Shown: piece after piece, positions 1 through 64,000 of the stretch
How the letters are laid out: each line of letters starts with the position of its first letter
Position numbering within the stretch: the stretch's first letter is position 1
Source of the DNA: a virus
Strand: one strand, 5' to 3'
Length of the DNA: 64,000 nt
IMG/VR virus record: IMGVR_UViG_3300024181_000004
Coordinates: 2,329 to 66,328 of that record
The notes under the pieces: generated by a model
What the model saw: the letters and a program-made list of their open reading frames with translations, nothing else
What the model was told of the DNA's origin: nothing
Database searches by the model: none
Translations under genes and position numbers: made by a program

Positions 1-3000
1 AGCCCACGAAGCCGGGCCCAAAGCTCGTGAGCTTGTCGAGGTACGCGTTGCCCCACGTGCGCACCGCCCACTGCACGAGCGTGTTGCCGGCGTTGGTCGG
101 CTGGACGGTGAGCCAGCCGTAGCTGAAGGGATTGAGCGTGTCGTTCGGCGAGGCCGTGAAGCCGGCGGGAACCGCGCTCCTCGTGAAGTCTTCGGAGAAC
201 GGCGCTACCTGGCGGTCGTCCCCGGACTGCAGGTACGGCTCAAGCACCTTTGGATCGAGCGAGAGGCCGGTTGATGTCGTGAATGAACTCGCAGCGCCAT
301 CAACGTACATGGCCTGCACTGCCGCGACATAGTCGGCCGCGTCGTCGATCTCGAAGTCAGGCACCCCGATAGTGTGCGTCCCGTTCGATCCGTCAGTGAC
401 CTCACCCTCCCAGTGCGGATCGCTGGGGCTGCCGCCTGATTTGTAGACGACGACGCGAAAGCCAACATGAGTGGAGGACGGGTTCAATAAATCGAGATAG
501 GAGAAGTTTACGACGACGTGGAAAACCTTCTTCTTGTCAATTTGTGGGTCCGTCACTGATGAGACGGCGCGGCGCTTGGTTGGCGTCGCGTGCTCCGCGA
601 ACACGACAGATGTAGGGGCCACCGGAAAAATAGGGCGCGACCACACGTCCGAGACGTTGACCGGCGTGGTGATGATGTACGCGCCGTCGTAGTTGTACCG
701 CCCCAGTGTCGAGTACGGCGTGAGACGAAAGAAGAGGTCGACGCCGTGCGGAGCATCGGCCCATCGGAACTCGAAGCCGTCGACCGACTGCAGCGCGACC
801 CATGGCCCGGCCGCGGTGAAGCCGTACTCCACCCGCATACCCTTGGGGAATCCGTACTTCGGATCGTTCGAGACAGGCGGCGTGGCCTGGACGATCACCT
901 GTTTGACGACGGCGCCGTTGGTCGACGAGGTTTTCGTCTCGACGAAAGAGACCGCGGCGGTGATCGGCGCCGGCGGCGCCGCGAAGTTCGGGAGGATCGA
1001 GTACGTCGGGATCTCGATCGGGTGCGCCAGATCGTAGATCGAGGAGTTGAACTCGACCGCCGAGATCTCGCGCTGACAGTCCGCGTCCCGCGAGATCTCC
1101 ATGATGCGGAACGGCTTGAGCTTCGTCGTCGTCGGGCCGTAGAACCAGAGGTCGCCCTCTTGCGGCGTCCTCGAGAAGGGGGAGGAGAGATTGATTGACC
1201 AGTAGTTCCCGGATGCCGTGATGGATGCGACGGCGCGCTCCTCAAAGTAATCTGCACCGGCATCGCCAGCGGCGAAGCGGACCATGACGGAGTAGGAGCC
1301 GCCGAAAGGGACGTTGCGATCAACTACGACAACCCAGGCGGCGGAGCCCGCGCGCACGTGCCCGGAGTATCCCCACTGCGTGAGGTCGTGCGAGACCTCA
1401 ATGACGTCGAAGGCCTCGCAGAACATCGAGTCCGTCGACGCGCCGAAGCTGGCCAGCGTGCGGATGGTGTAGGACTGCCGCAGCGCGAGGCGTCCGGCGC
1501 GCACGGCCTCCGTGCGCCGCGTGGTGCCGATCACTTGCAGTTGCCGGCGCTTGACCGTCTCGCCGGCGGCCTGGAGCTCGGCCTCCGTGCAGAAGGTGCC
1601 ATCGCTCTTGATGCACACCGTCACCGTGTCGGTGTCGAAGTCCGCCGCGCGATCCTCGAAGATGACGTCGTAGGTGTTGATCTCATTGCGTTCGGAGCGG
1701 TACTGTAGGCGGAGCGACCGCTCCTTGATATTGCCCATCCCGAAGCGCTGCGCAGCCGTGGCCGTGTCGTCGTAGCCGACGCTCACCTTGTTGCCGGAGA
1801 AGATGAGCGCGGCACGAGCGCTGCCGAGGAGCTGCTGCACAAGATCTACCGCCGCCTGCTGCTGGTTGATGTAGGCGTCGAGTTGATGCCGCGGCTCGGT
1901 GAACGGCGATCCGACCGTCGGCGTGACCGTCTCGATGACGTCGCACTTGTCGGCGAAGGCCTTCCACGCGCTGAGGTTGATATCCGCGTCGGCGATGTCG
2001 TTGCCGAGCCCAAGCCGCTTGTTGCGCAGCAGCCACAGCGTGAGCCAGCCGCGGTTACGGCCCGCCGGGGTCGCGGAGCCGACGCCCCAACTTGCCGCCG
2101 CGAATCCGCCGCCGGAAGTCCACTTCTGCGGCTTCGCGCCGCGCCACATGGCCGTGACGACGATGGACTGGAGCGGGCCGTTGAACTGCTCGCTGGCCAG
2201 ACCCATGACGGCCACAAGAGAGTCCCCTTCGTAGTTGAGGGCTTCCTGCGTCTCCTCGGTGATCGTGGATATCGCGACATGCCACTGGTCGTTCGCGACG
2301 TTGGTGTGGTCCGCCGAGATCCACGTCACGCGGATGTCGTACTTCGCGCGCACCAGGCTCTCCACGCGCCGGGTGATGTACTTCGCCGTCTGAGTGGCGG
2401 CCTCGATCTCGCTGTAACCGAGGGTGGGGTCGATGTTCGTGTAGGGGTCGCCGGTGCCGTTGCGCTTGTACTCGATCTTGTAGCGCGTCTTGTTGCTCGA
2501 CAGGCCCTTCGAGGTGGTGTGCGACAGCCCCGCCAGCACGAGGAGCACCTCGAACGCGTCGACCTGGCTGCTCACCGTGGTGTAGGTGTGGGGCGTGCCG
2601 GCGCCAAGCGCCGTGACGTCGACCGAGACATCGTAGCTGTTGGCCAGGACGTCGAAGCCAGGGATGACGCTCTGGCCCGCCGCGCCGGTCCGCCACTCGA
2701 CGGTGACGCCAGGGAAATTCGAGTAGTGCTGCCCGTTGATGCGGATGTCGGGCAGGTTGTCGGTGTAGTTGGCCGAGGCGTTGGGGTTCGAGTGGCCGAC
2801 CGGCCCCTCTGTCTCGTGGCCGGCGATCCGGATGAGGATGTGCGCCTTGTCGCTCGCGTTCTGCGGCGCGGCGGGGACATAGACTGGATCCTCGCCGTGG
2901 CCAGGTCGCGCTTCGGAGAAGATCGTCTCCGCCCGCCGGCGGAAAGCGCTGATGCGCCCGCCGGCCACGAGGCGCTCGCCGAGCAGGATCTCCACCGGCA

Positions 3001-3697
3001 CGCCCGCGCGGTCATCGTTGGTGATGCCGCCGAACATCTGCGACGAAGGCCCGTCTTTGTCCTTGACGATGTGCGGACGCGGCGTGATGATCGCGCCAAT
3101 GGCCGAGCCGAGCGACCAACCGTAAGCCGCCCCTTTGATCGCCCCCCAGTAGCTCCCGCCCGCGAAGCCGATGGCGGCGCCGATGACCGCCCCGACAATC
3201 CCGAGAATGAGCGAGGAGTTCTTCCCCAGGACGTCGGGGACGACGTGGATCACCGCCCCTTCGCGCGGGATGAAGGCCTCGAAAGCCAGGAGCTGCTCGG
3301 TCGGTGGCGGCCGCCGGGTGAGCCGCCGCCACATCCGTCCGAGCCGCGACTGCGGCAACTCGACCGTGAATGAGTCTGTCGGCCGAATGACCGCGCCGTC
3401 GATGATGACGTGGCCGACCGCCTCGGTGGCCAGGCCGAGGCCCTCGAGGTAGCCGGCGAGGTTGCGACCCCGGACGTACTGCGCCTCATGCTCATTCCAC
3501 TCGATACGGCCGTCGTCATCCGGGAGGCCAGGTAGGCAGAGCACGACAACGCCAGGCTTCGGCGGCGGCGCGTCGCGCCAGCCTTCCTCTGTGCCGATTC
3601 CGGCGACCGCGCCGTCGCGCTCCTGCAACTCGCGCAGCAACACCTCCGGATCGGCCGCGGAGGTGCGGCGCTGGAGGAATGGTGGGATGAGATTCAT
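1..3697 (-). CDS. Tail tip/host-specificity protein (lambda gpI+gpJ-like fusion), 3' end beyond window
   Basis: Not in ORF track because it has no stop in the window. Hand translation is open from ATG 3697 (ATGA overlap with the NlpC gene) to base 1, >1230 aa. N-terminal gpI-like region with Gly/Ala hydrophobic segment (IVGAVIGAAIGFAGG), gpJ-like core (HQLDAYINQQ, QWGYSG, EISAVEFNSSIY). Confidence 0.85.
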   Translation of the reverse strand, partial: MNLIPPFLQRRTSAADPEVLLRELQERDGAVAGIGTEEGWRDAPPPKPGVVVLCLPGLPDDDGRIEWNEHEAQYVRGRNLAGYLEGLGLATEAVGHVIIDGAVIRPTDSFTVELPQSRLGRMWRRLTRRPPPTEQLLAFEAFIPREGAVIHVVPDVLGKNSSLILGIVGAVIGAAIGFAGGSYWGAIKGAAYGWSLGSAIGAIITPRPHIVKDKDGPSSQMFGGITNDDRAGVPVEILLGERLVAGGRISAFRRRAETIFSEARPGHGEDPVYVPAAPQNASDKAHILIRIAGHETEGPVGHSNPNASANYTDNLPDIRINGQHYSNFPGVTVEWRTGAAGQSVIPGFDVLANSYDVSVDVTALGAGTPHTYTTVSSQVDAFEVLLVLAGLSHTTSKGLSSNKTRYKIEYKRNGTGDPYTNIDPTLGYSEIEAATQTAKYITRRVESLVRAKYDIRVTWISADHTNVANDQWHVAISTITEETQEALNYEGDSLVAVMGLASEQFNGPLQSIVVTAMWRGAKPQKWTSGGGFAAASWGVGSATPAGRNRGWLTLWLLRNKRLGLGNDIADADINLSAWKAFADKCDVIETVTPTVGSPFTEPRHQLDAYINQQQAAVDLVQQLLGSARAALIFSGNKVSVGYDDTATAAQRFGMGNIKERSLRLQYRSERNEINTYDVIFEDRAADFDTDTVTVCIKSDGTFCTEAELQAAGETVKRRQLQVIGTTRRTEAVRAGRLALRQSYTIRTLASFGASTDSMFCEAFDVIEVSHDLTQWGYSGHVRAGSAAWVVVVDRNVPFGGSYSVMVRFAAGDAGADYFEERAVASITASGNYWSINLSSPFSRTPQEGDLWFYGPTTTKLKPFRIMEISRDADCQREISAVEFNSSIYDLAHPIEIPTYSILPNFAAPPAPITAAVSFVETKTSSTNGAVVKQVIVQATPPVSNDPKYGFPKGMRVEYGFTAAGPWVALQSVDGFEFRWADAPHGVDLFFRLTPYSTLGRYNYDGAYIITTPVNVSDVWSRPIFPVAPTSVVFAEHATPTKRRAVSSVTDPQIDKKKVFHVVVNFSYLDLLNPSSTHVGFRVVVYKSGGSPSDPHWEGEVTDGSNGTHTIGVPDFEIDDAADYVAAVQAMYVDGAASSFTTSTGLSLDPKVLEPYLQSGDDRQVAPFSEDFTRSAVPAGFTASPNDTLNPFSYGWLTVQPTNAGNTLVQWAVRTWGNAYLDKLTSFGPGFVG

Positions 3698-4074
3698 GCG
3701 CGAAGGCGGAGGTAGCCGCGCTCACCGCTGCCGCGGCGCCGGGCGATGCGACTCCAGAACGGCTCTCGATCGAGCGGCGTGATGACCACGCCGGACTCTT
3801 CGCAGGACTGGATGATGAGGTTCTCCCCGATGTAAAGGGCGACGTGATTCACGATGGCCAGCTCGTGGTTGCAGATCGGAACGACGTCCCATGGCTCCGG
3901 ATCGGAGACGGTGCGGAACAACCGCCGCTCGAGCGCTTCGGCGTAGCCGTACGGCAGTTCCACGCAGCGGAGCCGGAAGGCCTCGAGCACGACATCCCAG
4001 CAGCGCATCTCGGCGTAGCTGCGGCCGACCCACGACCGGAGCGTGGCGAGGTGATCTTCGGTCAGTGGAGTCAT
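3694..4074 (-). CDS. NlpC/P60 tail tip protein (gpK-like)
   Basis: RCW catalytic-Cys motif and NHVALY His motif; lies between L-like and I/J-like genes. Confidence 0.8.
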   Translation of the reverse strand: MTPLTEDHLATLRSWVGRSYAEMRCWDVVLEAFRLRCVELPYGYAEALERRLFRTVSDPEPWDVVPICNHELAIVNHVALYIGENLIIQSCEESGVVITPLDREPFWSRIARRRGSGERGYLRLRA

Positions 4075-4580
4075 CAGGCGTACCGCGCGCGCGATCCCAG
4101 GACCCCGGGATAGCGGACTCTCGTCACCAGCTCGGCCGGGATCTTCTTCCGCAGCCAGTTGAATTTCACCCCGGCGCAGGTGATTGACGCCATGCCGTCG
4201 TCACCAGCATCGGCGGTGACCACCGTGAACGGCTCCTCGAAAGCGTTCGCCGGGTCCGACAGCAGATCGCGATGTACGGTCAGCAGTCGCCCCGGCCGGC
4301 CCTCAATGATGTTGTTCTCGAAAAGTGAGCTGATGGTCCGCCCAGCGTTGATCACCGGGAGATCGAATGTCGGTATCTGCCCACTGGAATTCTGCGGTCG
4401 CTGCGGGTTGCCGATGCCGTAGCCGGTCCATGTGAAGCCCTGGAAGGTGAGCGACGGCGTGTCGGCGAAGCGGCCGACGCGTGTGAACTGGTCCGGCGCG
4501 TGTTCGATCTCGACCAGCAGGACGAACTTCTTGCCGTACGCCTTGTTCTTCTCGGCGACGAAACCGGGCAGATCGAGCAT
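4074..4580 (-). CDS. Minor tail protein, lambda gpL-like
   Basis: Synteny M-L-K-I/J; start taken at ATG 4580 (MLDLPGFVAEKNK) rather than the track's upstream GTG. Confidence 0.6.
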   Translation of the reverse strand: MLDLPGFVAEKNKAYGKKFVLLVEIEHAPDQFTRVGRFADTPSLTFQGFTWTGYGIGNPQRPQNSSGQIPTFDLPVINAGRTISSLFENNIIEGRPGRLLTVHRDLLSDPANAFEEPFTVVTADAGDDGMASITCAGVKFNWLRKKIPAELVTRVRYPGVLGSRARYA

Positions 4581-4582
4581 TT

Positions 4583-4966
4583 CTAGAAATGGCCCTCGAA
4601 GTGCAACGTGAACGACCACCAATTCGAGCCCGATGGCCCGTTGATCGGTAGCCCCTCCGGCATCGTCATCTCCGCGTAGTTGACGGTGATCGATCCGTAC
4701 TTCGAGTGCACGAGAGTGAACGGCTCGACGTAGTAGCTGCGCGCGCGAAGGAAGGTCTGGATCACCGCCCGGTCCGCGTCGTTGACGACGAAGTCGACGA
4801 AGATGTCACGGAGCCGGTCGACGTCGCCGTCCGAGCGCCGCTCGGTGTAGCCGTCGCCCATGCGCACAATGAGCCCCGGTCGCTCCCACACGCCGGTGTT
4901 TCCGGGTGATGGGACTACGCTGGCGATCGAGGAGAGCTCGGTGCCGACGCGCGGGAAGGTTGGCAT
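4583..4966 (-). CDS. Distal tail protein, lambda gpM-like
   Basis: MGDGYTER motif, 127 aa, directly after the tape measure gene. Confidence 0.7.
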   Translation of the reverse strand: MPTFPRVGTELSSIASVVPSPGNTGVWERPGLIVRMGDGYTERRSDGDVDRLRDIFVDFVVNDADRAVIQTFLRARSYYVEPFTLVHSKYGSITVNYAEMTMPEGLPINGPSGSNWWSFTLHFEGHF

Positions 4967-4969
4967 GGG

Positions 4970-6967
4970 TTAGTCGTCGGACCGGAAGACGCTGCGTACG
5001 ATGCCGTTCGATCTGAAGTTGCCGACCATCATCGCCGCGACCTCGCGATCGGAAGTCTTGATCAGCGGCGCCATCTTTGCCGCCATGACCGGAACGAAAG
5101 TTTCATCCGGCGCGATGATGGTTGAGAGGTGGATGACCAGCGGCGGGCGGCCTCCGGCACCGCCGCCAGGAATGGAGGTCGGCGCGCTCGGTGACGGGAT
5201 GTAGCTGAGACCTCCGACGCCGAAGTGCGATGACGATGACCCAACAGAAGTGGACGGCGCAGCAGGGGCAAGGCTGGCCGAGCCGGCGAGGCTGCTCGTC
5301 TGGAGGCCCGAGAAGTAGCCGCTGTACCTCTGAAGGATATAGGCGAGAAACCGCTTGACGATCTCCTTGGCCATCATGTTCGCGATGTCCCGGACGATCG
5401 AGTTGAGGAACGACCGGAAGGCGTCCTCTACGCCCTTGATGTTGCCGGTGAAGAGCGAAAAGAAGCCGTCGGTGAGCGCTGACTCCATGTTCGCGGCCAT
5501 GGATTTCGTGAGGTTCTCCATGTTGCGCACGTGGTCGCTGTATTCGATTAGTTGCTGGCGGAGAGCCTTCTGAAAGACGCCCTCCTTTGGGACCAGCGCC
5601 TCCGCGTCGACGAGCAGCCGGCCTTTCGGGATGGCCTTGCGAAACGATTCCTCAGCCTCAACTCGCCGAAGGTATTCGCTCCATTCGGATTGCGGTTCGA
5701 GTAGAGCGGTCATCTCGCGCATGTTGAAGTGCTGGACCGGTAGCAAATTGCGCAGCCGTTGCGCGGCCGCGACGATCCTGGACGCCATCGACTCCGACGC
5801 TCCGCCGGCCATCAACTCCGCTTTCGTCAGGAAATCGATCTGGTCCGTGAGATCTGCGACCGGTCGCCCCGCCGCGGTTGCGAACTGCAACTCAAGGTCG
5901 AGGAGTTGGTGCCTGAAGCCCATAGCCTGCGCGGATTCCGCGAGTGCTCGGTTCTCGGCAAGACGCGCGGCGAGTTGGTCCTTGAGCGCGAAACTGACCT
6001 TCAGCTCTTCGGTGGCCAGCGAGTCGAGCCCGCGGGTGAGGTTCTCGACCTCTTTCCTGTTCCCGGCCATCTGCGCACGCTGAATGTCGGCCTGCGTCGA
6101 GAGCGCCATGATCTGCTTGATCGTCTCGTTCACAGCCTCCGGGTCTTCGATGGAAGGGATGACGATTCGGCTGCGCCTGTCGCGCGGGTTGTTGGTCGGC
6201 AGAGGACCGAAGTGCGCGCCTGCCAGGCTTGGCGACGCCCCAACGAACGGCCGGACGGAGAGATCCGAGAGGGCCCGCACGCTCGCCTTGGCGCCGATGA
6301 TGATCGTGTCGAAGAACTGAGCGATCATCGCCTGCTCGGTCGGGCCCGTGAAGATCTTCACGATGTCCTTCGAGACGTTGATCAGCTCACCGATGACGAG
6401 CGACGCGACGCCGGCCTTGGCCACCACGGTGCCGTACTTGCCGGCCATCTGCGTCAGCGCATTGTTGAGCCCGAGGTACTGGATGCCGGCCTGAGAGGTG
6501 GCGCCCTTCGAGTCGTCGATCGCGATCTTCTGCCGCCGCGCTTCGGCTGTGGCGTTGGCCAACGACTGCGCCACGCGCTGATAGGCAGTCGCCGCGCCGC
6601 CGGTAGCCGCCTGCACCGATCCGAAGGTCGATTCCAATTGCGCGCGCAGCCGCTGCTCGGCCACGATCAACTTATCGACGTCTCGCGCTGATACGCGCGC
6701 GCCGCTGGCGATCTTCTCGTTCACCTCGGCTGCGGTCTGATTCGTCGAGCGCAGGAGTTGCGCGAGCTCCCGGTACTTCGCGATCTGCACGACCGCGCCG
6801 CCGGCACCTTGCGGCATCTGGATCTTCGCGGCCTTGGTGAATTCGTCGGCGATCTGTCGCGCGTTCTGCCGAGTGTCCGAGCGCAACTTGGACATGCCGC
6901 GCTTGAAGTCGGAGTCATCCGCCTTGATGCGGATGAACGCTTCGGCGAGTGTGGCGCGAATGCCCAT
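4970..6967 (-). CDS. Tail tape measure protein (665 aa)
   Basis: Ala-rich helical composition, LAEAFIRIKADDSDF N-terminus, position after tail chaperones. Confidence 0.9.
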   Translation of the reverse strand: MGIRATLAEAFIRIKADDSDFKRGMSKLRSDTRQNARQIADEFTKAAKIQMPQGAGGAVVQIAKYRELAQLLRSTNQTAAEVNEKIASGARVSARDVDKLIVAEQRLRAQLESTFGSVQAATGGAATAYQRVAQSLANATAEARRQKIAIDDSKGATSQAGIQYLGLNNALTQMAGKYGTVVAKAGVASLVIGELINVSKDIVKIFTGPTEQAMIAQFFDTIIIGAKASVRALSDLSVRPFVGASPSLAGAHFGPLPTNNPRDRRSRIVIPSIEDPEAVNETIKQIMALSTQADIQRAQMAGNRKEVENLTRGLDSLATEELKVSFALKDQLAARLAENRALAESAQAMGFRHQLLDLELQFATAAGRPVADLTDQIDFLTKAELMAGGASESMASRIVAAAQRLRNLLPVQHFNMREMTALLEPQSEWSEYLRRVEAEESFRKAIPKGRLLVDAEALVPKEGVFQKALRQQLIEYSDHVRNMENLTKSMAANMESALTDGFFSLFTGNIKGVEDAFRSFLNSIVRDIANMMAKEIVKRFLAYILQRYSGYFSGLQTSSLAGSASLAPAAPSTSVGSSSSHFGVGGLSYIPSPSAPTSIPGGGAGGRPPLVIHLSTIIAPDETFVPVMAAKMAPLIKTSDREVAAMMVGNFRSNGIVRSVFRSDD

Positions 6968-6981
6968 TGGTCTGGAGTCTC

Positions 6982-7290
6982 CTACCTGCGATTCAGGAAA
7001 TCAGCGAGCCCTTCGGGCCCATGGATGATGCGTTCCGGTCGACCTTCGGCAACGCGGAGCAGTTCGTCCTGCATCGCCTTCGCCTCGTCGCCCTTCATGT
7101 ACGGGGCGCCGGCATCGCGGATGCGCGTGAGCGACTCGGCGGCCTCGAGGCGAGGGATCTGCTTGTGGTACGCGCGCAGCTGGCGCAGGGTCATGCGCAT
7201 CATCTCCGTATGCGAGAAAGCGTAGAAGCGAGCCAGACGGCCGAAGAAGAACGCTAGTTCGACGGGGCCGTCGGGCTCTCCACCAAAGGG
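6982..7290 (-). CDS. Tail assembly chaperone, frameshift (gpT-like) extension
   Basis: -1 frame is open from the slippery site at 7290 to TAG at 6982 (...FFFGRLARFYAFSHTEMMRMTLRQLRAY...). Confidence 0.8.
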   Translation of the reverse strand, partial: PFGGEPDGPVELAFFFGRLARFYAFSHTEMMRMTLRQLRAYHKQIPRLEAAESLTRIRDAGAPYMKGDEAKAMQDELLRVAEGRPERIIHGPEGLADFLNRR

Positions 7291-7619
7291 TCAGGTTCGA
7301 GGTCCTCGGCCAGCGTGGAGGCGATCGAGCCGACGACGTTGCCCAACTTGCGCAGCCCGAGGCGCTCGAGCTTTTCGTGGGGAATCGACGGGATGAAGTC
7401 CAAGACGATGCCGCGCATGAATGCGATGTAGTCGGCGTCGGTCGTGAACGCCTCGACGTGGCTCTTGAGATTCTTCACCGCCTCGAGCGTCGGATACGGG
7501 ACGTCGAGCATGCTGAAGAGCGGATACAACTCGCCGCCGATCTTGATCTTCCGCTTCGGGACGGGGTCAAACGCGTCGACGTCGACAACGTTGGCGTTCG
7601 GTTTCACTTCGTCTGCCAT
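7254..7619 (-). CDS. Tail assembly chaperone (gpG-like)
   Basis: Between tail tube and tape measure; start at ATG 7619 (MADEVKPN). Confidence 0.8.
   Translation of the reverse strand: MADEVKPNANVVDVDAFDPVPKRKIKIGGELYPLFSMLDVPYPTLEAVKNLKSHVEAFTTDADYIAFMRGIVLDFIPSIPHEKLERLGLRKLGNVVGSIASTLAEDLEPDPLVESPTAPSN
7284..7290 (-). other. Programmed -1 frameshift slippery heptamer CCCTTTG
   Basis: In-phase X XXY YYZ (gaC CCT TTG) near the end of the chaperone gene, joining the open -1 frame. Confidence 0.85.
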
Positions 7620-7743
7620 GGATGAATTCCCCTTGGACGTTGAATTCCGCGCGGCCAGCGCCACTCACCCGACCAAGACGTGCAGCGGCAGGAGGGGGTC
7701 GCGCTCGCTGGTCTATTCTTCCGCGCCGGCCGCGCGAATCAGG

Positions 7744-8322
7744 TTAGAACGTGAATCCCGACTCGTTGGCGTCGACAATCGTCGTGTCGCCGATCGTCAC
7801 CTTGCGGTACTTGTTGGCGGCGGTATCCGCGTAGCACTTGAGCGTGACGGGGATCAGGCGCTGCTCGTCCGGCGAGAACACCAGCTCGACCGAGCCGGCC
7901 GACGGCGTTCCCTTCCAGACAGTGATGATCTTGTTGGCGTCGGTGGTGACATCGCCGGTCGCGGGATCGATCGGCTTGATGGTCCACTTTCGCGAGACGC
8001 CCAGGAGCGAGAGGCCGACCTTGGCCCGGATCTCCACGGACTGCTTCGTGGAGGTCGTGTCGTCCTGTAGATCCTTTGAGTCGACGAAGGCGCGACGGAT
8101 GTTGACGAGAGAGTACTCGGCGAGGCTGAAGCTGACCTCGACGACGCTGCCCTTCACGATCTCGTTGGCCGGCTCGTCGCCAAGCTCGTCGGCCATCAGT
8201 TCGAGCGTGCGGAGGTCGCGTCTGATGTGCACGCCTCCCTTGATGTGACCGACTTCCGTCGGCGTGCCGCTGATATCGACATACACCCGTGCCGGTCCGC
8301 TCGTCAGAAGTGCGGTATCCAT
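7744..8322 (-). CDS. Major tail tube protein
   Basis: GPARVYV...GHIKGGV N-terminus, beta-rich, 192 aa, after the tail terminator. Confidence 0.8.
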   Translation of the reverse strand: MDTALLTSGPARVYVDISGTPTEVGHIKGGVHIRRDLRTLELMADELGDEPANEIVKGSVVEVSFSLAEYSLVNIRRAFVDSKDLQDDTTSTKQSVEIRAKVGLSLLGVSRKWTIKPIDPATGDVTTDANKIITVWKGTPSAGSVELVFSPDEQRLIPVTLKCYADTAANKYRKVTIGDTTIVDANESGFTF

Positions 8323-8364
8323 GGTGCTCTCTCCTCTTTGTCGCTGAAGTTGAAAGGCTTGGAA

Positions 8365-8772
8365 CTACGCCGGGTAGCTGATCACCCGGACGCTGATGAC
8401 CTGGTGGTGAATCTCGGTGTCTTCCTCGTAGAAGTCGCCCGCCGTGAAGGCGTGGATCTCGCCGAGCCGGCGGCCGGTCATGGGAAGCGGCTGCTTGTCG
8501 AAGAGCGCGATGAGCCGCTCTCCGATCTGGTCGTTCGTGTCGCCGCTCTTGGACCAGACGTGAAGGTCGTAGTCTTCATCGGTGCGCGGAATCTCCGGAT
8601 CGCGCGGCGCGCTCACCCGGTTGTAGGTGACGAGCGCCCTGGTGCCGCTGGCGATCATCTCGACGATAGGCCTCTGCGGCCGGCGGTGGTAGAAGTGATC
8701 GCCGCCGAGGAGGGACACGAGCGTCGCGTCGGCGATGGCCTTCGCCCGCAGACCTTGACGAACTGCGAGCAT
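8365..8772 (-). CDS. Tail terminator/completion protein (DUF3168-like)
   Basis: Real start ATG 8772 (MLAVRQGLRAKAIADATLVSLLG); YDLHVWS motif; synteny. Confidence 0.75.
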   Translation of the reverse strand: MLAVRQGLRAKAIADATLVSLLGGDHFYHRRPQRPIVEMIASGTRALVTYNRVSAPRDPEIPRTDEDYDLHVWSKSGDTNDQIGERLIALFDKQPLPMTGRRLGEIHAFTAGDFYEEDTEIHHQVISVRVISYPA

Positions 8773-9188
8773 CAGCCCTCCCCGGCGAGATCCTGGTCGA
8801 CTTCCTGTTGGAGCTGCGCGAGCGCCGGCCTGAAGAACGGATGCTCGGCCATCTTCGACGTGCCGTACTCGAGGTGCTCCGCGATTTGGGCCCGTCCGCC
8901 TTCTTGCGATACTCCGAAGTCGATTGACCAGACATCGCCCTGCTTCATCGGATCGGCGTGCGTGATGCTCTTGGAAAGCGCCGCGGTGTCGATGGCCGGC
9001 GGCTCCTCTGGTCCGGCTGCCTTGTGCGTGCGACCGCCGCGCTTGTAGACGCGGCCCGACTTCGGGGTGCGGAACAGGCCTTGGATGATCCGCTCGAGCC
9101 GATAGATGATCTTGAGCAACTTCGCCTTGATGATCTTGTCGAGCTCGCGCTCGAACTCCTCGCCGTACCACTTCACATCCTCGGTCAC
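8772..9188 (-). CDS. HK97 gp10-like tail completion protein
   Basis: PPAIDTAALSKSI, LEYGTSKM..PFFRPAL motifs. Confidence 0.85.
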   Translation of the reverse strand: MTEDVKWYGEEFERELDKIIKAKLLKIIYRLERIIQGLFRTPKSGRVYKRGGRTHKAAGPEEPPAIDTAALSKSITHADPMKQGDVWSIDFGVSQEGGRAQIAEHLEYGTSKMAEHPFFRPALAQLQQEVDQDLAGEG

Positions 9189-9751
9189 GGGACGATGACG
9201 CGCGCGAGGTCCGCCTCGACGTGCTGGCCCCGCGGCGCCAGGAAGGTGATGGTGTACCGGACGTCGTCGTCCACGATGCGATCACCAACACGGATCGCGG
9301 TGGCGAGGTCGGTGTTGATGAACATGGTGAAGTTCGCCTGGACGTCCCGGCCATATTCACGTTGGCGTGAGTTACCGGAGCGCGGCTGCACCGCCGCCGG
9401 AACGCCGGTGGCGTAAGAGAACCATTCGCTGGTGACTTCGCCGGAAGTTGAGGTCGCCGGCGCGCCACGCTCGAGCGATACCCGCTTCGGCCGCAGGATA
9501 GATGTCGGCCTGTCGAGGAAACTCCGCACGTTCATGGGGGCGCCGAATCGGGCAGCGTTCACCAGGCCGATCAGCGAAGCGAAAAGCGTCGTCTCGTTCG
9601 CGCCGAAGGCGTCTGCATCGAGCAGACCGACGACGTCGCCGCGGACAAACCACGATGGAGCCCCAAAGGCCTGCACATTGAGCAGACCACCAAAGACCGG
9701 CGACACGTCGCCGAGCGCCGTGGCTTGGAAGGTCGATTCGCCGAGGAGCAT
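9185..9751 (-). CDS. Head closure (stopper) protein, possibly with N-terminal extension
   Basis: IRVGDRIVDDDVRYTI motif; synteny; start could be MNVRS further downstream. Confidence 0.7.
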   Translation of the reverse strand: MLLGESTFQATALGDVSPVFGGLLNVQAFGAPSWFVRGDVVGLLDADAFGANETTLFASLIGLVNAARFGAPMNVRSFLDRPTSILRPKRVSLERGAPATSTSGEVTSEWFSYATGVPAAVQPRSGNSRQREYGRDVQANFTMFINTDLATAIRVGDRIVDDDVRYTITFLAPRGQHVEADLARVIVP

Positions 9752-9754
9752 GGC

Positions 9755-10516
9755 TTACTGTTTCTGCGCCGAGATGTGGGAGAAGTCCTTCACCTCGGAT
9801 ACCGTTGCGTTGCTTGTGTTCTGCGCAAATTGGATGACGAACGTGCCGCCGCCAGCGGCATCGACGATCAACATCCCGTCGATGCAAACCTCCCACAGCA
9901 CAGGGCTCCCGAGAAGTTCGTCGTACCCCACCAGCGGTGTGGCAGGAAAGGCGCTCGTGATGTCGTGCGCCACCGTCACTAGGTTGACGACGGAGTTGAT
10001 CTTGCAATTGAAGGTGGCGTCAGTCAGCGTTGCGGTTCCGGCGAGTCCGATCTTGAGACCGCCCGATCCGGCGAACACGTAGATCCGCCCATAGAGCGTG
10101 TAGGACTCTCCGGCGTCGAGGTCGATGGACAGACCTGGCACATCCGCGAGCGTCGTGTCGCTCGTCTTGTCGAACGGGGCAGTGGTGTGACCCGTCAGCG
10201 GGCGAAGGTCGAGTAGATCCTTCTCGGACACGCCCTGGATGATCCGGTACGTCTTGCCGCCGGTATTGTGGTCGGCGGCCGTCGTGCTTTCCTGAGCCCT
10301 CGTGATCGTGAGCACGTCGCCGGCGATGTTCGTGACGCGCACGATCTCTCGGTCCGGGTCCAGGCTCGCGCGCGCGTAGTCGGTCGAGTTCCAGATCGTC
10401 GCGTTCTTCGGGAACGAGAAGCGCGCGCCGTCGCCGGTGGCCACGGTCAGCGAGGTGGCGACCGAGGAGATGCCCGAAGCGAGGGTCGATTCGGCGAAGT
10501 TTTTGACCGGATCCAT
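9755..10516 (-). CDS. Virion structural protein (two-domain, fibre/collar-like)
   Basis: N-terminal STLASGISSVATSLTV...EIVRVT...LTITRAQEST domain typical of phage structural proteins; C-terminal beta domain similar to 12737-13381. Confidence 0.55.
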   Translation of the reverse strand: MDPVKNFAESTLASGISSVATSLTVATGDGARFSFPKNATIWNSTDYARASLDPDREIVRVTNIAGDVLTITRAQESTTAADHNTGGKTYRIIQGVSEKDLLDLRPLTGHTTAPFDKTSDTTLADVPGLSIDLDAGESYTLYGRIYVFAGSGGLKIGLAGTATLTDATFNCKINSVVNLVTVAHDITSAFPATPLVGYDELLGSPVLWEVCIDGMLIVDAAGGGTFVIQFAQNTSNATVSEVKDFSHISAQKQ

Positions 10517-10528
10517 ATGTCTCTCCTC

Positions 10529-10921
10529 TTAGAGTGTGAAAACGCGATCGGCGCCACTGTCGATGGCCTCGACGACCGAAGCCGCGGAGATCAGCGATCC
10601 CGCTGGGGTGTCGGGGTTGAAGTAAACCAGCGGCGAGATGTTCTCGATGCCTTCGTCGATGCCGATCCAGAAACCGGCGAAGCCGCCAGTTATCGACGGC
10701 CAGGTGATGTCGTCGCAGTCAAGGGTGCCTTCATTCGGCTGGTCGGCCGTCACGCCGGTGAGCACTACGCTCGCCTTGACCTCGCTGCCCAAGTCGGAGA
10801 CGAACTTGTGCGCGACGGAGAAGACGTAGGTGTTCTTCATCAGGTAGGCGGTCGCCGTGCCGAGCGCGAGCAGCGCATCGAGCATGAGCTTCTTCGAATG
10901 CTTGGTGAGCGAGGCGGCCAT
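10529..10921 (-). CDS. Hypothetical virion structural protein
   Basis: 130 aa, coupled within the head-tail operon. Confidence 0.55.
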   Translation of the reverse strand: MAASLTKHSKKLMLDALLALGTATAYLMKNTYVFSVAHKFVSDLGSEVKASVVLTGVTADQPNEGTLDCDDITWPSITGGFAGFWIGIDEGIENISPLVYFNPDTPAGSLISAASVVEAIDSGADRVFTL

Positions 10922-10930
10922 GGTCGTCTC

Positions 10931-11515
10931 CTATTTGCGGTAGCGGCGGAGCGCCTGTTTGAACTCCGCCAGCGCTGGATCGTCAGTCCTGTTGATGGTG
11001 AGATCGCCCTGCGAGAACGACGAGGCGCCGAGCGTCGCGTCGGGACCGAGCCGGAATCGGCTGATGACGAGGTTGATCATCTTTCCGCGCAGGTCTTCCG
11101 GCACGCGCGGAACGTGCGCCGAGTCGGTATCTGCGGCGGGGTAGAAGCCGCCGACGTAGGTCACGCGCGCGGCGCGCTGCTGCTCGAGGAAGCGGCCCGC
11201 GGTCCACGTCAGTTTCGGATCGTCGTCCTCGGGAACCTCGTTCCAGATGAACTCCGCGACGTCGATCACCGTGCCGCCCGTGTCGCTGGGCGCGGAGTAG
11301 ACGATCACCTCGCTGACGCTGATGATCGGCGGCTCGCGGAGGAACAGGAAGTCGATGCCGTAGCCGCGGACAAATTCGGCGCGCTCTTTGCGCTCGAACG
11401 TTCTGCCGACGCCTCGCGCCTCGGCGTTCGCCCCGTTGACCAGGTTGACAAGGAACGCGTCGCTGGCGCCGGCGCCGAGGATCGTGGCGACTTCGGCCGT
11501 GGTGATGAGATCCAT
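10931..11515 (-). CDS. Head-tail adaptor (SPP1 gp15/HK97 gp6-like)
   Basis: LITTAEVATILG N-terminus, RVTYVGGF, VPEDLR motifs. Confidence 0.8.
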   Translation of the reverse strand: MDLITTAEVATILGAGASDAFLVNLVNGANAEARGVGRTFERKERAEFVRGYGIDFLFLREPPIISVSEVIVYSAPSDTGGTVIDVAEFIWNEVPEDDDPKLTWTAGRFLEQQRAARVTYVGGFYPAADTDSAHVPRVPEDLRGKMINLVISRFRLGPDATLGASSFSQGDLTINRTDDPALAEFKQALRRYRK

Positions 11516-11601
11516 AGGCGTGCGCTCCTGGAGGAATCCGGGGCGAAGGCAAATTCTGGACGACCGGCTGGCAACCGTTAGATGCTACAAGGCGCGCCCC
11601 G

Positions 11602-11790
11602 CTACGATTTTCGGCGCTTAAGGAACGGAACCTGACGACCGGCTTGCTTGAGTTCCTGCGCTGCAATCGGCCGCAGCCGCAATCGAAGCCATGTGGACAA
11701 CGATAGGCCGGCCAGGGACGCCGCCTCGTTAAATGCAGCCTTTTCTTCGGGTTCCAGACGCACTTCGGTCCTGTCATTTTTCGGTGACAT
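11602..11790 (-). CDS. Ribbon-helix-helix regulator (DUF1778-like)
   Basis: 62 aa; RTEVRLEPEEKAAFNEAASLAGLSLSTWLR pattern. Confidence 0.75.
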   Translation of the reverse strand: MSPKNDRTEVRLEPEEKAAFNEAASLAGLSLSTWLRLRLRPIAAQELKQAGRQVPFLKRRKS

Positions 11791-11793
11791 GCG

Positions 11794-11808
11794 CCGTACA
11801 TTGTACGG
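11794..11808. promoter_or_regulatory. Palindromic operator copy 1 (CCGTACA-T-TGTACGG) overlapping leftward -10 TACAAT
   Basis: Perfect 7-1-7 inverted repeat; on the - strand TTGCGG-N18-TACAAT ends 9 nt before the ATG at 11790. Confidence 0.7.
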
Positions 11809-11854
11809 TTAGGCGCTAGGCCGCCGCAAGAACATTGACGCGCCCGTACATGTG

Positions 11855-11869
11855 CCGTACATTGTACGG
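11855..11869. promoter_or_regulatory. Palindromic operator copy 2 overlapping rightward -10 TACATT
   Basis: Identical to copy 1 (17-bp direct repeat 11793-11809 / 11854-11870); TTGACG 11836-11841, TACATT 11858-11863, ATG at 11871. Confidence 0.7.
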
Positions 11870-11870
11870 T

Positions 11871-12215
11871 ATGACAATCGCCAACCGCCTTCGTCTCTGT
11901 GTCGTCGCGGCCGCGGCCTTCCTGACGCCAGGAGTCGCTGCGGCCGATCTCTGCGCCGAGGCGACATCCTGTCGCTGCGGCATTCGGATCGTCTCGTACC
12001 GCATCTTCGGCCAGCCCGGCCAAGAGATCACCTACGACGGCGACCGCTTCGTGATCCCGCGCGCGGGCGTGATCGAGTTGATCGCGGACCGTCGTGAGAA
12101 TGAACTTCTCGTCGGTGAGTCGCGCATCATCCTGAAGCGTGATGAACGGGCGATGACCGAGTGCGACCAGTTCGCCGCGTGCCGCGTATCGCTGATACTG
12201 GAGGGTAGGCCGTGA
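11871..12215 (+). CDS. Secreted Cys-containing moron protein
   Basis: Signal-peptide-like N-terminus ending VAAA; opposite strand to the late operon. Confidence 0.6.
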   Translation: MTIANRLRLCVVAAAAFLTPGVAAADLCAEATSCRCGIRIVSYRIFGQPGQEITYDGDRFVIPRAGVIELIADRRENELLVGESRIILKRDERAMTECDQFAACRVSLILEGRP

Positions 12216-12367
12216 AGAAACCGCAAGGCGTCGGATACCTCTGGATCGGCATCGCCCTTCTTGTAGGTCTCGCGCTCGTCTATTTCGTCGTATCCGCCGC
12301 GATCACGGCCGACACAGCGACGACTCGCACATCGATTGCCAGCCCGTCACGCGCTACTCCGGCGTGA
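12212..12367 (+). CDS. Small single-pass membrane protein (51 aa)
   Basis: Hand-translated from GTG 12212 (GTGA overlap): MKKPQGVGYLWIGIALLVGLALVYFVVSAA... Confidence 0.5.
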   Translation: MKKPQGVGYLWIGIALLVGLALVYFVVSAAITADTATTRTSIASPSRATPA

Positions 12368-12722
12368 CGTTCGTGATCTTCCCGTTCGCGACCAGCCATG
12401 ACGTCACCCGCTGCCGGAACTTCTTCGCCGCTGTTCCGGTCTCACCACCGACCGGAGATTCGATCGTCGTCAAGAAGGAAGTGAGTTCAGCGCCAGTCAG
12501 CAAGATAATCGACGTCTGGACGATGTTCACGCCCCCGGCATCGAAGTAGTAGACGGTGATCGATGCGCCCGCGACGTCGTTTCCTGCGCCGTTGCTCATG
12601 TTGAGCGACGCGATCTTCCAGGAGGCGGGCGCGATGTTCGCTGGCGTCGTAACGGTGCCGTCGGGCCGAGCCGACGTGACGGCGAAGAGGAACAGCAGGG
12701 CAACAAAGAGAGAGCGTTTCAT
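12354..12722 (-). CDS. Signal-peptide-bearing hypothetical protein
   Basis: Real start ATG 12722: MKRSLFVALLFLFAVTSA. Confidence 0.65.
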   Translation of the reverse strand: MKRSLFVALLFLFAVTSARPDGTVTTPANIAPASWKIASLNMSNGAGNDVAGASITVYYFDAGGVNIVQTSIILLTGAELTSFLTTIESPVGGETGTAAKKFRQRVTSWLVANGKITNVTPE

Positions 12723-12736
12723 CGACAGCCTCCGGT

Positions 12737-13381
12737 TCAGATGATCCGTGCTTTGAGGTAGGAGTTGATGAATACGGTAGACGTCCCTGACGTCACCTTC
12801 AGATGTTGGATCGTGAGGTTCCCGGCATTCGCGCCGACGGCGATGACGCCCTTGATGAGGATGCCGCCGGTAGCGCCAGAGGTTAGGAACGCGGCCGTCG
12901 CCGTGTTGAGTGCCGAGACACGGACGGTCTGCGCGGACGTGGCGAGCAATGTACCAGTGCACTGCGATTCGACTGTCGCGCCGGCCGCGGAGAACTGCAC
13001 TCCGTACTCCGTCCCTGCCGACGACGAGGACTGAACCGAAAGCGTGGCCTCAAATTCGTAGGTGGTATTCGCAGCCAACGGGATCGACAGGCCGGTGATG
13101 TTGACGAGCGCCTGGCCTGTTGTGGTCGCGTTCGATCCGCTCACCCGAACCGTGGTGTAGAAGTCGGTCGGCGCGGCCCCGGCTGCCGGAATCTCCACCA
13201 ACAACTTGACCCAGTTATCTGCTGTCGGGCAGTACCAGAACGTCTTATCTGATGTGCGGTAGAAGAACTCCGGCGGGCTATACAAAGCGATCGGAGTGCA
13301 CGTTGCCGGAAGAGAGATTCCGCTCGCTCCGAAAGCGAATGGAGCGACGAGGATGGCGATGACTGCGAATGCGTAGCGCAT
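12737..13381 (-). CDS. Signal-peptide-bearing beta-rich protein
   Basis: MRYAFAVIAILVAPFAFGA; C-terminal domain similar to 9755-10516. Confidence 0.7.
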   Translation of the reverse strand: MRYAFAVIAILVAPFAFGASGISLPATCTPIALYSPPEFFYRTSDKTFWYCPTADNWVKLLVEIPAAGAAPTDFYTTVRVSGSNATTTGQALVNITGLSIPLAANTTYEFEATLSVQSSSSAGTEYGVQFSAAGATVESQCTGTLLATSAQTVRVSALNTATAAFLTSGATGGILIKGVIAVGANAGNLTIQHLKVTSGTSTVFINSYLKARII

Positions 13382-13384
13382 GAA

Positions 13385-15493
13385 TTAGCTCGTAGGTGCG
13401 ACGAACGTTGTTGCGAAGACCGAGCATCTGATCACGCCGGCCCCTGGAGTGCCGGTGGTGGTGATGCGCAACTTCGCTGCGCTCGTCTGTCTCGGCCCTG
13501 ATGTTCCGGTCTGGTCGACGTGCGCCAATCCGACGCTAGTTGTGCCGCTGGTGAGCGTCGAATTCGCGGCGGCGAAACGAGCTGCGATCGTTCCGTCACC
13601 GACCGACCAATTCGTAGCCGTGGTGATGGTTGTGGTGATGCGGCAGGTCACCGAATCGATGACGCTGTCCGCCGGCAGCAGATTCGCGGAGCTGTCCGTC
13701 GTCGTGCCTGAGGTCGAAAGCGTGATCAGTTCAGAGTTGACGACGAGCTTCCGTTGTGCGCCGTTGGAGACGGTCACTTGGTCATACTCGGCCGACTGTA
13801 ACGTTCCGGCGGTGCTTGCACCCGCGCCGGTGCCGACGCCCACAACTCCGGCCGCGACTTCAGACAGTCCAGTCCTAGCAACCTGACCGACTGTTCCGTT
13901 GCCGGTCCAGCCGACAACGGGAGCATGCGTTGTTAGGAGTAGTCCCAGGGTGCCGTGAAATTCAAGAACGTCGTTAGAGCTGGCCACTAGGTCGATTGTT
14001 CCAGAGCGAACCCATAACCCATTCGTAGAGCCGGAACCCAACATAAGCGACGGAGCTGCGTTTGAACCGTTGATCGGCACAATTACCGAGCCGGTACCCT
14101 TCGGCACGAGGGAGATTGATTCGTTGGTTCCTCCTAGCGCCGTGAGCGTGACTCCGGAGCCGGACGCGTTGCCTTTGATCTCCAGCCCCGTGGCCTGAGA
14201 CGCCACGTTGTCAACGACGCGGAGCACCGGGCTGGTGCTACCCGCTGGGCCAACTTCAAGACCTGCAGCGCTCGCGTCGGTGATGACGAGGCCAGTACCT
14301 GTGCCCTCTCCAATCGGCACGTTTGTGATGGCCGATAGAACACCGGATGTGAGCGACGCGACGCCTGTACCGGTGGCGCGTTTGCCGGTCTTGCCAGCCG
14401 TGCCCGAGAACAGCACGACTTCGCTATCGACTGACGTGGAAGTGTTGGAGGAGAAATCGCCAGCCGCCGCTGGCGTAGCTGATGTCCACGTCGTCCCGTT
14501 GCTGGTCAGGACGTTTCCGGACGTACCAGGCGCCACGAATGACGGCGCGGAGGTACCGTTGCCGAGGATAACGTTGTTCGTCGTGAGCGTGGCCAGACCC
14601 GTCCCGCCCTGCGCAACCGTCACGGCCGCGTTGTCGGTGAGGATCGTGGCGTTCGCGTTCGGGAGCGTGAACGTCTTGAGCGATGACGCCGGCCCACTGA
14701 AGGCCATGAAGCCGTTCGCCGTACCGCCGTTCGCGCCCGGCAGGATGCCGGAGACCGCAGCGGTGAGTGACACCCCAGCGCACGTAAACGCCCATGCGGT
14801 CGACTGGGACTGCGCGAAGGTATTGGCGCCGCATGCCGTAGGGGTGTGATCGGCGGCGGAAGACGTCGCCGCGTTGCCGGTCGTCGATCCAGAGGAGCCA
14901 GACACGTTGCCCGTGACGTTGCCGATCACGTCGCCGTTGAACTTCCCCGTCTTGTCGAAGAAGGTGAGAACACCGTTCGCCTCGTCCTGTAGGTCGAGGA
15001 AGTGCGAGGTCTGCGCAGCCGATAGGCGGCGGAACGTCGCGGTCACGAGATCGGTCACCGGCTGAACGGTGATGATCTTGAAGCTCGGAGAGAGCGTGAA
15101 GTTCGTGATCGTCGTGGTGGTAACGAGCGAGGCCGCGTCCGTCAGGTCCGTCGACGCGGCGCCGGCCGAAAGCACGCCCGACGCGAGTTTCGCGATGCCG
15201 CTGCCTGTCGCCCGCTTGATGTGTTTGCCGTCGGTGCCGGACCAGAGAACGACCTCATTGTTAACCGATGACGCCTGCCCGACGACATCGCCCGATCCGC
15301 CGCCACCGCTCAGCGCCTGGTAGTTGGTCCCGTCGCAGATGTAGAGCGCGTGGTTGTACATCACCACGGGCTGACCAATGCGGCACGCTCCTGGAGTACT
15401 CGACATGGCAACGATGCCATACGGCTTGTTGCTGGCTGTCTGCGCGGCGAGGGACGGGCAGAGGAGTAGCGCGATGATGATCAGTTTCTTCAT
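13385..15493 (-). CDS. Fibre/adhesin-like protein with signal peptide (702 aa)
   Basis: MKKLIIIALLLCPSLAAQ; Gly/Ser/Thr-rich; fibre motifs VTVAQGGTG and GTSGNVLTSNGT; internal ~43-aa repeat. Confidence 0.7.
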   Translation of the reverse strand: MKKLIIIALLLCPSLAAQTASNKPYGIVAMSSTPGACRIGQPVVMYNHALYICDGTNYQALSGGGGSGDVVGQASSVNNEVVLWSGTDGKHIKRATGSGIAKLASGVLSAGAASTDLTDAASLVTTTTITNFTLSPSFKIITVQPVTDLVTATFRRLSAAQTSHFLDLQDEANGVLTFFDKTGKFNGDVIGNVTGNVSGSSGSTTGNAATSSAADHTPTACGANTFAQSQSTAWAFTCAGVSLTAAVSGILPGANGGTANGFMAFSGPASSLKTFTLPNANATILTDNAAVTVAQGGTGLATLTTNNVILGNGTSAPSFVAPGTSGNVLTSNGTTWTSATPAAAGDFSSNTSTSVDSEVVLFSGTAGKTGKRATGTGVASLTSGVLSAITNVPIGEGTGTGLVITDASAAGLEVGPAGSTSPVLRVVDNVASQATGLEIKGNASGSGVTLTALGGTNESISLVPKGTGSVIVPINGSNAAPSLMLGSGSTNGLWVRSGTIDLVASSNDVLEFHGTLGLLLTTHAPVVGWTGNGTVGQVARTGLSEVAAGVVGVGTGAGASTAGTLQSAEYDQVTVSNGAQRKLVVNSELITLSTSGTTTDSSANLLPADSVIDSVTCRITTTITTATNWSVGDGTIAARFAAANSTLTSGTTSVGLAHVDQTGTSGPRQTSAAKLRITTTGTPGAGVIRCSVFATTFVAPTS

Positions 15494-16176
15494 GGCTTGA
15501 ACACCGTCACGATGCCGATCGCAAATTCGGGATTGGTTCCGCCGAGAGTCAACTTGTAGCGTCCCGAGATGCCGAGTCTGTCGAAGTACCCGGCCTCGAT
15601 GCCCACCGCCGTGTTCTGGGTAAAGGTGGCGCCAATGCTGTACGGCTCCACGCCATCGATGCTGGCTTCGAACTCGACATCAAGGGTTGGCAGGGTTCCC
15701 GCGGGACCGGCGAGCGGCGTCGACGTCATGGCCGTCACCACTCCGGTGCCGTCGTTGCCGGCGGCCAGGATCACAGAGACGAGCGCCGAGGCCTCCGGGC
15801 TGGCCTCGATTGCCGCCTTCACCTCGCTTGCTTTACTGATGATGGCCGATGCCGCGCGCGCGAGCGTGACGGTGATGTCCGTGTCGACCACTTCCACCGA
15901 AAGCGATGATGTCGCGCCGCCGGGGTCGACGAAGGTGATCGTGATGTTCTGATCACCCGATAGCCGCGCGAAGAAGGTCAGGTCGTTGTTGGTGCCGGCG
16001 AGGTTGGTGGTCAGGTACTCGAAGACGGAGAGGACGGAGATCAACTCTCGTGGCTCTTCGGTGCTGAACCACGGCAGCGTCTCGCTCGCGCCGATGAGGC
16101 GCGGACCTACCTGCGCCCCGGCGATGCGGATGGGCTCCTGATAGTTGGCGCGATTCTCGTTCGGCTTGAAGCCCAT
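15490..16176 (-). CDS. Capsid decoration-like protein, paralog B
   Basis: Co-linear similarity to 16826-17515 (NNDL.F.AR, NDGTGVVTA, PTLDV); head module. Confidence 0.6.
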   Translation of the reverse strand: MGFKPNENRANYQEPIRIAGAQVGPRLIGASETLPWFSTEEPRELISVLSVFEYLTTNLAGTNNDLTFFARLSGDQNITITFVDPGGATSSLSVEVVDTDITVTLARAASAIISKASEVKAAIEASPEASALVSVILAAGNDGTGVVTAMTSTPLAGPAGTLPTLDVEFEASIDGVEPYSIGATFTQNTAVGIEAGYFDRLGISGRYKLTLGGTNPEFAIGIVTVFKP

Positions 16177-16179
16177 GGC

Positions 16180-16374
16180 TCACCTCTCTCCGTTACTCTT
16201 CGGGCGACGCTTCTTCTTCGGTTCTGCGGCGCTGTCGCTCAGGTCCGGGCAGCCTTCCGGCGCTGACACCTGGTCGTCGACGCGCTGGATATCGCCGTCG
16301 ACGTCGCGCGCGCGAATTTGCCTGTCGCCCGGGCGGATCATGCGGTCGCGTTCTGCGGGGATTCGTCGAAACAT
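16180..16374 (-). CDS. Small hypothetical protein
   Basis: ATG 16374 fills the gap in the operon; basic C-terminus. Confidence 0.35.
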   Translation of the reverse strand: MFRRIPAERDRMIRPGDRQIRARDVDGDIQRVDDQVSAPEGCPDLSDSAAEPKKKRRPKSNGER

Positions 16375-16384
16375 TGGTCGCCGC

Positions 16385-16810
16385 CTAATGGTTCTTCTGC
16401 GTGCGGTGCGCGTCGCGCGCGGCCGCGGTGGGGAAGTGCTTTCGTCCGACGCTGAACTTGCAGCCGTCGGCAGGACAGTGGAATGGGCCCGCATCCGGCG
16501 GGCGCGGCGACGCCTCATCCGGTCGCGTTGCGCTGGCAGCAGGTGGAACTTCCGTGGAGATGGGCGACGCGTCAGCCGGCGGCGGGGCGTCGAGGGTCGC
16601 GTCGCTCGGTACCTGTACGGTCTGTGGTGGCACTTCCTCCGTGACCGACGGAGGCGCCGAAGGTGTGACCTCCGGCGCCTCAGATGGGATGTCGATTCGC
16701 CGCCCGTACTTGCCGAGCGCGCGCATGTCGGCCTCCGACAGATCGTCGTAGACCCCGGGCGCTCGCAGGTAGCCGTAGTGAACCGTGGCGTTCAACTCGA
16801 ATGCGGGCAT
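16385..16810 (-). CDS. Pro-rich head-module protein with C-terminal C2H2-like zinc finger
   Basis: CPADGC-x8-F-x6-H-x4-H near the C-terminus. Confidence 0.55.
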   Translation of the reverse strand: MPAFELNATVHYGYLRAPGVYDDLSEADMRALGKYGRRIDIPSEAPEVTPSAPPSVTEEVPPQTVQVPSDATLDAPPPADASPISTEVPPAASATRPDEASPRPPDAGPFHCPADGCKFSVGRKHFPTAAARDAHRTQKNH

Positions 16811-16825
16811 GGGCGGCGTCTCACG

Positions 16826-17515
16826 TTACGCGTTCGGACGGTAGACGGCGTCGATGGCCACCGCGAACTCCGCGGTGCCGGTGATGGTGAGGACCCAGCG
16901 GCCCTTCATCGTGACGCCCGTGAACAGCTTGCCCTCCACTCCGACGGTCGTCTTCTGCGCGAAGGACGCGACGTCGAAGTAGTTCACCCCGCCGTCGGTC
17001 GAGCACTGGAGTTTGACGTCGAGAGTGGGGTTGGTGCCGGCCACGGCCGCGAGGGTCGCCTGCGACAGCGCGGTGACGACGCCGGTGCCGTCGTTGGACG
17101 GCGCGAGGGCCACGGCCACCAGAGCGTTCGCCTCGGCGTTGGCCTCGATCGCGGCCTTGATCTGCGCAGCGGTCGTGGTGATCGCGCCGGCCACGCCGGT
17201 GGCCAGGTTGACGGTGATGTCCTGGCCCGAGACGACGATGCCGAGCGCAGCGTTGTTCGCCGACGGATCGACGTACGCGATGCGCACGGTCGGCGTCGAG
17301 CCGGCCACGCGGGCCATGAAGACGAGGTCGTTGTTCGAGCCGCTGAGCGCGGTCTTGAGCAACTCGCTGACCTTGAGCGTCGCGATCAGCTCGCGCGCGC
17401 TCTCGAAATCGAACGCCGTGTGCGTTTCGGTCGCGGTCATGTACTGGAACGCGATCTGCGCATCCGGCAGCGTGATCGGATCGGGGTAGAAGGTGTGATT
17501 CTTGTCGTACGGCAT
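16826..17515 (-). CDS. Capsid decoration-like protein, paralog A
   Basis: Immediately after the capsid gene; PTLDVKLQCSTDGG beta-sandwich pattern. Confidence 0.65.
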   Translation of the reverse strand: MPYDKNHTFYPDPITLPDAQIAFQYMTATETHTAFDFESARELIATLKVSELLKTALSGSNNDLVFMARVAGSTPTVRIAYVDPSANNAALGIVVSGQDITVNLATGVAGAITTTAAQIKAAIEANAEANALVAVALAPSNDGTGVVTALSQATLAAVAGTNPTLDVKLQCSTDGGVNYFDVASFAQKTTVGVEGKLFTGVTMKGRWVLTITGTAEFAVAIDAVYRPNA

Positions 17516-17552
17516 CGAGTCCTCCGTTGCCGATGAGGGTGGAAGGCGAGGC

Positions 17553-17586
17553 GAGATGGCGCCGGCACGTAGCCATGCGCCATCTC
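17553..17586. other. Intergenic stem-loop after the major capsid gene
   Basis: Perfect 10-bp inverted repeat GAGATGGCGC/GCGCCATCTC; no U-tract on the - strand. Confidence 0.5.
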
Positions 17587-17628
17587 ACGAGAGAGTGAAC
17601 GTCAGGCGAATGGTCGAGACGGGGAGGC

Positions 17629-18924
17629 CTACGCCGCCGCGGTCTCGAGCTCCGCGAGGGCGGGACCGAAGGAGGTCAGACCGACGCGGGTGATGCCGCG
17701 GATGATGAGCTGGACGTTCTTGAACGCGTCGCCGGCGACGTCGGAGGTGGCGATGGCGAGCTCGCGGCGGGTGCCGTAGATCGCCCACTTCTTGAAGTTG
17801 CCGTACGACACGGTGCGCTTCGACGCCTGGACGGACGTCGAGTACGCCGGCAACCGCTCGGTGAGGAAGTACGGCCGGCCCCAGATCGTGCCCGGCTGGT
17901 TGCCCGTCGGGTCGGTGATGAAGTGCGCCTTGACGTACTCGCCGGTCGAGCTCTTCGTCTTGCGGATGGCGTCGAAGAGAGTCGGCGACAGCAGGTAGGA
18001 GCAGCCGTCGCGCGCGCCGTCGGGGACGGCGGTCTGCAGATCGAGTAGGTCGTCGCCGGTGATGTCGGAGACGTGGGTCTGCCCGGCCGGGAGCACCTTC
18101 GCGACGACCGAGTCGGCGTAGAGCAGGCCGTCGAAGACGTCGGTGCCGCCGTGGGCGGCCGTCTTGCCGGCGATGCCGACGCGATCGATCTCGAGCGAGA
18201 TGCACTCGCGGATCAGATCAGCGATGAGCTGGCCGACGTCGGGGTTCGAGTCCTCGATGAGGGTGAGTGGAACGGGGATGAGCGCGGCGAGCAGCTTGGC
18301 CTCGATGGAGGTCTTGCTGAACGTCGGGAAGCTCTCGGTGATGGGCGAGTTCTCGTTCGGCCAGTAGGCCTGCATCTGCGAGAGGACCGCGCCGATGTTG
18401 ACCTTCTGCGCGCCCATCGGCCACGGCCGCGCGATCTGCGGATAGAGACCGGTGGTGGGGATGAGGCGCAGCACCTCGCTCGCGACTTCGGTCGGAACGA
18501 GGTAGCCGCCCTCGGAGTTCGTGCCGGTCGAGACCGCGCGGATCTTCTCGATGTCCTTGTCGCGGAGGGCCCGGACGAGCGTGATCAGCTTGTCGGCGCC
18601 GTCGCGCGAGACGCTCGGCTGGATGCTGCCGTCGAGGCCGCGATGGAAACCGAACTCGCGGTCGTACGTCATCTGGCGCTCGAACTTCTCGAAGCGCTTC
18701 ATCAGATCGGCCGCGGCTTCCTCGGCGCCGGTGCGGAGCTTGCGCTCCTCGGCGATCTCGGAACCGAGCTTGGCCTTGACGTCATCGACGGCGGTGTTGA
18801 TGAGGCCTGCGAGGAACGAGCGGCCCTCGGGCGAACCGAGCAACTCGGCGATGCGCTCCTTGGTCGTCAGCTCCTTGGCGACGCCCAGGACGACGTCGTC
18901 GAACTTCATTTCGGCTGCGGGCAT
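17629..18924 (-). CDS. HK97-fold major capsid protein with N-terminal delta domain (431 aa)
   Basis: EGGYLVPTEVASEV, ENSPITES.PTF..., IWGRPYFL, YGNFK motifs. Confidence 0.95.
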   Translation of the reverse strand: MPAAEMKFDDVVLGVAKELTTKERIAELLGSPEGRSFLAGLINTAVDDVKAKLGSEIAEERKLRTGAEEAAADLMKRFEKFERQMTYDREFGFHRGLDGSIQPSVSRDGADKLITLVRALRDKDIEKIRAVSTGTNSEGGYLVPTEVASEVLRLIPTTGLYPQIARPWPMGAQKVNIGAVLSQMQAYWPNENSPITESFPTFSKTSIEAKLLAALIPVPLTLIEDSNPDVGQLIADLIRECISLEIDRVGIAGKTAAHGGTDVFDGLLYADSVVAKVLPAGQTHVSDITGDDLLDLQTAVPDGARDGCSYLLSPTLFDAIRKTKSSTGEYVKAHFITDPTGNQPGTIWGRPYFLTERLPAYSTSVQASKRTVSYGNFKKWAIYGTRRELAIATSDVAGDAFKNVQLIIRGITRVGLTSFGPALAELETAAA

Positions 18925-19000
18925 GGCTTTCTCTCCAAAACAAAAGCGCCCACCTCGCGGCGGGTCGCTGGTACTGCGTGCTGCTGTGGTGGGGGGTGGT

Positions 19001-20638
19001 CTACGAGCGGGTCACGCGAAGAACGTCGCCGCCGTAGAGGTCCTGCTGGTCCTGCGGGGTGGACCGCCCTCCGGCGCCAGCGTCCGGAGCGTCCGATGCA
19101 GAGACGCGAATGAGTTGACCCGCACCCTCTTCTCTGCGGTCAGAGGGGGAGCCAGATTTCACGCGAATGAAGTGGCGGGCGGTATCGGACGTGCCGTCTT
19201 CCGCCGGCGTTGCGTCGCCGGTGTCGGCGATGCCGAGCATCACCGTGCAGGTGTCAAGCGCCTGCGTGAGCGACGTGTGGATGGCGCGGATGCGCGCCTG
19301 GTTCTTTGCCGAGAGCTCGGCGCCGATGCGTGTGGACTGCGCGATCGCGCGCTCGGTGAGCATCGTCTTGATCGCCTCGTCGGCCTCGACGTCGGCGATG
19401 AACTTCCGCACCTGGTCGGCCGCGACGGCTGCGGTGTCGGCCGGCTGATTGTCGGGATACCAGTAGTCCTGGTAGCGCAGTAGGCGATCGATGCCCCACA
19501 TGATGTCCATGACGCGGATCGAACACCAGTTCCGCAGCGCGTCGTGCTCGGCCGAGTCCCAGCCGGCGAGGGCGATGGTCAGCTCGGTGGAGAGCGCGTC
19601 GATTTCGGCAGCGATGGTCTGCTGCTCGGCCGTCGCTGCGTCGCCGGTGAGGACCTCGTCGCAGTTGCAGCAGTCGGGCATGGCGCCGCAGAGGTCGCAG
19701 TAGTCGACGCAATTCGGCGGGCAGCACGAGTCGATGGGGTAGCAGTAGCGCATCGCCTCGCGCGTGTTGGTGACGATCAGGCGGAGACGGGCGAGCGGCA
19801 TGCGTTCGCCAGCGGCAGCCACCGGCTGGACGCCGAACGCGGAACGCAGATCGGCGTAGATCTTCACCTTGTCGGACAGGATGAGTGGCTCACCGTTCCG
19901 ATGGGCCGCCAACGCTGCGAGCACGCGCTCGCGGATCTCCTGACCTTCATGCTGGGAGTATTCACCCTCGATGATGACCACCGGCGGCAGCGGGGTCGCG
20001 CCGTGCTCGATGACGATCGGCGAGATGCGGAAGCCGAGCATCTTGGCCATGCCGTCCGTGAAGGTGCCGGCTGAACGCGCACGCTCGATCGCCTTCGCGA
20101 TGGCGTTGCGATTCGACGGCACGTTGACGAAGCTGATCTCAGTCAACTCCTGATCCTCGTACTCGACGTTCTCGGAGAAGTACGTCGGCATCTCGGTGGC
20201 CTGGCGATCCCGCCACTTCTTCGGCAGGAAGGCGACGGAGGCGGCGAGCGGCCCGCCGAAGTCGCGAAACCACTCCCACAGGAACTGCGCGAGGTTGTCG
20301 CGCATGTTCTTCCACGGGCCGAGCGCGAAACGGATGTCGAACTCCCACGCTCCGCCGGTGGAACGGAGTGAGACCGTCTGGCCGAGCGCCGGGTACTCTT
20401 CCACGACACCGTGGGACCAAAGTGCCACGGGGTTACGAAGATAGGCGGCCGTTTGCCAGCCGCGCGGGTTGATGACCGAGCCGTGCCGGTCCTCGCTGCC
20501 GTCGGTGCCGATGATGGTCACGACGGGGTTGTCGTTGCTTGCGCCTTCGGCCGCGCGGATTTGCCCGAAGATGGGCATGATCCTCTCGGATCCGATCTCC
20601 ATCGTGCCGCGCTTGGGGTGCGGAAGGATCTCAGGCAT
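19001..20638 (-). CDS. HK97-type prohead maturation protease with long C-terminal extension (545 aa)
   Basis: DRHGSVI.P.G, PVALWSH, ELTEISFVNVPSN motifs. Confidence 0.9.
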   Translation of the reverse strand: MPEILPHPKRGTMEIGSERIMPIFGQIRAAEGASNDNPVVTIIGTDGSEDRHGSVINPRGWQTAAYLRNPVALWSHGVVEEYPALGQTVSLRSTGGAWEFDIRFALGPWKNMRDNLAQFLWEWFRDFGGPLAASVAFLPKKWRDRQATEMPTYFSENVEYEDQELTEISFVNVPSNRNAIAKAIERARSAGTFTDGMAKMLGFRISPIVIEHGATPLPPVVIIEGEYSQHEGQEIRERVLAALAAHRNGEPLILSDKVKIYADLRSAFGVQPVAAAGERMPLARLRLIVTNTREAMRYCYPIDSCCPPNCVDYCDLCGAMPDCCNCDEVLTGDAATAEQQTIAAEIDALSTELTIALAGWDSAEHDALRNWCSIRVMDIMWGIDRLLRYQDYWYPDNQPADTAAVAADQVRKFIADVEADEAIKTMLTERAIAQSTRIGAELSAKNQARIRAIHTSLTQALDTCTVMLGIADTGDATPAEDGTSDTARHFIRVKSGSPSDRREEGAGQLIRVSASDAPDAGAGGRSTPQDQQDLYGGDVLRVTRS

Positions 20639-20655
20639 GTGGGCTCTCCTGTAGA

Positions 20656-21024
20656 ATGCAGCCGATGAAACGAGCCGATTCGGACTTCAGGTATCTAGGC
20701 GACCCGGATTGCGATCTGGCCGCGTCTCTGCTCGCCGACGTTGACGTCGCGGACGTGATCTACGTCTCAGCGCGACCGGATTGGACATACGAGATCGACA
20801 ACGAAGGCGAACTCGTTCGCGATGGTGACGGCCTGCCGGTCATCCTCGGAGTGTCGGAGTCGATCCGGCTGACGTTTCAGTGCAGAATCGACGGTCGATT
20901 GGGAATGGTTGATGTTTCCGTTCCGCGCGCGTTGCTGAATGATGCGGACCGCATCCAAACCGCAGCGCTTCTAAAAGATCTGGCCGGGCGCGGCGTGCAA
21001 AACCTTCGACGTCACGCAGCCTGA
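20656..21024 (+). CDS. Hypothetical protein antisense to the late operon
   Basis: 122-aa acidic ORF filling the portal-protease gap; no long competing - strand ORF. Confidence 0.45.
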   Translation: MQPMKRADSDFRYLGDPDCDLAASLLADVDVADVIYVSARPDWTYEIDNEGELVRDGDGLPVILGVSESIRLTFQCRIDGRLGMVDVSVPRALLNDADRIQTAALLKDLAGRGVQNLRRHAA

Positions 21025-21045
21025 GTTGCTGATCTGCCGGAGTAG

Positions 21046-24000
21046 CTACGCCGCCAACAACTCCGCCACCTTTGCGAGCACACGCCCGCGCTGATCGTTG
21101 AAGTATTTCTGCAACGCGCCCTTGAACTGCTTCTCCGTCGAGCGCGAGGTGACGACGACTGACGCGCGCCAGTAGTTCGCGCGCTGCTTCTCGGTCGGTA
21201 GGATCGAGCTGCGGTTGCCGCCGACCTGCGCGGGCAGACTCACACAGCGGCATCCCATGACTTCCTTCTTCTCGCCTTGCGGGTCCTGCGGGTACCGGCA
21301 GCCGTTGGAGAACGCGTCGCCCAGCGTCACGATCTCCCCGTCGACGCCAGTGTTCGGCGCGTGCGACTCGCGGACGTTGTCGTCGCGGCTGGATAGCCAC
21401 TCGAGCCCGTCGACGCCCTCTTCCTGGAACTGGATAAACCGCCCGCCGTTGAGCGCGGTCCCGTTTTCCTGGCGCGCGATGAGTTTCGCCTGCGTGCCGC
21501 GCAGGTTGTACACGTCGCGGATGTCGTTGGCGATGATCTCGGGTGTCGTGCCGGCGTCGATGCCGGACTTGACCGCCTGGAGGATCTGCTCGGCCGTCGT
21601 CTTGTTGACGCTGGTGATCAGGTTTGCCCGGGTCTTGAGGAACTCCACTACGTACGGGTTGTCGATGGGCACGATGCTCGTGATCGCCGCCTTCGGCTTG
21701 ACCAACGCGAGCGCCTGCTTCGCGCCCTCCTTGAGCATTCGGATGTGGAAGCGCCGCACGAGGCCCTGCAACTCCTTGTCGTCGCCGCGGATGATCTGGA
21801 GAATCGCCTGCAGCGCTGCCTCGTCGGCCGCGCGCGTGGCGACGGCCGGCATCTCGCTCACGACGCGAATGCGCGAGATGCGCCGCGTCTTCACCGCGGC
21901 CGCGAGACTGATCGGCGTCAGGTTGCCGTCGGTGTCGCTGAACTGGATCTCGTCGAACTTCACCACCACGCCAGCCAGCCCGTCGTCGCCGGCGAACTCC
22001 GCCCCACGGCCGGCTTTCACGTAGGCCAGCGTTGCGTGCGGGACGTAGGCGGCGTCCGTGCTCTTGGCCCCGAGGTTGCCGTTGCCGATCACGCCGTTGA
22101 GCAGCACCAGATCCGGCGAGTCGATGTCGAGGACCACGACGTCGTAATCGACCGCCTTGCCGCGGAGCGCCTTCACGTCCTCGGCTGTGAACACGCTCGT
22201 CTTTCCGAGCGTCATCGAGGCGCCACCGCGGTCCACCATCTCGAGCACGGAGTCCGAATTCGCCAGCGCCTCGGCGACTTGCTCGGCCGTCACGCTCGGA
22301 TCGAGTCCGTAGAAGACCGTGACGTGCGGATCAGTCTCGCGCCCCTTCTCGGCGATTGCGTCGTCGGGAACCGCCGCGGCCATGGCCACGAGTTTCTTCG
22401 CCGCGTCGCCTTCGAGGTTGACCTGCGTCGAAGCGTAATCGAACGGCCCAGCCATCCGCACCGAGTCAGCGATCGCCGCGACAACGCGGATGTACCGCGG
22501 CTGCGGAGCGGGCGTCGTCGTCGACTGCGTCGGCTCCGGCGGTGCGGCGGCCGCTGGGTTCGGGTTCGGTGTCGTCGGGACATCTGACTTGCCGGCCGAG
22601 CCCATGATCTGTTCGGCCTGCGCGTCGCTGAGGTTGAAGAGCACCTTCAATTGACCGATGCCGGAATCGCGCGGGATCTCGCCGGCGGCGACGGCCACCA
22701 CAATGGCGGTAACCGCGGTGACCTGCGCGCCGTTGAGCAGCACGCCGGTTGCGGCATCGGCTGCGACTGGTGCCGCCTGGTCGGGCGACGGCGCGGCTGT
22801 CGGTGCTGCACCGAGAGCCGGAGCGACTTCCGACGGAGCGCTGATGATGTCCGTGACCGGCACATCCATTGCCGCCCCGAAGGCGACGTCTGATCCTTCG
22901 AACGACTCCATCTCCACGCCCGTGGTCCTCGCCGCCACATCCCACGGGACGCGCGCGGTGGCCATCTCTTTGGCCGAGGTGATGCGTGCGCGCTTCGCTT
23001 CCTGTAGCGCCTCGACATCGTCGGTGGCGAGATCGGTCCAGACGTCCGCCTCCGCGCCCAGGAGGTACGTGTCGAGCGTGGCGCAGAAGAACATGATGGC
23101 GGGGATCGCGATGATCTCCCACCACGCGAGGACCTGCGACTGCGCGTTCGCGTAGCTCGCGTCGTCCTTGCCCACAAAAAGCGGCGGCGTGCGGCCGGCG
23201 ATGATCTCGGCGCGCGCCATCTCGCGGCCCTGTGAGAACTCGGCGTCCTTCTGGTTGGCCTTGAGGTCCTGGATCGTCCAGTCGCCGCCTAGCACGAGAG
23301 GAGCACCGCTCTTGCCGACGAGTCGCGCGCGTAGCCGGTCTTCGAACTGGTCCTTTTCGGGCTCGTTGAGTTCGTCCTTCGTGACGAAGGCGATGTTCGG
23401 CGCGATCCCGCGGTTGAAGAACTCGAAGTTGTAGCGCGCGGCGGCGATGTCGGCCGAGATGGCCAGGCGCTTCGAGTCGAGCGACGAACGACCGCGCGCC
23501 GGCTCGAGCACGGTTCTTGTGAACGGGTTGAAGGGCGGTCGATTGCTCAGCGGGTCAAACTGCGGGAAGTGCACCACATCATCGCGGTCGGCGAAGTACG
23601 GCTTCCCGTCGATCGAGATCTCCCAACCGAGGAACTCCGCTGTCGCCTGCCGCATGACAGGCCGCACCTCGTTTTTGCGGAAGATCGTGATCGACTCGAT
23701 ATCTCCACGGTTCACCGCGCCCGGTTTCGGCTTGCCGTGGCGCAGCAGGTACCAGAACACCTCGCCGTCGAAGTCGTAGAGAGCGAAGGTCTCGTACTTC
23801 AGCCGGTACTCGCTGAGCTTCGCCGCCGGATTCGGCCGCGACATCAGATCGATGAGCCAGTGCTGCTGGACCCGCTCCTTTTCTTCGCCCGGCTGCCGAA
23901 ACATTCGGAACGGCCTGGCCGCCAGCGCCGCGGCGAAAGCGTGGATCGTCGGCTGAATCCACGGGCTCTCGCGATACGCGCGGGCATTCGAGATCAGGCC

Positions 24001-24150
24001 CGAATACTGCCCCGCCGAGCCGCTGAGGACCTCCTCGAGCTGCCCCCACGTTATCGGCGCCGGCGCCGAGCGAGCGAAGGACGGCATGTTCGGACGGCGC
24101 AACGCGCTGCGCTCGGCCGATGCGCGGCTCACGCCGCCGGGGAAGATCAT
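21046..24150 (-). CDS. Portal protein fused to a 2H phosphoesterase domain and a MuF (minor head morphogenesis) domain (1034 aa)
   Basis: HK97-type portal N-terminus (DVVHF, NFEFFNRGIAP, KDAEFSQGR); PHVTV and PHATL motifs; MuF motifs LIARQE, EWLSSRDDNVRESH, GCRC. Confidence 0.9.
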   Translation of the reverse strand: MIFPGGVSRASAERSALRRPNMPSFARSAPAPITWGQLEEVLSGSAGQYSGLISNARAYRESPWIQPTIHAFAAALAARPFRMFRQPGEEKERVQQHWLIDLMSRPNPAAKLSEYRLKYETFALYDFDGEVFWYLLRHGKPKPGAVNRGDIESITIFRKNEVRPVMRQATAEFLGWEISIDGKPYFADRDDVVHFPQFDPLSNRPPFNPFTRTVLEPARGRSSLDSKRLAISADIAAARYNFEFFNRGIAPNIAFVTKDELNEPEKDQFEDRLRARLVGKSGAPLVLGGDWTIQDLKANQKDAEFSQGREMARAEIIAGRTPPLFVGKDDASYANAQSQVLAWWEIIAIPAIMFFCATLDTYLLGAEADVWTDLATDDVEALQEAKRARITSAKEMATARVPWDVAARTTGVEMESFEGSDVAFGAAMDVPVTDIISAPSEVAPALGAAPTAAPSPDQAAPVAADAATGVLLNGAQVTAVTAIVVAVAAGEIPRDSGIGQLKVLFNLSDAQAEQIMGSAGKSDVPTTPNPNPAAAAPPEPTQSTTTPAPQPRYIRVVAAIADSVRMAGPFDYASTQVNLEGDAAKKLVAMAAAVPDDAIAEKGRETDPHVTVFYGLDPSVTAEQVAEALANSDSVLEMVDRGGASMTLGKTSVFTAEDVKALRGKAVDYDVVVLDIDSPDLVLLNGVIGNGNLGAKSTDAAYVPHATLAYVKAGRGAEFAGDDGLAGVVVKFDEIQFSDTDGNLTPISLAAAVKTRRISRIRVVSEMPAVATRAADEAALQAILQIIRGDDKELQGLVRRFHIRMLKEGAKQALALVKPKAAITSIVPIDNPYVVEFLKTRANLITSVNKTTAEQILQAVKSGIDAGTTPEIIANDIRDVYNLRGTQAKLIARQENGTALNGGRFIQFQEEGVDGLEWLSSRDDNVRESHAPNTGVDGEIVTLGDAFSNGCRYPQDPQGEKKEVMGCRCVSLPAQVGGNRSSILPTEKQRANYWRASVVVTSRSTEKQFKGALQKYFNDQRGRVLAKVAELLAA

Positions 24151-24320
24151 TGCGTGATGAACTCGATCTTCGCGCCGCGCGCGAGGAACGCGCCGATGTT
24201 CGACCAGACGGCCTGCGACTCACCGGCCCCGAAGATGCACGCCGCAAAGAGCAATGCATGCGCGGCGCCGATGCGCCAGCGCGGAACCGAGACGGTGACG
24301 TGCGCATTGCCCATCTTCAT
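24147..24320 (-). CDS. Small hypothetical protein (57 aa)
   Basis: Hand-translated; ATGA overlaps on both sides. Confidence 0.45.
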   Translation of the reverse strand: MKMGNAHVTVSVPRWRIGAAHALLFAACIFGAGESQAVWSNIGAFLARGAKIEFITQ

Positions 24321-24514
24321 CTCGTCTCCAGTCCTGCGTTGACGGCGGCACTTGCGTCGAGCTCGGCGTGCCAGAACTCACCGCAGCGCGCGCATGTGAT
24401 CTCGACGCCCGGAATGACGACCTTCCCGCTCGTGACGAGCGCAGGCCCGATCGTGCTGAGGGTTACGACGGCGTGGCTGCAGAAAAAGCGCCGGAGCGCC
24501 GCTGGAATCTTCAA
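24317..24514 (-). CDS. Small putative zinc-binding protein
   Basis: TTG start overlapping the terL stop; FCSH...CARCG. Confidence 0.45.
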   Translation of the reverse strand: MKIPAALRRFFCSHAVVTLSTIGPALVTSGKVVIPGVEITCARCGEFWHAELDASAAVNAGLETR

Positions 24515-26085
24515 TGCACCCAGGCCTTTCGCTTCTTGTGCATCAGGTGATGAATCCCTTGCGTTGCTGCCACGACATCGTCCCCGTGCGACCCAGCCGG
24601 GATTGATCCGTTCGGGAACTTCGCCGCGTTCTCGATGAAGCGCAGCACCCAACGCCTGTCCTCGCGCACCGCGCTGCCGGCCGGCACGCGACCGTCCTTG
24701 TCGGATCGGGCGTGCCATGGGTTCGGCAGCCAGACGTTGCCGGCTTCCACGTAGGGTGCTACCGAGTGCGCCACGGCTTCCGCGCCGCCGTCGGGGTTGA
24801 CGCCGATGATCCCCGGGATCTTGCCCTTGAGCGTGCTGATGACCGCCGGTCCGTTGGCCTTGTCCTCGACGAGCTTCGTCGCGTATGGGTGTCGGTCGGA
24901 GAAGGTGACGAAGGCTTCGCACGTTCCAGGGAAATCCAACTGCGCGTAGACCTCGTCGGGCTTCATGAAGCAATTGGCTTCCAACTTGCCCCATGCCTGG
25001 CCGGCAACGAAGTTCGATGTCTTCAGGCCCTTGAAGGCCATGTCCCACGACTGCAGCTCGAAGTCGAACTTCTCCGGCAGCCGCGGCTCGACGTCGTCGT
25101 TGTAGAAGCGCCAACTCGCGCGCTTGAGAATCCCGCCTTCTGCTGGCGCCGGCATCTGCTCGAGCTGCCCTGCTGCCGCATAGGAGCCGAGGTTCGCTTC
25201 CCACTCCGCCACGACCTCTTCGGTGAATCGCGCTGGGTGAAGCAGTTCGCCAGTCTCGGTCCGCGGATCGCTCCAGCCAACTACCGTGCGCTTCGACCGT
25301 TTTGGATCGAAGTGCATGGGCATCAGCAGGTGTTCGTACCCGCCCTGCGCAAGCACCTGGCCAGATAGGTCGTGCTCGTGAAGCCGCTGCATCACCACGA
25401 TGATCGCGGACTTCGCCGGATCGTTGAGCCGGGTGGTGATCGCCTCCTTGAACGTCGTGATCGACGACTCGCGTTCGGCGTCCGAGTGCGCGCTGTCGCG
25501 GTCATGCGGGTCATCGACGATGACGTCGTCACCGCCTTCACCCATCACTCCGCCTTCGAAGCCGAAGGCTATGCGGTAGCCGCTGCGGTCATTCTCGAAG
25601 CGGATCTTCTGGTTCTGATCCGACGTCATCTCGAAGCCGTCTGGATCGCCCCAGTCGCTACCATCGACGAGGTTGAACCCTCGGCCCCACCGCTCTCGGT
25701 ACCACGGCGACTGCACCAGCCGCCGCATCTTGAGGTTGTCGCGAATAGACAACTTCAACGCATACGAGCCGCAGAGGAACTTGTGCGCCGGCCGATGAAT
25801 CCACGTCCACGCGGGGTACATCACCGACACGGTCGTCGACTTCAGAAACCGCGGCGGGATGTTGATCAGGAGTCGCCGGATCTCACCGCGGTGCACCGCC
25901 TCGAGATGCTCGCAGATCGCGCCGATATGCCAGTTGTCGGCGAAGGGCGTCGCCGGCTCTACGACGTGCCAGGCCTGGGCTACGAATTCGTGAAGGCTAG
26001 TTGACGCTCGGCGCCGGAGTTTCTCGCGAAGCAGCAGCAACTTCCGCTCTTTGAGCGTCCGCGAGCTCTCGTTCGAGTTGTTCAT
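24511..26085 (-). CDS. terL: Terminase large subunit
   Basis: Walker A-like NIPPRFLKST, Walker B VIVDDPH, QRLHEHDL, nuclease SWDMAFK, VEDKANG, HGDDVVAATQ. Confidence 0.97.
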   Translation of the reverse strand: MNNSNESSRTLKERKLLLLREKLRRRASTSLHEFVAQAWHVVEPATPFADNWHIGAICEHLEAVHRGEIRRLLINIPPRFLKSTTVSVMYPAWTWIHRPAHKFLCGSYALKLSIRDNLKMRRLVQSPWYRERWGRGFNLVDGSDWGDPDGFEMTSDQNQKIRFENDRSGYRIAFGFEGGVMGEGGDDVIVDDPHDRDSAHSDAERESSITTFKEAITTRLNDPAKSAIIVVMQRLHEHDLSGQVLAQGGYEHLLMPMHFDPKRSKRTVVGWSDPRTETGELLHPARFTEEVVAEWEANLGSYAAAGQLEQMPAPAEGGILKRASWRFYNDDVEPRLPEKFDFELQSWDMAFKGLKTSNFVAGQAWGKLEANCFMKPDEVYAQLDFPGTCEAFVTFSDRHPYATKLVEDKANGPAVISTLKGKIPGIIGVNPDGGAEAVAHSVAPYVEAGNVWLPNPWHARSDKDGRVPAGSAVREDRRWVLRFIENAAKFPNGSIPAGSHGDDVVAATQGIHHLMHKKRKAWVH

Positions 26086-26611
26086 CGGTGAGCGAACGCG
26101 CGCGGTCCGCCGGCGTCGGCGTCGTGTCCTTGGTCTCGATCTTGTCCGGCACGCACCACGCCTTGCGCTCCATGGCCAGCACGTTGTTGCCGAGGATCAC
26201 AAGTTGTGCGATCTGCGCCCGCGTCGGCGGCTTGCCGGCCGTCTCGGCCGCCGAGAGCGTGCTTTCGAGGTCACGCTGGTAGGCGCTGCGCAGCATGCCG
26301 GCGATTCGCTGCTGGCTGCGCAGCATGCGCTCCATGCCCACCACGCGAGTCTCTGATTCGACAGGACTTTCGTCTGCGGTGGCAACGCCTGTTTGCACTG
26401 CCGTTGCCGCCGTTGCCACATTCGGCGACTCCGTTGCCAGTGTGCGCGCCTTGCGCTCCTCGATCCATCCGTCCTCTTTCGACCGGCGGGCGAGCGTTCT
26501 CAGTGAGATGCGCAGCGCCTTTGCGATGTGGCGCAGCGATTCGCCGGCGAGTGACCGCTCGTATGCCTTCTGAATCTTCGGGTCGTTGTAGGACTGCAGG
26601 TAGGGGAGCAT
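25997..26611 (-). CDS. terS: Terminase small subunit
   Basis: N-terminal HTH (SLRHIAKALRISLRTLARR), directly upstream of terL. Confidence 0.8.
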   Translation of the reverse strand: MLPYLQSYNDPKIQKAYERSLAGESLRHIAKALRISLRTLARRSKEDGWIEERKARTLATESPNVATAATAVQTGVATADESPVESETRVVGMERMLRSQQRIAGMLRSAYQRDLESTLSAAETAGKPPTRAQIAQLVILGNNVLAMERKAWCVPDKIETKDTTPTPADRARSLTDEQLERELADAQRAEVAAASRETPAPSVN

Positions 26612-26614
26612 GAT

Positions 26615-27190
26615 CTACGCGACCGCCTCTTCGTCCGTGGCCTCGCTCGAGAGCCGGTCGATGATTGCGCGGGCCATCGCGCGGAGGTCCTCGTTCCAGA
26701 GGCCCCGCCTTTCGACCACTCCCGTGAACTCCTCGACATCGTGGCCGAGGATCGCCCACACCGGTGAGCCGTCCTTGTGCATCTTCGGCGTCTCGCCGTC
26801 ATCCTCTCTCGCCACGGAGCAGTGCGAGATTTCGTGGTCGACGAGCGCCATCTTCTGCTCGAGGTCGAGCCCTGACCAGATGTTCCGGTCGATGAGGATG
26901 AGGAAGTCCGGCAACTCTTCGCCGAACTGCGGGAGCACGCGGAGGATGGCCCACTTCACGAACCGGCCCCATCGCTTGTCCGCCTGCAGGATGCGCTCGA
27001 CGAGGATGGCCTCGGCCCACGTCACCTTGCCGTGCCGCCGGATCTCGTCGTCGCGGAAGATGTAGCCGATCCGCGCGTCGCCTAGGTGAGCGTGCTCGCC
27101 GACCTGTTCGATGATCAGCGCGCCGAGGTCCCGGGCTTCTGCTGCTTCCGAGTACTCGTCGGCGTGGATCTCATTGAAGGCGAGCTTCAT
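26615..27190 (-). CDS. Putative phage metallopeptidase
   Basis: LVDHEISHC (HExxH) and GHDVEEF motifs. Confidence 0.8.
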   Translation of the reverse strand: MKLAFNEIHADEYSEAAEARDLGALIIEQVGEHAHLGDARIGYIFRDDEIRRHGKVTWAEAILVERILQADKRWGRFVKWAILRVLPQFGEELPDFLILIDRNIWSGLDLEQKMALVDHEISHCSVAREDDGETPKMHKDGSPVWAILGHDVEEFTGVVERRGLWNEDLRAMARAIIDRLSSEATDEEAVA

Positions 27191-27205
27191 CTTAGGCCCT
27201 CGCGA

Positions 27206-27973
27206 TCACCACTCCCTGAGGAGGTAGCGCCGATCCGACGGGCCCTTCAGGTTGCACCGGTACCAGATCATGTCGCGACCGTCGTTGTAGGTGGAACGGT
27301 GTGGGACTGACCTCAGCCGCTCCCGCACCTCGAGGAGCGAGGTGTTGATCGCCGCCAGGCGTTGGCGCGCGCGCTTGTCGGCGCCGGGCACGATGGCCGC
27401 GAGCCGGCGGCGCGCCGTGGCGCTGCCGAGCTGCTTGTTCAGGCCATCCGCGGTTCCGCCGTCGAGGCGCTGGGCATTCCGATCGCAGGCCACGAGGACC
27501 ACGTCAAGGACGCATCCGGTCAGACCGTCAGAGCCATGCCCATCTGATTGACACATCGGGCAGTTACGCTCGACGTAGGCGAGAACCTTGTGGTAGTCGA
27601 GTAGCCAGGTCGCCAACTCGGATGAGCCGTCGAAGGGACGGACCCAGTTGCTATCCCAGTCCTCCCTGATCTCGCGCAGTTTCTCACGAAGGAGAGCCGA
27701 GTTCAGCCGCAGATGGGTGTCCGATTCCGCTCGCAGATCGGCGTAGAGCTCGGTCGCCGCATCGACTTGCCGGCGCCGGCGCTCCCGCAGGCGCACCGCG
27801 ATGTCGTAGACGTTGTCGGGCACAGCCTCACCGTCTGGCGGATACTCGTGGGGGCTGGATCTACCGGCGGGCAGTGTGTGGATTCTGTCGTCATGATGAC
27901 GGAATCGCGCTACATGTAAAGGGTTCGGCGGAAGATATCTAGGCGATTCGGTTTGCACGTTCTTTCCTATCAA
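27206..27973 (-). CDS. Hypothetical protein
   Basis: 255-aa ORF with CPMC motif; start uncertain. Confidence 0.5.
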   Translation of the reverse strand: MIGKNVQTESPRYLPPNPLHVARFRHHDDRIHTLPAGRSSPHEYPPDGEAVPDNVYDIAVRLRERRRRQVDAATELYADLRAESDTHLRLNSALLREKLREIREDWDSNWVRPFDGSSELATWLLDYHKVLAYVERNCPMCQSDGHGSDGLTGCVLDVVLVACDRNAQRLDGGTADGLNKQLGSATARRRLAAIVPGADKRARQRLAAINTSLLEVRERLRSVPHRSTYNDGRDMIWYRCNLKGPSDRRYLLREW

Positions 27974-28190
27974 CGACTTCGAGCGTTTGATTCAGGCGGC
28001 GCAGCAGCCGCGAGATTGCCCAGCGTTCGGAACGGAGAGTCCCCGGCGCACTGTCGAGAGTTTCGAGCGCCTTACGGGCGAGATGTAGGTGATAGCCCGA
28101 GTAGATCGAGAAGCGCGGCGTTCTCTTTGATTTGCGGGCTCTTGGGGCTTGCTTCGCCTTATTTTCTGGCGATTGGTCGGCTACATGCAT
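27939..28190 (-). CDS. Hypothetical protein
   Basis: Basic ORF filling the gap; start uncertain. Confidence 0.35.
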   Translation of the reverse strand: MHVADQSPENKAKQAPRARKSKRTPRFSIYSGYHLHLARKALETLDSAPGTLRSERWAISRLLRRLNQTLEVVDRKERANRIA

Positions 28191-28293
28191 GTGCGCGCAG
28201 ATACTTGCGCACTGCGCGTGACGCATGACGGCGCCAGCGTCGCTCGACCTCGCAAGACGCCGCGAACGTCGCGCGCTTTTCTTCGGCGAGCGG

Positions 28294-28572
28294 CTAGTTC
28301 ATCTCGACGGCGGTCTGCCGCGCCGCGTAGTAGCGCACCAGCCAAGGCCAGAACGTCACGAAGTCCCGGCCGTCGCGGACTGCGGTGATCTCGCCGCTCT
28401 TCATCCGGCGCTGCCAGGTGCGCTTCGTTCCTCCGAGGTCCTGGGCGAGGTGAGATGGTCGGAACTCCGGACGGTGGGGCACGTCCCTCAAGGACAGGAA
28501 CTCTTCAGCGACAGCAAGCGCGGCCGGATCGACTTCCGGTTCCGCGGTGCCGCAGACTGGCGTGCGCTGCAT
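28294..28572 (-). CDS. Excisionase-like HTH DNA-binding protein
   Basis: HLAQDLGGTKRTWQRRMKSGEI.AVR.G pattern. Confidence 0.65.
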   Translation of the reverse strand: MQRTPVCGTAEPEVDPAALAVAEEFLSLRDVPHRPEFRPSHLAQDLGGTKRTWQRRMKSGEITAVRDGRDFVTFWPWLVRYYAARQTAVEMN

Positions 28573-28666
28573 GCGCTGTAGGGGAGACCGGCGGACCGTC
28601 CGACGGGCTCAGCGCGAGAAAGTGTACAGGAACTCCGCACGAAAAGGTGTCGCGATTATTCCGCGT

Positions 28667-28909
28667 TCAATTCCAGCGCGTGTCGCCCATGGCCATGTAC
28701 TCCCATCCGTCGACGCCGCTGGCGCGGAGCTGCGCGTCGGTCAGCCCCGCGGCCGGCTCGAGCGCGTTGCGCGCAAGGAAGTCCAGGTCCGGCTCCTCTT
28801 CGGAGTCGAGCTCGATGCCCACGTACTGCACCATGGGAGGGAGGCCGCTCGGCCGACCGAACACGTTTCCGATCTGCAGCTCGATCCGGCGGAGGTAGCG
28901 GCGGATCAA
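28667..28909 (-). CDS. Hypothetical acidic protein
   Basis: TTG start overlapping the upstream stop. Confidence 0.45.
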   Translation of the reverse strand: MIRRYLRRIELQIGNVFGRPSGLPPMVQYVGIELDSEEEPDLDFLARNALEPAAGLTDAQLRASGVDGWEYMAMGDTRWN

Positions 28910-29193
28910 TCGAAGAGACCCTTCTGGATTGGCCTCCTGAAGATCATCTCGTACGAAGGTTCCCTCGACCCGGACGGCGAATCCGCAGCGATCGCGCGGC
29001 GCTCGAAGACCAGTTCCCACCCCTGGGCGCCCATCTCGTTCATCTCCGCGATGAGTTTTTCGTCCTCCACGCTCACGATGACGTACTGCCACTGCGTGAA
29101 CCTCGCCGGCGCCGGGCGCACCCTGTTCCACACCATCACCAACACGATCAGCGCGAGCAGGATGTTGGCGACGATGAGATGGCGGCGGATCAT
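28906..29193 (-). CDS. Membrane-anchored DUF4177-like protein
   Basis: N-terminal TM helix; WQY...MNEMGAQGWELV...YEMIFRRP. Confidence 0.7.
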   Translation of the reverse strand: MIRRHLIVANILLALIVLVMVWNRVRPAPARFTQWQYVIVSVEDEKLIAEMNEMGAQGWELVFERRAIAADSPSGSREPSYEMIFRRPIQKGLFD

Positions 29194-29876
29194 TTCTGCG
29201 GCGCTTGGTTCGCGATCTCCTTTTCCACTCCGTCGAGAAGCTCGCGCTCAAATCGGTACGTCGAAAGGCACTGAGTTCCTGACCCATTCGAGTCCGAGCC
29301 AACCTCGCCGCTGTTAAAGGTGATGTCCGATTCGATCAAAAGAGGAGGGTCCATATCGAGAGGTACGTGCCTGATGATGCGCTTGTGGGCCACATAGCGC
29401 ACGTTCACGCGCACTGACGACGTGTCGCCGGCGCTCGTCACGAAGACGTTCGCACCCGCGCTGAGCGTCACGAACCGCTCGTTCGAGTAGAGCTTGCCAC
29501 TTTCTAGAAATTCGTACCGCTCCGACGCGGAAGCACCCGCAAACCCATAATCCCTGCGCCCCCTCATGTTCGAAACCCACGTCTTGATGAGACCGCAGTC
29601 GATGTAATCGGCCGGCGTCTGCGCGGAGAATTTCAAGGTCAGCAGGCCAGAATCCTTCGAAACCTGATCGATGCCGAAGGAGTGAACCGCCAGATACGAA
29701 ACGAGCGCCGACCACGCGGCATCGCGAGTCACGTGGAATGTTCTGGTGTTGACGGCCAACTCCTTCGCCACAGGCGTCGGCGGAGTGTACTTGGAATCGC
29801 CATCAAGCCTCCACCCTGCAATAACTTGCAGCGGGAACAGCACAGCGAAACCGAGAGCCCAAAGCGATGCCTTCAT
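29190..29876 (-). CDS. Exported envelope protein (BamC-N-like pattern)
   Basis: Real start ATG 29876 with signal peptide; RTF..TRDAAWSALV...SKDSGLL...YIDCG. Confidence 0.55.
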   Translation of the reverse strand: MKASLWALGFAVLFPLQVIAGWRLDGDSKYTPPTPVAKELAVNTRTFHVTRDAAWSALVSYLAVHSFGIDQVSKDSGLLTLKFSAQTPADYIDCGLIKTWVSNMRGRRDYGFAGASASERYEFLESGKLYSNERFVTLSAGANVFVTSAGDTSSVRVNVRYVAHKRIIRHVPLDMDPPLLIESDITFNSGEVGSDSNGSGTQCLSTYRFERELLDGVEKEIANQAPQK

Positions 29877-30760
29877 TCGACCTCCACCGGCGCCTCGACG
29901 ATCGTGGTCACCGTCCCGACCGGGTACCATTCTCCGGCCAGGAGCGGGATCTCCGGCGGGCCGCCGTAGTCAGGGTTGCGCTTCACGATCTTGAACTCCT
30001 CGCCGCTGGTCGCCAGAAGGCCGATCGTCGTCCCCTCGTCGCGGATGTACACCATCACGATCTTCCCAGGTTGGAACAGCGAGCGACTCGGATCAAGTAG
30101 GACTTTCCATCCGTTCCGCAACGTCGGGTGCATCGAGTGCCCGAAGATCTTCACCACCTTCACGCGGTCGTCGCGCAGTTCCCGCAGCGAATTGAGGAGC
30201 TGCGTCGTCGGGATGAGCCAGTCGTCGGGAGCGATCGGGACGCCGGCGGCGACGCTGGCGTCGATCGGCGTGACCCAGGCGTGCAGCGGGCGCGGGACGT
30301 CGGTGTCCTTCTCGATCCATCGGTCGATCGGCGGTGGAGGAAAGTCTCCATCCTCGCCGGCGCGCGTCGGGAAGAGCACGAGGTTCGATGACGGCAGGCG
30401 TGGCCGCGCCCTCTCGGCCGACCAGATGGCATGGTCGAGGATCTCGTCGCGCTCTGAGTCGTCTACGGTTTCGAGCATGTCGATCATGAGGCGATAGCGG
30501 GGGTTGCTCTCGTAGGGTGTGATCTGGCGGATCGATTCCCTACCGGTCAATTCTTCGATTTCGCATTCCAGCGCCCGCGCAACTTGCCGGAGCGACCGAA
30601 TCGAGGTGTTGAGGCCGCGCTCGATGTCTTGGTATCGCTTCTCGCTAAGGTGAGCACGGCGCGCGACTTCCGCCTGCGTCAGCCTCATCGAGAGGCGCCG
30701 CTCCCGGACCTTTCCGCCGTGCGGGTAGACCTCCGATCGATTCGCCCCCACAGGAAACAT
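29873..30760 (-). CDS. cI: CI-like repressor (HTH + S24 peptidase)
   Basis: HTH LTQAEVARRAHLSEKRYQDIERG; S24 GHSMHP and downstream Lys; divergent from Cro. Confidence 0.9.
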   Translation of the reverse strand: MFPVGANRSEVYPHGGKVRERRLSMRLTQAEVARRAHLSEKRYQDIERGLNTSIRSLRQVARALECEIEELTGRESIRQITPYESNPRYRLMIDMLETVDDSERDEILDHAIWSAERARPRLPSSNLVLFPTRAGEDGDFPPPPIDRWIEKDTDVPRPLHAWVTPIDASVAAGVPIAPDDWLIPTTQLLNSLRELRDDRVKVVKIFGHSMHPTLRNGWKVLLDPSRSLFQPGKIVMVYIRDEGTTIGLLATSGEEFKIVKRNPDYGGPPEIPLLAGEWYPVGTVTTIVEAPVEVE

Positions 30761-30802
30761 CTTACCGCCCGAGACTCGTCGGGTCGCACCCAACGGGCGA
30801 AT

Positions 30803-30816
30803 GTTTCACATGAAAC
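30803..30816. promoter_or_regulatory. Candidate operator GTTTCA-CA-TGAAAC
   Basis: Perfect 6-2-6 inverted repeat in the cI/cro intergenic region. Confidence 0.5.
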
Positions 30817-30828
30817 GTAGAAAAATAC

Positions 30829-30857
30829 TTGACAGAACGATCGTACGGACGTAACTT
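30829..30857 (+). promoter_or_regulatory. Sigma70-type early rightward promoter
   Basis: TTGACA-N17-TAACTT, 10 nt before GTG 30868. Confidence 0.7.
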
Positions 30858-30867
30858 AGTACGCATC

Positions 30868-31086
30868 GTGGAAACACCACTGGAATCGGAGATCAAAGAA
30901 CGCGAGATCAGCCCGACGCGGCTCGCGCTGGCGACAGGCCTTTCGTATCGGTACCTGCTCCTCGTGCGCCACGGTAAGTGCGAGCCGACAGTTCGTCGCG
31001 CCTCCCTAATAGCCATGGCCATGTCCAAGCTCGGCCGGAAGCGCTACACCGTCGATGACTTCTGGCCCGTGGAGAAGGTGGCCTGA
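30868..31086 (+). CDS. cro: Cro-like HTH protein
   Basis: ISPTRLALATGLSYRYLLLVRHGKCEP; divergent from cI. Confidence 0.8.
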   Translation: METPLESEIKEREISPTRLALATGLSYRYLLLVRHGKCEPTVRRASLIAMAMSKLGRKRYTVDDFWPVEKVA

Positions 31087-31087
31087 G

Positions 31088-31348
31088 ATGAAGCGCATCT
31101 TCTCGGTCGCCCGCTGGCAGGTAACCGTCCCCGAGCTTCCCTCGTCGGTGGATCTCTGCCTGGCGCACGTCGAGCAGTTGCGCGCGACGCACCCACACGC
31201 GGAGGTCCGGCTGCACTTCGACACATTCCAGCACCCCCGAGGCTGTGAGGCGTGCCTCCTCCTGGGCCGTCCGGTCACGGTAATCGCTCGTGGCCAAGGT
31301 ACACGGAAATCGTGCACACAATTCGGCACGAAAAGGCGGACCGCGTGA
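31088..31348 (+). CDS. Hypothetical protein
   Basis: ATG right after the cro stop; coupled to the next gene. Confidence 0.5.
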   Translation: MKRIFSVARWQVTVPELPSSVDLCLAHVEQLRATHPHAEVRLHFDTFQHPRGCEACLLLGRPVTVIARGQGTRKSCTQFGTKRRTA

Positions 31349-31755
31349 ACGACCAGTCGATCGTCGTCTGCCTGCGCACCCCGTCTCGCGGACTCCCTGC
31401 CCCGCCGTTCGTCCGTCGGTACGAGTTGCTCTCCGACGCCCAAATGATCGCCGGCACGATCCTCGACGTGTTCGATTTGCGCTTGCCGGTCAGCATCTTG
31501 CGGTCCAACGGCGAGTGGGGCGCGGTGCATACACCCGCGGCTTTGTCTCTCAAGGTTGCGCCCGCCGGTGCACTTGCGGAAGTACGCCCTCCAGTCTCTT
31601 CCGTAATTCCTCTCCCACACACCACGGACGCCGATTGCACGGTCAACCCGGCGACAGGCTGCTGCGGTGGGTGCGGGGTGGAACACAGCGACGCCTGCGG
31701 GTCATGCGGCGGGCGCGGCTACCACAACGCCGGATGTATGGAGCGTGAGCCGTGA
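31345..31755 (+). CDS. Hypothetical protein with Cys-rich C-terminus
   Basis: CCGGC...CGSC...H..C; GTGA overlap. Confidence 0.5.
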   Translation: MNDQSIVVCLRTPSRGLPAPPFVRRYELLSDAQMIAGTILDVFDLRLPVSILRSNGEWGAVHTPAALSLKVAPAGALAEVRPPVSSVIPLPHTTDADCTVNPATGCCGGCGVEHSDACGSCGGRGYHNAGCMEREP

Positions 31756-32297
31756 CGCTGCCTCATGAGGCGACGCGTCGCGCCCTGGACGGCTGCCGCA
31801 AGCGCGCCGCCCTGGCGATCGACCGCTCTCCCGAACTCGTCGACCGCTGGTGCAACGCGGCCGAGACAGAGGGCGGCTCCGGTACGCCGTCGCCGGCGCA
31901 GCGTGTGGTCGAGATGACGCGCGTCGCTCTCCTCGACTCCGCCGCCGACCCCTACGCCATGGTCCGCTGGATCAACACCGAGTTGGGGTTCATCCCGCCG
32001 GTGCGGGTCGTGCCGACCACCGGTGTCAAGGTCGTCGACGTCGCCCGCGCGACCAAGGAATTCTCGGACTACCTCTCTGCCGTGTCCGCGCGGCTCGAAG
32101 ACGGCCACCTCTCTCCGTCTGACGCCGCAGTGATCGCGCGCGAGATCGAGGAGTACCTCGGCGTAGGTGCCGCGCAACTCCTCGCGCTCCGCGCGATCAC
32201 GGACGCGGAAGAGGCGAGGGTGACGCGCGAGCGCATCGGGCCGAAGCGCGCGTCGCGGTTCATCGAGCTTCGGAAGTTGGCCGGAGGTGTCGCGTGA
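31752..32297 (+). CDS. CII-like phage regulatory protein
   Basis: ALAIDRSPELVDRWCN, ATKEFSDYLSAV..RLEDGHLSPSD pattern; position after cro. Confidence 0.65.
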   Translation: MTLPHEATRRALDGCRKRAALAIDRSPELVDRWCNAAETEGGSGTPSPAQRVVEMTRVALLDSAADPYAMVRWINTELGFIPPVRVVPTTGVKVVDVARATKEFSDYLSAVSARLEDGHLSPSDAAVIAREIEEYLGVGAAQLLALRAITDAEEARVTRERIGPKRASRFIELRKLAGGVA

Positions 32298-32587
32298 AGC
32301 GCGTCGTCCAGACCACCGTCGTCCCGCCGAGCAACGGAGTCACGTCTTCCGACGAAACCCAGGCGCTACACCCTCGTGAGATTCCCACGTGGGCGGGCAG
32401 AGGGGATCAACGCGAAAGCCGTGATTCGGTCGCTCTGCCGAGATGGAAGCAGTCCATCCGTACAACCCGAAGGGGAGACCTTGGACTGCTGCCGCGGGTC
32501 CATGCGTCGCTGTTCCCCGCTGAGCGTGGCCGGGCGCTGCGGCAGAGCGTGCCGGCCCATGTCGCAAATCGTCGGAGGGCTGCATGA
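32294..32587 (+). CDS. Hypothetical protein (weak)
   Basis: Coupled overlaps on both sides but atypical codon use. Confidence 0.3.
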   Translation: MKRVVQTTVVPPSNGVTSSDETQALHPREIPTWAGRGDQRESRDSVALPRWKQSIRTTRRGDLGLLPRVHASLFPAERGRALRQSVPAHVANRRRAA

Positions 32588-32898
32588 CCCCATTCGGCGG
32601 AACCTCCCGGATCATCCGCGGTGGCTGGCTGAACCACCTCAAGGCGCATCAGCTCGTCCTGGCCAAGCGGTTGTTCAAGCGCGGCATCGTGAAGTACGGC
32701 CGCGCCGACTTCCCGCCGTGGAAGGATGAGGCGCATTTCCTCCCGCGTCCCGACGTCATCGACCGCTGCACCGTGTGCGGTGATCCGATCTTCAACCAGT
32801 CGAAGAACGTGAAGGTGACCAAGGGGCGGCACGTGGACGGGTCGGACAAGTTGCGTCACGTGAAGTGCTACCGGCTTCTCCGTGAGGCCGCCGCCTGA
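32584..32898 (+). CDS. Hypothetical zinc-ribbon protein
   Basis: CTVC...H..C; ATGA overlap. Confidence 0.55.
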   Translation: MTPFGGTSRIIRGGWLNHLKAHQLVLAKRLFKRGIVKYGRADFPPWKDEAHFLPRPDVIDRCTVCGDPIFNQSKNVKVTKGRHVDGSDKLRHVKCYRLLREAAA

Positions 32899-33093
32899 AT
32901 ACCCGCTCTCGCCTGAGCGAATCGCGTTCGCGCGGTTCGCTGATGCGAAGTCGGTCCCGAAAGCAGTTGCGCCGCCAGCGTGAAAGAGACGCGGGCGGCG
33001 CGGAAGTGAAGTGAGTAGAACCCGTTGTGTCCCGTTGCTGCGAATCGGTGATGTGCACCGAAGGGGCGGGACGCTGTTGAGAAGGTCAACTAC

Positions 33094-33954
33094 ATGACGA
33101 CATCGTACACCAGTTCAGTGCCCGGCCTCGGAGGCCCGCAGTTCAGACGGGCGAACGATCCCACCGTGGCGCTGTTGCCGGCTTCCAACTGCTCAAACCT
33201 CGGACCCAGTGCTGAAGCTACCTCTCTCTCTCACGACGGGGATGCGCCGGCCGACATCCCCGTCACCTCCTCCTTCTCATCCTGCTGCCCCACCTACGAA
33301 GTCCATCGCGCCAACGCGGATGAGGACTACCGCCGTTGCGCGAGTGACTGCGGAACGGATCGTCACCTGAAGCACTGCGCCATCGGGATCGGTGGACCGG
33401 CGCATACGCCTTCGTCCCTCGCCTCTGAACGTCACTCCGTCATGGAGAGGATGGGCGAGGAGATGCGGAAGGTCGCGGCGTCGATTCAGGCGGGCGTGGC
33501 GCCGGGAGGTCATGGCGTGATCCATCCGCAGCCAAAGCCGCGCCGCGGCGTGCGCCTCGCGAAGGTTCACCGCGTCAACTACGACCGCCTCGCCATGGCG
33601 AAGGACGTCTCGCAACCCGACGCGAAGTTCCGCGAGTTCGTTCGCAAGCGCGGCTGCCAGGTGCGGCTGCGGTCACGCGCGAAGCACGCGCGCTGCTCGC
33701 CCGTCATCGGCACCGACTACTCGCGGCGACCGCTCATCGTCTTCGCCCACACGCCTACGGGCGGCAAGCGAACGATGTCCCGCAAGGCGTCTGACGTCGG
33801 CCACGGCATCGGGCTGTGCAGTGATCTCCATGACGAGCAGGGCGCCATCGGATGGAAGCGCTTCGCGAAGAAGTACGACATCGACGCGCGCGCGATCGCC
33901 GAGGAACTGGCGGCCGAGTACGCGGCGAAGTTCTGCGGGAAGGAGCGGCGCTGA
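33094..33954 (+). CDS. Protein with C-terminal DUF968/DUF1364-like (HNH-related) domain
   Basis: GCQVR...C...FAHTP...GIGLCSDLHDEQ; true start probably downstream (for example ATG 33442). Confidence 0.55.
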   Translation: MTTSYTSSVPGLGGPQFRRANDPTVALLPASNCSNLGPSAEATSLSHDGDAPADIPVTSSFSSCCPTYEVHRANADEDYRRCASDCGTDRHLKHCAIGIGGPAHTPSSLASERHSVMERMGEEMRKVAASIQAGVAPGGHGVIHPQPKPRRGVRLAKVHRVNYDRLAMAKDVSQPDAKFREFVRKRGCQVRLRSRAKHARCSPVIGTDYSRRPLIVFAHTPTGGKRTMSRKASDVGHGIGLCSDLHDEQGAIGWKRFAKKYDIDARAIAEELAAEYAAKFCGKERR

Positions 33955-34148
33955 TGGGCGACCACACCATTCTCATCGGAGCCGAGTCTGTAGAGCGAGC
34001 CGCACATTCGATTCACTCCTCGGCGGAGCGGATCGCCAGCGCTGCGTCGTCGTTCTACGACACCGCGCAGCGGCTGATCACCGCTCTCGACGAACACGCG
34101 ACGCGGATTGAGCGCGCGATGGAAGCGCACGAGGAGACGACGCGATGA
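33954..34148 (+). CDS. Hypothetical coiled-coil protein
   Basis: TGATG overlap; 64 aa. Confidence 0.5.
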   Translation: MGDHTILIGAESVERAAHSIHSSAERIASAASSFYDTAQRLITALDEHATRIERAMEAHEETTR

Positions 34149-34366
34149 ACCGCGTCCTTCGCGAACTCTCCGTCATCTTCGGCCGCGAGCCGAAGCAACC
34201 GCTCCGCGGTGAACCCGCGACGTCACGTCCGCCAATCGATCCGCCTCAGCAGGTGCACGACATCCAGCCGGCGCAACAGCGAACGCTCCCGATGCGTAAG
34301 CGCGCCGCCGTCCGCCAGAAGCTCGAGCAGATCCGCGGCGAGAAGGAAGGAAAGGCAGGGCGATGA
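34145..34366 (+). CDS. Hypothetical protein
   Basis: Coupled early-operon ORF. Confidence 0.45.
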   Translation: MNRVLRELSVIFGREPKQPLRGEPATSRPPIDPPQQVHDIQPAQQRTLPMRKRAAVRQKLEQIRGEKEGKAGR

Positions 34367-34899
34367 GCGCCGGCACTATCACGGTTCTCCACCTCGGCTC
34401 TCCTGCGGAGCACGTCATCCGCGAGGGCGACTACTTCGCGTTCCAATGGAGCGAGGAAAACAGACGCAAAGCTGGGGGCGATATCGACTGGTGCTTCGAC
34501 GGCCGACTCCTGGCGAAGGTCGATCGCGGTGGCGACATTCGGCTGCGGGATACCTACTGGACCGACCCAACGCATGGACTCTCGTTCACTCCGGCCGAGG
34601 CCACCCTGGCGGGGACCCTGATCTTCATCGCGAACCTCGACGAGCTGGACGTCATCAAGGAACACGAACTCGTCTACTACGCCGACGCTGATGTCGTGAA
34701 TCTCTCATCGCAGCACGGCTGCTACAAGAAATTCGCGATCCGTAAGGGCACGAAGCGTAACCGCGAAGCAATGCTCGAAAGCGTCACCGAGAAAATCCGC
34801 AAGGCGGCACGCGAGATTGATTCGGCCGTGCGGTACATCGAGCTCTACGCCGGCAAACGCGCACTGATCGAGGCCGGGGATCTGGAGGTCTCAATCTAA
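34363..34899 (+). CDS. Hypothetical protein
   Basis: 178 aa, typical codon use, coupled. Confidence 0.7.
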   Translation: MSAGTITVLHLGSPAEHVIREGDYFAFQWSEENRRKAGGDIDWCFDGRLLAKVDRGGDIRLRDTYWTDPTHGLSFTPAEATLAGTLIFIANLDELDVIKEHELVYYADADVVNLSSQHGCYKKFAIRKGTKRNREAMLESVTEKIRKAAREIDSAVRYIELYAGKRALIEAGDLEVSI

Positions 34900-35174
34900 T
34901 GACCGCCGTCCACATGCTCGGCGACCGTCTACGCGTCCCCGCTGGTGTCGTGTTCGGTCTCCGGAAGACGATCTACAACTGGCGCGGTCGACCATTGCTC
35001 GATCCATTCGAGGGCCGGGAGTTCATCTACATCGGGATGTCCAGCGACTGGCCCGGATGCTTCGAAGTCGACGTCTGGAGCGGCCAGGAGTTCATCCGCA
35101 TCAGCGTCAACGACGACGAGATCTTTCACGATCTGAGGTCCGGTCGTGAATTGCACGAGAGGACCGCACGATGA
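34899..35174 (+). CDS. Hypothetical protein
   Basis: TAATG overlap, SD GGAGGT. Confidence 0.55.
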   Translation: MTAVHMLGDRLRVPAGVVFGLRKTIYNWRGRPLLDPFEGREFIYIGMSSDWPGCFEVDVWSGQEFIRISVNDDEIFHDLRSGRELHERTAR

Positions 35175-35410
35175 GCGAACGCCCAGTCGTCGGCCGCATC
35201 GTCGAGCTCGCGGCGAAGAGTCCCGCCCTGGCCGCGGCAGGCGCTGAGATCACACGCGAAATCGTGGATCAGCAGCGGCGGCAGATCGCGGCACTCAAGG
35301 GCGTCATCGCGCACATCAAGAACGTGATCCGGCAGACGACGCGATCGGCGCAACAGAAGGTCGAGCGCATCGGCGAGGTGATCGCCGAATACGAGAGGGA
35401 GAACAAGTAG
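35171..35410 (+). CDS. Hypothetical coiled-coil protein
   Basis: Coupled ORF. Confidence 0.55.
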   Translation: MSERPVVGRIVELAAKSPALAAAGAEITREIVDQQRRQIAALKGVIAHIKNVIRQTTRSAQQKVERIGEVIAEYERENK

Positions 35411-36556
35411 ATGTCCGCAAACTCACCGGCGGTTCCTGTCGGAGCCAGCCGTCCACGCTTCACCTCGATCGCCGGATTCTCGGATCAGAACTCAATGCCG
35501 CGTGTCGCAAAGCTGCGACTCGGCATCGTCGTCGCCGAGGCCGGCAAAAAGGATCACCCGCGCGAGACGGACCACTTCGTCCTCGACGTCGAGGACTCCA
35601 TCCCCCCCAAGATCGCCGAAGAGATCCGCGAGCGGTTCGCCGAGCGGTACGGCGCCAACCCGCAGATCGTCGACAACGTCGTCTTCATCTCTCCCAGGCG
35701 CGACGATGTCCTATCGACCGATTACGAGGTCTGGAAGGCCGGGAAGCTCTTCTGCCACGGCGATGGCGACAAGGCGCAGCGCAAGATCAACGGAGAGTGG
35801 GTGGCGTGGTTGCCGTGCGCGAACGGCGGATGCCCGGACTTCAACCGCAAGGAGTTCACCACCCGTCTGCGGTTCATGCTCCCCGACGTTACGCCCATGG
35901 GCTACTTCCAGATCGACACAGGCTCGATCTACGGCACGGCCAACATGCGTGACGCGCTGACTCTGGTCGAGACGATGACGGCGGCTCTCTTTGGCGCGCC
36001 GCAGATCCACAACATCCCCTTCGTTCTGTCGCGCGTTGCCGAGAAGGTGGAGTTCGAGGGGAAGCTCAACACCCACTACATCATCCACCTCTACCCGGAG
36101 AACCTCTCCGTCGAAGCGCTGCGCACTCGGCTCAATCGTCGTCTCGCTGCGGCAGGTGAACCGGTGCCAGAATCGCGTCAAGTCGCCGCGCCGATGGACA
36201 TCATCGAGGCCGAGCAGGATATGCCGGACGAGTTGGTTCCGGCCGGCGAGCGACAGGAGCCGGAACAATTCGACCCGAATCTCGAGGATGAGTTCACAGC
36301 CGCGGCCGAGGCGCTGAAGTGGAACGTCGGTACGGTGACGGCGAAGAGGGCGCAGTTCCCCAAGCAGGCCGATCTCGTCGCGGACGCTCGCCGGGAGCTC
36401 GACGCCAGAATCGACCAGGCTTTCGAGTCCCTCAAGATCCCGAAGCGTGACGAGACCGCGCTGCGCGAGAAGTTCACGACGCGCACCTCCCTGCTCGCGG
36501 AGTTGCGGGCGCGTTGGGACGCGCAACCGAAGAAAAATAATGGGGCGTCAGCATGA
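35411..36556 (+). CDS. Gp3-like (recombination directionality factor-like) protein
   Basis: KLRLGI...P.ETDHF, FCHGDG..A, C...C.....LRFML....G.FQI.T.S pattern. Confidence 0.7.
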   Translation: MSANSPAVPVGASRPRFTSIAGFSDQNSMPRVAKLRLGIVVAEAGKKDHPRETDHFVLDVEDSIPPKIAEEIRERFAERYGANPQIVDNVVFISPRRDDVLSTDYEVWKAGKLFCHGDGDKAQRKINGEWVAWLPCANGGCPDFNRKEFTTRLRFMLPDVTPMGYFQIDTGSIYGTANMRDALTLVETMTAALFGAPQIHNIPFVLSRVAEKVEFEGKLNTHYIIHLYPENLSVEALRTRLNRRLAAAGEPVPESRQVAAPMDIIEAEQDMPDELVPAGERQEPEQFDPNLEDEFTAAAEALKWNVGTVTAKRAQFPKQADLVADARRELDARIDQAFESLKIPKRDETALREKFTTRTSLLAELRARWDAQPKKNNGASA

Positions 36557-37926
36557 GCCACCGGTTCGTTCATTCCCACTCGATGCACGGTCACCTCGAT
36601 GAGTGCAAGGCTCGCTTCCTCCTCATTCAGGAATGGGCCGAACGGCGACCGGAGGCGCAGAACTTCGGATTCGGCCGAACGTTCCACAAGTTCGCGGAGC
36701 TGTACCGCAATCACTGCATCACGCGCCAGCGCCATTCCGACATCGAAATCGTCGGCTCCTTGGTCGATGAAGCGTTCAGTATCACCGGCCACTCGCTCCG
36801 CCACTACGAGGAGATATCGATGCTGGCGCGGCAGTTTGTTGGGAACGAACGCATCGACATCGAGCGGTCCCTGATGCGCGAGGGTGGCATCGCGCTCGAC
36901 GAGAATCTCCATCTTCTGCCGTGGCATCCGGACTTCGAGTACGACTCCCCGATGTTCGCGCATCGCTTCACCGCCTGCGCATGCGCCGACGGCAACACCT
37001 GCGCGAACTGCCGGCTGCCCGGTGACGAGCGGTGCTTGTGGTGCGGCGACACGGCGGACCATCCGCGGCACCTCCTCTTCCTCCGCATGCAGCTCGACGA
37101 GATCCTCATTGACCACGCCTCACACATGGCCATCGTCGATGACTGGAAAACCGACTACCACGCACCGTCGCAGTCGGACATTGAGAAGCCAGAGTTGCGC
37201 TGGTGGAAGCAGGCAATGCAGTACGCCTGGGGCGTCGGCACCTACCTCTATCCCGACGCCATGGCCGTGGAGATTCGATTCAAATTCGTGCGGTGGGGCG
37301 TCACGCGAACGCTGACCATCTTCCGGGATCAGATCGCCGAGTTCGCCGAGGTGCTCACTAAGCGCCTGCGTTTCGTGGAATCGCTGACCGACTTCCCCGC
37401 CACCCCCGGCGAACACTGCCGCACCTGCCCCTTCCTCGAAGGCGCGTGCCCGATCGCGCAGAAGACCACGAAGTATGCCGATGCGATCGAGGACATGGCG
37501 GCACTCCTCATCTACACCGCCGCGGTCCAGGAGGAGCGGCGCGACGCGCTGAAGGGTCACGCCAACGCTGAGGGTTTCATCATGGTCGGCGGCCTGCCGG
37601 TCGCGATCTTCGAGAAGACGGAGAAGCGATTCCTCGACGTCAAGAAGACCATCGAGGCGCTGCGGGCCGAAGGCATCGAAGGGCCAGAGTACCTCCTGAA
37701 CGTCTCGCCATCCGACCTGAAGCGCCTCATTGACCCCGATCAGTTCGCGCGCGTCATCGCCGCCGCCACCGATCACGTCGAGAACGAGGTCGTCTTCAAC
37801 GTGCATCAGAACAAGCCGGAACTGATCTGCCTCGCCGAAGGCCTCGGCATTCCCGAACCGCAAAAGATGAAGGTCGCGCAGCTCGCGCGAGAGATCGCCC
37901 GCGTCACGGCCCAACGCGCCGCGTAG
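36553..37926 (+). CDS. PD-(D/E)XK exonuclease (RecB/Cas4-like)
   Basis: SHS...C..RF, FGRTFH, LDEI...VDDWKT, QY, PGEHCRTC...CP. Confidence 0.85.
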   Translation: MSHRFVHSHSMHGHLDECKARFLLIQEWAERRPEAQNFGFGRTFHKFAELYRNHCITRQRHSDIEIVGSLVDEAFSITGHSLRHYEEISMLARQFVGNERIDIERSLMREGGIALDENLHLLPWHPDFEYDSPMFAHRFTACACADGNTCANCRLPGDERCLWCGDTADHPRHLLFLRMQLDEILIDHASHMAIVDDWKTDYHAPSQSDIEKPELRWWKQAMQYAWGVGTYLYPDAMAVEIRFKFVRWGVTRTLTIFRDQIAEFAEVLTKRLRFVESLTDFPATPGEHCRTCPFLEGACPIAQKTTKYADAIEDMAALLIYTAAVQEERRDALKGHANAEGFIMVGGLPVAIFEKTEKRFLDVKKTIEALRAEGIEGPEYLLNVSPSDLKRLIDPDQFARVIAAATDHVENEVVFNVHQNKPELICLAEGLGIPEPQKMKVAQLAREIARVTAQRAA

Positions 37927-37947
37927 GAACGAAAGGAAAGCAGCCAG

Positions 37948-38196
37948 ATGAGCAAGTCCATCACCGCCGAAGCCGCCGACACCATCCTCGGGGTCCTCGA
38001 CACGCACATCGATACGCTGAAGGAATCGAAGTCGATCGAGGAACTACAGAAACTCTTCGACGCTCGCCGCGAGATCTCGCAGTTCGCGAGCGAAGGAGGC
38101 GACGAGCCGAAGAAGACCAGGCGCTCGACATCTGGCCGCAAACGCGGACTGCCGGCCGCCACCGACGACGAGAGAGGCGCGGGCGCGGAGTCGTAA
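37948..38196 (+). CDS. Hypothetical protein
   Basis: 82 aa with SD-like purine tract upstream. Confidence 0.55.
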   Translation: MSKSITAEAADTILGVLDTHIDTLKESKSIEELQKLFDARREISQFASEGGDEPKKTRRSTSGRKRGLPAATDDERGAGAES

Positions 38197-38871
38197 ATGA
38201 TCAACCGCTGCCTCATCGTCGACACCGAGACGACCGCCCTTGATCCGGCCGCGGGTCGCGTCATTGAGATCGGCGCGATCCTCTACTCGGTTTCGTGCCG
38301 GACGCCGCTGGCGTCGTTCTCCGCACTCCTTCCCGGTGAGACCAACGAGGCGGAGAAGATCAACCGCATCCCGGATGCCGCGCTCCGCGAGATGACCGCG
38401 CTCGATCTCGACCTGAAGGCAACGCTCGCCCTGATGCGCTCGCACGCCCAGGTGATTGTCGCGCACCACGCGGAGCTCGACCGCCAATGGTTCCGCGGCG
38501 AATGGCTCGCGCCGCCATGGCTTTGCACCGCGTTCGATTTCGCCTGGCCGAACGCGACGCGCGAGGCCGGGAGCCTGATTCACCTGGCGCTCGAGCACGG
38601 GATCGGCGTCTCGTCGGCGCATCGGGCGATCAACGACTGCCAACTCATCGCCGCCCTTTTCGACCGGATGAACGATCTCCCGGCGATGTTCGACCGCGCG
38701 ATGCGCCCCAAGGCGATCTTCCAGGCCATTGTTCCATTCGAGGAGAAGGACAAGGCGAAGGACGCCGGATTCAAGTGGGACGGCGCGACGAAGAAGTGGA
38801 CGCGGCGCATGGCCATCGAAGATGCCGCGGGGCTTCCGTTCAAGACGCTGCTCCTGCAGGAGGTCGCGTAG
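38197..38871 (+). CDS. DEDDh 3'-5' exonuclease (DnaQ-like) with C-terminal DUF5710-like domain
   Basis: VDTETT, AHHAELD, HRAIND; FEEKDKAKDAGFKWD. Confidence 0.9.
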   Translation: MINRCLIVDTETTALDPAAGRVIEIGAILYSVSCRTPLASFSALLPGETNEAEKINRIPDAALREMTALDLDLKATLALMRSHAQVIVAHHAELDRQWFRGEWLAPPWLCTAFDFAWPNATREAGSLIHLALEHGIGVSSAHRAINDCQLIAALFDRMNDLPAMFDRAMRPKAIFQAIVPFEEKDKAKDAGFKWDGATKKWTRRMAIEDAAGLPFKTLLLQEVA

Positions 38872-39084
38872 ATGCCGACCGCCACCCCAATCCGCCGCTG
38901 CTGCGTCGCCGAAGGCGCGACCACGCAGCGTGAGACGTACCGCTTCGCCCGAACCTACTTGCGCAACTGCGCGACACACCTCGCGCTGTGGGACGCGGCT
39001 GATGCTGCGGCGCACCGCGGCGGTGAATGTCCGTTCGCGCCGGCGAAGTGTCAGCGGTGCTCGGCCGCGAAGGAGGTCGCGTAG
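38872..39084 (+). CDS. Small Cys-rich protein
   Basis: Flanked by identical 17-bp junction repeats. Confidence 0.5.
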   Translation: MPTATPIRRCCVAEGATTQRETYRFARTYLRNCATHLALWDAADAAAHRGGECPFAPAKCQRCSAAKEVA

Positions 39085-40062
39085 ATGGCCGCGACTCTCA
39101 CCAACCAATCGATGAACGGCAAGCGGGTCTACGTCGTGCCGGCAAAGTCCGTCCTGAACATGAAGAGCGGCTTCCGTCACAAGCTCCTCTGCGACGGACC
39201 GACGTTCACCGCTGGCTCCGCGTGCACGTTCTCTTGCAAGTTCTGCTACGTCGAGGACCTGATGCGGAAGTCGCCGCACATGCAGGGCGTCGACCAGCCG
39301 CACGAGGACGTCGTGATCCGCCGCGAAGGCGCGATCGAGGCGCTGCGTCGGCAACTCACCCACGGCAACAGTGGCAAGCCGAAGTACCTCGACCCGGCCG
39401 ACCAGCGCGTGCTCTACATGTCGCCGCTGGTCGACGTCGCCGGCAACATCATCCTGCGCGACGAGACGATCGAGGTGTGCAAGTTGATCCTCGAGCTGAC
39501 CCACTGGCACATCCGGATTCTGTCGAAGTCGAATCTGCTGCCGTCGATCGCCCAGGCGCTCAGCCAGCACCGCGGACGCTTGATCTTCGGCGTCTCCACG
39601 GGGACGCTCGACGACTCGCTGGCCAAGAGCTTCGAGGTTGGAACGGCGCTCGTCTCGAAGCGGCTGGAGTCGCTGCGCTGGCTTCAGGACAACGGCTACC
39701 GAACCTTCGGGATGATCTGCCCGTCGTTGCCGCAAGGCGACTATGAGCATTTCGCCCGCGAGATGCGCGATGCAATTCGGGCCGACCGCTGCGAGCATGT
39801 GTGGGCCGAGGTGATGAACGTGCGCGGCGATAGCCTGGTGCGCACGGTCGACGCCCTGCGCGCCGCAGGCTATAGCGCTGACGCCGACAGGCTCCACTCA
39901 GTCTCGACCGATCAGGATGCGTGGGAGACCTACTCGCGCGCCACGTTCGAGGCCCACGCGCCGCTCTATCAGTCCGGTCAACTTCGCTTCCTCCAGTACA
40001 TCACCAAGGCGACGCGGCCGTGGTGGGAGACGCATGTCGCGCGAGGGGCGGTGCTGTTGTGA
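39085..40062 (+). CDS. Radical SAM protein (spore photoproduct lyase-like)
   Basis: CTFSCKFCY (CxxxCxxC), ILSKS, FEVGT...SKRLESL..L...G, ICP. Confidence 0.85.
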   Translation: MAATLTNQSMNGKRVYVVPAKSVLNMKSGFRHKLLCDGPTFTAGSACTFSCKFCYVEDLMRKSPHMQGVDQPHEDVVIRREGAIEALRRQLTHGNSGKPKYLDPADQRVLYMSPLVDVAGNIILRDETIEVCKLILELTHWHIRILSKSNLLPSIAQALSQHRGRLIFGVSTGTLDDSLAKSFEVGTALVSKRLESLRWLQDNGYRTFGMICPSLPQGDYEHFAREMRDAIRADRCEHVWAEVMNVRGDSLVRTVDALRAAGYSADADRLHSVSTDQDAWETYSRATFEAHAPLYQSGQLRFLQYITKATRPWWETHVARGAVLL

Positions 40063-40292
40063 GCACAACTCGCACGATTCGAATCGCCTATATCTCCACC
40101 GATGCGGAGCGGGCCATCGTCGAACTGATTGGCTCACGATTCCGCTGCTTCGGTGGCGGACGAACCAGCGGCGCCGAGTTCAATCCGCTCGTCGAGTGGA
40201 CGAAGGATGAGGCGCTGCAGTTCGCCGCCGGCGTGGACGTCGCCGAGGTGGTTCGCTTTGTCCTTGAGCAAGCTGGGGTGAAGCGTGGCTGA
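40059..40292 (+). CDS. Hypothetical protein
   Basis: GTGA overlap. Confidence 0.5.
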   Translation: MSTTRTIRIAYISTDAERAIVELIGSRFRCFGGGRTSGAEFNPLVEWTKDEALQFAAGVDVAEVVRFVLEQAGVKRG

Positions 40293-40866
40293 CCATCGCA
40301 CCCGCCTCCACCGCATCTCCGAGGACATGAAGAAGTGCGGCGTGGTGCGCACGGTCGGCATCGCTTTCGGCCGCCCGTGCGTACACGGCACGGGTATTCC
40401 CATCGAGTCGCTGGCCTGCAACTTCCGTGGTGGTGACTTGGTTCGGCGCATCGCATTCAACTTCGAGCTGACGCCGCTGCAGGTCATGAAGGCGCTCCGC
40501 TTCCTGATGCTCTATCCGAAGTGCGACCTTCCGAGTTTCTGGAAGGGGCTGCCCGATCAGATGCCGCCAGAGGAGGGAATGTCTGAACGCATCGGTCTTG
40601 CCCGTCGCATTGCCTTCTATCTCGCCACCGACCCGATGCCGTGGCCGACCCTTGGTGATATCGCCGACGCGCTCGGACAGCGGACGGGAACGGCCATGGG
40701 CGAGCGTCTTCGTGAAGCCCGCGGCTACTACAAATTCGAGATCAATTGCATCGATGTTGGCGAGGGTGAGGCAAAGACGTTCCGCTACTACATGAGCGCC
40801 GAGGAGCAGTCGCGCGTCCGCAAGATGCCGGACTTCAAGGCGTGGCGGTCGGGGATCGCAGCATGA
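40285..40866 (+). CDS. DUF433-domain protein with second HTH-like domain
   Basis: FGRPCVHGTGIPIESL...FELTPLQVMKALRF. Confidence 0.7.
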   Translation: MADHRTRLHRISEDMKKCGVVRTVGIAFGRPCVHGTGIPIESLACNFRGGDLVRRIAFNFELTPLQVMKALRFLMLYPKCDLPSFWKGLPDQMPPEEGMSERIGLARRIAFYLATDPMPWPTLGDIADALGQRTGTAMGERLREARGYYKFEINCIDVGEGEAKTFRYYMSAEEQSRVRKMPDFKAWRSGIAA

Positions 40867-41312
40867 CCACCATCGACATCAAGAATGCGGCGACGGACTC
40901 CCCGCGCCACCTTGGCGAACCTTCCCCGCGGCGTGGGTCTATCTCGCTGGTCCGCCGTATCGTCGCCACGGCGGCCCAGCACGTTGCGCGAGCACGCGCC
41001 TGGCTGCGCGAGTTCGTCGCGGCCGTTCGCGAATTCGTCCGCGGCGAAATACCGGAGGCGTTCATCGGAGAACGGCGCGGCTACTGGCACCCCCGCTGCC
41101 GCTTCTGCGGCGACGTTCACGACCGCGGGGAGATCTGCCCGAATCTATGGATCGGTGAGTGCGACCTGTGCGTTGCGACCGTCCCGCTCGATCAGTTCCG
41201 AAACTGCGCACGCGCCGGCGCGAGGTGGCGGTTCCATACCATCACGCGGCGCCGGCGGTACGTGCCACCTCATGAACAACACGAGGAGGTGATCCATGCG
41301 ATAGCGCGTTGA
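40863..41312 (+). CDS. Hypothetical zinc-ribbon protein
   Basis: CRFC..H...C, CDLC. Confidence 0.5.
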   Translation: MTTIDIKNAATDSPRHLGEPSPRRGSISLVRRIVATAAQHVARARAWLREFVAAVREFVRGEIPEAFIGERRGYWHPRCRFCGDVHDRGEICPNLWIGECDLCVATVPLDQFRNCARAGARWRFHTITRRRRYVPPHEQHEEVIHAIAR

Positions 41313-41400
41313 TCGGCAACTTCAAGGAGCCGCCGCGCTTCGAAGACCCGCGGCGCCTCCTCGAATCGGCCGGTTCGACAAAAGGAAAAGGAGTCACGCC

Positions 41401-41772
41401 ATGACGCAGACAACAGCGCCAGCAGAAACGATCACCTTCGAACTGCTGGAGCAGATGATTCAAACCCGTTTCGAGGGAGTCACCACGCCGCTCAAGCAGA
41501 CGATCGAGAACGCTCTGCAGGTCGCCGTGGCCGCGGTCTCGCGGCATTCGAAGCCAGCCTCGATGTCGATCCGCATCGACCTCAGCCCCGAGGACGACGG
41601 ACAGATCGACATCTTCGCGGACGTCGACGTGAAGCTCCCGAAGCCGAAGCCCACTCCCGTGCGCCTCTACGGCACGAAGAAGGGCGACCTATTCACCGAC
41701 GACCCGGACATGGTGCAGCCGCAGGGCATGTTCGGCGCCAAACCGACACCAGTCGCACAAGGAGGGAAGTAG
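41401..41772 (+). CDS. Conserved phage protein (partner of DUF2303-like gene)
   Basis: DVKLPKP...LYGTKKGDLFTDDP pattern; SD AAGGAG. Confidence 0.6.
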   Translation: MTQTTAPAETITFELLEQMIQTRFEGVTTPLKQTIENALQVAVAAVSRHSKPASMSIRIDLSPEDDGQIDIFADVDVKLPKPKPTPVRLYGTKKGDLFTDDPDMVQPQGMFGAKPTPVAQGGK

Positions 41773-41775
41773 CCC

Positions 41776-42597
41776 ATGCAACAGATCGATCCCGAAAACC
41801 TCGGCATCATCGCGGAAGCGATCCACCACGTTCAGGCGACATCGACAGCCGAAGCCCGCGATTCGCTCATCACACTCGCCGACGGCCGGCAGTTCCTCTA
41901 CGACGACTCCGAGCAAAAGTATGGCGAGATCGAGCGCTTCGTGAAGCTCGAAGGCTCGGTCTCGACCGTCGAGTCGTTCGCCGAGCTCGTCGCCGAATAC
42001 GCGAAGCGCCTCGGTGTTCCGACCGGCAAACAGCAGACCGTCACCTTCACCTCCGCCGGCGCGACGTACTCACCCGACGACGAGGACCGCCGCCATCTCT
42101 TCAAGTACGGCCGCGTGCTCTCGCAGCAGTGGGAAGCGTTGAAGGCGGTGCTCGGCAAGCCGCTCAGCCACAAGGAGCTGATTCGCGCTCTCCAGACGCT
42201 CTCGCCGTCGATCGTTGACTACGCGCTCGTCATGGCGTCGTTCCGCCGGCTGATCGTTTCGAAGGATGTGCGCCTCGCGTCCGAGCCGATCCTCAACGCC
42301 GAGGGCGACAGCCAGAACGGCTACAACGTCCAGCTCTCCATCAAGGGCGGCACCTCCGAAACGACGCTGCCATCTGCCATCGAAGTGAAGGTGCAGTACG
42401 CGCGCGCCAGCGAAGCGACGTACACGGTGCCGGTCGAAGTCGACCTGTCCGACAGGGAGGGTGTGCCGGTGATCACGCTCTTCGCGCCGACGCTCCCCGC
42501 GATCGCCGACCAGGCCGTGCTCGACGAGATGAAGTACTTCGACGAGACGATGGATGCGAGCGGTCTCAAGGAACTGCTTACCGTCGTCAACTTCTGA
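41776..42597 (+). CDS. DUF2303/YfdQ-like protein
   Basis: VSTVESFAELV, LSQQWEAL, LPSAIEVKV pattern; paired with the upstream gene. Confidence 0.6.
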   Translation: MQQIDPENLGIIAEAIHHVQATSTAEARDSLITLADGRQFLYDDSEQKYGEIERFVKLEGSVSTVESFAELVAEYAKRLGVPTGKQQTVTFTSAGATYSPDDEDRRHLFKYGRVLSQQWEALKAVLGKPLSHKELIRALQTLSPSIVDYALVMASFRRLIVSKDVRLASEPILNAEGDSQNGYNVQLSIKGGTSETTLPSAIEVKVQYARASEATYTVPVEVDLSDREGVPVITLFAPTLPAIADQAVLDEMKYFDETMDASGLKELLTVVNF

Positions 42598-42706
42598 AAA
42601 CCACGAAGGGGAGCGCGCGGCCGGCCGCCATGACGATCGCGCGCTGCTGTTCCCCGCTGCCGTGGCCGGCACCGCGGCGGCGGTCCGGCCCATGTGAGGA
42701 GACGAG

Positions 42707-42901
42707 ATGGAGACAGAGCACATCATGCAGTTCTTCGCCTACGAACACCTGCCGGCGCACCTGCAGGTCGTCTCAAAGCCGTTCGGCGACATGGAGGCGT
42801 GGATCGTCGAGACGATTCCCCGCAACCCTGAGCGGACCGTCGCGCTTCGCAAACTACTGGAAGCGAAAGACGCGGCCGTGCGCGCCGTCCTGGCGAAGTG
42901 A
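42707..42901 (+). CDS. Small helical-hairpin protein, candidate Acb2/Tad1-like sponge
   Basis: FAYEHLPAHLQVVSKPF...P.NPERTVALRKLLEAKDAAVRA; family link recalled, not verified. Confidence 0.5.
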   Translation: METEHIMQFFAYEHLPAHLQVVSKPFGDMEAWIVETIPRNPERTVALRKLLEAKDAAVRAVLAK

Positions 42902-42911
42902 GGTGGCGCCG

Positions 42912-43229
42912 ATGAACGCACTTCAGATCGACCCGAAGTACAGCATCCGCGTAGTTATGCGGCCAATCACAGGTGATGATGATTCGCCGCGCATCGAGAT
43001 CGTCAACCTCTCCGGCGTCCCTATCCCCGACGACGAGCCGCTGATCCTCTTCCGCGCGCGGGATTACCTCGCCCTGCCGATGCTCATGCGCTACATGGAG
43101 TTGGCGAGAGAAGACGGCTGCACGGACTTTCACCTTGCGGGTATCGACAACCGCATCAGGGAATTCACGCGCTTCAAAGTCGAGCATCCCGAGCGGATGA
43201 AGCAGCCGGGCGTGACGAGGGGTGTATGA
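42912..43229 (+). CDS. Small conserved phage protein, candidate Acb4-like sponge
   Basis: Real start ATG 42912; PKY...IPDDEPLILFRARD...MKQP; family link recalled, not verified. Confidence 0.4.
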   Translation: MNALQIDPKYSIRVVMRPITGDDDSPRIEIVNLSGVPIPDDEPLILFRARDYLALPMLMRYMELAREDGCTDFHLAGIDNRIREFTRFKVEHPERMKQPGVTRGV

Positions 43230-43567
43230 CCAACTCTTCCCGCCACCGCCAGACCCGCAACGCCGCGCGCATCGTCCGTTGGCTCATCGCCCACAAGATC
43301 GGAACGGGCGAACCGCTCACGCCGACAGGCGCCTCATCGGTCGCACGTGACGCCTTCGTTCCCGATCTCGCCGCCATGCGGGAGGAGGGAATCGCCTGGC
43401 ACCTCGTGGCCGAATGGATGAACAAGCGGCGGCCGACGGTGGCGGCGGTGAAGACGTATTACCGCGGCCGGTACCACGCCGCGCATCCGTCGGACGGCCC
43501 AGGCTCTTTCCCTCCGCCTGATTGCGTCTGTCAACTCCGCGAGGCGCTCGGCCTGGAGGTCGCGTAA
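43226..43567 (+). CDS. Hypothetical protein
   Basis: Coupled ORF ending in EVA. Confidence 0.5.
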   Translation: MTNSSRHRQTRNAARIVRWLIAHKIGTGEPLTPTGASSVARDAFVPDLAAMREEGIAWHLVAEWMNKRRPTVAAVKTYYRGRYHAAHPSDGPGSFPPPDCVCQLREALGLEVA

Positions 43568-43771
43568 ATGGCCGACATCGAGATCAGCATGTTCGACCTC
43601 AAGCGCGGCGAGAAGTCGCTCAGCCTTCTGCTGGAGCTGTTCGATTCCTCCGATCGCCCAAGCGAGCAATCAGCGCTGGTGGCAAACGCCCGCGACATTC
43701 ACGCGATCGTCGAGCAACTGATCGAGGCGGCGGATGAGGACGTAACGGCGACCGTGAGGTTCACGCCATGA
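43568..43771 (+). CDS. Hypothetical protein
   Basis: SD GGAGGT; coupled. Confidence 0.55.
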   Translation: MADIEISMFDLKRGEKSLSLLLELFDSSDRPSEQSALVANARDIHAIVEQLIEAADEDVTATVRFTP

Positions 43772-43935
43772 CGCCGCACCTTTATCACCAATGCCCCTGC
43801 ATCGCCTCGCAGAACGGCAAGCCCCACTGTGGAGTCCGTGGAATCAATGGAGTCTGCGGACGCAAAGCCGAGGACCCGATTCATTCGGTCGTGAAGGATG
43901 AGCCGGCGGAGAAGAGGGAGGGCGTCGCAGCATGA
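43768..43935 (+). CDS. Small Cys/His-rich protein
   Basis: Hand-translated; ATGA overlaps on both sides. Confidence 0.4.
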   Translation: MTPHLYHQCPCIASQNGKPHCGVRGINGVCGRKAEDPIHSVVKDEPAEKREGVAA

Positions 43936-46900
43936 CGGCACTGCCACAGGAGCCGCGGCGCCGCGCGCGCGCAACGAGGCGAGAACACCGCAGGGCGCAG
44001 CTTCGCATCCTCGGCGTTCATCGCTCACGACTTCGGCCAGGTGAGATCGGGGTCGATCTCTTCGCCGGCGGCGGTGGCTACAGCGAGGGTTACCAGCGCG
44101 CCGTCGGTCAGCCGCCAGCGGTCGCCGTCAATCACGACGCGCACGCCATCGCGATGCACACGCTCAACCATCCCGAAGCGGAGCATTGGCTCGAGGATGT
44201 CTTCCACGTCGACCCGCACGGCGCGTGCCGCGGTCGACTCGTCGGCGTGCTGCACGGCTCTCCCGATTGCACGCACTTCTCCAAGGCCAAGGGCGATGTG
44301 CCGAAGTCCAAGAAGATTCGCGGGCTCGCGTGGGCAATCGTTCGTTGGGCCGCGGAGGTATCGCCGCGCATCGTCTCCCTGGAAAACGTCGAGGAGTTCC
44401 TATCTTGGGGCCCCCTCAATCGAGACGGACGTCCGATCAAGCGGCGCGCCGGAGAGACCTTCCACGCGTTCGTCGCCTGCCTGACCACCGGCTTGCGCGC
44501 GGGGCACGCGGCCTATGCCGACATGCGCTCAGCACTCGTCGGTGAACCTCCGGTGCCGTGCACGAAGCATCCGAAGCGGCGCCGCCGCTCGTGCGATGCG
44601 TGCACCGCGTTCGCCACGTCTGACTATCCGCGCATGCCGCTCGCCCGCTATCGCGCCGTGGTGAAGGCGTGCCAGCGCGGTCTCGGCTACGACATCGAAT
44701 GGCGCTCGCTCCGCGCCTGCGACTACGGCGCGCCGACATCGCGGAAGCGCTTGTACGTCGTCGGCCGGCGGGACGGCGAGCCGATTTGCTGGCCGGCGCC
44801 GACGCACGGCCCGAAGACGCGCAAGCCGTATCGCACCGCGGCGGAGTGCATCGACTGGAAAGACCTGGGCGTCTCGATCTTCCTTGAAGGAGACGAGGCG
44901 CGCACGTTCGGCGTCAAGCGGCCACTCGCCATCGCGACGCAGCGCCGGATCGCCGAGGGCATTCGCCGTTACGTCCTCGACAACCCGCGGCCGTTCCTCG
45001 TGCCGTACCACAGCGCCAGGCGCCCCGAGGAGACGCCGCGCACTCACGACGTCGCGGACCCGCTCCCGACCCAGACCGTCGAGAACCGTTTCGCGGTAGT
45101 GACGCCGACGCTGATGAGCAACAACACCAACAACGCTCCGCACGACGTCGACGAACCGCTCGGCACGATCACGACGGGCAACCGGCACTTCCTGGTCGCG
45201 CCGCATCTGGTCGGCGCCGGCGGGCCCGCGCAGTCAGGGACACCGACAAGCGTAGACAAACCACTCGGTACGGTGATGCCGGAGAACAACCGCTGCGTCG
45301 TCGCTCCGATCCTCACGACGGCGAACGGCCACGGCTTCGATGCCGAGGGCGGCGCACCGACCGCGCCGGCAGACCGACCGATGCGGACCGTCATCACCAA
45401 GGATTCAAAGGCCCTCGTCTCACCCCAACTGCTGAACCTCTCGCACGGCGGGCGAACCGAGCCCGCGGATGAGCCGCTCAACACCATCACCGCGACGCCG
45501 AAGGGCGGAGACCGCGCGCTCGTCGCTCCGCAGCTCCTCAACATCACGCACGGGAGTCCGGCCGAGTCGATCGAGAAGCCGATGCGCACGGTCACCGCCG
45601 CTCATCGCGGTGAGAAGGCGCTCATCGCACCGGTGCTCGCGCGGACCGCTCACGGCGAGCAGGGAAAGAACGGCAGGAAGCGCCGCGGCCGCGGTGCTCA
45701 TCCGGTTGACGAAACGCTGCCGACCGTGACCGGCTCCAACGACATGGCTATGGTCGCTCCCACGCTCATCCGGACAGACATGCAGTCCGATGGTCATCTG
45801 CGCGGCATTGGCAGCGTGGAGGAGCCGCTCCGGACCATCACCACGAATGGCGGTCACGCCGTCATCGCGCCGACGCTCATTCAGACGAGTTACGGCGAGC
45901 GCGAGGGGCAGGCGCCGCGCGTGCTCGATCTCCATGAACCGCTTGGGACAGTCGTTGCGCAGGGCCAGAAGCATGGCCTCGTAGAAACAACGCTGATCCC
46001 CGAGGAGGCCGCGACCGGCTTCATCTCAAAGTACTACAGCGATCAAGGTCAGCGGCCCGGTACGACGCTCGATGAACCGCTCAGCACCGTCACCACCTAC
46101 GACCACAACGCGCTCATCACGGCGAAGCTCGGTCACGAGGACGACGTCGCCGCCTTCCTGGTCCGCAACAACACCGGCATGACGGCGCGCGACCTCAAGG
46201 AAGTGCTGCCGACCGTGTGCGCCAGGGAAACCATGTCGCTCGGCGTCGCGCACATCACCAAGTTCAACACCGGGAGTGTGGGCTCCGCCATCGACGAGCC
46301 GGTGCCGACAATCACTGGCGGCGGTGGTGCGACGCGGCCGGCTGGCGCAGCGCACGGCCTCGGCGTCGTTACAGCGCACGTCATCACGCACAACGGGAAG
46401 TCCATCGGCTCGCCGGCGGAGGCACCGCTGCCGACCGTCACCGCCGGCGGCATGGATCACCAAGGCGTCGTCGCCACCCACATCACGAAGTTCAACGGGA
46501 CATCCGAGCACGGCGCGCCGATCGACGATCCACTCCACACAGTGACCGCCGGCGGCGGCAGGGGCGGCGGCCATCTCGGCGTAGCCGCAGTCCACATGGA
46601 GAAGTTCTACGGCGAGGGTGGCCAGTGGAGCGGCGCCGACGAGCCGATGCACACGCTCACGACGAAGGACCGGATCGCGCTCGTCGCCGCCTTCCTGCGC
46701 CGCCACAACGTCATCACCGACGACCGCGAGTTCGTCAGCGTCCAGATCGACGGCGAGACCTTCGTTCTCTACGACATCGCGATGCGAATGCTCCAGCCGC
46801 GAGAGTTGGCGCGCGCCCAGGGATTCCCCGACAGCTACAAGCTGACCGGCACCAAGTCGCAGCAGGTGGCGCGCGTCGGCAACAGCGTGTGCCCGGACGT

Positions 46901-46952
46901 CGCCGCGGCGATCGTCCGGGCAAATCTCGATTCTGAGGAGGTCGCCGCTTGA
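43932..46952 (+). CDS. C5-cytosine DNA methyltransferase with expanded repeat region (1006 aa)
   Basis: Motif I DLFAGGGG, IV GSPDCTHFS, VI LENV, VIII YGAPTSRKRL, IX-X RELARAQGFP...VGNSV. Confidence 0.95.
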   Translation: MTALPQEPRRRARATRREHRRAQLRILGVHRSRLRPGEIGVDLFAGGGGYSEGYQRAVGQPPAVAVNHDAHAIAMHTLNHPEAEHWLEDVFHVDPHGACRGRLVGVLHGSPDCTHFSKAKGDVPKSKKIRGLAWAIVRWAAEVSPRIVSLENVEEFLSWGPLNRDGRPIKRRAGETFHAFVACLTTGLRAGHAAYADMRSALVGEPPVPCTKHPKRRRRSCDACTAFATSDYPRMPLARYRAVVKACQRGLGYDIEWRSLRACDYGAPTSRKRLYVVGRRDGEPICWPAPTHGPKTRKPYRTAAECIDWKDLGVSIFLEGDEARTFGVKRPLAIATQRRIAEGIRRYVLDNPRPFLVPYHSARRPEETPRTHDVADPLPTQTVENRFAVVTPTLMSNNTNNAPHDVDEPLGTITTGNRHFLVAPHLVGAGGPAQSGTPTSVDKPLGTVMPENNRCVVAPILTTANGHGFDAEGGAPTAPADRPMRTVITKDSKALVSPQLLNLSHGGRTEPADEPLNTITATPKGGDRALVAPQLLNITHGSPAESIEKPMRTVTAAHRGEKALIAPVLARTAHGEQGKNGRKRRGRGAHPVDETLPTVTGSNDMAMVAPTLIRTDMQSDGHLRGIGSVEEPLRTITTNGGHAVIAPTLIQTSYGEREGQAPRVLDLHEPLGTVVAQGQKHGLVETTLIPEEAATGFISKYYSDQGQRPGTTLDEPLSTVTTYDHNALITAKLGHEDDVAAFLVRNNTGMTARDLKEVLPTVCARETMSLGVAHITKFNTGSVGSAIDEPVPTITGGGGATRPAGAAHGLGVVTAHVITHNGKSIGSPAEAPLPTVTAGGMDHQGVVATHITKFNGTSEHGAPIDDPLHTVTAGGGRGGGHLGVAAVHMEKFYGEGGQWSGADEPMHTLTTKDRIALVAAFLRRHNVITDDREFVSVQIDGETFVLYDIAMRMLQPRELARAQGFPDSYKLTGTKSQQVARVGNSVCPDVAAAIVRANLDSEEVAA

Positions 46953-47359
46953 GCCGCCGGGCGACACATACCTACGCGGTGCTGGAAGTCTCCACGGCCA
47001 CGTACCGCGAGATCCGCGGCAAGCTCGACGCCGCAGGCTACCAGCACGCGTTCCAGGAGACCGCCATGGCAGCCGTTCGCGGTGACGGCCTCGATGTCTC
47101 AGGCATCGAGGTGATCGATATGCACGGCATCGCGCTCGCCGACGGCGGAGGCGGAGCCGCGCCCATCCCCATGGTCCTCCACTGCCCGAAGTGTCACCTG
47201 CAGCACGTCGACGTCGATGACGAGACGGGGAAGTGGGCTACGTCGCGGCGCCATCGGAAGCATCTCTGCAAGCCGGAGGACGGCGGCTGCGGACACGTCT
47301 GGATGCCGGCCGCGGTGCAGACGGTCGGCGTGAAGGAACTGCCGGAGGTGCGCACTTGA
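46949..47359 (+). CDS. Two-domain hypothetical protein with zinc ribbon
   Basis: THTYAVLEVS...; PIPMVLHCPKC..QHVD...H.KHLC..CGHVW. Confidence 0.6.
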   Translation: MSRRATHTYAVLEVSTATYREIRGKLDAAGYQHAFQETAMAAVRGDGLDVSGIEVIDMHGIALADGGGGAAPIPMVLHCPKCHLQHVDVDDETGKWATSRRHRKHLCKPEDGGCGHVWMPAAVQTVGVKELPEVRT

Positions 47360-47871
47360 AACGCCTCCTCAATCGCATCTTCCGCCGCGAGGAGATCAAC
47401 GGCGATGGCCGTTGCCCGACGTACTTGTTCCGTTGGACGCTGCTGCGCGTCGGGTCGGTCTTTTCGATCTACCTGCACAAGTTCGTCGGTGACGACTGGT
47501 CACTCGATCTGCACGATCACCCGAAGCGGTTCATCTCGATCGGTCTGTGGGGCGGTTATACCGAAACGACACCACGAAAACTCGTGAGCGTTGGCGGCGG
47601 GCCGTGGTCGCCAGCAGCCGATAACGGCTGTAGATGTCGGGGGTGTTGGCCGCTCGATCTCATTCGAGTTTTTCGCGCGCCGTGGATTAGAACTTTTCCG
47701 GCGCACCACATTCACCGGCTGACAGGCCCGACGCCTGAGCATCCTTGCTGGACCCTCGTCATCGTCGGTCGCGCCGTGCGCCCGTGGGGATTCTGGCACG
47801 CGCACACGTTCATCCCCTGGCGCAAGTACGTCGCCAGCGACACGGCGACGGCGAGGAAGGCGTGCCCATGA
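47356..47871 (+). CDS. Cupin-like phage protein
   Basis: TTG start; IYLHKF...LHDHP, HRL, WTLV...WGFW. Confidence 0.65.
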   Translation: MKRLLNRIFRREEINGDGRCPTYLFRWTLLRVGSVFSIYLHKFVGDDWSLDLHDHPKRFISIGLWGGYTETTPRKLVSVGGGPWSPAADNGCRCRGCWPLDLIRVFRAPWIRTFPAHHIHRLTGPTPEHPCWTLVIVGRAVRPWGFWHAHTFIPWRKYVASDTATARKACP

Positions 47872-48206
47872 ACCTCTCGCTCTTTGATGTTCCGACGCTT
47901 GCGCCCGCGGCTGCGCAAGAGCCGGTATATACGAATGTACATTCCGGTACCGACGTCCTCCGCCGCATCGAGCACAAGTCCGGCCCCTTCCGCAAGCTCC
48001 GAGAGATGACCGCGGCCGAGCGCGCCGACTCCAGGACGCCAGCCGCGGCGCTCGTCGATCGGGAGTTCCAATTTGTCCAGCTTCGCGACGGCCGCTACTT
48101 CGCCGAGTTCACCGATCGTCAGCGAGTGACCGCTCCTCGATGGGTTCCCGGTCCGTTCTTTGAGGATGCGCTGCGATACGGAACTTACGTGGAGGTCTCC
48201 GCATGA
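47868..48206 (+). CDS. Hypothetical protein
   Basis: ATGA overlaps. Confidence 0.55.
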   Translation: MNLSLFDVPTLAPAAAQEPVYTNVHSGTDVLRRIEHKSGPFRKLREMTAAERADSRTPAAALVDREFQFVQLRDGRYFAEFTDRQRVTAPRWVPGPFFEDALRYGTYVEVSA

Positions 48207-50779
48207 CGGCGCTGACCCACCAGGGCGATGACTACCGGGCGTTCCTTGAAGGGAAGTTCAAGTTTTCCCAGGCTCGCGGCTTCGACGTCGATCACAACGC
48301 GATCAATCCTCAACTCAAGCTCTTCACCCGCGACATCATCCGTTGGGCCGTGAAGGGCGGCCGGCGCGCGATCTTCGCCGCGTTCGGCCTGCACAAGACG
48401 GCCACGCAACTGGAGATCATGCGGCTCATCGGCGCGCACGAGGGCGGGCTGCGCCTCATCGTCCTCCCGCTCGGCGTGCGCCAGGAGTTCAAGCGCGACG
48501 CGGAGACGCTGTTCCGCGGCGAGTTCGCCATCCGCGTGAAGTTCATCCGCTCGGCCGAGGAGATCGAGGACGAGGAGACCATCTACCTCACCAACTACGA
48601 GTCCGTGCGCGACGGCAAGCTCGACCCGAACCTCTTCGTTGCCGTCTCACTCGACGAGGCGAGCGTGCTGCGCAGCTTCGGATCGAAGACCTACCAGACG
48701 TTCCTCACGCTCTTCGACCAGGTGAAGTATCGGTACGTCGCTACGGCCACGCCATCGCCCAACCGCTACAAAGAGTTGATTCACTACGCCGGCTTCCTCG
48801 GCATCATGGACACCGGTCAGGCGCTGACGCGGTTCTTCCAGCGCGACTCGACGCAGGCGAACAACCTCACCCTCTACCCGCATATGGAGGCGGAGTTCTT
48901 CGTCTGGCTGCATTCGTGGGCGATCTTCGTGCAGTCGCCATCGGACCTCGGCTACTCCGATGAAGGCTACGCACTCCCGCCGATCCGCGTGCACTACCAC
49001 GAGTTGCCGACGCCGGTCCCGGTCGGAAAGTTCGACCGCGATGGCCAGGCGACGATGATCAAAGACGCCGCGCTGTCGCTCAAAGACGCGGCCGAGGAGA
49101 AGCGCGAGTCGATCGCGCCGCGCATCGCGAAGATGCTGGAGATCATCGCCGCGGCGCCGCGCGATCACTTTATTCTCTGGCACGACCTCGAGGCCGAGCG
49201 CCGCGCGATCGAGGACGCTCTACCGGGCGTGAAGTCCGTCTATGGATCGCTCGACCAGGACGCCGCGGAGGCGCGTCTCATCGCCTTCTCGGAAGGCCTG
49301 GAGCAATTCCTTCCGGCCAAGCCTCAGATGAGCGGGTCGGGCGGCAACTATCAGCGGCACTGCCACCGCGCAATCTTCCTCGGCATCGGCTACAAGTTCA
49401 ACGACTTCGTTCAGGCCATTCACCGGATCCAGCGCTTCGGGCAGCCGCACGAGGTCGACATCCACATCATCCACACCGAGGCGGAGCGGCAGGTCCTGGC
49501 CACGCTCGGAGAGAAGTGGCGCGAGGATGATGCGCTGCGCGAGCGGATGAGCGCGATCATCCGCGAGCACGGATTGTCCTGCACCGGATTGGAGCGCGAG
49601 CTCGCGCGCACCATCGGCTGCACGCGGCACGTCGAGAGGGGCGAGCGTTTCGAGGTCGTCAACAACGACTCGGTCGAGGAGTACCGGTCGATCGAGAGTA
49701 ACCGCTTCGGGATGCTCCTCACCTCCGTTCCGTTCGGCACGCACTACGAATACAGCGCCTCATACAACGACTTCGGCCACAACCCGGACAACCGCGCCTT
49801 CTTCGAGCAGATGGACTTCCTCACTCCGGAGCTGCTGCGGACGCTCAAACCTGGCCGGATCCTCGCCGTCCATGTGAAGGATCGGATCCGGTTCGGCAAC
49901 GTCACCGGCTACGGCATGCCGAGCGTTGACCCGTTCCACGCCGACTGCATCGCCCACTATCGCAAGCACGGCTTCATCTACTGCGGAATGATCACCGTCG
50001 TCACCGACGTGGTCCGCGAGAACAACCAGACGTACCGGCTTTCGTGGACCGAGCAGTGTAAGGACGGGACGAAGATGGGCGTCGGCTCTCCGGAGTACGT
50101 GTTGATCTTTCGGAAGCTGCCGACCGATAACTCGAAGGGCTACGCCGACGAGCGGGTCACGAAATCGAAAGAGGAGTACACCCTCGGCCGCTGGCAACTC
50201 GACGCGCATTCGTTCTGGCGCTCGAGCGGCGATCGGCTCCTCACCGCCGACGAGCTCGCGACGTACGGACCCGACGTCATTGGCCGGCTTTATGAGCGCT
50301 TCAGCCTGACCCATGTTTACGACTACGAGCAGCACGTGCGCCTGGCCGAGTCGCTCGACGCTCGCGGCGCGCTTCCGCGGACGTTCATGTGCCTCTCGCC
50401 GGCGAGTCCTCATCCGGAGGTCTGGCACGACGTCACGCGCATGCAGACGCTCAATGGAGAGCAGACGCAGCGCGGCTTGACCAATCACATTTGCCCGCTG
50501 CAGTTCGATGTCGTCGACCGCCTCATCAATCGGTACAGCAACGAAGGCGACGAGATCTCCGATCCGTTCGGTGGACTCTTCACTGTTGTCGTCCGCGCTC
50601 TGAAGTTGAAGCGGCGAGGGCACGCTGTGGAGCTGAAGACGGAGTACTTCCGCGATGGCGTGCGGTACGCCCGCGCCGCGGATGAAGAGGTGGCGATGCC
50701 GTCGCTGTTCGATCTCGCCGGCGTCCAAGGCGAGAACGGCGAGCGACTGCCGGTCGGGGAAGGGGAGGGACGGGAGTGA
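48203..50779 (+). CDS. SF2 helicase-like domain fused to N4/N6 amino-methyltransferase (858 aa)
   Basis: FGLHKT, LDEAS, TATPSPN, QAIHRIQRFGQ; MTase TSVPF and DPFGG. Confidence 0.9.
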   Translation: MTALTHQGDDYRAFLEGKFKFSQARGFDVDHNAINPQLKLFTRDIIRWAVKGGRRAIFAAFGLHKTATQLEIMRLIGAHEGGLRLIVLPLGVRQEFKRDAETLFRGEFAIRVKFIRSAEEIEDEETIYLTNYESVRDGKLDPNLFVAVSLDEASVLRSFGSKTYQTFLTLFDQVKYRYVATATPSPNRYKELIHYAGFLGIMDTGQALTRFFQRDSTQANNLTLYPHMEAEFFVWLHSWAIFVQSPSDLGYSDEGYALPPIRVHYHELPTPVPVGKFDRDGQATMIKDAALSLKDAAEEKRESIAPRIAKMLEIIAAAPRDHFILWHDLEAERRAIEDALPGVKSVYGSLDQDAAEARLIAFSEGLEQFLPAKPQMSGSGGNYQRHCHRAIFLGIGYKFNDFVQAIHRIQRFGQPHEVDIHIIHTEAERQVLATLGEKWREDDALRERMSAIIREHGLSCTGLERELARTIGCTRHVERGERFEVVNNDSVEEYRSIESNRFGMLLTSVPFGTHYEYSASYNDFGHNPDNRAFFEQMDFLTPELLRTLKPGRILAVHVKDRIRFGNVTGYGMPSVDPFHADCIAHYRKHGFIYCGMITVVTDVVRENNQTYRLSWTEQCKDGTKMGVGSPEYVLIFRKLPTDNSKGYADERVTKSKEEYTLGRWQLDAHSFWRSSGDRLLTADELATYGPDVIGRLYERFSLTHVYDYEQHVRLAESLDARGALPRTFMCLSPASPHPEVWHDVTRMQTLNGEQTQRGLTNHICPLQFDVVDRLINRYSNEGDEISDPFGGLFTVVVRALKLKRRGHAVELKTEYFRDGVRYARAADEEVAMPSLFDLAGVQGENGERLPVGEGEGRE

Positions 50780-51078
50780 CGCATCGGACCGAGCGCTACA
50801 CGTGGCGGAATTCGCGCGGAACGATCTATTTCGCGCGCCACGGCGACATGCCATTCGTGAAGATTGGATTCACGCGCCACATGCGCAACCGCATGAGCAC
50901 GATCAACCGGGAGTGTTCCACAGTGGTTGAGGTTGTCGCCCTCCTTCCTGGCACTCCGACAGAGGAGCGGGAGCTTCACAAAAGGTTCGCCCCATACAAC
51001 ATCACCGGCGAGTGGTTCCTGTTTGTCGGTGAGGTAAGGGACCTAGTCGAGAATCTCGCCGCGGGAGGTTGCCAGTGA
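50776..51078 (+). CDS. T5orf172/GIY-YIG-like domain protein
   Basis: IYF...VKIGFT...R...ERELHKRF...GEWF. Confidence 0.8.
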   Translation: MTHRTERYTWRNSRGTIYFARHGDMPFVKIGFTRHMRNRMSTINRECSTVVEVVALLPGTPTEERELHKRFAPYNITGEWFLFVGEVRDLVENLAAGGCQ

Positions 51079-51929
51079 GGTACCTCCGCGTCATCGGCTG
51101 GGAGTCGTACCAGCACTACAAGAACCGTCGAGCGCCGTGGATCAAGGCGTACACCGACATCCTCGACGCGCTCGAACATCCAACATTCACGAATCTGACC
51201 GATGGTGCCAAGTTGACGCTGCATCATCTTCGGCTGCTCGCCGGTGTGACCGGCAACCAGATACCGGAGACATGGATCACGTCTGGCCACCTGAACATGC
51301 AGACGAAGCCGCGCGTGCAGGAGCTCGTAGCGGCTCAATTCGTGGAGTGGTTTGAGCTTGGGGCGCTAGCGAGCACAGACCAAGTAGCGCCAGAAGAGGC
51401 CGGTTCTCCTCGCGCGCGTACTCGCGGGCGCGATCGCGCGCACTCTCCCAACTCTCAAGATTCTTCTCTTGGTTCTTCTGGAGAGGGGAACGGAAAGAAA
51501 CAACCCACGGGCGCGCGCGAGCTCGTCGAAAGTTTCGCCGTGAGCGACGAGCAGCGTATGTGGGCTAAGGCGAAGTTCCCGGCCATCGACGTCGACGCCG
51601 CCACCGACGCCTGGCGCGACCACTTCCGAAGCAACGGCTACAAGACCAGGGCCGGCCCAATCCGAGACGCAGACGCGGCGTGGCGCAACTGGATTCGCGG
51701 CGAAGAGAAATTCAGCCGAGGAAAGCAATCTCATGGAAACCGAAATACCGGCGCAGGCAGACCCGTACCCGGAGGAGGAGCGGCAGGCGGACCAGGCGCG
51801 GATGGCGCTGATCAAAAGCGCGAATCAACCGCCGCCTTCAAGCAGCGTACCGCTGCCGACGTTCTCGCTCGACGGAAGGTGCATCCGGTGTCACCAGGCG
51901 CTGCCGGAGGGCCGAATGATGCAGTGTGA
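51075..51929 (+). CDS. Phage replication initiator
   Basis: GWESYQHYKNRRAPWIK N-terminus, low-complexity linker, WDAAWRNW-like C-terminal domain; upstream of the loader. Confidence 0.75.
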   Translation: MRYLRVIGWESYQHYKNRRAPWIKAYTDILDALEHPTFTNLTDGAKLTLHHLRLLAGVTGNQIPETWITSGHLNMQTKPRVQELVAAQFVEWFELGALASTDQVAPEEAGSPRARTRGRDRAHSPNSQDSSLGSSGEGNGKKQPTGARELVESFAVSDEQRMWAKAKFPAIDVDAATDAWRDHFRSNGYKTRAGPIRDADAAWRNWIRGEEKFSRGKQSHGNRNTGAGRPVPGGGAAGGPGADGADQKRESTAAFKQRTAADVLARRKVHPVSPGAAGGPNDAV

Positions 51930-52614
51930 GCACTGCGATGGCGCCGTAGCGACCTACCTGGCGCAACGTCCCGCGTTCAGCGATGCACTCCAAGGCCAAC
52001 ACATACCGAGTGAAGCCGAGGTCGTTGCTCTCCGCCTGCGCGCCTCAGGATTGCCGGAGGACTACACCAACGGCGCGCGCGGCTTCGCGTCCTTGCCGGA
52101 CATCACCGCCGACGCCGTGACGATGTGTCAGATGCTGGGTCGCGGCGTGTCTGGGCTCTACATCTGGGGCGAGCCTGGCACCTACAAAACGTCGGTCGCC
52201 GCAGCTCATCTCGCGCACGAGATCCACGCTGGCGCATCCGGAACGTACGTCTTCGTCCCGGACCTGATGGACGAGATCCTCGCGAGTTACGCCGACGAGT
52301 CGGACGAAACGGCGCTGGCCATCATCGCGCGACTCATTGCCACGCCGCGGCTGATCCTCGACGAGCTCGGAAAGGAAAAGCGCTCCGAGCACTCGGCGCG
52401 GAGGATCTTCCAGATCCTCGACGGCCGCTACCGACGGACCGAGGCGGACCGCTGGCTCATCGTCATCAGCAAGGACCCTCTGGCGGCGCTGTGCGGCGGC
52501 TATCACGACGACTTCGCTGGACCAATCTGCCGCCGACTTTCCGAGATGACCGTCAGCGTGCCAATGGAGCGCGACATCGCGTTCAACTCGAATACCCAGG
52601 AGACCGGACGATGA
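51733..52614 (+). CDS. DnaC/IstB-like AAA+ helicase loader
   Basis: Walker A GEPGTYKT, Walker B LILDELG, RRLSEM; start uncertain. Confidence 0.88.
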   Translation: METEIPAQADPYPEEERQADQARMALIKSANQPPPSSSVPLPTFSLDGRCIRCHQALPEGRMMQCEHCDGAVATYLAQRPAFSDALQGQHIPSEAEVVALRLRASGLPEDYTNGARGFASLPDITADAVTMCQMLGRGVSGLYIWGEPGTYKTSVAAAHLAHEIHAGASGTYVFVPDLMDEILASYADESDETALAIIARLIATPRLILDELGKEKRSEHSARRIFQILDGRYRRTEADRWLIVISKDPLAALCGGYHDDFAGPICRRLSEMTVSVPMERDIAFNSNTQETGR

Positions 52615-52919
52615 CAGTCGACGAGAAACTCCAACTCATCATCGGCGACCTGATCGAAGCCGGTATCACCGCAGAGCAGGCGATCGGATCGTTCGAGAAG
52701 AAGTATTTCACCGCAGCGCTGCGAAGAACTGGCGGCAACGTTACGGCGGCATCGGCGCTCCTTGGCGTTCACCGCAACACCGTCCACGCACGGCTCCGTG
52801 ATTACCGGTTCGGTGATCTCTCCAGTGAGCACCGCAGCCTCATCCGAACCGCACGCGAAGCGCAGCAGCAGGCCAAGAAGGTCAGGGCGCAGATGCGTGG
52901 ATCGAGGAGGCCACGATGA
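52611..52919 (+). CDS. Fis-type HTH protein
   Basis: FEKKYFTAALRRTGGNVTAASALLGVHRNTV. Confidence 0.8.
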   Translation: MTVDEKLQLIIGDLIEAGITAEQAIGSFEKKYFTAALRRTGGNVTAASALLGVHRNTVHARLRDYRFGDLSSEHRSLIRTAREAQQQAKKVRAQMRGSRRPR

Positions 52920-54058
52920 CGACGATAGCCACTCGCCGACAATGCCAAGGGCTCCGCGAGCTCGGCGACGACACCGTCCAGTGCGAGAACGCCGCGGAGT
53001 GGAGTGTCGACGGCATTCACGCGTGCTCCGAGTGCATCGCCACCTTTTGCCGCGATGAGGGAGCGACGGTGGTGGTGGCGATCGAGGACGGCGCGATCGC
53101 TGGCTCGGCAGCGGGCGAAAATCTTCGGCTGAGCGACGACCCATATCAATCGGGCCTCCTGAATCCTGCGCCGCAGGTGTACTTCCGCGCCGGACTGATC
53201 GCCTGCCGCGAATACATGGCTCGCTTCGTCGAGTCATCAGATCCCGTGATCGCGGCTTCAATCCGCGCGAACTGGTGGCCAAGACTCGGCGAGGACCTCG
53301 GCAGGCCGCGACAGATCGCGTGGGGCGAGTTGACGGCCGGCGAGTTCGGAACCGAAGGCTTTCGCATCAAGACGACCGCGGAGATCTCGCCGACTCTAGA
53401 GGCGCTACCGATCGCGGCGCACTTCCTCGGCGATGGCGCAACCGTGCCGGTAGGAGAGTCGACGTCACCCGCTCTCCCGACCGTGCAGCCGCGAGGAGAG
53501 GACATCGCGGGGCTACGGCGACAACTCGAAGTCGCGATAGAGAGTCGCGAGATGGTCGAGAAGGCCACCGTCCACCGCTGCAAGGAATGCGGAATGCTCT
53601 GGCGGAAGTGGGGCGGGGACGGCGGATGGTCGCTCCTCAACACGGACCAGAAGCCGGGCAAGTGCTGCGACAACGTCGCGATGGACGAGCAGATCGAGGA
53701 GATCGATCTGGCGAAGGGGTACCAGCGGCTTCACGCACTGATCAACACGCCACTCACGGACGATTTCCTCCAGGCGGTGACAGTCGAAGCGGCGCACCAG
53801 GTTGAGCGGTGGGGCGCCGAGCACGACGACGGCAAGACCGACGCCGATTGGTTTTGGCTCCTCGGCTACCTCGGCACAAAGGCTCTGCTCAACCCTGGCG
53901 ACGATCACGAGAAGAAGTTGCACCGCATCATCACCGTCGGTGCTGCGGCCTTCAACTGGTGGAAGCGAACGCGCGGGATTGATCTTCGGATGCGTCCCGG
54001 CATCGCAGAGCCGACGGCCGCAGAGGTAACGCCGGCGCAGGAGGCGAGCGGTTCATGA
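52916..54058 (+). CDS. Mosaic multidomain protein with C-terminal MazG-like helical domain
   Basis: Two Cys clusters plus EAAHQVERWG.EHD.GK..ADWFWLLGYL. Confidence 0.5.
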   Translation: MTTIATRRQCQGLRELGDDTVQCENAAEWSVDGIHACSECIATFCRDEGATVVVAIEDGAIAGSAAGENLRLSDDPYQSGLLNPAPQVYFRAGLIACREYMARFVESSDPVIAASIRANWWPRLGEDLGRPRQIAWGELTAGEFGTEGFRIKTTAEISPTLEALPIAAHFLGDGATVPVGESTSPALPTVQPRGEDIAGLRRQLEVAIESREMVEKATVHRCKECGMLWRKWGGDGGWSLLNTDQKPGKCCDNVAMDEQIEEIDLAKGYQRLHALINTPLTDDFLQAVTVEAAHQVERWGAEHDDGKTDADWFWLLGYLGTKALLNPGDDHEKKLHRIITVGAAAFNWWKRTRGIDLRMRPGIAEPTAAEVTPAQEASGS

Positions 54059-55833
54059 AGCAGATCACGCTGAGCGCGTCCGGATCGCATCCCGGAGTCC
54101 ACGTCGACCTCCTGAAGTTGATCGACACCCGGCTGCTCGTCCAGGCCAACAGCGGCGGCGGGAAGAGCTGGCTCCTGCGCCTGCTCGCGGAGCGCGCCGG
54201 TGAGCACCTGCAGACCATCGTGCTCGACAACGAGGGAGAGTTCGCGACGCTGCGCGAAAAGTTGGACATGGTCCTCGTCGGCAGCGACGGCGATCTGCCG
54301 GCAAACCCGCGGGCGGCGACGCTGCTCGCGCGGCGCTTGCTCGAAACGCAGGTATCGGCGGTCGTCGACCTCTACGAGTTGAAGTTGCAGGACCGCCGGA
54401 GTTTCGTGAAGCTGTTCCTCGAAAGCCTGATCCATCTGCCGCGCGGATTGTGGAAGCCGACGCTGGTCCTCATCGACGAGGCGCACCTCTACTGCCCTGA
54501 GCGCGGCGCGGGTGACGCCGAATCTACCGACGCCGTGATCTCGCTGATGGCCCAGGGTAGGAAGCGCGGCTTCTGCGGAGTGCTGGCCACGCAGCGGCTC
54601 TCGAAACTCCACAAGGACGCGGCGGCCGAGTGCAACAACGTTCTGATCGGCCGAACGAGTCTCGACAACGACCAGTTGCGTGCTGGCGACATCCTCGGCA
54701 TGTCCAAAGCGGATCGTCTCGAACTGCGGAATCTCGACGCGGGCGAGTGGTACGGATTCGGCCCGGCATTCTCAGAACGCGGTGTGTTTCGGTTCAAGGC
54801 CGGCGCCGTGGCGACGACGCACCCGAAGCCAGGCGAACGACACACCCTCTCGGCGCCGGCGCCATCAGCGAAGGTGAAGTCCGCGCTGGCGAAGTTGGCC
54901 GATCTACCGCAACAGGCCGAGACAGAGATCCGCGACCTGGCCACGGCGAAGCGCGAGCTCGCGGACCGTGACCGGGAAATCCGGCAACTCAAGAGCGGCG
55001 CGCCGGTCGTCATCGCGCCGGCGAAAGAGCCAAAGTTCGACGCCGCGAAGCTCCGCGCGATGGCGAAGAAGGAAGGCGACCGAGCTGTCGCGCGCGTCCT
55101 CCGTCCTCACCTCGTGGCCATGCGGAGATTCCTCGCCGCACACGACAGCACCATCGAGAAGATGTCGAAGGAGCGGCAGGAGTTGGCGGCGCTCGTCGCT
55201 CTGGCCGAGGAGGTCGAGAAGGCGGGCGTAGAGGTGGCGGAGGTGCAGGCGCTGCGGATCGTGGCGCCGCGGCCGACACCGCCGGCACGGATGGAGCCGA
55301 GAGTACGCGCGACGCCGCCGACGACAGTAGAAGGGAACGGCCACGTCTCGGCTGTAGAGCAGAAAATTCTGAATGAATTGGCCGAGCTGGAGGCGATGGG
55401 CATCGCGCAGCCGGACAAGGCGCAACTCGGCCTCATGTGCGGTTACACGAATCCACGCAGCGGCGGCTTCAGCGAACCGCTGGCGCGGCTCGTCTCCGGC
55501 GGACTCGTGACGTATCCGAGGCCGGGAGCTGTGGCGATCACCGACGCCGGCCGCGGCACGGCAGCAGCAGTCGATAGCCCGCGCTCAACAGCCGAGCTCC
55601 AACGCCGCATCCTCGACAAGCTCGACAAGCCGATGGCGGCGATCCTTGGGGCCCTGATCAACGTCTACCCGAACGCGGCCGACAAGGACGCCCTCGGCCG
55701 ATCATTGGGCTACACGAACCCTCGGTCCGGCGGGTTCTCTGAACCGATGGCGGACCTGAAGACGCTCGGCCTCATCACGTACCCGCGCCGCGGTGAAGCG
55801 GCTGCGGCGAAGGCGCTCTTTCTGGAGTCGTGA
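54055..55833 (+). CDS. HerA/FtsK-like ATPase (DUF87-like) with tandem C-terminal winged helices
   Basis: ANSGGGKS, IDEAH, ATQR; duplicated GYTNPRSGGFSEP modules. Confidence 0.85.
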   Translation: MKQITLSASGSHPGVHVDLLKLIDTRLLVQANSGGGKSWLLRLLAERAGEHLQTIVLDNEGEFATLREKLDMVLVGSDGDLPANPRAATLLARRLLETQVSAVVDLYELKLQDRRSFVKLFLESLIHLPRGLWKPTLVLIDEAHLYCPERGAGDAESTDAVISLMAQGRKRGFCGVLATQRLSKLHKDAAAECNNVLIGRTSLDNDQLRAGDILGMSKADRLELRNLDAGEWYGFGPAFSERGVFRFKAGAVATTHPKPGERHTLSAPAPSAKVKSALAKLADLPQQAETEIRDLATAKRELADRDREIRQLKSGAPVVIAPAKEPKFDAAKLRAMAKKEGDRAVARVLRPHLVAMRRFLAAHDSTIEKMSKERQELAALVALAEEVEKAGVEVAEVQALRIVAPRPTPPARMEPRVRATPPTTVEGNGHVSAVEQKILNELAELEAMGIAQPDKAQLGLMCGYTNPRSGGFSEPLARLVSGGLVTYPRPGAVAITDAGRGTAAAVDSPRSTAELQRRILDKLDKPMAAILGALINVYPNAADKDALGRSLGYTNPRSGGFSEPMADLKTLGLITYPRRGEAAAAKALFLES

Positions 55834-56390
55834 TGAGCCTCGTCTTCGGACCATCAGACGACCGGTGCGCGCTGGAGAGTTGCGGCAAGCCGCGAGACGC
55901 GCACGGCGCAGCAGGTGCCAGCCACCAGTTCGTCGGCGCCGCGCAACTCGCCAGGCGTCGACCGCATGACCCCTTCCGCAACATCCGCAAGATGACCGAC
56001 GACGAGCGGCTCGGCCAGATGGGCTTCGAGCGCCACCTCGTCTCCGACGCGCCGACACCACAACGCAGAAAGGTAGTGATCGAGATGCCAGACCAGGGAC
56101 CGTGCACGATCTGCACAAAGCCGCGAACGAACCACCGCGGACCGATGGATCACGCTTACACGCCGGCGGGCGATGGTGCCACCGCCGCGCCGGCCGCAGC
56201 CGCCGCGCCGCGACAAGAACGCGCCGCGCGGCCACCGCGCCGTGTTGCCGCTCGCCGGGCGGTGAAACCACGGCCGCGGCTCTCGACCGACGACAAGGTC
56301 GCGCGCATTCTCGAGCTGGCCGAGAGCATCAACACGCTCCGCGACCAACTCAGGGTCCAGACCACGAAGCTCGAGGAGTTGCTGGCGTGA
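55830..56390 (+). CDS. Hypothetical protein with two Cys/His modules
   Basis: CALESC..P...H...H and CTIC..P...H...H. Confidence 0.55.
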   Translation: MMSLVFGPSDDRCALESCGKPRDAHGAAGASHQFVGAAQLARRRPHDPFRNIRKMTDDERLGQMGFERHLVSDAPTPQRRKVVIEMPDQGPCTICTKPRTNHRGPMDHAYTPAGDGATAAPAAAAAPRQERAARPPRRVAARRAVKPRPRLSTDDKVARILELAESINTLRDQLRVQTTKLEELLA

Positions 56391-57172
56391 CGACCCCCGA
56401 TCGCTACACGTTGAAGATAGTTGTCAAACGCGACGAGGAGATCGTGGTGGAGCCGAGCGACTTCCTCAGGGTCTCAATGCGATGGGATGGTCAGTGTTCG
56501 ATCGAAGGTAGATCGTCAGGCGACGAAGATCTCCAGAAATTCGACGCGATCGGTTCGTTCACTGTGTTCATCGATGAATTGACGGCGGCGAGGAACGCCG
56601 GCGTTCTGCACTTCGGTGACGAGTGGGACCGTTACGGCAGCAGACAGACGGTAACGTCTCCGGACTCAGAAGAGGTCGCGCGCCTACGCCACGAACTCTC
56701 GACCCTCGCGAATGCCGCGGTCGACGGACTCCTGATCAATCACATCTTCTATCCGCACAACCCGACAGAACCGCTGCCGATCGCGCAGACGCCGATGAGG
56801 CGCCAGGAGTTGGAGGTGCTGCGCGACGCCGCAGCAGCGGCATGCGAGACGTTCAGCGTTGACCAAACGACCGTCGCCCGTCTCCTGGCCACCATCGAAC
56901 AGCGGGACCGCATCTACGCCGCGATTCAGACCGACGCGGATCCGGCCGGCACGTACCGCGAGCTCGTCGAAGGACGGGATCTCATCGCGCAACTGTCGGC
57001 GAAGATTGCGGAGATGGAGAGGGATGCCGCAGCACGCGACACCTGCGAGCACTGCGGCGCCGCGCTGTTGCCGAAGAAAGCGCGGCCGCTTTGTGAGTCG
57101 TGCGTGCCGCTCTGTTCCGACGATTGCGATCACCGGTGGCCGGATCAGCCCCGCGACGAGGAGAAGGCGTAG
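56387..57172 (+). CDS. Hypothetical multidomain protein
   Basis: GTGA overlap; C-terminal zinc ribbon. Confidence 0.55.
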   Translation: MTTPDRYTLKIVVKRDEEIVVEPSDFLRVSMRWDGQCSIEGRSSGDEDLQKFDAIGSFTVFIDELTAARNAGVLHFGDEWDRYGSRQTVTSPDSEEVARLRHELSTLANAAVDGLLINHIFYPHNPTEPLPIAQTPMRRQELEVLRDAAAAACETFSVDQTTVARLLATIEQRDRIYAAIQTDADPAGTYRELVEGRDLIAQLSAKIAEMERDAAARDTCEHCGAALLPKKARPLCESCVPLCSDDCDHRWPDQPRDEEKA

Positions 57173-57175
57173 GTC

Positions 57176-57562
57176 GTGGCGGAACTCACCCTCGCCGACA
57201 TCGAGCAGCAGATCCTCGCGATGCGGGGCGAGCTCGCCACGGCGATCCGTGAGCAGCGAGATGCGCGCGCGCAGTACGAGGCGTCGACGGAGATCATCAT
57301 AGCGCTCATGGCCCAACTCGGCGACCCTACGCATCTGCCGAAGAAGGACGCCGCTCGCGTGCTCTCGCGAGTCCTCGGCCGGGATGTGAGTCTTCGAACC
57401 GTCGAGCGTATGATCGAGCGAAAGGAATTGGTGTTGGAGCAAATCCCCGGCACGAAGCGCTACGGCATCCGTATCGACTCGCTCTATCGGGGATGGACGC
57501 CGGTGACGGCGTTGCGCGCCGCGCGGCGGCGTGGACATGAGGAGTCCGATGGCCAGGCGTGA
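57176..57562 (+). CDS. xis: Excisionase-like HTH protein
   Basis: KKDAARVL...VSLRTVERMIERKEL; overlaps the integrase start. Confidence 0.7.
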   Translation: MAELTLADIEQQILAMRGELATAIREQRDARAQYEASTEIIIALMAQLGDPTHLPKKDAARVLSRVLGRDVSLRTVERMIERKELVLEQIPGTKRYGIRIDSLYRGWTPVTALRAARRRGHEESDGQA

Positions 57563-58880
57563 CGATCCCGACTACGTCTCCGGCAAGCGCGGGCGCTACC
57601 AGATCTCGCCGCCGGTCGTTCACCCGGCGCACTGCCGCTGTGGAGGATGTGGCGAAGCGCGAAAGGCGATCGGCCGGGATGGCCAGGTCATCGGATGGGA
57701 CAGGCCTGTCACCATCCGCGTTCGTCGCCGTTGCCCGGCCGGTATGCGTGACAGCCGCCTCGCGGCCGCGGCGTACGCCCAGAAGGTGAAGCGCGAGATC
57801 GAGGATGCGCTCGCTGCTGGCGTCGACGCAGCACACGCGTCGCGCGTCGCGCGCATCGACAAGGCGACGGTCGGCTCGATCTGCAGCGCGTACCGCGACC
57901 ACTGCCGAAAGCGGGGGAAGCGACTCGACCGAGCGCAGTACGTGATCCGCACCATCGAGGGATTCTTCGGCGCGTTCACCGATCCAGAGTTCATCACGAA
58001 AGACGACTACCGGAAGTTCTGCGCGAAGCTCGAGGAGAACGGCGCGGGCCCGGCGACCATCCTCCGCCACACGAACACGCTGGTGGCCATCCTCAACAGC
58101 GCGAAGACCGACGACCTGATCGCCGGCCATCAGCTCACCGGGATCCGCCGGCCGGTGGTGCGGGTGAAGAAGCGGCCGGTCACATTCACCCGGATCCAGA
58201 CCGAAGTACTCCTTGGCCCGGCAATGGACCGCTATGAGGCCGAGCAACGGCAGGCGATCGCCGGCTATGACCCGGAGACGCACCGGAAGCCGCCGAGCGA
58301 GGTTCCCATGCGGGGGCTCTGCCTTGTCGCCTACAGGACGTTGATGCGGCCGCAAAACAACTACACGCTGCGCCGCGGGCAACTCTTCATCCACCCGACG
58401 AAGGACGTCGGCACGTTCATCCTCGACGAGCACAAGAACGCGGCGAAGGGGATCGAGGTGCAGGGGGCGCTCCACCCACAGCTCGTACGATATCTCCGCG
58501 CGCGGCTGGCCACGTCGACGTCAGAATTCGTGCACCCGAATCTCGCGACTGGTGAGCCGTACCGCAACATCCGGAAGCAATGGGCGCGGCTCGTAGCGAT
58601 TGCCAACGAGATCCTCGCCGAGAAGTTCCCCGACGAGCCGCCGCTCGAGGGGAAGCGCGCGCAGTTCTACACCTGGCGCCACACCGGCGCCTCGCGTCTG
58701 GCGGAGATCTCCAACCCGGTGATGATCGGGCGGATGATGGGAGACACCTCGCTCAAGACGATCATGGACCACTACTTCGATGCTTCGCTGGAGACGATGG
58801 CGAAGGCGATGGAGCGGTGGGCCGAAGAGGAGCCGCAACAGGAAACGGCAGCTATTGTGAGCGGCCGGCGTGAGCGATGA
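57549..58880 (+). CDS. int: Tyrosine recombinase (integrase)
   Basis: LMRPQN (R), TWRHTGAS, MMGD, MDHY (Y); adjacent tRNA-derived att core. Confidence 0.9.
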   Translation: MARRDDPDYVSGKRGRYQISPPVVHPAHCRCGGCGEARKAIGRDGQVIGWDRPVTIRVRRRCPAGMRDSRLAAAAYAQKVKREIEDALAAGVDAAHASRVARIDKATVGSICSAYRDHCRKRGKRLDRAQYVIRTIEGFFGAFTDPEFITKDDYRKFCAKLEENGAGPATILRHTNTLVAILNSAKTDDLIAGHQLTGIRRPVVRVKKRPVTFTRIQTEVLLGPAMDRYEAEQRQAIAGYDPETHRKPPSEVPMRGLCLVAYRTLMRPQNNYTLRRGQLFIHPTKDVGTFILDEHKNAAKGIEVQGALHPQLVRYLRARLATSTSEFVHPNLATGEPYRNIRKQWARLVAIANEILAEKFPDEPPLEGKRAQFYTWRHTGASRLAEISNPVMIGRMMGDTSLKTIMDHYFDASLETMAKAMERWAEEEPQQETAAIVSGRRER

Positions 58881-58932
58881 ATGGTGATTCAGCGAACAGT
58901 GACGGTAAACAAATGAAAGAAAACGAGATATT

Positions 58933-58983
58933 TGGTAGCGCATACGGGATTCGAACCCGTGTTACCGCCGTGAGAGGGCGGTG
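58933..58983 (-). mobile_element. att core: 3' part of tRNA-Glu(CTC), attP-like
   Basis: Reverse complement CACCGCCCTCTCACGGCGGTAACACGGGTTCGAATCCCGTATGCGCTACCA has anticodon arm (CTC), T arm and CCA; no D arm or 5' acceptor strand upstream. Confidence 0.88.
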
Positions 58984-59098
58984 CTCGCATGGTGCACTCT
59001 CTGCGAAGCACCGGGAACGGCGGGCGTTTTGGCTATCTCGTCGGGTCTTCCCCGCCAGTTATGTGAGCACTCGGCGTGAGCAGGGCGCGGAGGTATAG

Positions 59099-59542
59099 AT
59101 GCCCCTCGCCCTCGTCCCGATCACGCTGCAGGACGCGCGGGCGTTCGTGCTCGAGCATCACCGGCACCACCCGCCACCGCTGTCCGGTCTCTTCGCCGTC
59201 GCCGCGGCGCTCGGCCCTGACGTCGTCGGCGTGGCCATCGTCGGCCGGCCGGTCGCGCGGGCGCTGCAGGACGGCTTCACCGCGGAGGTCACGCGCTTGG
59301 CGACTGACGGATCGCGGAACGCCTGCTCCATGCTCTACGGCGCCGCCTGGCGCGCGGCACGCGCGCTCGGCTACCGGAGGCTCGTCACCTACATCCTGGC
59401 CACCGAACCCGGCACATCGCTCCGCGCGGCCGGCTGGCGCTGCGTCGCCGAGATCCGCGGCCGGTCGTGGTCGACGCCGTCACGGCCACGGGTAGACCGC
59501 ATGCCTGAGCAGGACAAGTTGCGCTTCGAGGTGACGGCTTGA
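59099..59542 (+). CDS. GNAT-like phage protein (XF1762-like)
   Basis: EVTRLATDGSRNACSMLYGAAWRAARALGYRRLVTY...EPGTSLRAAGW. Confidence 0.75.
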   Translation: MPLALVPITLQDARAFVLEHHRHHPPPLSGLFAVAAALGPDVVGVAIVGRPVARALQDGFTAEVTRLATDGSRNACSMLYGAAWRAARALGYRRLVTYILATEPGTSLRAAGWRCVAEIRGRSWSTPSRPRVDRMPEQDKLRFEVTA

Positions 59543-59859
59543 TCTTCACGGTCGGGCACGCCGAGAGTTACAGGCGCGGCATCGCTGAACTGGCGACGCG
59601 TAACGAGCATCTCCAAAAACTCGGACCGCGTCCAGCGGATGGGACATCGCCCGCCTACCACGGAGGATTCGCCGTCGAGACACGCGCTGATGGCGAGCGG
59701 CTGATCAACGAGTTCGGAAAGCGCGGCGAGTGGGACGTTTTTGCCCTTGACGCTGAGTGGAACATCGATACGAAGCCGAGCCTGGACGGCTGGTGGCACA
59801 ACCTGCAGCGCGACGCGGTGATCGTGGATCTCGTGACCTCTGGAGCGCGCCAGCCATGA
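59539..59859 (+). CDS. Hypothetical protein
   Basis: TTGA overlap. Confidence 0.55.
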   Translation: MIFTVGHAESYRRGIAELATRNEHLQKLGPRPADGTSPAYHGGFAVETRADGERLINEFGKRGEWDVFALDAEWNIDTKPSLDGWWHNLQRDAVIVDLVTSGARQP

Positions 59860-60083
59860 ATGTTCCCCTTCTGCAGCTCGACGCCGAGTCGTACATGCTC
59901 GCCGCCGACGCTGCATTCTGGGATCGGAGCGACCCGCGGCGCGTCTTTGTCGGCCGGATTGTTAGCTTTGGCACCGGATTCGTCTTCGTCCCGCCGAACA
60001 CATACGTGGATCGGCGGTGGTCGTGCTCGATCCTCGTGCGCGCAGCGAAGTACGAACCGCGGCGGCTCGGGGAGGTGGCGTGA
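59856..60083 (+). CDS. Hypothetical protein
   Basis: ATGA overlap; ends EVA. Confidence 0.5.
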   Translation: MNVPLLQLDAESYMLAADAAFWDRSDPRRVFVGRIVSFGTGFVFVPPNTYVDRRWSCSILVRAAKYEPRRLGEVA

Positions 60084-60568
60084 ACCTCGCGGATGCCGAG
60101 CTGTTCTCCACGCAGTGCCCCAGCGGCGGAGGCAGCGGATCGTGCAAGCCCTGCCGCGCCATGTGCGCCAGCGGATATCCCGGCCGCTTCACTCCCGACG
60201 AGGCGATGCGCGCGATGGACGTTGGCCTCGCCTCGCGGCTCATCTGCCTGCGCTATCGAAAGACGACCGTCCTGCGTCCGGCGATCATCGGATGGGAAGG
60301 TCTCGCTGTTGCCGAATCGGAGTTAGTCCGCGGGCAGTGCGTCTTCCTGACTGTCGGCGGCGGATGCGAACTCCATCGGAACGGGCCGAAGCCGCTGGAG
60401 TGCCGGACGGCGAGTTGCCGAAGCATGGATCACGCGACACAACGCCGAGCCGACGATGTCTATCGCCAGGTCGTCGCCGCGATCGAGTGCGCGTGGCGAA
60501 GCAGGGCTGGCCAGGCGGCCGTCAAGAGATGGCGCGAAGAGATCGCGCGACTGACGGAGGTAGCGTGA
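60080..60568 (+). CDS. YkgJ-like Cys-cluster (Zn or Fe-S) protein
   Basis: CKPC..MC, CVFL....CELH...KPLECR. Confidence 0.65.
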   Translation: MNLADAELFSTQCPSGGGSGSCKPCRAMCASGYPGRFTPDEAMRAMDVGLASRLICLRYRKTTVLRPAIIGWEGLAVAESELVRGQCVFLTVGGGCELHRNGPKPLECRTASCRSMDHATQRRADDVYRQVVAAIECAWRSRAGQAAVKRWREEIARLTEVA

Positions 60569-61329
60569 TCCACTACCACGGGACGCCGATGACGCCCGCC
60601 TTCGACGCCGCGCGCTTCTTCCGCGGCCGTCACGCGATGGTGTCGTTCGCCACCGGCCGCGCGCAGTTGCCGATGTTGGCCGAGGTATGCCAATCGTTCG
60701 CACTGGACAACGGCGCATTCTCAGCGTGGACGTCCGGCGCGCCGATCACGGATTGGTCGGAGTACTACACATGGTGCGGTGACTGGCTCGCGCACCCCGG
60801 CTGCGATTGGGCTCTGATCCCCGACGTCATCGACGGCGACGAGGCAGCGAATGATGCGCTCGTAGAGGAGTGGCCGTTCGATGCCTTCCTCGGCCTCGGT
60901 GTTCCGGTCTGGCACCTTCACGAATCGATCGAGAGGCTGGTGAAACTCTACAACTTCTGGCCGCGAGTCGCCTTCGGATCGTCCGGCCAATTCGCGCAGA
61001 TCGGGACCACGTCATGGTGGGCTCGGATGGCCGAAGCACTGGAGGCCATCTGCTACGAGCACGGTGGCGGCGAGGGTTCGCCGATGACCAAATTGCACGG
61101 GTTGCGGATGCTCGACCCGACGATCTTCTCGCACATCCCGTTCGCCTCGGCTGACTCCACGAACGTCGCGCGAAACATGGGGCTCGATCAGAACTGGCGC
61201 GGTCGTTACGTGCCGACATCGCCGGAGGTGCGGGCGTACGTCATCGCCGATCGCATCGAGGCGCATGCGTCGGCGGCGCGCTGGTGTCGGACGCATGGCG
61301 TGCAGCAGAACCTGGGGTTGCTCGGATGA
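60565..61329 (+). CDS. Conserved phage protein with TGT/DpdA-like motifs (254 aa)
   Basis: Start GTG 60565 (MIHYHGTP); LDNGAFS, PDVIDG, PVWH, HGLR, SADST. Confidence 0.6.
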   Translation: MIHYHGTPMTPAFDAARFFRGRHAMVSFATGRAQLPMLAEVCQSFALDNGAFSAWTSGAPITDWSEYYTWCGDWLAHPGCDWALIPDVIDGDEAANDALVEEWPFDAFLGLGVPVWHLHESIERLVKLYNFWPRVAFGSSGQFAQIGTTSWWARMAEALEAICYEHGGGEGSPMTKLHGLRMLDPTIFSHIPFASADSTNVARNMGLDQNWRGRYVPTSPEVRAYVIADRIEAHASAARWCRTHGVQQNLGLLG

Positions 61330-61604
61330 CGACCCGCCCGATCAACGCCGAATACGCCCGCATCGACGAAGAGGAGATGCGCGACCTCGCGCCAATGTTC
61401 GAGCGGATGGCTGCGGCTGGACGTCCGTACCTGGTGCACATCGCAAAGTACCTCGGCGATGAGGGGCGTCTCGTTTCACCGTTGTGCGCCGGAGACGATG
61501 TGCCACGCCCGCTGGGCGATGGCGAGATGTGGGTCTACTCGCCGAACAACTACCGGTACGTGACGTGCCCGAGTTGCATGGCGGCGGCCGGGGAGGTGGC
61601 GTAG
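61326..61604 (+). CDS. Hypothetical zinc-binding protein
   Basis: H...LC...VTCPSC. Confidence 0.5.
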   Translation: MTTRPINAEYARIDEEEMRDLAPMFERMAAAGRPYLVHIAKYLGDEGRLVSPLCAGDDVPRPLGDGEMWVYSPNNYRYVTCPSCMAAAGEVA

Positions 61605-61940
61605 ATGGGCAACGGCTTCGCCACCGGCATCATCGGCCAACTCCTCGGCAACATGAACGTCCCGGCGACGATCAGCCCAGGTGAGATCGTTCTCCTACGT
61701 CGCCTCATCGCCGAGGACGAGCAGGAGACCGGCGAGCAACTGACGCGCTTCGTACCTGGCGGTTGGATACTCGACACCGAGCAGATTCCAGCGCAGCTCT
61801 GCTTTCGTCTCATCCGCCACTGCTTCATCTCCATGGACGGCGAGGAGAGCGGTGGCGTGTCGTACTGGAGCGTCAACGAGATGGGACGCATGGCCGTCGA
61901 GGGGAAGACGCTCGCGGAGATCACGGAGGCGGTGCGATGA
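61605..61940 (+). CDS. Hypothetical protein, possible winged helix
   Basis: SD GGAGGT; CFRLIRHCFI...YWSVNEMGR. Confidence 0.5.
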   Translation: MGNGFATGIIGQLLGNMNVPATISPGEIVLLRRLIAEDEQETGEQLTRFVPGGWILDTEQIPAQLCFRLIRHCFISMDGEESGGVSYWSVNEMGRMAVEGKTLAEITEAVR

Positions 61941-62467
61941 GCAACGACGACGAGACGATCGTCAACGAAGCCACGCCAACCTTCCCTCTCGACTCTTGCG
62001 CAAAGAGATCATGGACACACGATCACATTCTGTGCTTGCGCGCCGAGTTCGAGGATCGCGCCCGTCAGGCTCTGGCGGGAGTCTCGGTTGGGATCTACCC
62101 GGAGGTACACGACCGCATGGGAGCGCTGGTTAGCGAGTTGGTGGGCAACTACGCGACGGCGATGGGAATGCTCGGCCGCATCCGCCCGGCGGCGAACGAG
62201 GCTAGCGAAGCGGTCACCGCGTGCGCCTACTGCGCCGCGCACGTCAGCGGCACGATAGCCGAGCGCCACGCCGCGATGAAGCGGCACGACATGGTGTGCG
62301 AGAGCAATCCGCTCGTTGCACTGATGTGGCAGGCGGAGGGCGTGCTGCGCGAGATTCACGCCAACGATCCTCTCTACGGCGAAGCGATCAAGGTGCGATC
62401 GCGCTGGTTTGATTTGAGCGAAGGCGTTCGGCTGACCGAGCGATCACGGTCAGGAGTCGAGAAGTGA
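61937..62467 (+). CDS. Hypothetical protein
   Basis: CAYC...H...C..NP motif. Confidence 0.5.
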   Translation: MSNDDETIVNEATPTFPLDSCAKRSWTHDHILCLRAEFEDRARQALAGVSVGIYPEVHDRMGALVSELVGNYATAMGMLGRIRPAANEASEAVTACAYCAAHVSGTIAERHAAMKRHDMVCESNPLVALMWQAEGVLREIHANDPLYGEAIKVRSRWFDLSEGVRLTERSRSGVEK

Positions 62468-63060
62468 AGCCCCTCCTCGTCGGCGAGTCCAATCCCCACC
62501 AGACGAACGCCGAAGACGCGATGCGCTTCGCCCTCTATCCCGAACCTCCTCACGCATCCGGAGGACGCCTCTGCCGCATCGTGATGGGGTTGGACGAGCG
62601 GACGTACCTCCGGTCGTTTGATCGCGTGGACCTGTGCCATCCGAAGTGGTCGCTGCCGGCGGCACGGGCAAGGGCCGCGGAACTCGTCGGCGAGCGCGCT
62701 TCGACGGACGTCATCGTGCTGTGCGGGGTCAAGGTCGCGGAGGCGTTCGGCGGCGGGTATGAGCCGTTCCGGGTATACCGCGCGGCCTTCGGTGCAGGGC
62801 CCGAACTCGTAGTTCTTCCTCACCCGAGCGGATTGAACCGCTTGTGGCATCAGCCAGGCGCCGTGGCGCGGGCGCGCGCGGTGCTGCGGGAAGCCGGCGT
62901 GCTGATGTGCTCACCCTGCCCGCACGGAGATGACAAGGGCGTGTCCCACGGCTGCCAGTCGAACATCTGCCCGTACGCCGAGGATCACCACGTCCACCAC
63001 GGGATCGGAACGCGCGTCTTCTTGCCGCATTCGTTCCGATCAGTCGAGGAGCGCCCATGA
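62464..63060 (+). CDS. Uracil-DNA glycosylase-like protein
   Basis: LLVGESNP motif A-like and LPHPSGLN motif B-like. Confidence 0.7.
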   Translation: MKPLLVGESNPHQTNAEDAMRFALYPEPPHASGGRLCRIVMGLDERTYLRSFDRVDLCHPKWSLPAARARAAELVGERASTDVIVLCGVKVAEAFGGGYEPFRVYRAAFGAGPELVVLPHPSGLNRLWHQPGAVARARAVLREAGVLMCSPCPHGDDKGVSHGCQSNICPYAEDHHVHHGIGTRVFLPHSFRSVEERP

Positions 63061-63401
63061 AGTCCGACACCATCTGCGAGTTCTGCGGTGGAGAGATCCG
63101 CTGGTGCGACCTGATCGACGACGGAGGGCGGATCGCGCTCGACGCCGTGCCCGTGGTCGAGCCGAAGGGCGCTGCGTACGCGGTCGCCGGCGCGGGCTCG
63201 GCGAAGTACGTCCCGGTGCAGGAGCGCGCCGGCCGTCGGCTCTACACGAAGCACAGCGAGACGTGCGTCGAGAGGGAGAAGCGCAACGCCCATTACAGGC
63301 GGCGGCACCGCGGCCGGGCGGGCGCACGGGGTGAGGCGGCGCGCGCTGCGGTCGACGCGCTCGGCGTCGGCGAGACGTACGTCTGGAGGAAACCGCGATG
63401 A
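63057..63401 (+). CDS. Hypothetical zinc-binding protein
   Basis: CEFCGGEIRW...IALD...H.ETC. Confidence 0.6.
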   Translation: MKSDTICEFCGGEIRWCDLIDDGGRIALDAVPVVEPKGAAYAVAGAGSAKYVPVQERAGRRLYTKHSETCVEREKRNAHYRRRHRGRAGARGEAARAAVDALGVGETYVWRKPR

Positions 63402-63586
63402 CATCCAACCCGCTCGGACCTGAGCCCTACGTGGCAATCGGCGCAAGAGGTGGGAGACGCTGTCGCCGCGGCGGTGTGGCTGTTCGCCCTGCGGGTCAGC
63501 GTCGTCGTGGGGAGGATGGGCGGGTGAGCGGGCCGCGCCACGTTTCAGTCACGCCGGTGTCCCTTCGTCCGCAAAGGAGAGGAGAC

Positions 63587-64000
63587 ATGAAACGCGCAAT
63601 TGCACTCGCGATGATCCTCGTCGCCGCCTGCGCCAAGGCCGAGAGCGAAAGGCAGCAGCAGGAACGCCAGATCACCGCGGCCGAGGAGCTGACCGCGCTC
63701 TACTCGAAATCCGTTCTGGTGCCGTGGGGCGTCGAAGCCGTGGCCGCCGGCGTGGATTGCAAAGTGCTCTTCGTCCACGTCGCCGTCATCATGGACGACC
63801 GAATGGTCGAGGCGCTGCACTATGGTGGCGGTCGGTATAGCGTCACGCCCGATGGCCTTGAGCGGTTCTACCGCGAGCACGGCTTCCGTGGCATCGCCTA
63901 TGAGGACGATGGCCGCCGGCAGTGGGTCAGCGGCGACATGCGACGCGCCGAGAAAGATGAGCCGCACGACTTCGGAGTCGGCGTGCACCAACTCAAAACG
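63587..64000 (+). CDS. Putative lipoprotein, 3' end beyond window
   Basis: Strong SD (AGGAGAGGAG), MKRAIALAMILVAAC lipobox; frame open to the window edge. Confidence 0.65.
   Translation, partial: MKRAIALAMILVAACAKAESERQQQERQITAAEELTALYSKSVLVPWGVEAVAAGVDCKVLFVHVAVIMDDRMVEALHYGGGRYSVTPDGLERFYREHGFRGIAYEDDGRRQWVSGDMRRAEKDEPHDFGVGVHQLKT

Follow-up and report, generated by a model that had tools for sequence, protein, structure and literature searches.

Three consecutive genes with predicted secretion-type signals, one encoding a mosaic fibre, directly follow the capsid-accessory gene of a soil phage

Directly after its second capsid-accessory gene, a soil phage carries three minus-strand genes for proteins of 702, 214 and 122 aa (P0001, P0002 and P0003), and because all three start with bacterial secretion signals, these adhesins apparently reach maturity beyond the cytoplasm, the compartment in which the head is built. 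Export of the trio through the Sec pathway is well supported by comparison of predicted proteins, and we tentatively read the genes as a late-expressed, Sec-exported adhesin cassette of which the fibre would join the particle outside the cytoplasm. The relevant features in the window, i.e. the whole stretch of 64,000 nt that was analysed, are:

15490..16176, minus strand: capsid-accessory ('decoration-like') gene, 228 aa (phrog_8757, E 1.7e-5)
13385..15493, minus strand: P0001, 702-aa mosaic fibre with predicted Sec-type signal (ORF, homologue and module comparison)
15443..15493, minus strand: P0001 signal-like segment, aa 1-17 (MKK + LIIIALLLCPSLAA), predicted cleavage before Gln18 (own heuristic and orthologue alignment)
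15308..15442, minus strand: P0001 conserved post-signal domain, aa 18-62, with the Cys37-Cys53 pair (alignment)
15164..15274, minus strand: P0001 repeat copy 1, aa 74-110, EVVLWSGTDGK..KRATGSG..SGVLSA (self-alignment)
14459..14776, minus strand: P0001 widely shared fibre module, aa 240-345, with GGTG motifs (coverage profile)
14330..14440, minus strand: P0001 repeat copy 2, aa 352-388 (self-alignment)
13394..13735, minus strand: P0001 C-terminal tip domain, aa 587-700, with the Cys617/Cys690 pair (comparison with L006)
12737..13381, minus strand: P0002, 214 aa, signal-like N-terminus, poorly modelled short N-region with two Cys, then TNF-like knob
13325..13381, minus strand: P0002 signal-like segment, aa 1-19 (MRYAFAVIAILVAPFAFGA) (own heuristic)
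12740..13159, minus strand: P0002 TNF/C1q-like jelly-roll knob, aa 75-214 (structure model, pLDDT mostly above 95)
12354..12722, minus strand: P0003, 122 aa, conserved domain of ~100 aa with three strands and two helices (family comparison, model)
12669..12722, minus strand: P0003 signal-like segment, aa 1-18 (MKRSLFVALLFLFAVTSA) (own heuristic, family alignment)
11835..12367, plus strand: convergent gene pair, context outside the operon (promoter-like site at 11835-11863)

A sequence-only reading of this DNA had described three consecutive signal-like ORFs, the first overlapping its upstream gene by ATGA, and both observations were reproduced: the ORFs are present on the minus strand with N-termini exactly as quoted there, and the overlap can be read directly, with the 228-aa gene ending in '...aag cca tga' and P0001 starting with 'atg aag aaa'. 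The P0001 stop and the P0002 start are separated by 3 nt, and P0003 starts at an ATG inside a longer ORF, preceded by a GGAGG 7 nt upstream. Judged from the sequence, the trio is translationally coupled to the capsid-accessory gene, and its expression should follow the late operon because of the ATGA overlap of the first gene and the 3-nt spacing of the second. The 228-aa gene is a paralogue of the gene at 16826-17515, has no signal peptide at its own N-terminus and matches phrog_8757 ('virion structural protein') weakly, and its 'decoration' label is putative, given on position and on this match only.

The trio could also be moron-type cargo for lysogenic conversion, i.e. surface adhesins or superinfection exclusion proteins expressed by the prophage and parked in the late operon by chance, a reading which we regard as very improbable. 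It gains from the phage being temperate (integrase and a tRNA-Glu attP-like site), from an undoubted moron directly beside the trio (an RHH gene with a divergent secreted and membrane pair), and from a GC3 of 0.75-0.81 in the trio, below the 0.83-0.94 of the flanking structural genes and fitting accessory cargo that may have been exchanged horizontally. Against it, a weak consensus scan of 11300-16400 detected no minus-strand promoter-like site, the overlap and the 3-nt gap tie expression to the late operon, from which the trio is not separable as a unit with its own promoter and terminator, and the slot is kept among relatives. The plus-strand pair at 11835..12367 encodes a 51-aa membrane protein, the end of which overlaps the end of P0003, and a protein rich in Cys that has a signal-like N-terminus when read from Met13. 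The lower GC3 of the trio also speaks against attachment to virions.

Signals were scored with our own heuristic, which looks within the first 15-35 residues for a basic n-region, then 7-15 uncharged hydrophobic residues (h-region) and finally a c-region whose -3 and -1 positions are small. All three N-termini conform to this Sec/signal peptidase I pattern, with cleavage predicted by eye as MKK/LIIIALLLC/PSLAA|Q for P0001, MR/YAFAVIAILVAPFAF/GA|S for P0002 and MKR/SLFVALLFLFAV/TSA|R for P0003. The heuristic passes 7/77 gene models in the window: an unbroken block of five at 11835-15493 and two weak cases elsewhere, whose h-regions are 7 residues long. For comparison, the downstream structural-module ORFs of 77 further phage loci that have a related capsid-accessory gene were scored, of which ~6 of ~220 pass, two of these being homologous fibres; the clustering of signals at the trio is more than chance. 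A lipoprotein (signal peptidase II) reading of P0001 was rejected, as the LLLC at positions 9-12 has Leu at -1 and does not form a lipobox, and the cysteine is missing or shifted in the L002, L006 and L007 orthologues and is not conserved; P0002 and P0003 have no Cys, and hence no lipobox, in the signal-like segment.

The evolutionary signature of a signal peptide, a variable segment with conservation from the cleavage site onwards, was found in the P0003 family, the fibre orthologues and the wider family. In an alignment of four orthologous fibres the mature part starts with Gln throughout and the segments preceding them differ in sequence and length, and in an alignment of eight P0003 family members the N-terminal segment again varies in both, with invariant columns from D21 G22 T23 (DGT..P). 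Throughout the wider P0003 family (36 clusters), a signal-like start is kept almost always, with a few members starting without one. P0001 and P0003 have no alternative in-frame start downstream of Met1 until the conserved mature part is reached, which means that translation must include the hydrophobic segment. Glutamine at +1 is shared by P0001 and its relatives in L002, L006, L007 and L009, and recalls the Bacteroidetes Q-rule (PMC10367356); the +1 residue is Asp in the L019 fibre, Ser in P0002, and Asp or Arg in the P0003 family.

Could such N-termini serve something other than export? They might be uncleaved trimer helices or particle plugs, membrane tethers of assembly intermediates, or pro-peptides for a phage protease, which we consider improbable. 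To our knowledge every tailed phage studied so far assembles its head and tail in the cytoplasm, with all known virion parts being cytoplasmic, as these roles would have it, and removal of the predicted signal peptides of capsid proteins by the prohead protease has been suggested (Matrishin et al. 2023, PMC10367356). However, the basic n-region, uncharged h-region and small-x-small site predict N-in/C-out orientation and signal peptidase cleavage, and the segment differs freely among homologues in its residues and its length, where conservation would be expected of a structural helix. Relatives without the segment are few, and two of the signal-less P0003 relatives begin at about the mature N-terminus. 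Furthermore, P0002 and P0003, which are not fibres, have the same type of N-terminus, and the cysteines of the mature part are all paired in five related fibres (most pairs 10-19 residues apart, with wider C-terminal tip pairs). In broad homologue sets, cysteine parity gave no clear separation of signal-bearing and signal-free proteins, strict pairing being seen only in the five close fibres, and this uninformative parity is a further point against virion attachment. Whether signal-less P0003 relatives follow signal-less fibres was asked at L014, where a fibre-like C-terminus lies upstream of the P0003 relative, with the fibre N-terminus outside the view.

P0001 had been called a fibre with a duplicated motif, and homology bears this out. 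It has 1940 homologues, many with classical tail-fibre N-termini or Peptidase_S74 and others with collagen, and the two repeat copies (aa 74-110 vs 352-388) share 68% identity (E 2e-14). The mature part consists for 52% of G/S/T/A residues, and the coverage profile peaks at the aa 240-345 module (90-110 of 119 subjects), the central module that most listed homologues match. The tip is 84% identical to that of a 580-aa signal-bearing fibre of integrative element L006, and fibres whose N-termini are classical virion anchors without a signal share the tip and shaft modules at 60-80% identity. P0001 thus shares the shaft and tip modules of recognisable members of the mosaic tail-fibre superfamily, and where tail fibres have a signal-free N-terminal anchor it starts with the signal-like segment and the Cys-Cys domain. 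This post-signal domain is followed by a GGGGSG linker, has invariant C, G, Y, C and GGGSG in the alignment, also occurs in L019, and is a candidate anchor domain. A sequence search of the PDB with P0001 gave no match, and neither Pfam nor PHROGs matched its N-terminus; across the trio the two databases returned no family, the sole row being a sub-threshold SusE match for P0002.

We are confident that the modelled C-terminus of P0002 is a TNF-like, lectin-type knob, as present on tail-fibre tips and lectins. In the PDB the knob model matches the Photorhabdus lectin PLTL (9ib9/9ib7, within the set 9ib6-9ib9), the N-domain of Burkholderia BC2L-C (2wq4) and the spike knob of phage phi812 (9eul), with a Foldseek probability of 1.0 to PLTL, BC2L-C-nt and 4-1BBL. 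For PLTL and BC2L-C, which are of the same jelly-roll class as P0002 aa 75-214, this probability comes with E 2e-4 to 2e-3 and a TM by target of 0.46-0.56, but sequence identity is 12-14%, and phage tail-fibre tips, found in BFVD with E-values down to 3e-16, are nearer to P0002. Tips like that of P0002 occur at 60-75% identity on proteins with collagen or PTR repeats. The signal-like segment was modelled as a lone helix (aa 2-16), and BLAST and hhalign gave no significant similarity of P0002 to either a 253-aa neck fibre-like protein or the P0001 C-terminus.

In five separate genomic settings, members of the P0003 family adjoin or closely follow a fibre with a signal, fibre and partner there carrying signals jointly, and from these sequence comparisons P0003 appears to be a conserved companion of signal-bearing fibres. 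Its model (pLDDT 72.7) matched nothing in the PDB at E 0.001, the best AFDB-cluster row had E 0.022, and the Atlas returned just unnamed viral proteins of ~90 aa; no known chaperone family or fold was matched in Pfam, PHROGs, the PDB or the AFDB clusters.

The synteny survey suggested by the sequence-only reading showed that 5/5 close relatives found encode a large protein with a signal at this position. In L002, L007 and L019 the orthologous accessory gene immediately precedes the signal-bearing fibre, and in L020 a signal-bearing large protein is encoded within 1 kb of it. In a Mu-like phage (L009/L010) a signal-bearing fibre and P0003-like pair is located between head-completion and sheath genes, and other phages (L003, L011, L012) have signal-bearing fibre homologues where tail fibres are encoded. 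The proposed coupling to capsid genes therefore stands for this lineage and not beyond it, as distant phages with a related capsid-accessory gene are without the fibre module. Since phages with distantly related accessory genes lack it, the fibre is dispensable for that capsid type. The major capsid protein patterns had no match in the viral contig collection, and the only relatives in the phage collection were at 22-27% identity. As an observation of its own, the cassette is also present in L006, a 13-kb integrase/primase element with no recognisable capsid genes, and adjoins terminase genes in L017; together with its absence from the distant phages, this counts against virion attachment. The exported fibre module proposed earlier is supported in part: the variable signals, the conservation from the cleavage site, the paired cysteines and the joint signals favour export, and how the fibre is then used is less certain.

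On our preferred reading of a cassette that reaches the particle, SecYEG would move all three proteins, signal peptidase I would cut them (the fibre before Gln18), and they would fold and form disulphides in the periplasm, steps which we think quite probable. Much more tentatively, the trimeric fibre would dock on the finished particle once holin and endolysin have merged cytoplasm and periplasm. Docking would use the conserved post-signal Cys-Cys domain, most plausibly onto the capsid-accessory protein encoded just upstream, and would yield head or neck fibres that aid adsorption to surface glycans; P0003 may assist the fibre in the periplasm or be its distal partner, and P0002 may be a second, short adhesin. 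A capsid-binding role as head fibre or decoration protein is suggested by gene position only, and a complex prediction of three copies each of the accessory protein and the fibre N-terminus, run without controls, scored 0.28, below the mark, which speaks neither for nor against such binding. The phage has a complete lambda-like tail of its own, including a J-type central fibre, all without such signals, and besides the trio no other side-fibre gene was found in it, a point in favour of the preferred reading. An exported fibre would meet particles only during or after envelope breakdown, with fast dilution, which weighs against virion attachment.

The same evidence for export would hold if the proteins were never part of a virion, and were instead free trimeric adhesins released at lysis, acting as receptor-masking decoys or as cell or matrix glue, although we find this rather unlikely. 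Free adhesins avoid the topological problem, and agree with the mosaic and compositionally distinct cassette and with its presence in an element without capsid genes; T5 Llp, which protects progeny, is a model for the decoy reading. Yet the coupling to structural genes is tight and the slot is kept in five relatives, the conserved N-terminal domain is of a type by which fibres are normally attached to a particle, loose receptor-binding tips would also hinder the phage's own progeny in infecting fresh hosts, and passage from the periplasm to the surface of a diderm requires an extra secretion step, for which no gene was seen. Precedent favours the free form: the mosaic adhesive trimer (MAT) fibres of Bdellovibrio bacteriovorus are signal-bearing, phage-like surface adhesins (Caulton et al. 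2024, PMC10769870), and the signal-bearing genes of Porphyromonas phages, which follow the Q-rule and are described with no mention of a tail or head fibre, have been read as envelope modifiers (Matrishin et al. 2023, PMC10367356).

The MAT fibres are a close likeness, as they too consist of a signal peptide, a conserved N-terminal domain, a mosaic phage-like trimeric shaft and swappable tips, an order which for the phage proteins is predicted from sequence. However, MAT genes are chromosomal, in a predator, with the fibres shown on its own surface, whereas the cassette is phage-borne and located in a late structural operon; the MAT post-signal domain is beta-rich and ~130 aa, against ~45 aa with a Cys pair in P0001 (compared by description), and the phage cassette appears to have a dedicated small exported partner. 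The P0002 knob weakly matches B. bacteriovorus Bd1399 (8okh), a solved protein that is absent from the text of the MAT paper (PMC10769870).

Closer to phage biology, the side tail fibres lambda Stf/Tfa, T4 gp37/gp38 and Mu S/U have swappable tips and a downstream helper gene, and resemble the trio in the mosaic shaft, the horizontally exchanged C-terminal receptor-binding tip and the small gene directly downstream, with many P0001/P0002 homologues being such fibres with classical N-termini. They differ in that P0001 follows the capsid genes instead of closing the tail module, and we know of no side fibre or helper that has a signal peptide or folds outside the cytoplasm. The head fibres and decoration proteins phi29 gp8.5, T4 Hoc and lambda gpD, dispensable adhesins added to finished capsids, are likewise encoded immediately downstream of the major capsid and accessory genes, and none has a signal peptide as far as we know. 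Signal-bearing accessory proteins of tailed phages, such as T5 Llp, lambda Lom and Bor and the o-spanins, do use the host Sec pathway, as predicted for the trio, but these and the Q-rule genes encode small envelope proteins, whereas P0001 is a 700-aa fibre-like adhesin in a structural operon. No paper was found that describes a tailed phage with Sec signals on its tail or head fibres, and in a paper on Bacteroides phage DGRs the phage target proteins are stated to be without signal peptides.

Some tailed phages might even have a second, extracytoplasmic assembly line, in which Sec-exported, oxidised and trimmed fibres, knob and helper are mounted at holin lesions, here probably on the capsid, with the fibre and P0003-type helper being a portable cassette of siphoviruses, myoviruses and satellite-like elements in Acidobacteriota and other phyla; in this general form we consider it unlikely. 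If tailed-phage fibres do mature outside the cytoplasm, the textbook account of an all-cytoplasm build followed by release at lysis would be incomplete, and host-range determinants could require the Sec, Dsb and signal-peptidase functions of the host, with relevance to host prediction, receptor-binding protein engineering and the interpretation of virion proteomes. It would also account for many metagenomic 'tail fibre' genes having signal peptides. Should the proteins be free decoys or adhesins instead, they would represent a new class of late phage effector working outside the cell. The P0003 family offers a handle on this, as it is a short, easily expressed protein for which a binding target can be sought experimentally.

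What appears to be new here is the location behind the head genes, together with the conserved partner predicted to be exported and the probable host. No RNA datasets with the window sequence were listed, the one full match being a soil-metagenome DNA run, perhaps of the source sample itself. A search of genome contigs for P0003 gave a single locus, in a Thermoanaerobaculia MAG, and the hosts of the phage and its relatives are likely Acidobacteriota rather than Bacteroidota.

The source record is a linear IMG/VR virus of 70.2 kb from soil (~64% G+C, estimated completeness 87%), most of which lies within the window, and its host probably belongs to the Acidobacteriota. The late operon is laid out as follows:

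Late operon, in gene order
Minus strand, terminase
Minus strand, portal-MuF fusion
Minus strand, 545-aa protease/scaffold-like protein
Minus strand, HK97-type major capsid protein (Pfam Phage_capsid, E 1.7e-32)
Minus strand, a pair of paralogous capsid-accessory genes (phrog_8757; products of 229 and 228 aa) flanking a gene for 141 aa
13385-15493, minus strand, P0001, fibre of 702 aa
12737-13381, minus strand, P0002, lectin-like knob protein of 214 aa
12354-12722, minus strand, P0003, small partner of 122 aa
Minus strand, head-tail adaptor, neck and tail-completion genes
Minus strand, lambda-like tail with tape measure, minor tail proteins and J-type central fibre (the latter phrog_31, E 7e-85)

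P0001 does begin within an ATGA that also holds the stop codon of the gene for the 228-aa accessory protein, as the sequence-only reading had claimed, while 3 nt separate the P0001 stop from the P0002 start, and the 14 nt gap between P0002 and P0003 contains a GGAGG. The GC3 values of the trio (0.75, 0.76 and 0.81 within 12354-15493) are below the 0.83-0.94 seen in the capsid and adaptor genes on either side, which fits a horizontally exchanged cassette. The trio could also be moron-type cargo expressed in lysogens, but a search of 11300-16400 for a minus-strand promoter-like site found none and the genes overlap the late operon, and we regard this as very unlikely.

Leaders were predicted by a simple rule for basic n-region, hydrophobic h-region and small-residue c-region together with comparative evidence. 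This rule was passed by 7 of the 77 gene models in the window, of which five are contiguous (11835-15493); these comprise the trio plus two opposite-strand genes convergent with it, and the remaining two are weak. The three consecutive leader-bearing proteins reported earlier behind the capsid genes were thus recovered, within a longer run. As a control, we used the ~220 structural-module ORFs that lie downstream of accessory-gene relatives in 77 IMG/VR loci; some six pass, two of them homologous fibres. None of the phage's own tail proteins, the ~1650-aa J-type fibre included, has a signal by this rule, and in this long-tailed lambda-like phage leaders affect only the accessory block behind the head genes. 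No side-fibre gene was found after J.

Within the P0003 family (8 members) residues 1 to 17-24 differ in both sequence and length, and invariant columns begin at Asp21-Gly-Thr. When the family is widened to 36 clusters (50% identity), almost all members still have a signal-like start of the A|DG or A|Q kind. Leaderless distant relatives are few (P0282, P0283 and P0278), and two of these start near the position of the mature N-terminus (e.g. MDGTITP). Fibre orthologues in three other loci (L002, L006 and L007) have differing hydrophobic leaders, after which come an invariant Gln and then a C..G..Y.C..GGGSG domain that is conserved. There is no alternative in-frame start between Met1 and the conserved parts, and hence the hydrophobic segment must be translated. 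Finally, all cysteines of the mature part are partnered in five related fibres, in pairs mostly 10-19 residues apart and further apart in the C-terminal tip, which is what extracytoplasmic disulphide formation would predict. This comparative sequence evidence makes Sec export of the trio probable, and it is improbable that the leaders are something other than export signals.

The predicted +1 residue is Gln in five fibres (P0001, where it is Gln18 at window 15440-15442, and those of L002, L006, L007 and L009), all linked to Acidobacteriota-type contigs, and resembles the Bacteroidetes Q-rule; P0003 partners have Asp or Arg at +1, and the L019 fibre has Asp. There may thus be a habit akin to the Q-rule in phages of hosts other than Bacteroidota, confined to their fibres. 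Genes of unknown function in Porphyromonas phages that obey the Q-rule were interpreted as envelope modifiers (PMC10367356). Otherwise, published mentions of phage-encoded signal peptides are known for small envelope proteins, spanins and capsid pro-peptides.

P0001 had no match in Pfam, PHROG or PDB sequence searches. It has 1940 homologues, and most of those listed match only the central module (aa 240-345); the N-termini of the 119 listed homologues are about half classical signal-free tail-fibre and about half signal-like, often ending in A|Q. The duplicated motif described from the sequence was located at aa 74-110 and 352-388 (68% identical). Between P0001 and the signal-bearing L006 fibre, the C-terminal tips (aa 587-700 of P0001) share 84% identity whereas the remainder differs; such exchange of tips is characteristic of receptor-binding proteins. 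In P0002, aa 75-214 were modelled as a TNF-like jelly roll (pLDDT >95), with structural matches to the bacterial TNF-like lectins PLTL and BC2L-C N-domain, the phage phi812 spike knob, many phage tail-fibre tips and, weakly, Bdellovibrio bacteriovorus protein Bd1399. Collagen- or PTR-repeat fibres, some with signal-like N-termini and some without, carry the same type of tip (60-75% identity). The P0003 model (two helices and three strands, pLDDT 73) had no significant neighbour in structure searches.

Within the lineage of this phage, the slot behind the capsid-accessory gene holds a signal-bearing large protein in all five relatives found that have a full-length, well-conserved accessory protein. 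Accessory-protein identities are 65% (L007), 62% (L002), 50% (L019) and 43% (L020), the last two by tblastn; the slot protein is directly downstream of the gene in L002, L007 and L019, while L020 has three signal-bearing proteins within 1-4 kb, one of them lipoprotein-like. Only small connector genes occupy the slot in L021 (36% identity) and more distant phages. Runs of 3-4 consecutive proteins with signal-like or lipoprotein-like N-termini were also seen in fibre modules of unrelated metagenomic phages (G+C 0.38-0.63), including the low-G+C phages L005, L011 and L012 (tail-fibre modules); one member of these runs, a fibre of 743 aa, carries a Peptidase_S74 domain:

Runs of signal-bearing proteins
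L011, 7773-15440
L012, 7333-13092
L017, 5770-7390
L020, 6646-10639
L005, 6155-12544

P0003-type genes always adjoin or closely follow a signal-bearing G/S/T-rich fibre-like protein, in five settings:

Settings of P0003-type genes
The present phage
L007/L008, syntenic siphovirus, binned with a Vicinamibacterales MAG
L009/L010/L013, Mu-like myovirus, binned with a Thermoanaerobaculia MAG
L006, 13-kb integrase/AlpA/DnaB element in a 132-kb bacterial contig
L017/L018, phage of 42% G+C

The upstream fibres have no single C- or N-terminal domain in common, which suggests that P0003 is not matched to one tip; it would seem either to help exported fibres in general or to act on something conserved in the host. 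The ~13-kb integrative element (L006:1276-15837) encodes an integrase, AlpA, a DnaB/AAA_25 helicase and an HTH protein, together with a 580-aa signal-bearing fibre, a homologue of P0003 at 71% identity and a protein of 932 aa. It has no recognisable capsid genes or PHROG matches, and could be a satellite by which a helper phage is re-targeted, or else a cassette user that is not viral.

The sequences show that the trio is coupled to the late operon, has Sec-type leaders and an architecture of fibre and lectin type, and keeps a conserved slot, and that fibre and partner go together. On the proposed route, the trio would be exported by Sec, cleaved by signal peptidase I (in the fibre before Gln18) and oxidatively folded in the periplasm. 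Canonical holin lesions are large enough for a fibre to reach finished particles. After holin lesions and the breakdown of the wall had joined the two compartments, the exported fibre would attach to these particles, anchored by the conserved post-signal Cys-Cys domain and probably docked on the accessory protein whose gene lies just upstream. Such attachment is the fate we favour, if tentatively; it would explain the structural-operon coupling and the conserved slot, as well as the conserved N-terminus with variable C-terminus and the lack of another side fibre. Nearly as likely, in our view, is that the exported trio stays free and acts as adhesins or decoys.

By architecture, the closest described system is the Bdellovibrio MAT fibres, which have a signal peptide, a conserved N-domain, a mosaic trimer and swappable tips, and are displayed on the surface (PMC10769870). 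Unlike the trio, MAT fibres are bacterial genes outside any phage late operon. Closest by homology are classical side tail fibres with downstream helpers, which differ in having no signals. The trio appears to be a variant of phage fibres and MAT-like exported adhesins. A literature search turned up no account of tailed phages whose fibres are exported, and there is a moderate chance that the trio points to an undescribed assembly route.

Between adaptor and neck genes lies a signal-free 253-aa protein (window 9755-10516). Its N-terminus is of tail-fibre type (phrog_8469, E 7.6e-11), and L007 has an orthologue at the same place. The protein is possibly a neck or collar fibre, and has no detectable similarity to the P0002 knob. 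The J-type central fibre runs past the window to position 1064 of the whole record (~1650 aa in total; L015, G000:C1:1-2700), followed until the record end by small ORFs only; one of them, with a membrane-spanning segment, may open a lysis cassette. Directly downstream of P0003, late operon transcription must pass the convergent pair block (11602-12367) antisense. Here a Cys-rich plus-strand protein has a signal-like start at Met13 (MTIANRLRLCVVAAAAFLTPGVAAA followed by D), and a plus-strand 51-aa membrane protein overlaps P0003 by 14 nt at its 3' end; an RHH-like 62-aa minus-strand gene comes after this pair, and a promoter-like site (TTGACG-17-TACATT) is located at 11835-11863.

Follow-up and report, generated by a model that had tools for sequence, protein, structure and literature searches.

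A phage head protein that carries a 2H phosphoesterase between its portal and MuF domains, a candidate capsid-loaded enzyme

What might a phosphoesterase be doing in the middle of a phage head protein? The question is raised by a 1,034-aa ORF (21046–24150) in a 64,000-nucleotide stretch of viral DNA, hereafter the window (positions 2,329 to 66,328 of IMG/VR record IMGVR_UViG_3300024181_000004); all coordinates below are those of the window, and all features lie on its minus strand. The original prediction had read this ORF as a portal, a low-complexity linker, an intact 2H phosphoesterase domain and a MuF domain in one chain, and searches of Pfam and PHROGs show that anatomy to be correct, with homologues arranged alike. 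The HK97-type portal domain (aa 69–393; 22972–23946) scores 103.5 bits against PF04860 (Phage_portal; E 1.7e-29), above the gathering score of 39.1, and matches phrog_2662 at E 3.5e-58 and, under the cut-off, TIGR01537 at E 1.3e-8. As expected of a phage portal protein, its ORF directly follows that of the large terminase subunit (24511–26085; phrog_38, E 7.9e-77); a 57-aa ORF (24147–24320), whose place is taken in related loci by a gene of 64–103 aa, lies between the two, and its stop codon overlaps the portal start codon as ATGA. At the other end of the chain, the MuF or SPP1 gp7-like head morphogenesis domain (aa 793–976; 21223–21774) matches phrog_2468 over that whole range (E 5.6e-29), PF04233 (Phage_Mu_F) at aa 855–970 with 39.8 bits against a gathering score of 29.6, and TIGR01641 at E 7e-10. 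Between them lie a linker in which Ala, Pro, Val and Thr abound (aa 395–570) and the 2H phosphoesterase domain, placed approximately at aa 562–756 (21883–22467) by a fold model, a profile match and PF13563. A small helical module within the A/P/T-rich linker (aa ~470–525; 22576–22743) is found in only some homologues: it is present in P0006, P0023, P0025, P0040 and the P0004 fragment and absent from P0002, P0005, P0009 and P0011. This module accompanies the 2H domain where the adjoining portal regions are more divergent.

The source is a viral contig from a soil metagenome, of modest depth (~10x), and a frameshift or a chimeric assembly could have fused separate portal, 2H and MuF genes, an objection that the original prediction had itself raised. 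An independent Logan contig from the probable source run covers the entire ORF with 0 differences. The portal–2H–MuF order is also common to eight homologues from other samples, with identities of 54–61% for five and of 30–34% for two in which the portal region is more divergent. A sequencing or assembly artefact was rejected on these grounds; the fusion is real. A related explanation, in which the 2H domain has decayed into a spacer without catalysis, sits poorly with its invariant catalytic residues and confident fold model, and we regard artefact and decay alike as extremely improbable.

The active site of the 2H domain is intact. Its two catalytic motifs, H-V-T (aa 609–611; 22318–22326) and H-A-T (aa 705–707; 22030–22038), lie exactly where they were first placed, the second within a conserved Y-x-P-H-x-T-L-A-Y block, and are the sole H-x-[TS] tripeptides in the whole protein. 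An alignment of 52 family members (A1) shows both His residues to be invariant, as is the first Thr; conservation of the second Thr is at least 90%. The structure of the domain was modelled with a pLDDT of 94.4 as a two-lobed alpha+beta fold bearing one motif per lobe, as is characteristic of the 2H superfamily, and every match in a fold search with this model was a 2H enzyme.

The original prediction had further called the domain Acb1-like and had proposed a fold comparison with Acb1 and LigT. The label holds only loosely. When the 2H family profile was searched against the PDB, the best solved relative was PDE-9 of Burkholderia phage BCSR5 (9q2g), a member of the Acb1 group (E 1.9e-7), which shares with the family the blocks D-S-P-D-L...L-N and H-P-x-Y-x-x-H-x-T-L-A-Y; at E <= 10, the search retrieved no LigT/ThpR chain except drCPDase at 0.54. 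By fold, LigT/ThpR come out nearer, with Z scores of 14–14.7 over 157–162 residues against 12.0 for Acb1 (14.7 versus 12.0 at best) and 11.2 for PDE-9, a gap to Acb1 that is partly due to the longer alignable length, and canonical Acb1 proteins rank only 43–50 among the viral models. Nor does the domain fit the structural description of Acb1, a compact core of 140–165 aa with Acb1 as its closest neighbour among 2H enzymes. The Acb1 model PF23474 gives 16.6 bits on the domain alone (E 0.0065) and 11.3 bits on the whole protein (E 0.28), below its cut-off of 27, while touching 47 of the 52 relatives (best 1.5e-9); the LigT model PF02834 likewise stays below its cut-off (17.6 versus 23.3 bits). 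In a Pfam search of the whole protein, 2_5_RNA_ligase2 matched under the cut-off at aa 606–717 (E 7e-4). PF13563 reaches 24.4 bits on this 2H sequence (E 3.4e-5), against a gathering score of 27, and matches all 52 family members at E <= 0.01 (best 1.6e-16). Judged by sequence, the family is thus related to Acb1 yet distinct from it, and a 2H clade of its own, made up of phage proteins, is the best place for the domain.

Two kinds of substrate are to be weighed, nucleotide immune messengers and RNA. According to Doherty et al. 2025 (bioRxiv 10.1101/2025.08.21.671373), PDE-9 cleaves 3′3′-cGAMP; in the same study, viral 2H enzymes of two structural groups acted on 0 of 18 messengers, so the substrate cannot be read off from homology. 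If the packaged enzyme acted on RNA, it could be a ThpR/LigT-like 2′,3′-cyclic phosphodiesterase working on the RNA ends that host anticodon nucleases or toxin RNases leave, or a Usb1-like 3′ exoribonuclease that shortens host RNAs early in infection. The higher fold Z to the RNA-end enzymes LigT/ThpR than to Acb1 and PDE-9 counts against the messenger reading, as do the Swiss-Prot fold matches, which are RNA 2′,3′-cyclic phosphodiesterases and Usb1, and the sub-cut-off Acb1 Pfam score. Against a role on RNA stand the profile result, the length effect in the Z gap and the sequence identity of the domain, which is higher to Acb1 (20–21%) than to LigT (15%). The genomic association with RNA-repair genes that marks LigT/ThpR is likewise lacking: no matches to RNA ligase, RtcB or KptA (PF09414, PF01139, PF09511, PF01885) were found in the 70-kb record, which is ~87% complete and for which the PF09511 control was uninformative. 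In addition, Iyer et al. (PMC5512222, PMC9503650) describe the 2H clade as never associated with RNA ligases. We consider action on RNA unlikely, and the strongest of the alternative explanations weighed here.

The wider family comprises 2,617 cluster representatives, most of them within large phage multidomain proteins, and relatives are fused to PF04860, PF06381, PF06074, PF04233 and ART domains. In a set of 64 members of middling size, a portal domain from one of three families is present in 17 and MuF in 8, while others have ART or InPase domains. With its fusion to portal and MuF in a late virion module, the window domain has the features of the phage head-cargo (polyvalent) 2H clade. A tblastn search of cultured phages found no portal–2H–MuF relative, only portal–MuF fusions and isolated 2H genes; of two scans of genome contigs for a prophage relative, the first was empty and the second gave one distant 2H match in an uncultured MAG. 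Fusions of 2H to MuF or portal were described by Iyer, Burroughs, Anand, de Souza and Aravind in 2017 (PMC5512222) and by Iyer et al. in 2022 (PMC9503650); in those papers, the 2H domain was predicted to be packaged and injected and either to degrade nucleotide immune signals or to act as an RNase. Both the fusion type and its likely role against immune signals having been predicted there, the window protein is a good example of the class rather than a new one.

What is new here begins with a change of carrier. Sister phages that share the head module have the 2H domain (45–60% identical) inside the prohead protease instead of the portal–MuF protein. Three phages have it in portal–MuF (the window phage, L004 and L006), three in the protease (L001, L005 and the P0010 contig), one in neither (L009) and none in both, within a small count, as an IMG/VR scan for further sister phages gave only seven loci. 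The 2H domain thus alternates between two capsid-internal carrier proteins. In the window, the protease carrier corresponds to the product of 19001–20638, a prohead serine protease (aa ~1–200) with a long scaffold-like C-terminal part; this identity was settled by fold search alone, sequence searches of Pfam, NCBIfam and the PDB having found none. The gene for the HK97-type major capsid protein (17629–18924; TIGR01554, E 8.8e-47; PF05065 from aa 139) is also present.

The second new feature is a set of I-R-V-type motifs that may be prohead-protease sites. In the fusion protein, Y-I-R-V-V (aa 553–557; 22480–22494) precedes the 2H domain and R-I-R-V-V (aa 760–764; 21859–21873) follows it, each a candidate site. 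Of the [IFV]-R-[VI] occurrences in 20 close homologues, 32 fall within the 2,400 aa that flank 2H and 3 within the other 14,490 aa, counts that are non-independent because the homologues are related; around 2H in 153 distant members, no enrichment was seen. Motifs of this type recur in most protease tails of the clade, in the window as F-I-R-V-K (19157–19171), L-I-R-V-S (19100–19114) and V-L-R-V-T (19010–19024). A related motif, [IVA]-R-A-[VL]-S, sits at the capsid delta-domain boundary: in the window capsid protein, I-R-A-V (18532–18543) directly precedes the conserved start of the mature capsid region, and the capsid proteins of L001, L004, L005, L006 and L008 have kept a motif of this type. 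The motif is not universal in the clade; in L006, I-S-V replaces I-R-V in the protease tail and the 2H–MuF junction has no motif.

Together, the carrier swap and the flanking motifs suggest that the 2H domain is capsid-loaded cargo freed by the protease. A stronger form of this idea, which we put forward tentatively and would rate at somewhat less than an even chance, is that 2H is a mobile capsid-cargo cassette, bracketed by prohead-protease sites and insertable in either the portal–MuF or the protease–scaffold protein, from which it would be cut free and ejected; the protease would then recognize a consensus of roughly [I/V/F]-R-[V/I/A]-[V/L/K/S] followed by a small residue. A different explanation keeps the enzyme at home: tethered to the portal, trapped in the head or merely co-expressed, it would work late in the producing cell, at a stage where abortive-infection signalling can be set off by products of assembly. 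Its gene does sit in the late head operon, it bears no known ejection signal, and the cleavage sites are candidates based on a motif that varies within the clade. Co-expression alone is nevertheless hard to reconcile with a domain that alternates between two capsid-internal carriers and has at least three portal families as fusion partners across the family, and MuF repeatedly serves as carrier for effectors that are predicted to be injected. An undelivered enzyme is accordingly a distinctly unlikely account, less so than an artefact but more so than an RNA substrate.

For the delivered enzyme, we propose a head-assembly polyprotein whose 2H domain would be loaded in the capsid, freed by the protease, ejected and used to hydrolyse nucleotide immune messengers; the chances that this scheme holds as a whole seem to us evenly balanced. 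The portal part would build the dodecameric portal vertex, and a C-terminal extension into the capsid would bear the 2H domain, with its intact catalytic residues, followed by MuF. Given a dodecameric portal and an extension inside the capsid, each procapsid would hold ~12 copies each of 2H and MuF. The prohead protease, product of the adjoining gene, would probably cleave the I-R-V-type sites on either side of 2H and so release an enzyme of ~21 kDa within the head. Loading in the capsid, as originally claimed, gains comparative support from the carrier alternation and the flanking motifs, and we infer the cutting of the chain indirectly, from the protease fold of the neighbouring gene product, the motif enrichment around 2H and the related motif at the capsid delta-domain boundary. 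The portal stoichiometry that was claimed with it applies at synthesis; afterwards, the chain is probably cut by the prohead protease into portal, 2H and MuF. Like the T4 internal proteins and Alt, the freed enzyme would leave the head together with the DNA. Once in the next host, it would most likely hydrolyse nucleotide immune messengers through the metal-independent HxT/HxT chemistry of Acb1 and PDE-9, the candidates being cyclic di- or oligonucleotides of CBASS or type III CRISPR systems or 2′-5′-linked signals. Unassembled precursor, late in infection, could act likewise in the producing cell.

The anti-CBASS and anti-cOA nucleases in the literature surveyed are all free proteins made after infection. 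A pre-packaged anti-signalling nuclease has been predicted since 2017, and the literature searched contains no experimental test of the 2H–MuF/portal fusion class. The locus is a clean and minimal instance, with one cargo domain, intact catalytic residues and an identifiable protease adjoining, and the natural swap variants, with 2H in portal–MuF or in the protease, could be used to probe whether phages deliver signal-degrading enzymes with their DNA and by what means HK97-type capsids receive their cargo. If the cassette reading is true, this would be the first defined HK97-like-phage system that loads an anti-signalling phosphodiesterase in a set dose, to act ahead of all phage gene expression. 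If 2H acts on RNA ends, the locus would instead point to an injected activity that processes RNA. With either result, the choice between the two options predicted by Iyer et al. would be settled.

Several known systems resemble the window protein in part. Portal–MuF and protease–MuF fusions are known from actinobacteriophages (Microbacterium clusters EA/EB/EG, PMC7302621; also Bacillus phage Silence and Geobacillus phage GBK2), and cultured phages thus likewise join portal and MuF as one gene product, but these fusions are without the 2H insert and less than 35% identical to the window protein. PDE-9 (PDB 9Q2G/9Q2Y), which belongs with T4 Acb1 to structural group 3 (bioRxiv 10.1101/2025.08.21.671373), is free-standing and has 165 aa, with 73 residues between its two His, compared with ~185 aa and 96 residues in the window domain, to which it is only ~18% identical; the supplements of that study do not mention portal, MuF or the relevant phages. 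Acb1 of T4 and FBB1 (PF23474; PDB 7T26/7T27; Hobbs et al. 2022, PMC9117128) is small and soluble and has a lid at its C terminus; the literature surveyed on Acb1 describes neither its fusion to a head protein nor its packaging in virions. The fusions of Iyer et al. share with the window protein the domain family, the MuF and portal carriers, a setting among late genes and the absence of association with RNA ligases; the position of 2H between portal and MuF, the protease carrier of sister phages and the flanking candidate sites go unmentioned in the available text. LigT/ThpR (1IUH, 4QAK/5LDM) share the two-lobed 2H architecture at full size and give the top fold Z but are cellular enzymes rather than virion cargo; the window 2H is without an RNA-repair gene context. 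The T4 internal proteins and Alt also travel in the capsid as cargo; the prohead protease gp21 processes them, and they leave with the DNA. Alt is cited in PMC5512222. In T4, a short N-terminal sequence targets these proteins to the capsid and the cleavage motif is L/I-x-E, whereas the cargo of the window clade is covalently fused to portal–MuF or, in sister phages, to the protease, with a candidate motif of the I-R-V type.

The portal–2H–MuF fusion protein, P0001, is encoded by an ORF (21046–24150, −) that is open over 1,034 aa. Pfam placed Phage_portal at aa 69–393 (E = 1.7e-29) and Phage_Mu_F at aa 855–970 (39.8 bits), both above cut-off, and PHROGs matched the portal part (E = 3.5e-58) and a head morphogenesis/MuF region at aa 793–976 (E = 5.6e-29). 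Between portal and MuF, Pfam gave a below-threshold match to 2_5_RNA_ligase2 at aa 606–717 (E = 7e-4) as well as a faint Acb1 signal (E = 0.28). These matches back the original prediction of portal, 2H and MuF domains in one ORF. HVT (aa 609–611; 22318–22326, −) and HAT (aa 705–707; 22030–22038, −) lie exactly where that prediction placed them and are the protein's sole H-x-[TS] tripeptides; the predicted low-complexity linker corresponds to a portal-to-2H stretch where Ala, Pro, Val and Thr are abundant. A helical module of ~55 aa (aa ~470–525; 22576–22743, −) precedes the 2H domain in P0001 and in P0023, P0025 and P0040, homologues with more divergent portal regions, and is missing from several close portal–2H–MuF homologues; it may be part of a mobile 2H cassette.

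A sequencing error joining separate genes had been named as a possible source of the fusion. The source record is a 70,206-bp IMG/VR viral contig (~87% complete) from a soil metagenome, and in Logan's independent assembly of the run that probably yielded it, hence of the same sample, one contig covers the whole ORF with 0 differences. More importantly, the portal–2H–MuF order recurs in proteins from other samples, at 54–61% identity in P0002, P0005, P0006, P0009 and P0011 and at 30–34% in P0023 and P0025; this shared order weighs more against an artefact than does the Logan contig, and together they rule out an assembly or sequencing error. In an alignment of 52 copies of the 2H domain, whose numbering is used here, catalytic H48, T50 and H144 are invariant, as are G54, F93, D109, Y141, P143 and Y149, and T146 is at least 90% conserved. 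That the fusion is an artefact, or its 2H domain dead, is hardly credible.

An AlphaFold model of the domain built from this alignment (pLDDT 94.4, pTM 0.89) gave significant structural matches exclusively to 2H phosphoesterases. Whether the domain is Acb1-like, as originally predicted, or LigT-like has no clean answer, and the evidence is split. Against PDB sequences, the family profile favoured PDE-9 of the Acb1 group (E = 1.9e-7; FBB1 Acb1, 0.018), followed among other 2H proteins by plant CPDase (1e-4) and YjcG (1.6e-3); no LigT/ThpR entry was found at E ≤ 10, except drCPDase (0.54). The domain and PDE-9 also have long motif blocks in common in the profile alignment. However, canonical Acb1 ranks only 43–50 among viral models matching the domain, the nearest being 2H domains of uncultured phages and Maribacter phage Colly_1. 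The generic Pfam model PF13563 matched 52 of 52 members, Acb1 47 and LigT_PEase 41, and the P0001 domain reached the gathering score with 0 of the three. The domain is therefore best placed in a separate phage 2H clade, with PDE-9 as its nearest characterised relative. PDE-9 is free-standing and degrades 3′3′-cGAMP (Doherty et al. 2025). Because 2H substrate range varies by structural group, two groups having cleaved 0 of 18 messengers (Doherty et al. 2025), the substrate of the P0001 domain is a matter of inference.

The fusion lies in a canonical HK97-like head module on the minus strand: large terminase (24511–26085), a 57-aa ORF between terminase and fusion with an ATGA overlap at the portal start, the 545-aa prohead protease–scaffold protein P0174 (19001–20638) and an HK97-type major capsid protein (17629–18924). 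Mid-P0174 carries 11 Cys in ~30 residues (aa ~298–327; 19658–19747, −), a density unusual for a scaffold region, with only a chance-level match to a ranthipeptide family (E = 0.14). A PhageMetallopep gene (PF18894, E = 3.3e-28; 26615–27190, −) lies upstream of the terminase genes, a position kept in the related phages L001 and L005 and the P0010 contig.

Sister phages have in common the order terminase, small ORF, portal–MuF, protease, capsid. The closest 2H relatives (45–60% identity) occur in two architectures, portal–2H–MuF or protease–2H, the second being a 570–820-aa protein whose first ~215 residues are 39–64% identical to P0174, with 2H inserted after them. The domain resides in portal–MuF in the window, L004 and L006, in the protease in L001, L005 (= L007) and the P0010 contig, in neither in L009, and in both in none of these sister phages. 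Carriers without the insert measure 773–798 aa (portal–MuF) and 536–545 aa (protease), and the insert lengthens its carrier by ~200–250 aa. Because the cargo moves between two capsid-internal proteins, this pattern argues that selection maintains a location inside the capsid. In L004, the phage carrying P0006, an IS605 OrfB/TnpB (Cas12f-like) gene (L004:5807–6997) lies directly upstream of the portal fusion (L004:7001–10870, 1,289 aa), whose C terminus bears an additional MuF-like region. Enzyme–protease fusions seem widespread beyond this clade, because the prohead-protease model matches A7ILP1 (371 aa) and A0A5C7PXN4 (801 aa), two AFDB clusters, with alignments covering residues 160–339 of a protein named 'Anti-CBASS protein Acb1' and 27–188 of a 'NUDIX hydrolase'.

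The 2H domain of P0001 is bracketed by the protein's only two [IFV]-R-[VI] motifs, in Y-I-R-V-V (aa 553–557) and R-I-R-V-V (aa 760–764). Across 20 close, mutually related homologues, whose counts are not independent, the 2,400 flanking residues hold 32 copies of the motif and the remaining 14,490 residues hold 3, of which two fall in a protease tail; no flank enrichment is seen in 153 distant family members. Most protease C-terminal tails also contain the motif in two or three copies, and phages without the insert have it at the portal–MuF junction. In six related capsid proteins a similar motif, [I/V/A]-R-A-[V/L]-S, closely precedes the point where the conserved mature capsid region begins. 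The simplest reading of these sequences is that I-R-V-type motifs are prohead-protease sites, where cleavage would separate the portal from MuF and set the 2H enzyme free. The cleavage-site hypothesis leaves the L006 tail unexplained: its protease (gene start L006:6501) has I-S-V, I-S-A and L-S-V where the window's has I-R-V or L-R-V. The L006 capsid boundary retains V-R-A-V, and [IFV]-R-[VI] is absent from its 2H–MuF junction. In L009 (L009:3904–5950), a more distant sister with a protease gene of similar length, the 2H domain is absent throughout the head module and I-R-V from the portal–MuF junction and capsid boundary; this phage might serve as a natural 'no cargo' control.

We give roughly even weight, for and against, to a mechanism in which the 2H phosphodiesterase would be loaded into the capsid, probably released by the protease, ejected along with the DNA and left to degrade nucleotide immune messengers. 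That the enzyme is never delivered and acts only late, in the producing cell, appears improbable. An exhaustive HMMER search returned 2,617 cluster representatives of the 2H family (1,200 at E ≤ 1e-10), most within proteins of 500 to >6,000 aa. Among 64 mid-sized members, 17 carry portal families PF04860, PF06381 or PF06074 and eight carry MuF; others have ART, InPase or histidine-phosphatase domains. This family corresponds to the 2H clade of 'polyvalent proteins' in Iyer et al. 2017, who recorded MuF and portal fusions of 2H without any RNA-ligase link and proposed a Usb1-like RNase role or breakdown of defence-related nucleotides; a packaged-and-injected anti-signalling role is explicit in Iyer et al. 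2022. No RNA ligase, RtcB or KptA was found in the 70,206-bp record, and the literature searched yielded no experimental test of any 2H–MuF or 2H–portal fusion.

Portal–MuF fusions are already known from cultured phages. Capsid cargo that is processed by a protease and ejected is long familiar from T4. The enzymology for the 2H reading comes from Acb1 and PDE-9, and 2H–MuF and 2H–portal fusions with their proposed role are already published (Iyer et al. 2017 and 2022). Because all of these are precedented, the locus is of a kind already described computationally; its added value lies in the way the domain alternates between a portal and a protease carrier, in the motif at the flanking sites and in a compact system that would allow a test of the 2017 prediction.
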